Below, in pieces: positions 1-64,000 of a stretch of 64,000 nucleotides of DNA. A program made the position numbers and the translations under genes. Under the pieces are notes generated by a model. It had not been told where the DNA came from, ran no database searches, and saw only the letters and a program-made list of their open reading frames with translations. Origin of the DNA: Podarcis vaucheri (taxonomy: Eukaryota); NCBI GenBank assembly GCA_965113315.1, contig OZ220368.1; one strand, 5' to 3'. Position 1 is the stretch's first letter. Every line of letters begins with the position of its first letter.

Positions 1-829
1 GTATTTGATGCAAAATGTCTCATTTGCGTGTCAGACACATTACATTAACTCAGCTGGAAGAAGAGCCCAGGTTAAAGTAGGATTCTGTTGGGGAGAGATG
101 ATATAAGGGTGAGAGGCTCATGGGTGCTAGAATTAAACCACTACTTAGGAATGGTATAAAGGAGATATGGAAAATACTCAGTCCGGAGAACTGATGCAGG
201 TTTAGGTGCACAGCAGCCAATGTTTGTGCAGTTTCCAAGTAAGGAAGTGACATCTGGGTTTTTTTTAAAAAAGCAAAATACAATGGCTGCTTCAAGCAGG
301 TGATTATCCCTCATTCACTGCCAAGATGTCAGCCACATTAATATACTTTACCATAGCCACTATAAAACACAGGTGGCCACTTGAGATATTAGGCTACAGG
401 ATGGACATTCTTCACAAACTGAAATAAAGTTTTGCAATGATTGCCAGTAGAGTAAGCTAGTATGTAGCCTAAGATGTCTTGTTCCTTCTCTTTAAATTTG
501 TTCCAATGCCTTCAATTTTGTCTGAAAGAAAAACATGCAAGTCACAATTAAACCTGCACTGCTTATGGAGAATGTGGACCAGTAAGAAGTAAGCAGCACA
601 TAAGCGGCACACAAAGCACTACCAAACCATTCTATGTTCTAAATCTTATATTAATAATCCAAAAATTGAGACGGAAGCCACAAACATAAAACATATTCAA
701 ATTGTGTCTAAAAGGAAGATTCAGGAGAAAGACTGAATCTTCCTTTTGGCCACAATTTGAATGTTTTTTGTTTGTGGCTTCTGTCTCAATTTTGTTCCAT
801 TCATAAATAGGGCTATAGCCCAATTTTAC

Positions 830-3800
830 CTGTTTTCTTGAAGTCTCCTGCAACATCAATTCTGCAATTTTTCTTCCAGAGGGTTCCTTATTGTACAGAT
901 CTGTTGTCTCTGGCAGATAAGATTGATCAATACTCTGAAACAAATGACAAGGTCAGCTAGGATGTGATGATCTAATGTGTGGTTAGTTTGTGCTCTGAAC
1001 AGTTACTGGTAACCTTTTTAATATACATGATTTCTGACAATCCACTATAAACAAGTCATTGGCTCTGTTTTACAATTTGGCTGCACAGAAAATTGATAAA
1101 TGGTAAACATGAAAGTGAGATTGGTTTTCTCCAGTGAGTGGTTAATTAGCATTAACCACTCCTTTTGTTTTCCTGGGTAGAATGAAAAGTTTGTGATGAT
1201 TAGATTCACTTAGTATACGTACCTCTGATGTATATCTGAATTCTTCATCCCATCTTCCATCTGCTATGCGCACAATCACAGATGCACCTGGCACCAACTG
1301 GATCTGGAAGTTTCAAACTATAGCATTAAGTACATTCTTTATATGTGTGTGATTGTTGAACAAGAATAATGGTGAAACGTTGGGGATAAAGTAGGGCTCC
1401 CACGGATTGCAGGCACCTGTCATACCTGAGGCTGTTGAGGTTTTCATATAATTACAGAATATTCAAGTGCCTCCTTACTCTATACTGGAGCCTTCTACTC
1501 CAGGGTTAGTAGACCACATAAATGTTCCCCATTGCACCCAAATGAATCTGTAAAGCAGCGGTTCTCAAAGGGTGTGGCTAGAAGATTCAAGGACAATCAA
1601 ATATTTAAACATTTCAGTGTAGTATAGTATCAAAAAAAAATTATTTGCAGACTATGGATAAATATATTTACAAAAACACTAATTTGAGTTTCTTTTCCCC
1701 CCAATGTATTTCTTGCCAAACAATTTGGTATGGCGTGAGCAAGTTTTTCTGGAAGTGTGGCCGAAAGAAAAACATTTTAGAGCCACTGGTTCAGGTAAAT
1801 TTTCAATTTAAAGATTACATTATAAAGAAACATAGTCTTGTACATTGGTTTATCTGACTTAGCAGTCTTCAGCGAAGATCCCTCTGCAGCACAAACACAT
1901 TTTGGAATCCACTATTTTTTTACAATGTATTTGTATGATGGTGGGGCTGGTGTTGCAAAACACCTGTCTTGCTCCCAGAAATCTTTGTCAGCCATGCTCC
2001 TTGGAACTTTCTGCACTTGTAGTAGTGTTTGGGGTAATTGGGATTTGTGTGGTCTACCTTTTGCATCAGTTTTTGTTACTACCCTGTATAATACGATCTA
2101 GAAAAGGATTGCAAGTGCTCCCCTTACTTCACCGTTTTGCTTCTTTGATAAGTTTTGTGAAGCTACTGCTCTATGCTTAACTAGTCTCATACCTCTTTCT
2201 TTTGGAGCATGCTCTTCATAATGCTGCTGCATTTCCCTTCAGATAAGGAAGCCAGGATGATCTGTTAAGGAAAGAACAAACCTTGAACCAGAAAAGAACA
2301 AACCACCTACTGTTTCTTTGCAGCATTCTTTTAGTAGACTACTGCAAGAGATTCCTTAAGAGAGAGAAATAGAGAGAAGTGTTCCCAGAACAATACAAAG
2401 TAACATTATTGTAAAGCTTACTAATTTTGTACACACCCCAAACAACATCTTGAAATTAGAAACTGATCCCTGACTTTGGACTAAATTATAGTAGTGGGTA
2501 AAAACAAGTGGGTCAAGAGCTGGTGACACTTAAGCCAAAGATGGGGTGGGGAATGCATAGCAGCTATAGGCACTGGTTTATTCTTTGCACCATCACCACC
2601 TCCAAAAGCTGGGAGAACTAGTTGCCATTTGTACCCTTTGCCATTGCTAAGATATTTGAAGGCATTAAGCGCACACAAGTAGGGACTTCAGAAAGTACAG
2701 AAAGCTGTGGGAATGAGCCATCATTTCTTAACTGATGCTGCATTCACATAAAGCTCAAAAGTGGGGAAGTGGATATCTTTCAGCATGACAGAATGGTGAT
2801 ATACAGGGAAACATACAAAATATATAATGCGCGTGTGTGCGTGTGCTAATAAGTGCATGCCCCTGCCCAGATGCTGGAATTTGATTGTTTTTGCAAGAAA
2901 ATTGGTATGTACGTCTAACTTTTACGTGGTTGGTTAACTATACCTGACTGGGAGCCCCCTGGTATAAGGGCAGTTGGTAAATGCCGGTGTTGCAGTAACC
3001 TCTGGAAAACACATGAAGAGCTGTCCATGCCCCACTTTTCTGAGTGTAATGTAACTGTTCCCCTTTTAGCATGACTCTTCTTTGTGCTGCTTGGCATTCT
3101 TTTTCACCCGAGGCACATTGGGCAGGATTCACCACACCTTGGTACAGGTGAATAATAATGGTTGTATATTTATGGTAAACTCTGTGGGGACAGGTCTGAA
3201 AAACAGAAGTTGCAGGTTCTGAAAGGAAAGGCTGAGCCACCTGTTGTGTACAGGTTCACAAATATGAGTTTGGAAATATGGTCATCAGTAAGAAAGCTTA
3301 CACTGCACTCCACCATGGGCAGACTGCCTCATTCAAAATCATGCCAGGTCTCCTTAACACAATTAAATTTCACATACCCGGAGCCCCCTGGTATAAGGCA
3401 GTGAGCAAATGCTGGTGATATGACATGTTTCTCTGTAAAAAATATTGGGCAGCAATGGATTTATGAAAGGAATGCACACACTTCCTTTATGTGGTACAGA
3501 AATTAAGAACCCTGAGCCTCGCTGCTAGCAAAAATGTTTGAACCCCAGTAGAGTATCAAAATATAGGCTACAGATTTAGTAGGGATAGGTGGTAGGGAAT
3601 CAGCCTACTTATAGCAATACTAATTCACTAGAGAGAATGTTTCTACTTTGCTGAACTTTTCTGGAGCTAATATTTCTGCTTAAAACTCCACCTAGTTACC
3701 TTCCACACAGTGCATCTTAGTTAACTGGTTACTAGGCTCAGGAGGCCTTTAGCCGTTTTGCTGTAGACTCTGCTGAATAAGACAGATTACTTGTGAAAAA

Positions 3801-4222
3801 TACCAGATAAACCAGTGTTGAAATACAGATTGGTTCCTTCTTACAGCATGGGACCCATCTTACTGAAAGGCAACGACCTATCCTTTGCTGAGTGGAACAC
3901 CCAGTGTCATCTTTTTTTAGTTGTAGGCCATTCAGAGTCCTGTGACTGAAGGGTGGCTTACAGAGTGACGAACAACAAAATAAAGGATGTGATACCTTGA
4001 AGCCATCAAGCCACACAGGCCATTGCTGGTAGCTGTTTTTGTCAAGCTCCTCAACAAAGATGGGGTAATCATACTTCAGCCACTGGGCCCCAAAGTAACA
4101 TGCCCCAGGTGGATTGAAGCAGAACTGGGCGATTGTCAAGCCAGACCATGGTAAGTTCATGCCTCTGTCCAATGCAAACTGGAATACCACAGAGTTTAGA
4201 TGTCAGTCTGGATAAGAGCACT

Positions 4223-4256
<34 letters not shown>

Positions 4257-7200
4257 CCAAGGCTTAATTTGCTCACAAACATGAAAGACTAAATTTGTTT
4301 CTCAACTATACCATTTCAAATTACTCTGACATGCCAGTTTTCTGTGAGCAGGGAATTTTTGTCCTTAGCAGTATGAAGTAATACAGCTAAGAAAGTCAAC
4401 TTGTTTAGAAAATTAAGAATACTAGTGGTTGTCTTCAGAAGTTGATAAATGCCTGTTAATCAACATGTACCTAAAGGCACAGCAACAGAGACCAGGTTAA
4501 AGGTTGATAACTATTTTCAAGTGCAGAAATTTCTTAAGACTGGTTATGAGGAGGCAGAATTCCTTATTTCCATATCTCTGTATAGTATTCTATCCCAGTC
4601 ATGTATAAAATTTTGTGCTAAACAGGGCATTTCTGTGAATGTGATAGCTATTCACCTTGATGCCATAGGTGGGAATGTATCTGGAGACATAGGTGAGGCT
4701 AAAAGGCTGTGGACTGCTGCCTGGCACCCGGGTTAGTTTCTGATGGATCCAGGTGACAATCTCCTCATCTGTGCATAAACTCTTAGGACCTTCAAGCTGG
4801 TGAACTATTTCCCGCACTGAAACAACAGACCTGTGTGAAACAAAAAGCTGTTTTTGCTGTGGCCCACAGTTATGGAATTCTATAATTATTTCCTACCAAA
4901 GTGTGTTGATGCATGGGGCAAGACCCTTGGCTCACCCTTCTGTTAATCTGATTTGAATGTAAGATGGACTGTTGTTTTGTAAGGTTCCTCCTGCCCTTTG
5001 ATTAAAAAAAAATAACCCAATCAATAGGCTCATCAAATACATAGTCCACCATAGAACACACTATAATAACTCAGCTTTTATGTATGTGACTACAGTGAGA
5101 CCAAAAATTCTTAAAAGTAATAGCTGGCAGTCCTCTTAAGGGAGACTTTTCCACAATTGCTATGATTCCATCTTTTTTACTTCCATCCATCCTGCAACCA
5201 CTGAGGAGACAGAAACTCAGTTTACCTGTTGGTCATGGCTTCATAGAAGCAACTTTCTCCTGCAGTAGGCTTGGCCGAGTCTGAGTAATAGACACCATCA
5301 GAATAGTCAGGCCTGGCCTGAAAGAGGCCCACTTTGGCCCAGTTTGCCTGAGGGACCATGCTTCTTTGTAACGTTTGATGGCTGGAATTTACAGGTGCCT
5401 TGATAAGCCTCACTAGCAGGGTTGCACAGGGCACATACCTACAGGGAAAGTGAGAAGACAGATATTAAGAAAGCTAGTTTGATGATAAGATGGGGAAGAA
5501 ATTGGAAATGATGTAAGTGAGAGGGGCTCACCGTCCTATTGATGTCAGAGAGCTGGTAGAGAAGGGCTGATCTGGGCAGGGACTGTTGTGAAAAATACGG
5601 AGCTGATGAGCACCATCATTGAGGGAGACCTGAGGAAAATAGTAATCAACATCTATCCACAGACCCCTTTTTCCTCCTTCTTGGGAAACAGGTAATGGGA
5701 AATATATTGTGTTCCCCTCCTACCATTTGCATCTGAACTGTGGAGAGACAGCAAGATTTTGGGGTAGGGCTCCAGGTCACACAGCAGTTATGGTGGGGTG
5801 GGATTTTTGGCATGGCACTAGAAAGCATGAGCATTAATAGTAAAACCCTATCCTGTGAGATCTAGTGGGAATGTGAAACATTCTTGTAGCACTTTGGTTG
5901 TCAGCAAAAGAATGAGAGTTCCTGAAATACCCATGAAGAAGGAAGGCATTTTCCTGCTGGAGCCTATCAGCATTATAAACCATGTCCTAACTTCATTTTC
6001 AGAACTGAGGCTGCTTCCCCTGAATTCCCCTTCAGTTAAATCACCTGGATCCCCTTGGCCTCTGGTTCAGGGGCTTTGTGTGTTCCACATTCCACAAAAA
6101 CATTGAGAGCTGCCCAACCGATCTGGATGAGCTCAGAGGTTAAGCGATTGATGGAATAAACCTGTAAAATACAAAGGGACATTAGTTCATTCCCCCCTGG
6201 CAGCTAGACCCATAGTTCTGTTTTGTGTTGGAGGTGAGGTGGAGGTCAGGAAGATGTTGCCATAATGTCCTCCATTAAGAATATAATAGCACTGCAGAAT
6301 CAGACCAAGGGCCCACCTAGTCCAGCATGCTGTTCTCATGGCCAACTAGATGCCTATAGGAAGCAACTAGTGGCCAACTAGATGCCTATAGGAAGCCTGC
6401 AAGCATTCTGCTGTCTTTTGAAGACACGCCTCAGCCTGCTTACACAGGCATTCCCTTCATCTCGACCTGAGTCTCCAGTTTTAACTACTACTTTGTTTTA
6501 GTATACACCTGTTTTGTTGCATTTTAATTATGGGTGTTTATATTTTAATGTTTGTGCAACTCTTATATTTTGTAGGGTGCTTAGAAGCCTATTTTGGCAT
6601 TAAACAGTAAATAAATAGCACCAACAATACTATTCCCACTTGTGTTCCCCAGCAACTGGTATTCGGAGATATAATGCCTCTGCCACTGGAGCCATTAATA
6701 GCACCCAGTTCTAATATGATGAGAGAAGGAGAAAAATGTCTCTCTACCCAGTTTATCCTCAGCATTCATAATTTTATACAGCTCCGTCAATTGCCTCCTT
6801 ACTTTTTTTTCTAAACTAAAAAGCCCCAAATGATGTAACTTTTCCACACAGGGGAGTTGTTCCAGCTCCATTTCAGGAAAGGAAAGATCATTAACTTCCT
6901 AACTCTTGACCCCCCACAGGACATGCTTCATTCATTGGTAGCATTCTTTGCACGCCCTTTACCCATACCAACACAAACCTTTAACAGAAGAGTTGCACAA
7001 GGCGCTATCACTGGCTCTCTGATTTCAACTGAGTAGTTGTAAAATGGATCAAATATGCTGCTATTCAGGTCAATCCCAGTGCAAATGTCTGGCCCAATTC
7101 TGAAAGGAAGAAGCAGAAACAACCTTCAGCTAAATGTTTTCCATAAGAGGGCATTGTTAAGCTCCTCTGTTGTCGTGGCACCTTGAACTGAAGCAAAACC

Positions 7201-10200
7201 CTTTGCGTGCTTCAGGACATAGCCATAGAAACATTAAAATCAGGGGTAGGAGACTGAGGGTCATTCTGTCTGGAAGTCTTGCACAGACAGAACAATTGTG
7301 AGAGTGCCCCATTGAATCCCACCCATAGCATGTATGCAGCCTGGGAGAAGCAGAGGAAAGATGGCATTTTAGGGAAGAAAAACCCAGAGAACTGTTCCTC
7401 CTTACTGCATGAAACCACTGGTGAAGATACGAGCAGTGACCCTGGTAACAGTGACACCATCAGGCAGGAAGCGGGCTCCATCAATGTATAGATCAAAGCC
7501 ATCTCCAGCTCTGAAAGGCTCTACAGGAGGTGTCTCCCTGAAATGATGAATAAAAGCTTCCTGTGGGGGGAAAAGTTGTGATGATACTAAATGGCCATTT
7601 TACTGCACTTTCACTCAGTTTTAGAGGTCCTTTTGTTTTAACAATCCCGAAGAGCTTATTATCATGAGCAAACATAAATGCAATTCTTTGTAAACAAATG
7701 TAGAGAAATGCATGCTGGTGCAAAAATCTTAATGCCACATATACTCTCAATGGGGTCTGAAGTAGCAGTGATTGACCAGGAACGAGACCTGGGGGCCATA
7801 GTAGATAGCTCAATTAAGATGTTGATCCAGTGTGCAGGAACTGTGAGAAAGGCAAAATCCATGCTAGGGATCACTAGGAAAGGAACTGAGAATAAAATTG
7901 TTGATACCATAATGCCTTTATACAAATATATGGTGTGACTGCATTTGGAATTCTGTGTACCGTTCTGGTCACCTCACCTCAAAAAGGATATTGTGGTGTT
8001 GGAAAAGGTTCACAAAAGGGCAACCAAAATGATCAAGAGAATGGTGCAACTCCCCTATGAAGGAAGGCTGCAGATTTGGGACTTTTTGGTTTAAAGAAAA
8101 TGTGCATGAGATGTGACACATGTTTATAACATTAAGCATGGCATAGAGTATATGGAGAAAAGTTATTCTTCCTCTCTCATAACACCAGAACTCCTGAAGA
8201 CCCAATGAAGCTGAATTTTGGAAGATTCAGGACAGATAAAAGAACTGTAAACTGCAGTGCCCAGAATTCTTTGAAGGAAAGGAAGTGCTTCAGATACGCT
8301 TTAAAGGTATAATACGTATGCAGCCAGATTGTGAACTGAGTGGAGGTGGTAGGTCTGTCCCAATTATCCCAAGCCCTGTAGGGACTGTAAAACCGTCCTT
8401 GCCCAGCACTCACATGAGGCCAGGTTTTTGCTGGGTCAAGTGGAGGTGGTGACTCTGGTGGAAAAGGTTGCTCAGGTTTCTGGGTGCTGAAGACGTGCAG
8501 CCTTAAAGTAGCATCACCATATATCTTGAAGTCCTGATGATTCTCTTCCATTGACTAGGAGCAAAGCATTATGTGCAGATGGGAATGAAACAAGAGGAAA
8601 GCATAATAAGGCACAGCTTAAAACATGGGGCTTCATCCAGTGCACATAGCTCCACTGGCACAACATAAATTCCATTTCTTCTGCCCCCATGTGCTTCCAC
8701 CACATGCATAGCAGTGTTTTATTCCAGTGGAGCTGCAGCACTGGAATCAACACACAGCAGAATGGAGGCTTAACCAATGATTCAGTCCTCCTAAGTATTA
8801 CATACTGTTGCTGCCATATAAAATATTGCTCTGTGAAGATTACAGTTGTAAGTCTTTACTAGAGTAAGCCAGTAAGGAGTGTTGCATCAATAAGAGCAGC
8901 AAGACCAAGCCAGGCATTAGATGTTTAACATCTCTTCAGCCTTTTGATGGTGTATTAATATTGGCGTACTTTACCTACCTGGTTAACCTTGGTTTGCTTT
9001 ACAGGAGTGGACTTACCATCACTGACAGAGTTACAACAGGTGGCACAGGGCCATGATACAGAGTCAGTGTATGAGTCCCTGTGTTCCAGACAGGCATCCC
9101 ATGTTCCCCTTTCTTCATTGCACCTGTGCAAGCAGAATGCAGAAAACTTAATTCCTAGACTAGTAATAGGAAAACCTTAATTCCTGTGGGGAATCATAGC
9201 ACCAGGCAAACAGAAATGCCTGCAGCATACCTGTAACCATCACTTTATGGGATTCATACATCTTGGTCAGTCTGAGCACAGCCCAGGCAGCCAGCCATTC
9301 ATCACTCCCTAGTAGTGGCTGGTGTTGAGGCTTGAATCCTTTGTCCCAGGGGGTAGGTGCTACCCTCCCACTGGGCCAGTGGTAAAAGCGAGCAATAAGG
9401 ATCATGTCCTGCTGCGGCTCAACATCCCAAAAGATTTCCTGAAGGAAACAAAAAGAAGCAGTTCAGGTGAGCCAAGAGTAGTGCTATAATTTCCAGCACC
9501 TTCTACCCTTCAATTCCCTCTGCTATGCACCATATTCAAAAACCACCTAACTGTTTTCATGGATTAGGAATGAGCATGTTTTTCTCTGAGCTCAGACCGG
9601 CTTTTACACCATTGGCAAGAAAACCCAAAGCCCATATTTTGCAAACAAGCAACATGATTGCTTCTTATAGTTAGGCATGGGCATCCACAATAATTATCCC
9701 CAGGATTGGGGAAAGTAAATACTCTAAACCAATGTAAATACTTATCTAGCATCAGAGAACTGGTCTACCATTTCTGGTAACAGGTGACTGAGTGGTGGTG
9801 AGGTCTGAGCAAACTTGGCCTCTGAGAAACAAATACAGTGGTACCTCGGGTTAAGAATTTAATTCGTTCTGGAGGTCCGTTCTGAACCTCAAACTGTTCT
9901 TAACCTGAAGCACCACTTTAGCTAATGGGTCCTCCCGCTGCCGCTGCACCGCCGCCACACGATTTCTGTTCTCATCCTGAAGCAAAGTTCTTAACCCGAG
10001 GTGCTATTTCTGGGTTAGGGGAGTCTGTAACCTGAAGCGTCTGTAACCCAAGATACCACTGTACAGTATTCTAGTGCTTGCAGCAATGGTAGTGCTGAGT
10101 AACCATCTAATCAGTGCAAGGATAATAATCTGTCTGAGGACACTCTGTGAACTTCTCAGCTGGACTGGGATGTAAACCTAAGTCCATCTCCAAGCCTAAT

Positions 10201-10602
10201 GCTCTCCTGCCAAAGCACCATTCTATACCTCCTGTTCTCCAAACACGAAGTAGCCATGTTTAATATTGGATCTCATGGAATCGGTGCAGTAATTCAGTCC
10301 CGAGTCCTTGGTGGCAATCACCTGAAATCAAGTTTGAGAAAAATGTAACACATGGTCCAACTTCCTTTTTAAGCTTTCTTGGTGTTTCTTCCTAACCAGG
10401 GTGCCAGCTGAACACCACTATGACACTGGGGCTATTGACAGAGCCACACATGTTCCGTACCTGACCAGTTTTCTGATGGTAACCAGTTAGCCGGACAGCC
10501 CCATCTCCTGGTGGGGCGCCTTTTACTCTATCAAGGATGAACCCTAATTGTCTTCTTTCATTCTGCTGGGATTGTGGCCACTCGAGCACTGCTTCAATTT
10601 TC
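830..10602 (-). CDS. Uncharacterised multi-exon gene encoding three tandem C2-like domains (at least 16 exons, about 753 codons; both ends unresolved)
   Basis: Minus-strand exons, all GT-AG with consistent phases and no stops: 10602-10461, 10321-10229, 9438-9231, 9123-9017, 8554-8414, 7560-7406, 7099-6979, 6161-6045, 5629-5532, 5438-5226, 4830-4656, 4178-3996, 3195-2944, 2261-2193, 1303-1223, 934-830. Peptides include GDGFDLYIDGARFLPDGVTVTRV, IGWAALNVF, VSLNDGAHQLRIF, RYVPCATLLVRLIKAP, GLFQARPDYSDGVYYS, FCFNPPG, WPVWLDGFK and GYCNTGIYQLPLYQGAPS. The C2-like call is inferred from motif pattern only. Confidence 0.88.
4224..4254. repeat. (AC)n microsatellite
   Basis: Direct dinucleotide run in an intron. 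Confidence 0.95.
6279..6860 (-). mobile_element. CR1-type LINE 3' end in reverse orientation, with an internal 26-bp duplication and a probable nested L2-like tail
   Basis: AAGAATATAA...GGGCCCACCTAGTCCAGCATGCTGTTCTC resembles the reverse complement of reptile CR1 3' ends. TGGCCAACTAGATGCCTATAGGAAGC occurs twice (about 6339-6396). An L2-like tail lies at about 6410-6620. Boundaries are approximate. Confidence 0.6.
7625..8245 (+). mobile_element. CR1 LINE ORF2 C-terminal fragment (degenerate)
   Basis: Translation MQFFVNKCREMH...QERDLGAIVDSSIKMLIQC...KAKSMLGI...IMPLYKYMV and HLEFCVPFWSPHLKKDI match the CR1 RT C-terminus. Stops are present. Confidence 0.9.
9836..10061. mobile_element. Tc1/mariner-type MITE
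   Basis: TIRs CAGTGGTACCTCGGGTTA ... TAACCCAAGATACCACTG with TA on both sides. Same family as 57928-58168. Confidence 0.88.
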
Positions 10603-12527
10603 CTGAAATAATCAGAGGCTTATTAACTCACTGCTCTTCAGCTGTTGCCCCTGTCTTTCAACAGCAAACAGCACCTTTCCCCTTCTCAAACAGCAAAATG
10701 GCAGTTCCCCACCAAATCAGAACCTTGCTAGATTAAGCAATAAAGCTGGGTTACAAGAAAAGTAGAGAGCAATTGATCCAGTACAATTATGGCAGCCCAG
10801 ATTTCCATCTTTACCACTTCTGAAACAGTGTCTCTCCTGGATCCTTTCCTCTTCTAAATAGGTTGGATAAAACTTCTTCAGGAGACCACGAGGAAGTTCT
10901 TTCTCTAGCCAGCAGAAGGGCATTTTACTGTGACATCAAATACAGTGTATATACTGTATATCTGGCTATTAAAGCCAAGTAGAACAAGCGTCTCATTGCC
11001 AATTTCTATTGTGACAGCATAATGTGGAGAGAAATATAATATACCCCTGCAAAGGAAAAGCCAAACTATACTTCGTATTTACCTAGGAAGGTATGGAGAA
11101 GCCTTTGGTTTCTGTTTCTGGGTGCTGCCAGTGCCACAGCCAGGGAGGTAACAGGGAGAGATGGGGGGAAATGAAAAAAAAGAGGGGAAGGTTGATGTAT
11201 GTGAGCATACTGCAGCACAAAGGCCAGAAAGGGGTTTCTTGAAGAACCATATATACTGCCCAGCTGGGTGTTAGGGGAGCAGAGAAGGAATGTTAAAGGT
11301 AGTTGATTATATAGGGGTAAGAGTAAGTAAAATGTGACAAATAAGAAAGGACATAGGAAGGAAAAATACTTTTGCTGAGTTTAATTTATATGCATGAAGG
11401 TTCCTCTTGGGAAGATCTGGTGAATCATGTGTACAGTATTTCATTAGCAAGCTACAGGACAACTCCGCAACATGCAAAACTGAAATAGGCTCATACCAAA
11501 TAATAAGTCAACTACCACAAGCTGGAGACTGGCATGAGGTAGTCTAAAAAGATGGCAGAAAGCTGAATGGAATCTTTCTACCTGATATATTTGGTCAAGT
11601 ACTCCATCCCTACTCCTTTTCTGTATCTGGAGTGAGCAATGGTGTTGCACCTCCCTTTTTCAGTAGCACATTCTCGACAAAATTGCCATTGAAAATATTA
11701 GGCACTGAAAGTAATCACAATAATCACAATATTGGGAATAAAACTGAATGAGGCCCAATACAAGTAAGATTCTCAACTATAGAAGAAGCCATGTTGATGT
11801 GGAACAAAATAAGGCAATAGGTTTATGGCTACTGAATGAAGAAAAAGACAAAGAAGAAAGAAGCACAGTCTAAAAGGAAGTCAGCTTGGGGGCTGCTTCT
11901 CTTGTTATACAGTTCATGAGAAGTTGCTTCAGAATCATTTCCCTCTTTGTTTTATCACGCTCTGATCTAGGTGACATTTGGGGCATGAATATGAAAATAG
12001 CTAGTGTGCAATTATTTGTTTTTCATATTATGTACTAATTGTTGTTGGCATTCATTTGTCTCGGGAGGCAATGGAGGAATGCACCTTTGGAGGTGAAGTC
12101 AAACTGTTGGAAGGTTGTAACTCCTGTAGAGATGTGGGAGAGACATGTTTTGTTAAGTTGCTAAAATCACTAGGCACAGTACAATGGCTTTTAAAAAGAA
12201 GGCGTCCTACAGATTTGCACCAGTTTTAGAGCCCACAAACACAGGGATGCACTTATTGATGAGCACATAAGGAAGGAAACATCAAAGAGAGCAAGCAGCT
12301 TCTAAAGAAACAAAAATAGAAGATGTTACTTCTTGGTAGCCTACATTTATTGGTATTGGCCTTAGCCAATTCTAAAACTTAGACTTTACTAAGCCAGGGT
12401 GGCCTCTTACATACATCCCTGCTGGTACCATGACAGTCAGCATTTCCTACCTAAAGGAAATAGGCAAATGCTGACATTTTCCATTGGCAGAAGCCTCCTT
12501 TTTCAAAGAGATTCTAGATGAGTGGGA

Positions 12528-13675
12528 AATAATAATAATAATAATAATAATTTATTATTTGTACCCCGCCCATCTGGCTGGGTTTCCCCAGCCACTCTGG
12601 GCGGCTTCCACAGAAACCAAAAAACACTAAAATATCATACATTAAAAGCTTCCCTGAATAGGGCCGCCTTAAGATGTCTTCTGAATGTCAGGTAGTTGTC
12701 CATCACCTTGACATCCAATGGGAGGGCATTCCACAGGGCGGGCGCCACCACCGAAAAGGCCCTCTGCCTGGTTCCCTGTAGCTTCGCTTCTCGTAATGAG
12801 GGAACCGCCAGAAGGCCCTCGGCGCTGGACCTCAGTGTCCGGGCAGAACGATGGGGGTGGAGACGCTCCTTCAGGTATACTGGGCCGAAGCCGTTTAGGG
12901 CTTTAAAGGTCAACACCAGCACTTTGAATTGTGCTCGGAAACGTACTGGGAGCCAATGTAGGTCTTTCAAGACCGGTGTTATGTGGTCTCGGCGGCCGCC
13001 CCCAGTCACCAGTCTAGCTGCCGCATTCTGGATTAGCTGTAGTTTCCGAGTCACCTTCAAAGGTAGCCCCACGTAGAGCGCATTGCAGTAGTCCAAGCGG
13101 GAGATAACTAGAGCATGCACCACTCTGGCCAGACAGTCCGCGGGCAGGTAGGGTCTCAGCCTGCGTACCAGGTGGAGTTGGTAGACAGCTGCCCTGGATA
13201 CAGAATTGACCTGCGCCTCCATGGACAGCTGTGAGTCCAAAATGACTCCCAGGCTACGCACCTGGTCCTTCAGGGGCACAGTTACCCTATTCAGGACCAG
13301 GGAGTCCTCCACACCAGCCCGCCTCCTGTCCCCCAAAAACAGTACTTCTGTCTTGTCAGGATTCAACTTCAATCCATTAGCCGCCATCCATCCTCCAACC
13401 GCCTCCAGGCACTCACACAGGACCTTCACCGCCTTCACTGGTTCTGATTTGAAAGAGAGGTAGAGCTGGGTATCATCTGCATATTGATGGACACCCAGTC
13501 CAAACCCCCTGATGATCTCTCCCAGCGGCTTCATATAGATGTTAAAAAGCATGGGGGAGAGGACGGAACCCTGAGGCACCCCACAAGTGAGGGCCCAAGG
13601 GTCTGAACACTCATCCCCCACCACCACTTTCTGAACACGGCCCAGGAGGAAGGAGCGAAACCACTGTATAACCAC
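12528..13675 (-). mobile_element. Young 5'-truncated L2-clade LINE (RT C-terminal half, 3' UTR and ATT-repeat tail)
   Basis: Uninterrupted ORF 12635-13723 with GVPQGSVLSPMLFNIY, QYADDTQLY, LNPDKTE, SRLDYCNALY and HWLPVRFR. CpG-rich. (AAT)n tail at 12528-12552 on the plus strand. Confidence 0.95.
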
Positions 13676-14834
13676 TCTGGGGTACTGACCAGAACAGTTT
13701 CTAGGAGGTAGGGACAGAACCACTTTAAAATGCTAATTTAGCAGATGTTACCAAGATGCTTAGAATTTTCAGAGGGGAATGACTCTTGCAGTCGCTGAGA
13801 GAACCTTCTTCTTCTTGTTGTTGGCATCCCTTGATGTCACTAAAATATAATACACTTAAATATTATCCAGTGGTGATCCCTTAAAGATTAAAGAGGGAAG
13901 AGTTGCAGAATTGATCACTTCAAAAGGGTGGATGGGGCACTAATTCTAAAGGAAGAGGGTGAATATTTCAGCAATATTTTTTGTGGGGGTTTTTGTTTGC
14001 ATTTCACAAGCACTTCAAGTACATGACTTCCAATATAAAGTAATCACACTGAAATTGACTCAGAGGAATAATTAGAAACATGATCCTATCAGCCTACTTT
14101 AATAGAGGCAGTTTGGTTTTAGAGAGGATTTTTGTATTCTTTTTTTTTTAGGACTAAAAAGGTGCCTGCTATATCCTCTCCAATGCATAAACCAAGCCAA
14201 AGGCAGTGTCCTCAGCATTTGCTAATGAGGCAGCCTCTGAATATAGGATGTTCCAGTTAGCTGCTATTGATAGACTGACATGCCATGAATGTGTGAATGT
14301 ATTTAATCTTGTAGTGATAGGCATGGACAGACACACACAACAAGGAAGACTCTAGATAATCATGACAGAAGAATTACATTTTTAGGGATCATATGTACAA
14401 ACAGTCATTCTAAACACATTTTGGTGTTCTGCTGCCAATGGGAAGGTCAGGAGAAATCTCTCCTTGTGGTATGGTATAGTCCATGGAAAGAAAATATTAA
14501 TTGATGTTGTGCTTTAGTTTATATGGTCAGTTGCAGGCAGAGTAGACTATAACTACCCTCTGCTGTGCAGATGGGTAAGTACATCCAATCCTGCCACCAT
14601 CAAAACCTCATGCAGATGCACTCTTAAAAACAGCCCCCATATCCTTAATTAAAAATACAGAGAAAATCACAGACGTGGGTGGATTAGAGATGCATAATAT
14701 TTAGTTGTTTCATTTATACACAAAACACACAGAGACGTATACAAAGGAAGACAGTAGGCATTTCTGTGCTGACTTATCTTCGTTAGAAGGAAAGCCTAGT
14801 CCTGAAAGGAGAAAGGGGTGGTCTTCCTCCTTTC

Positions 14835-24697
<9,863 letters not shown>

Positions 24698-24804
24698 GAG
24701 GAGTGACTGCTGCTGCTGTTCCACAAAGGGTGGTGTTTATTTGGAAGGCACTGGGCACTTGTTCTTCCTTGCAGGAAAGGACTACAACAGCATATGGAGT
24801 TTCT

Positions 24805-24932
24805 ATAGTTGCTATGCTGGTAACTGGCAGGTGGTGCTAGCCAGCCAAAATGATGCAGCAAAGTAGCCCAGAGTGATTGGAATAATCACCATGGCAGTAG
24901 CTACTGTTTATGTTTGCTGTTACCTAAGATCT
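24805..24932 (-). promoter_or_regulatory. Candidate CCDC17 proximal regulatory region with RFX X-box-like and forkhead motifs
   Basis: GTTGCTATG..GGTAAC (24808-24824), ATCACCATGGCAGT (24885-24898), GTTACCTAAGAT (24919-24930), TGTTTA (24905-24910) and a CCAAT box on the minus strand (24876-24880), 110-235 bp upstream of the ATG. All X-box matches are imperfect. Confidence 0.4.
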
Positions 24933-25189
24933 GTGTGTGCACCTGGTCTCTATTTGCTTTTTATATTTCTGACAGGGCCCTTTCTGTGATAGCACTCTGT
25001 AATATCTGGCCTGGATTGTGTGCTACTGCAAGCCTAATCCACAAGCACTTCAATAAAAATGTTTATGTACATATAGTCCATTCCTAACCATATGTACAAA
25101 GTGGAAAAAAGTTTATGACATGAAAAGGTGTAATAATAAAAAGGCCTAAAGTAAATGCAATACATAATATTAACCAAATCAGTAAGAGC

Positions 25190-25877
25190 TGTTACTGGGA
25201 AACTCTAAGTGCAATCTGAGTGAGGCAAGGAAGGAAGGGCTACCCCTACATTATTCATATAACCAGTTATCAATAATCAATATATTCAATATATGCTTAC
25301 ATGAATCAAGGATTACAGTATTTTATAAATCCACTTGAATCAAAAGGGAAGCTGTGCCTTAGCAAAAATGCAAACTGCTTGGAACAGCAAAGTTAGGAAC
25401 CGACCTTTCCCCTAGAAACATCTGTGCACCCCGGACAAGACATGAGTCAGGGATGCTGGTACAAATTCCCCATCAGGAACAGGCTAAATTAATCCACAGA
25501 ACAGGAAGAGCAAAACCACAAAATGTCCAAGCTCCCTGTCCTGTCATAACTAGGGGAAAGGTTAGACTGAGCGTCACTGGAGCATTGGAAAGCGGAACTT
25601 GAACCCTGTGCAGGACCAGTGCTATACCAGTAGCTAGGAGCGTGACAACTGCTTGCTGATTGGCTGATATTTTGCTGACCAAGTTATGAATCCTTCATGA
25701 TTGTCTTATGATCTATGATTTGCTGTGATTTGCTCAGGTATAAAGACCCCTGTATTTCTGTCAATCGGGGTCCCAGTTCTTTGGAAGAGATTCCAACTGG
25801 GTCCTTATTGCCTGGCAATAAACTTCACCTTCTTATTCTCCATTGCTGCGTCTGGCTGATCCTTATCCCTTGCAACA
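25190..25877 (+). mobile_element. Candidate solo LTR (ERV or LTR retrotransposon)
   Basis: Termini TGTTAC...GCAACA. ATTGG at about 25659, TATAAA 25739-25744 and AATAAA 25817-25822 lie in U3-R-U5 order. No clean target-site duplication. Confidence 0.65.
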
Positions 25878-26099
25878 TGAGAATCCAAGAAGGAGCTGAG
25901 TCTATAATACCTGGTTGGGGTGTCAGCCACCTCCCTGCATCAGTCACTAGAGGGGAGGGACAGTTAAGGAGAGTGTATATTCTTAAAGCAATTCCATTCT
26001 TCTTCTTCTGTTGTTTATATGCAGGGCAATAAAGGCTGTCCCTACACTCCGGCATTCGTGCATACATGGGTCTGTTTCCACGTGCACATTTGTGCGCCT

Positions 26100-26510
26100 T
26101 TGACTTGGAAAAGGGTCAGAAAGGGGCAACCTAAATGATAAATGGGATGGAGCAACTCACCTGGGAAGAAAGGTGGCACAGCATTTGGGACTTCTTAGTT
26201 TAAAGAAAAGGTGAGTAAGTGGTGACATAATAAAAGATTATACAATTATGCATGGTATGGAGAAAAAGGATAAAGATTTTCTTCCTCTCTCATAATGCTA
26301 GAACTCAAGGACATCCAATGAAGCTGAATGTTGGAAGATTTGGAACAGATAAAAGTAGTTTAAATATGCAGCATATTTAATATAAAATAGTTTTAATATA
26401 ATATATTTAATATAAAATAATTTAATATAAAAGTAATTTAAATATGCAGCATATTAAATATTTAAACTAAGGAACTTGCTCCCACAGGACGCATTGATGG
26501 CCACCAGCAC
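26100..26510 (+). mobile_element. CR1 LINE fragment interrupted by an AT-rich low-complexity expansion
   Basis: Similar to the CR1 copy at 8000-8245 (GGAAAAGG..CAGAAAGGGGCAACC; CTCTCTCATAATGCTAGAACTC...CCAATGAAGCTGAATGTTGGAAGATT). AT-rich repeat at about 26350-26465. Confidence 0.8.
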
Positions 26511-26579
26511 AGGGAAAATGTATTTATGGGGAGTGTGATAACCCTAAAAGAAAGTGCAGAAACAGACACCAAGTACTGG

Positions 26580-26820
26580 TATCATAGAATCATAGAAATT
26601 GTAGAATTGGAAAGGACTCCAAGGGCTATCTAGTCCAACCCCCTGCAATGCAGGAATCTCAACTAAAGCATCCATGACAGGTGGCCAGCCAGTGCTAAAA
26701 ACCTCCAGTGAAGGACAGTCCACAACCTTCTCAGGGAGTCTGTTCCACTGTCAAACAGCTCTTACTGTCAAAGTGCTTCTTGATGTTTAGTCAGAATCTG
26801 CTTTCATGTAACTTCAATCT
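26580..26820 (-). mobile_element. CR1 LINE 3' end in reverse orientation
   Basis: ATCATAGAATCATAGAA is the reverse complement of the CR1 terminal (ATTCTATG)n repeat, followed by CATCTAGTCCAACCCCCTGC-like sequence. Confidence 0.8.
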
Positions 26821-27195
26821 TTCGGGTTGGCAACTTTGTTATTGCTGAGTTTGAGACTAGAATTTGAAAAGAAAATTTGTTGGCAAATATATTTTTTAGT
26901 ATGAAATCCTCTTTTTGAAAAAGGGCATTTTTTTTCTTCCTTGGAGATGATAGATTGAAAAGAAACTAATCATTAGTGTGTTGTCACATAGCCAAGTGTA
27001 GATTTTCATGGGGCCTTGCTACTTCCTGCCTGTTAGTTACATTGCTCACTGCGTAATTATCCAGTGGTATCATTTTTCCAAGTACTGTATGTAGAAAATT
27101 GAACCACCATTATGAACAAGACCCAACAAGTCTGTAGCAGCAAGGGAAGCCACTGACAGATATGGGCATCCAGCCGCTGCTGACGGCTTGGGTGA

Positions 27196-27425
27196 GGGCG
27201 GGGCGTAAAGCAGGAAGAGTTTGTGAGCTTATTTTGCATTTAGTCACAACCATAATGCAGTGCGCTGAATTAATTCTTTTATCTGTATTTTCTGTTTATT
27301 TCTGTTGTGAAATATTACATGTGCTGGTTCTAAAAGCAAGTAGAAATTTCGGAATATAACTCATTGTTGAAAAGCAAGATTTTAACCCTTGGTTTAAAGG
27401 AGTTGCTGTCACCTAAGAAGCAGGC
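27196..27425 (+). promoter_or_regulatory. snRNA-type Pol II promoter of the U5 gene (DSE and PSE)
   Basis: GC box GGGCGGGGC 27196-27204, octamer-like ATTTTGCAT 27231-27239, SPH/ZNF143-like CAACCATAATGCAGTGCG 27247-27264 (about -200 to -270), and a TCACC-core PSE at about 27409 (about -55). Confidence 0.75.
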
Positions 27426-27463
27426 GTGGTTACTCCAGCAAATCTACCACGGTGCTTAAGTTT

Positions 27464-27580
27464 ATACTCTGGTTTCTCTTCAGATCGTATAAATCTTTCG
27501 CCTTTTACTAAAGATTTCCGTGGAGAGGAACAGTTATGAGTTTACAACTAATTTTTTGAGGCCCCGCTTCGGTGGGGCTA
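27464..27580 (+). ncRNA. RNU5: U5 spliceosomal snRNA
   Basis: ATACTCTGGTTTCTCTTCAGATCGTATAAATCTTTCGCCTTTTACTAAAGATTTCCGTGGAGAGGAACA... with invariant loop 1 GCCTTTTAC, Sm site AATTTTTTGA and 3' hairpin GGCCCCGC-TTCG-GTGGGGCT. 3' box GTTAAAAATAGA at 27591-27602. Confidence 0.98.
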
Positions 27581-28319
27581 CTTTTTTGCTGTTAAAAATA
27601 GATTTGAATGCTTACAACTTCACAAAGGTCAACAGGCATAGAACAGTGTTGTTAAAAGCATGATGCTGTTAGTTTCCTTTAATGCCGACCCATAGCGAAG
27701 TTTTATACGTGTTTAGGCGGAAGCAAGAATTTAAAAAGACTGCTTATTTTGAAGTTACCGGTAATTACGATTTACTGTATATCAATGAATGAAGGACTGC
27801 CGGAAATGTAGCGTTCTGATCGCTAGCCCATCGGACTTGGGGAACCCTGTGCAAATGCCCCCTCCGCCACAAAACTCCCTCGGTGACATTGGGCTTGTGT
27901 CTCTCAGGCAGCCCATCTTATAAGGGTGTAAAGGGAATAAAAACGGGTGGCGGGGTGCCTGAGCTTGAAGGAAGAGCGGAATAAAATGCCATGAATACGA
28001 TATGTGCATAATACAGTACTGAATTTTGGCAATCGTCACGAGATTCCCATAGATTCAAAAAAGGAAAAGTATACCAAAAGGCAAAAATAAATGAATCGGG
28101 CAAAACGCAAAAAAGGTTGAAAACGGAAAAGTTAAAAATTACGAGATACCAATTAATCTGCACTAAAAGACCCCGTCATTCGTCTACCTATATAGCTGCT
28201 TCTCCATCACAAGAGAGGCCACATCCCCCTTAGAACGCTCCTCCGGGTAGGCTCATTGTCATTAACTTTGGCTTGCACGTCATTTTCGGAAGTGTAAAAC
28301 TCCAGAAAACATGGGGAAA

Positions 28320-28535
28320 CAATTAGGGGGCAGGCGCCGCAAGTCGTGCTGGTAGATGTAGTTTTTTTTGTAGGCATTTACGTCACCTGACAGACGTAGC
28401 TTCCCGGCAGGCTTTGCGGCGCGCCCCGTTCAAAACGGCGGCAGTTGATTCGCTGCTTCTTTTCGATACCGGTCTGTGAAGTGAGAGGTGCTCCTTTTTT
28501 TTGCTGACGCTAGAGAACCAGACTTTTCCAGTACT
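28320..28535 (+). promoter_or_regulatory. KIF2C CpG-rich promoter and 5' UTR with cell-cycle and ZNF143-type motifs
   Basis: CpG enrichment at about 27.7-28.9 kb. CHR-type TTCAAA 28429-28434 next to GGCGCGCC. ZNF143-like TTCCCGGCAGGCTTTGCG 28401-28418 and ACTACATCTACCAGC on the minus strand (28348-28362). CRE-like TACGTCA 28379-28385. Confidence 0.7.
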
Positions 28536-51020
<22,485 letters not shown>

Positions 51021-51292
51021 TTACCCACGTTAAATGAATTTCTTCCCTCTCTATTTGTCTGTCACTTCTTTGGTTTGCTGTTAACTGTATTTAAAATGCA
51101 AGCAGAAGGTTCATCCTATCTTGTTTGAGGGTTCCCTGTTTTGGGGAGAGGGTGCTATCCTTTATGCAGGCAAAGGAAAGTACTCTGCCAGAATGTGATG
51201 TTTCTGGGACCATTGCTCCTCTTCACAACTGAAGGCTAAGAAGAAGAGTTGCTTTGGTGTCTCTTGGTAAGCTTGTACATTTTTCTAGTGTA

Positions 51293-51298
51293 AATAAA
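51293..51298 (+). terminator. KIF2C polyadenylation signal AATAAA (second candidate at 51417-51422)
   Basis: AATAAA about 270 nt after the stop, with upstream TGTA motifs. Confidence 0.65.
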
Positions 51299-52364
51299 GT
51301 ATTTCACTAAATACTTTTGAAATGTTAACATTGAATGCAATCCAGTGAATCTTGAGCTGGTTTTGCTGTTTGAGACTTTTTAAAATATAAATAATCAGTA
51401 ATTGAAGCAGTTTATAAATAAATATTTCTGAATGCATCAAGTCCTGTATTGTGAGGGGTTTGAAGTGTGTTCTGCAGGTCTTCTGCTGTTCTTGGAGGCT
51501 ACTTGTATATGTTGGATTTGTATGCACATCTGGCTTGGAGAGCAACAACTTGGTAAGGACAGCTTGCTTACTTTCAACCTTATCTATTACATCTAAAAGA
51601 GAATTTGAGATTTGTCAGTAAGACTGGTTATAAACATATTTTACTTAGAAATACTATGGGAAGAGTTCAGCATTGTGCTTGCCAGGTAGACCAGTTTCCC
51701 ATCTTCCTATTGACGTGACTTGTTGTGCTAGCACAACGATTTAGCTGAATCTGGCCTTTTATCTTGGTTTTCAACTGGTTTTGTTTCAGAGGATGGCAGC
51801 AATTGTACTGACTAGTATACTTACTAGAGGAAGTCTATTGAACTTGGTGAATCTTTGCCCCCCCCCCTAAATATTTACAGGAGCATGGGAAGAATGTTTA
51901 GGACTATAACTTGAACACAGTAGGCAATCCTAGTCCAGCTAGGTTGTGATGACAGTCAAGGTTGTTTCTATTTTGGTTGAACTTTAAGGAAAGATGGTCC
52001 CTATTTATGAGAAATGTTCAGGGGTTCTGGAAAAATGTGGGTGGTCAACGCTAGTCAAAACTTCTGTACTCTATCATTTTTGCTAATGGAACAACAGGAA
52101 GAGGACAAGATTGAATTCATCTGACCTTTTTCCAGGTTGTATAAAAAAAAATTACTAACACAGGTAAGGGTAGAAAGTGGAGCTAATCACCTTGTAGGCT
52201 AGTTAAATGAAAAAAAATACTGGAGTTCTATAGAGAGCTGGAAGGCAAATTATTTGAAAGATGTAATGAGATAATATTAGAGGACTTAATGCGGTGGTGT
52301 TGACAGAAAACGATAAAACAACTAAGGAACTCCAGTAAAGGAATGGATAAGGATGTGATATGCT

Positions 52365-55300
52365 GGTAATGTGGTTGTAAGAGGCTTCTTTATTCAACAA
52401 AATGCATTTTATAGAAAGAAAAGAGGAAGAAAAAGAATTTTGAAGGAAATGATGTGTTATGAAAAAATATTAGAGGACAAACCAGGTGATAAAGTTTGTA
52501 TTCAGAAACTGAAAATACTACAAACGCAGTTTGCCATGATCACACAGAATGAAATAGAGCAACGACTAAAAAGCTTTAAAACAAAAACAATTTGAGTTTG
52601 CCAATAAGCTGGGAAAGTTACTAGCGTGGCAGCTTCAAAGGGAGAAAACCCCCAATATAATAAACAAGATAATAGTAGGGGAAGAGGGTATATAACCAAA
52701 AAGAATTCAGAAAAGAAATTTTAAGATACTACTCAATTTTGTACGTGAATGGAAAGGAGAGTGAGAAAGACATAGAAGAATATTTGCAAAAATGTTATCT
52801 ACCACAGCTAACAAAGGACGAAGTAGATAGTCTGAATGCCCCCATCTCAATGACGGAAATAGATGTACCTATCAAGCAGGCAAAGTCTGGCAAACCACCT
52901 GGTCTGGATGGACTTTCAGTCGCATATTATAAAACATTAAGAGAAACATTACCACGCCCCTTAAAGATATTATGAATGAAAGTTTATAAGGGAGAACAAT
53001 ACCAACATCGTAGAAGAACGTTTACATTACTCTAATCCCCAAACAGGGGATTAGATCAGGATATACTCCAACCCAAGACCTACAGGCTGATCTCCTTACT
53101 GAACAATGATTATAAGTTGTGCACTGCAATAATGGCAAAAAAGCTGATGGTGGTCCTAGAATCACCTATTCATGAGGATCAAGCAGGTTGTTTTTTTACC
53201 AAGGAATAATACTAGAAATGTGATCAAATACTTGGAAAAAAGAAATGAAAAAGAAGCAGCACTAATATTCCTCTATGCTGAAAAGGCCTTTGACAATGTG
53301 TTCTGGGTCTTCCTGAGGAAATTAGTGGAGAATGCTGTTCTGAATGCCATACTCTCTAATGGGATAAATGCAGTATACACAGAGCAATAGGCAAGCTTAA
53401 TAATAAATAGTAATGTCACAGAAAAAAGTAGTATCAAGAAGGGGACAAGGCCGGGATGCCCCCTGTTGCCACTGTTGTTTATCCTAATACGTATTAGAAG
53501 TGTTAACTAGAGAAATACGAAAAATGATGAAATAACAGGAATTAAAGTTGGGCAGAGAGAATACAAAGTGAAAGCCTTTGCGGACGACGTGTTGATGTTG
53601 GAAAATTCGATGGAAAGCGTCTCAAGGGCAATAGAAACTATAACAAAATTTGGCAACTTGGCAGGATTCTATATAAATAAGGAAAAAACAAAAATGATAG
53701 TAAAAAAATTAGACTTACAGGCAAAAGAAAGACTTGAGAATATGATGGGAATTAAAACAGAAAAATATTTGGGGATATGGATATCAGCTAAGAATTTAAA
53801 CCTTTTTCAGGATAACTATGTTAAAATCTGGAATGAAATAAAAAGAATCTAGAAAAATGGACTAGACTGAACCTTTCTTTGTTAGGAAGAATATCCGCAG
53901 TCAAAATGAATGTTTTGCCCAAGATGATCTTCTTATTTCAAACACTCGTGGTAATAGCCCAAACTGTTTCAAAATGTGAAAATAGGACGTGACAAACTTC
54001 ATTTGGTAGGGGGGAAACCCGAATTAAGTATACAAATCTGACAGATGTAAGAGAAAGAGGGGACTTTGCCCTTCCAGACCTTAGATTTTATTATGAGGCA
54101 GCGTGTCTTTGTTGGATGAAAGAATAGATGGAGCTAAGAGATACCAACATTTTAGACCTAGAAGGTTTTGATCTACACTTTGAATGGCAGGCATATCTGC
54201 ATTACGACAAATCAAGGGTGCACAAAGGTTTCCAAAACCATGTCATAAGTATATACACGGTTTGGCAGCGACACAAAGATCTTTTAGAGAGAAAACCCCA
54301 AAAATGGATATCCCCAACTGAGGTGGTCTCAGTGAAAAGGTTGAATATGGACTAATGGGCCACTTACAAAGTTTAAAGAAGGAGGAGTTCACCTAAAAAA
54401 AGGAGAAGAGATTTGGGGTCATACTATAGATTGGTTTCAGTATTTTCAGGTGAACGAGTTACCGGTATTTAAAAGAGATAAGGAAAAGGGATTGGCGGAA
54501 ATGAGTTCAGAATTTGAAAAAAATGTATTAGGAAAGGATGATAAATTACTGGTAATCTCAAAATTTTATAAAGTGTTATTGGAGTGGGAGACCAAAGATG
54601 AGATGGTAAAGGCGACAATGACAAAATGGGCCATAGATATTGGTTGCAACATAGAATTGTCCACATGGGAAAAATTATGGGGGGGAAACCATGAATTTTT
54701 CTGCCTGTTATTAAGGAAAACCTACAAAAGATGATGTACCAGTGGTACTTGACAACCCAACAAATTAGTGAAAATGTATAAAAAAGGGTCTAATTTATGC
54801 TGGAAGTGCCACGAGGTAGAGGGAACCCTGATTCATATGTGGTGGTTGTGTAAATACTCTAGAGCAGGCATCCCCAAACTCGGCCCTCCAGCTGTTTTGG
54901 GATTACAACTCCCATCATCCCTAGCTAACAGGACTAGTGGTCAGGGATTATGGGAATTGTAGTCCCAAAACAGCTGGAGGGCCGAGTTTGGGTATGCCTG
55001 CTCTAAAGAATAATTAAAGATTTTAAAATTCACATTTCCCAAAAGACCAGAGGCCTTCCTGTTAGGGATAATCGATGATGGCATTCCAAAAAAGGCATTC
55101 AATATCTTTCTGCACGCAATCGCTGCAGCTAGAATAGTATATGCAAAAAAATGGAAAGAAGTAGAGATACCCACGAAGGAAACTTGGTAAAGCAAACTGA
55201 TAGAATATGTAGAATTAGTAACCTTGACTGCAAAACTAAGGAATAAGGATGAGTTAAAGAGAAGAGTAGAGTGGAGGTATTTTGGAGATTATCTTAGAGG

Positions 55301-55420
55301 GTACAATATACAATTTAACCTACAAGAGAGATGGATTGGGAAGTCGGGAAAAGAGATAAGTGATGGATACTGTGCAATGTGTGTATAAAGGCTGTTAAAG
55401 GTTCATAAATAAAAGTTTTA
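52365..55420 (+). mobile_element. Degenerate 5'-truncated L1-clade LINE ORF2
   Basis: Fragmented frames with [68 protein letters not shown] and the CCHC knuckle [24 protein letters not shown] near 55408. Many stops and frameshifts. Confidence 0.93.
54865..55000. mobile_element. Palindromic hAT-type MITE nested in the L1
   Basis: Near-perfect hairpin CAGGCATCCCCAAACTCGGCCCTCCAGCTGTTTTGGGA...TCCCAAAACAGCTGGAGGGCCGAGTTTGGGTATGCCTG with an 8-bp TSD CTCTAGAG/CTCTAAAG. Older related copies lie at about 19838-19955 and 47220-47330. Confidence 0.9.
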
Positions 55421-56212
55421 AAAACATTGTGGATTTATTTAAAATATTTATACCCAGCCTTTCTGCCTGACAAGACCAAGGTAGCCAACTTGGATAGAAA
55501 GGACTCCACTCCTTCGCTACTGTGGCTATTTCAACTGCTGCTCTTCAAAGGTTTCGTGGAGGGGAACACTACCCTCATGTGTGCAATTTAACAACCTAGG
55601 CCCATATAGTACCAAATGTTATTAGTCCCTGGGAGGTCTGGGTATTTTCTCACGCAGACATGAGAGTACGCAGCTCCTGGCTGTTCCTGTTATAAATGTT
55701 GCAAATGGACAGTGACCATAATCATGTCTATTTAAGTTAATGTGTTGGACTGTGATAGTCTTCATTCATGTAGAGGCAAGAATTCCATTTATGACTTCTG
55801 AAACTGGTCAAACACTGTTATTGAAATCTGTCAGTGTTAAACAATTTTATTGGCTTTATGCATTAATCATGTGCTTAAAAGAAAACTATCTCTGATGGCT
55901 ATTATTTTGAAAAAAGTCTACAAAAACATTTACAATTATTATTTATTTATTGAATTTATATACCGCCCTGTACCCAGAGGTCTCAGGGCGATTCACAGAA
56001 TAAAATCAATTATAGTGTCAGTCTGTTCTGAAACGGAAATTAATTTCTGCATTTCTGAGTTTTTGCATTTTATCAGTAGAATGGCAAAAAGTGTCAACTG
56101 TTTGGGCCATTTCATTGTAACTGTGAAGTTTAAAATTTGCACCTATTTGGACTACTCAAGAGCAAAGTAGTGTGTGGGTATGCTTCAGTATCCTTCCCCA
56201 AAGTGTTAAACA

Positions 56213-56214
<2 letters not shown>

Positions 56215-56255
<41 letters not shown>
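56215..56255. repeat. (GT)n microsatellite
   Basis: Direct dinucleotide run. Confidence 0.95.
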
Positions 56256-56257
<2 letters not shown>

Positions 56258-57529
56258 TTTATATATATACGGTATGTGCTTACACCCTATGAAGAAAAGT
56301 CTGATATATGCATGGATGTATCAGTGTAGCTTTCAAAGGATGGGAAGGATGCTGCTAATTTTGTCTACTGGCATTGCCAATTATAAAGTGAATTTAGGGT
56401 GTCATTACTGCATGCAAGTGTTAATTGATTCCTAAGATCTAAGGCATACAAAGTGGCTAAGGAGATGCTAATGGCATAGCATGCTTTCCAAGAGAAGAGA
56501 GCTAGGAGTTGGGAAACAACTGCTATGAAGTTTCAACATTTTATCTCCATCTCTATGAAGTAGATAGGCCTGATTTGTAAGCATACATACTATCCATTGT
56601 GCTAAAGTACACTTCAGGAAAAGAGCAGCCAAATCCTATACAAAACTAGCCGTATCTGAAATCAATGGGCTTAAGCATACGATTGCTCCTTAATTTCTCT
56701 TAAAGAGCTGTATTACTTCAAAAATCCCTTTATATAACTGTAAAGCCATGAAGTATTCAAGAGTGTGTTTATATGCTGAATGCATAACTAGAGAAGCCAT
56801 TGCTGCTTTCCCAGTAATGCTGCTAGAGAGTGGCAGTTTCTGTTTTTGGCTTGCAAATCATGTAAATGTTTTGCCTGTAATAATATTTCTCAAGAAAAGA
56901 ACATTGGGTCTTATGGTAGACTTCTGGATGCTCTACTACATTAGGGTTCAGTCTGTCTGCACAAAAATAAGTTGGCAAGGGGATTTAGAGTTCACGGTGT
57001 TAGAGCAGAGCAGCCTGCTAGATAAGGCCAAGCATTCTGTTCTCACAATGGCTAACCAGATGCCCATGTATCTTCTGTATGTTCATTTATTTCAGCTGAA
57101 CCTGCAAATTGGAGTGAAGTCTTGTGTCTGGTATGTATGATCACAGAGACTTAAATTTAGTTGTTCAGTACTGTTTTTATTTATTACATAGATATCCTGT
57201 CTCCTCAGAACTCAAAGTGGCTGTACAAGGGATTATTCCGTATTTTCATGACACAAATTAGTCTATGGGTATGTTGATGCAAAGGCAGCTGTTGAAGAAC
57301 AATTAGAGCAATTTGATGTGTCTGGTGGTTGATAACCAAACTAAGTACGGTAGATTTCAGATTTGAGAAAAGGGAGGGGGACAGGGACTCAAAGTCACCT
57401 GTCATAAGGCACTTGGAGCTTTGCATCTTTTTCTCATGGGGATGGGTAGTAGGGCCTGAAACAGAATGCATGAAAAAAATAGATGAAAATGAACAGCCCA
57501 ATAAATGAGGACAATTGAGAGGTCACTAA

Positions 57530-63554
<6,025 letters not shown>

Positions 63555-63699
63555 TCACAGAGTAATAGTAGTAAGGTAGCTCCTATTGCACAGAGCAAGC
63601 CTCAGTTTTTCTTGGGGAATAATTTGCCTACACAAAGCCTAAAAGGTGGTTCAACTATGTCCAGTCTTTGTTAATCATTTGTTCCAGTGTGTTTACCAG

Positions 63700-63835
63700 T
63701 TACTGGGAATCATAGGCAGGGAGAGCACAGGTCCTGCTTTTGGGCTTTCCACAGGCTGCTGGCTGCCACTGAGAATGGGATACTGGACTAGATGGGCCAC
63801 TGGCCTTATCCAGCAGCTCCTTCTTATGTTTATAT
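63700..63835 (+). mobile_element. CR1-related 3' tail fragment
   Basis: ACTGGACTAGATGGGCCACTGGCCTTATCCAGCAGCTCCTTCTTATGTT is the forward version of the tail at 6279. A weaker copy lies at about 30960-31060. Confidence 0.65.
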
Positions 63836-64000
63836 GGCAGTTATAGGACAAAGAACACTCAACTTTTTTCAAGTGGGTTTGTTAATGCACTAGGCAACAT
63901 AGCACGTTAATTGTGCAGTTCGCAAGTTCCTAAAGACTTCAATCCCTCCATAAAGGCACTGTCTGTTGGTTCTTTCATAAAATGCGTAGACTAGTTTTAA

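Follow-up and report, generated by a model that had tools for sequence, protein, structure and literature searches.

CCDC17 is used as a marker of ciliated cells (PMC13096173) and has been described as a ciliary tip protein (PMC12700831). The mammalian-type short protein carries a zinc finger, a coiled coil and a CCDC17_C domain and ends after a conserved VDPPP motif. A longer CCDC17 is already known from the annotation of sister lizards, where Podarcis muralis (XP_077784914.1, 1455 aa), Zootoca vivipara (XP_060132934.1, 1455 aa) and Podarcis lilfordi (CAI5777312.1, 1454 aa) models continue through a further set of 3' exons, while many public fish, frog and reptile annotations still split the locus. 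In the literature, we found no paper describing three extra C2 domains in this protein or a switch involving a stop codon within a splice donor.

Here we analyze a 64,000-nucleotide stretch of Podarcis vaucheri DNA (contig OZ220368.1; the window), in which an initial annotation had assigned positions 830-10602 to an unnamed gene with three tandem C2-like repeats. Our analysis indicates that this block, on the minus strand, very probably comprises 16 of the final 17 CCDC17 coding exons and encodes C2 domains 2 to 4 of its long isoform (domains 1 to 3 of the block, as numbered below). The long isoform is ordered as zinc finger, coiled coil, CCDC17_C, three further C2 β-sandwiches and a short helical tail; its gene runs from ~24697 to 492 on the minus strand in 31 coding exons, 32 with an optional mini-exon, and its product is ~1455 aa. 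Exon borders were set by tblastn of orthologues and splice-site inspection, followed by an exon-by-exon phase walk, and the name CCDC17_C was taken from precomputed Pfam hits and the ESM Atlas. The features are as follows.

16113..24697 (outer limits approximate), minus strand: CCDC17 coding exons 1-13, encoding an N-terminal C2H2-like zinc finger, a coiled coil and the first C2-like domain (Pfam 38.1 CCDC17_C, PF28455); 13 collinear tblastn matches to Podarcis lilfordi CCDC17 (P0215, 1454 aa), mostly at 95-100% identity
14839..14996, minus strand: CCDC17 exon 14, the junction exon, 158 nt; 3' end AAAAG, then donor GTGAGA; RNA contig record 14 stops exactly at 14839
14835..14837, minus strand: short-form TGA stop, inside the splice donor and read only on intron retention
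11083..11124, minus strand: optional mini-exon, 42 nt, in frame, no ATG; from RNA contig joints, sequence and phase walk
10461..10602, minus strand: block exon 1, 142 nt, domain 1 strands 1-2; starts at an acceptor, no in-frame ATG; RNA contig record 9
10229..10321, minus strand: block exon 2, 93 nt, first in-frame ATG of the 753-codon frame, at ~codon 64
9231..9438, minus strand: block exon 3, 208 nt, domain 1 central strand and W strand
9017..9123, minus strand: block exon 4, 107 nt, domain 1 NxG strand
8414..8554, minus strand: block exon 5, 141 nt, domain 1 last strand
7406..7560, minus strand: block exon 6, 155 nt, domain 2 strands 1-2
6979..7099, minus strand: block exon 7, 121 nt, domain 2 central strand; region of sub-threshold PI3K_C2 similarity
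6045..6161, minus strand: block exon 8, 117 nt, domain 2 W strand
5532..5629, minus strand: block exon 9, 98 nt, domain 2 NxG strand
5226..5438, minus strand: block exon 10, 213 nt, domain 2 last strand and start of a helical linker
4656..4830, minus strand: block exon 11, 175 nt, helical linker and beginning of domain 3 strand 1
3996..4178, minus strand: block exon 12, 183 nt, domain 3 strands 1-2
2944..3195, minus strand: block exon 13, 252 nt, domain 3 central, W and NxG strands; the query by which the family was identified
2193..2261, minus strand: block exon 14, 69 nt, helical insertion within domain 3
1223..1303, minus strand: block exon 15, 81 nt, domain 3 last strand
830..934, minus strand: block exon 16, 105 nt, C-terminal tail; its 3' border is a donor rather than a stop
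521..495, minus strand: terminal coding exon, 27 nt, followed by stop TAA at 494-492; C-terminus matches P0045 and P0050

The phase walk reproduced the exon model of the initial annotation to the exact figure: all 16 exons of the block have an AG acceptor, a GT donor and matching phases with no in-frame stop, and their 2260 nt amount to one carried base plus 753 codons. What that model missed was the terminal 27-nt exon (521-495), leaving a frame open at both ends, with an acceptor at 10602 and a donor at 830. Every peptide motif quoted in support of the model is present in minus-strand open stretches of the block. No polyadenylation signal was seen between the terminal exon (492) and the window edge, and Tandem Repeats Finder returned nothing with a score of at least 150 across the whole window. 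The window is free of N runs.

Identification of the block as the 3' half of CCDC17 relies on searches run with single window exons and with database orthologues retrieved by id. When gecko, Podarcis and Zootoca CCDC17 proteins (P0001, P0045, P0215, P0217 and P0220) were aligned to the window by tblastn, their matches fell in collinear order from 24697 down to 821, and the per-exon matches of lacertid CCDC17 at or above 85% identity averaged 94-96% protein identity. Exactly the 14839-to-10602 junction found here is present in the RefSeq models of Podarcis muralis and Zootoca vivipara. These long lacertid proteins are the orthologues of the window's gene, sharing with it exon-for-exon collinearity, the same residues across that junction and the same C-terminus; they differ from it in skipping the 42-nt mini-exon seen in RNA contigs, a position where gecko P0001 carries additional residues. 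The gene is therefore not unnamed, its 3' exons being annotated as CCDC17 in sister lizards, and nor does it lack a mammalian orthologue, as had been proposed, since CCDC17 orthologues of ~600 aa exist in mammals and end after the first C2-like domain. The claim of a new gene fails because the block matches CCDC17, which is named and has a mammalian orthologue, and such a match had been set beforehand as the finding that would count against novelty.

Split annotations could nonetheless be taken to reflect a separate downstream gene that has a promoter of its own and produces an independent triple-C2 protein of ~700-800 aa, such that the fused models would be read-through artefacts. RefSeq models of this kind are common (Lacerta agilis, Podarcis raffonei, Rhineura, Elgaria, Amia, Pristis and Xenopus laevis), with split models, older lacertid ones included, pairing a CCDC17 of ~690 aa with an "uncharacterized LOC" of ~690-800 aa; in the Xenopus (laevis ccdc17.L, 784 aa), Amia and Elgaria models the downstream part has its own methionine, and the intron between the two halves is often retained in RNA contigs. 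We nevertheless regard a separate gene as unlikely. The open frame has no initiation codon at its 5' end: neither the exon at 10602-10461 nor the mini-exon contains an in-frame ATG, shortly before the acceptor there is a stop, and the first ATG falls within domain 1 at ~codon 64, where a start would remove the first two strands of that domain. The first block exon begins instead at an acceptor that is used. Spliced RNA contigs, which derive from a relative ~2% diverged rather than from the window's own species, place joints at 14839/11124, 11083/10602 and 10461/10321, the last two with aligned ends at 10601/11082 and 10319/10459 and the last of all in contig record 9. All are canonical GT..AG on the minus strand and tie the block to CCDC17; in these thin data, spliced contigs and single reads link the part encoding CCDC17_C to the triple-repeat exons. 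The 11124/14839 joint is carried by one contig at depth 6 with 28 letters on its shorter side, and single raw RNA-seq reads back two of the joints, including one read for the exon 2/exon 1 joint. Furthermore, the two models have been merged in newer RefSeq builds of Podarcis muralis and Zootoca vivipara, and the invertebrate orthologues are single fused proteins.

The same RNA data bear on the idea that the block is a decaying relic, that is, a set of former CCDC17 exons untranslated in this lineage, as is apparently the case in mammals. Expression is low in the sampled RNA runs, with no depth on the exons between 9001 and 9800, and the intron-retaining short form seems commoner. Since the intron-retaining contigs that run across the exon 14 donor are at least as deep (~11-12), the long form may be minor relative to the short one. 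Decay of the exons is, however, extremely unlikely given their state of preservation, as all 17, including the terminal one, keep AG/GT borders, correct phases and a stop-free frame over 762 codons, in addition to the high lacertid protein identity described above. Against the contigs of the ~2% diverged relative, exons show 2 differences in 392 nt and introns 65 in 2647 nt (Fisher p = 0.009), an exon divergence one fifth of that of the introns, and the window's exons retain residues that do not vary from fish to oyster. The 3' half of CCDC17 remains our preferred reading of the block.

The repeats themselves were assessed on AlphaFold2 structures of orthologues (Amia, Albula; pLDDT 82.4 and pTM 0.75 for the orthologue model) rather than of the window's own joined protein, and on these models they are C2 superfamily β-sandwiches. 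In domain 1, followed residue by residue, the five motif rows that the initial annotation had read as strands lie on predicted β-strands 1, 5, 6, 7 and 8, and the eight-strand pattern recurs in both domain 2 and domain 3. Superposition of domain 1 on the DOCK180 DHR-1 C2 domain (3l4c) gives Z 12.1 (rmsd 3.6, 152 residues), with DOCK180, dysferlin, AIDA and PI3K C2 domains together spanning Z 11-12. The best match of domain 3 is the PLC-β3 C2 domain (4gnk; Z 10.5), and the best 50 of 48,161 PDB chains in this unbiased search are all C2. When the whole orthologue model was searched with Foldseek, the best matches were the multi-C2 ferlins and E-Syt2. Profile-profile comparison of the orthologue alignment with hhalign lends moderate support to the proposed threefold internal repeat, relating domain 1 to domain 2 (probability 92%, E 5e-7), domain 1 to domain 3 (E 2e-4) and domain 2 to domain 3 (E 2.4e-4 over 152 columns); the upstream CCDC17_C domain also aligns with domain 3 (E 6e-4). 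Structural matches and profiles together bear out the prediction of three tandem C2-type sandwiches.

A different β-sandwich (Ig-like, MSP/PapD-like or B9) might still be considered, as no Pfam family reaches threshold on any exon or orthologue and the single-domain structural searches covered domains 1 and 3. Pfam gave nothing meaningful on ten exon-sized open stretches, the ESM Atlas gave an uninformative best score of 0.79 on a single 84-aa exon, and a profile search of PDB sequences yielded nothing beyond coiled-coil noise. Against a non-C2 fold, the structural matches of domains 1 and 3 and of the whole model are to C2 domains, and the sole Pfam signal is PI3K_C2 (PF00792), located in domain 2. 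This signal, found in 7 of 42 orthologues and in none of the window's exon pieces, peaks at 20.7 bits (E ~4e-4), below the gathering threshold of 26.4 bits. The C2 assignment of domain 2 draws on it together with the eight predicted strands and the 92% profile match to domain 1. We therefore consider a fold other than C2 very unlikely.

Long CCDC17 forms extend from sponge to reptiles, occurring as single fused proteins of 1300-1520 aa in sponge, oyster, snail, annelid, hemichordate and amphioxus. The ancient origin suggested for the module agrees with its presence in sponge, coral, molluscs and amphioxus. Absence from mammals is suggested for the triple-C2 part, with neither mammals nor birds represented among 62 protein-database matches to the triple-C2 protein, but does not extend to CCDC17 itself: marsupial and monotreme models are 575-738 aa long, about 600, and mammalian-type short proteins share the zinc finger, coiled coil and CCDC17_C domain of the lizard protein, lack its three downstream C2 domains and end near the lizard stop-in-donor position.

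At that position, the donor of CCDC17 exon 14 reads AG/GTGA with the TGA in frame, such that an unspliced transcript stops one codon later. Retention of the intron yields a short, mammal-like CCDC17 with one C2-like domain, while splicing, either directly or via the 42-nt mini-exon, adds ~760 codons and three more C2 domains. Short models ending in ...NQR or ...NKR, as here, account for 45 of 120 database proteins. We put forward a further scenario tentatively, judging it slightly less than an even bet. Ancestral metazoan CCDC17 would have consisted of the CCDC17_C domain followed by three C2 domains; a stop inside the conserved donor (AG/GTRA, the source of the ...NQR end) would act as an isoform switch in jawed vertebrates, with retention giving the short form and splicing the long one; and the short form would have become fixed in mammals, birds and most teleosts through loss of the 17 exons. 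If the short form was fixed by exon loss in this way, the protein found at the ciliary tip in humans would represent a truncated remnant. The locus offers a tidy example of a stop codon within a splice donor, which may have eased the evolutionary truncation of a gene. For annotation, it should be treated as one gene, CCDC17, and not as CCDC17 plus an uncharacterised LOC.

The ciliary connection originally proposed from the repeats receives indirect support from the marker and ciliary-tip status of CCDC17. We infer that the extra C2 domains most likely add membrane-phosphoinositide or protein-docking surfaces, which may anchor or scaffold CCDC17 at the ciliary membrane-microtubule interface. 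For a widely used multiciliated-cell marker that is barely characterised, and whose ancestral form may have had three further C2 domains, the difference between the long and short forms provides a concrete handle for experiments.

The long protein does not represent a new kind of system. Judged from the orthologue models, its extra C2 domains appear structurally closest to the non-canonical C2 domains of DOCK (DHR-1, 3l4c), PI3K (PF00792) and AIDA (2qz5), with which they share an eight-stranded sandwich (domain 1, Z 11-12; domain 3, Z 9-10). The DOCK, PI3K and AIDA domains are regarded as calcium-independent, which is only suggestive for the CCDC17 repeats, and the latter differ from them in having only 8-15% identity, scores below the Pfam gathering thresholds and no DOCK, PI3K or AIDA domain context. 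The NPHP4-type C2 domain (Pfam 38.1 PF28126) gave no alignment-based match, although the local Pfam copy may lack this model, whereas ESM found 184 of 256 features in common with the NPHP4_C2_2nd cluster, a feature score of 0.93 that reflects language-model similarity and not an alignment. In combining tandem C2 domains with association to the cilium, long CCDC17 resembles CEP120, which has three tandem C2 domains, NPHP4, and the central-pair and ciliary-tip C2 chains (9nw3_3A, 7som_G, 9ijj_k), with structural matches to CEP120 C2A at Z 8.1 and to 9nw3_3A at Z 8.9. Unlike shared descent within a family, this resemblance to multi-C2 ciliary and centriolar proteins comes with no sequence homology detectable in a profile search of the PDB; the likeness to CEP120, NPHP4 and the central-pair C2 chains is an analogy of architecture rather than family membership.

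The region at 830-10602 (minus strand), which the initial annotation described as an unnamed gene, gives zero Pfam matches on its exon pieces. A phmmer search with its 84-aa exon 3195-2944 against 1.8 billion representatives returned a 1233-aa protein at 67% identity, together with other matching proteins of up to 1454 aa. Matches from gecko, alligator, toad, and bonefish carry the name CCDC17, and an oyster relative is 1323 aa long. Gecko CCDC17 is collinear with window positions 20954 to 806, and complete lacertid CCDC17 proteins (1454-1455 aa) align from a start codon near 24697 down to 821, the per-exon matches of at least 85% averaging 94-96% identity. These collinear alignments identify the region as the 3′ half of CCDC17, a gene already named and annotated; as CCDC17 has mammalian orthologues, the proposed lack of one does not hold either. 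Older lacertid RefSeq annotations split the locus in two:

Podarcis muralis, a 581-aa model and LOC114599101 (689 aa)
Zootoca vivipara, models of 694 and 715 aa
Lacerta agilis, models of 694 and 689 aa

Newer lacertid RefSeq builds carry one CCDC17 of 1455 aa with the exact 14839-to-10602 junction, and still-split annotations are found in many fish, frogs, and reptiles.

Exon borders were set by aligning orthologous proteins to the window with tblastn and by inspecting splice sites, and the frame was checked by a phase walk per exon in which only the split codon is passed over each junction. All 16 exons, from 10602-10461 to 934-830 on the minus strand, have AG acceptors and GT donors, with consistent phases and zero stops, and their summed length of 2260 nt equals one carried base plus 753 codons. 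The window holds zero N runs, and all 15 peptide motifs quoted in the initial annotation are present in minus-strand open stretches from 830 to 10602. Since motifs, borders, phases, and codon count all agree, the originally reported single open frame of 16 phase-matched exons and about 753 codons is confirmed. Both ends of that model are splice sites (acceptor at 10602, donor at 830), which had been overlooked, as had the exon that closes the protein, whose encoded C-terminus agrees with orthologues:

521-495, minus strand, 27-nt terminal exon, with a TAA stop at 494-492

In a comparison with a related species, 2 of 392 exon positions and 65 of 2647 intron positions are different (Fisher p = 0.009), and 30 columns are invariant across 42 aligned sequences; judged from these substitution patterns, the exons are clearly under constraint. 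A (CA)n microsatellite lies at ~4200-4262 in the intron upstream of exon 4178-3996, with VCVCVC and THTHTH runs among the ORFs.

To characterize the three tandem repeats (domains 1-3), we aligned 42 orthologues and predicted the structure of the 805-aa Amia protein, covering the triple-repeat part only. The model (mean pLDDT 82.4, pTM 0.75) comprises three blocks of eight β-strands joined by a helical linker, and a residue-by-residue check of domain 1 places the five originally described motif rows on strands 1, 5, 6, 7, and 8. Best Foldseek matches are the multi-C2 proteins otoferlin, dysferlin, myoferlin, E-Syt2, and copine BON1, as well as PI3K-delta C2, AIDA C2, DOCK5, and C2-bearing chains of ciliary central-pair maps. 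In VIA-align, domain 1 superposes on the DOCK180 DHR-1 C2 domain with Z 12.1 (rmsd 3.6, 152 residues), followed by dysferlin C2A, AIDA, and PI3K C2 at Z ~11. Domain 3, modelled alone as a 308-aa Albula fragment (pLDDT 78.8) and compared with 48,161 chains without Foldseek, returned only C2 domains among its top 50 (PLC-beta3 Z 10.5, myoferlin C2A 10.1, DOCK180 9.7, AIDA 9.5, CEP120 8.1). For domain 2, eight strands are predicted and its profile matches that of domain 1 at 92%; the only Pfam signal also falls here (PI3K_C2, 20.7 bits, under the 26.4 threshold). An ESM Atlas feature search, taken as leads only, gave NPHP4_C2_2nd (0.93), Aida_C2 (0.90), and CCDC17_C, the C2-like domain upstream of the repeats (0.86). 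The Foldseek, VIA-align, and profile results thus support the original assignment of the three repeats as predicted C2 domains.

The CCDC17 exon 14996-14839 (minus strand) ends in AAAAG followed by GTGAGA, and unspliced reading past 14839 yields Arg and then TGA; a stop codon therefore lies inside the splice donor. The acceptor at 10602 supplies the G completing AGG, and the frame continues. Exon 10602-10461 contains no in-frame ATG, a stop lies just upstream of its acceptor, and the first ATG of the 753-codon frame falls near codon 64, within domain 1. For window positions 9001-15000, we made a comparison with two runs of contigs and two of raw RNA-seq reads from the related species (intronic divergence ~2.5%). 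One contig joins 10229-10319, 10459-10601, and a stretch from 11083 onward, and a separate joint, seen in a single contig whose shorter side spans 28 letters, connects 11124 with 14839. All joints have minus-strand GT..AG ends, and two are backed by single raw reads. The joints at 11083 and 11124 define a further exon:

11124-11083, minus strand, 42-nt in-frame mini-exon, from RNA contigs of the related species

Lacertid RefSeq models skip it, but the gecko protein carries additional residues there. Other contigs run unspliced from exon 14996-14839 through intron 14838-11125 at equal or greater depth (roughly 11-12, versus 6-10 for spliced contigs), so retained and spliced forms both exist; intron 11082-10603 has zero coverage.

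A 365-codon open stretch with reverse-transcriptase motifs at 12638-13732 (minus strand) is a LINE fragment inside a CCDC17 intron, and its high RNA depth comes from other copies. In a related-species contig, only ~18 other letters separate 12519 from 13675; that species therefore lacks the insertion, which is probably lineage-specific. Positions 9801-10200, in the intron bounded by exons 10321-10229 and 9438-9231, have "opposite strands" joints (9853/10048) and a very high summed depth in all four runs, and look like a dispersed SINE-like repeat with inverted structure, outside the gene proper. On the plus strand, an open stretch with a kinesin motor signature at 46024-46335 is probably an exon of an adjoining kinesin-13 (KIF2-like) gene, and several stretches with LINE ORF2 reverse-transcriptase motifs at 52600-54800 overlap a strong purine skew at 52-56 kb (GC skew 0.19, AT skew 0.22).

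Queried with the Amia triple-C2 protein, the protein database yielded 62 matches, spanning turtles, crocodilians, squamates, amphibians, lungfish, sharks and rays, sturgeon, Amia, and elopomorph fishes, and, among invertebrates, amphioxus, a hemichordate, molluscs, annelids, a brachiopod, and a coral; none is from a mammal or bird. A sponge cluster has one member of 1523 aa. Searching with short alligator CCDC17 recovered models of ~600-700 aa in many vertebrates, and marsupial and monotreme CCDC17 measure 575-738 aa, those inspected stopping shortly past the conserved VDPPP motif. Endings in NQR or NKR, the product expected from read-through of an AG|GTRA donor, occur in 45 of 120 short models, from squamates, turtles, frogs, caecilians, sharks, Amia, and salmonids. 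The simplest reading is that the long form is ancestral, that the stop-in-donor is old, and that mammals, birds, and most teleosts have lost the 3′ exons or no longer have them annotated. Database proteins also include a second paralogue, "CCDC17-like" (~650-670 aa), whose C-terminus is different (SARTQ or LFEEFE); it occurs in sharks, sturgeons, gar, salamanders, and teleosts. What remains of interest at the locus is its undescribed arrangement with three extra C2 domains, the isoform choice at the stop-in-donor, and a module that was apparently lost repeatedly.

Searchable literature on CCDC17 is sparse, and we found no paper there connecting it with C2 domains. The proposed ciliary role is reasonable from context, as CCDC17 serves as a ciliated-cell marker in human fallopian tube (PMC13096173) and appears among the ciliary tip proteins of the DNAAF9 interactome in airway multiciliated cells (PMC12700831). 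Judging from fold and context, the three extra C2 domains may equip a ciliary scaffold with surfaces for docking lipids or proteins.
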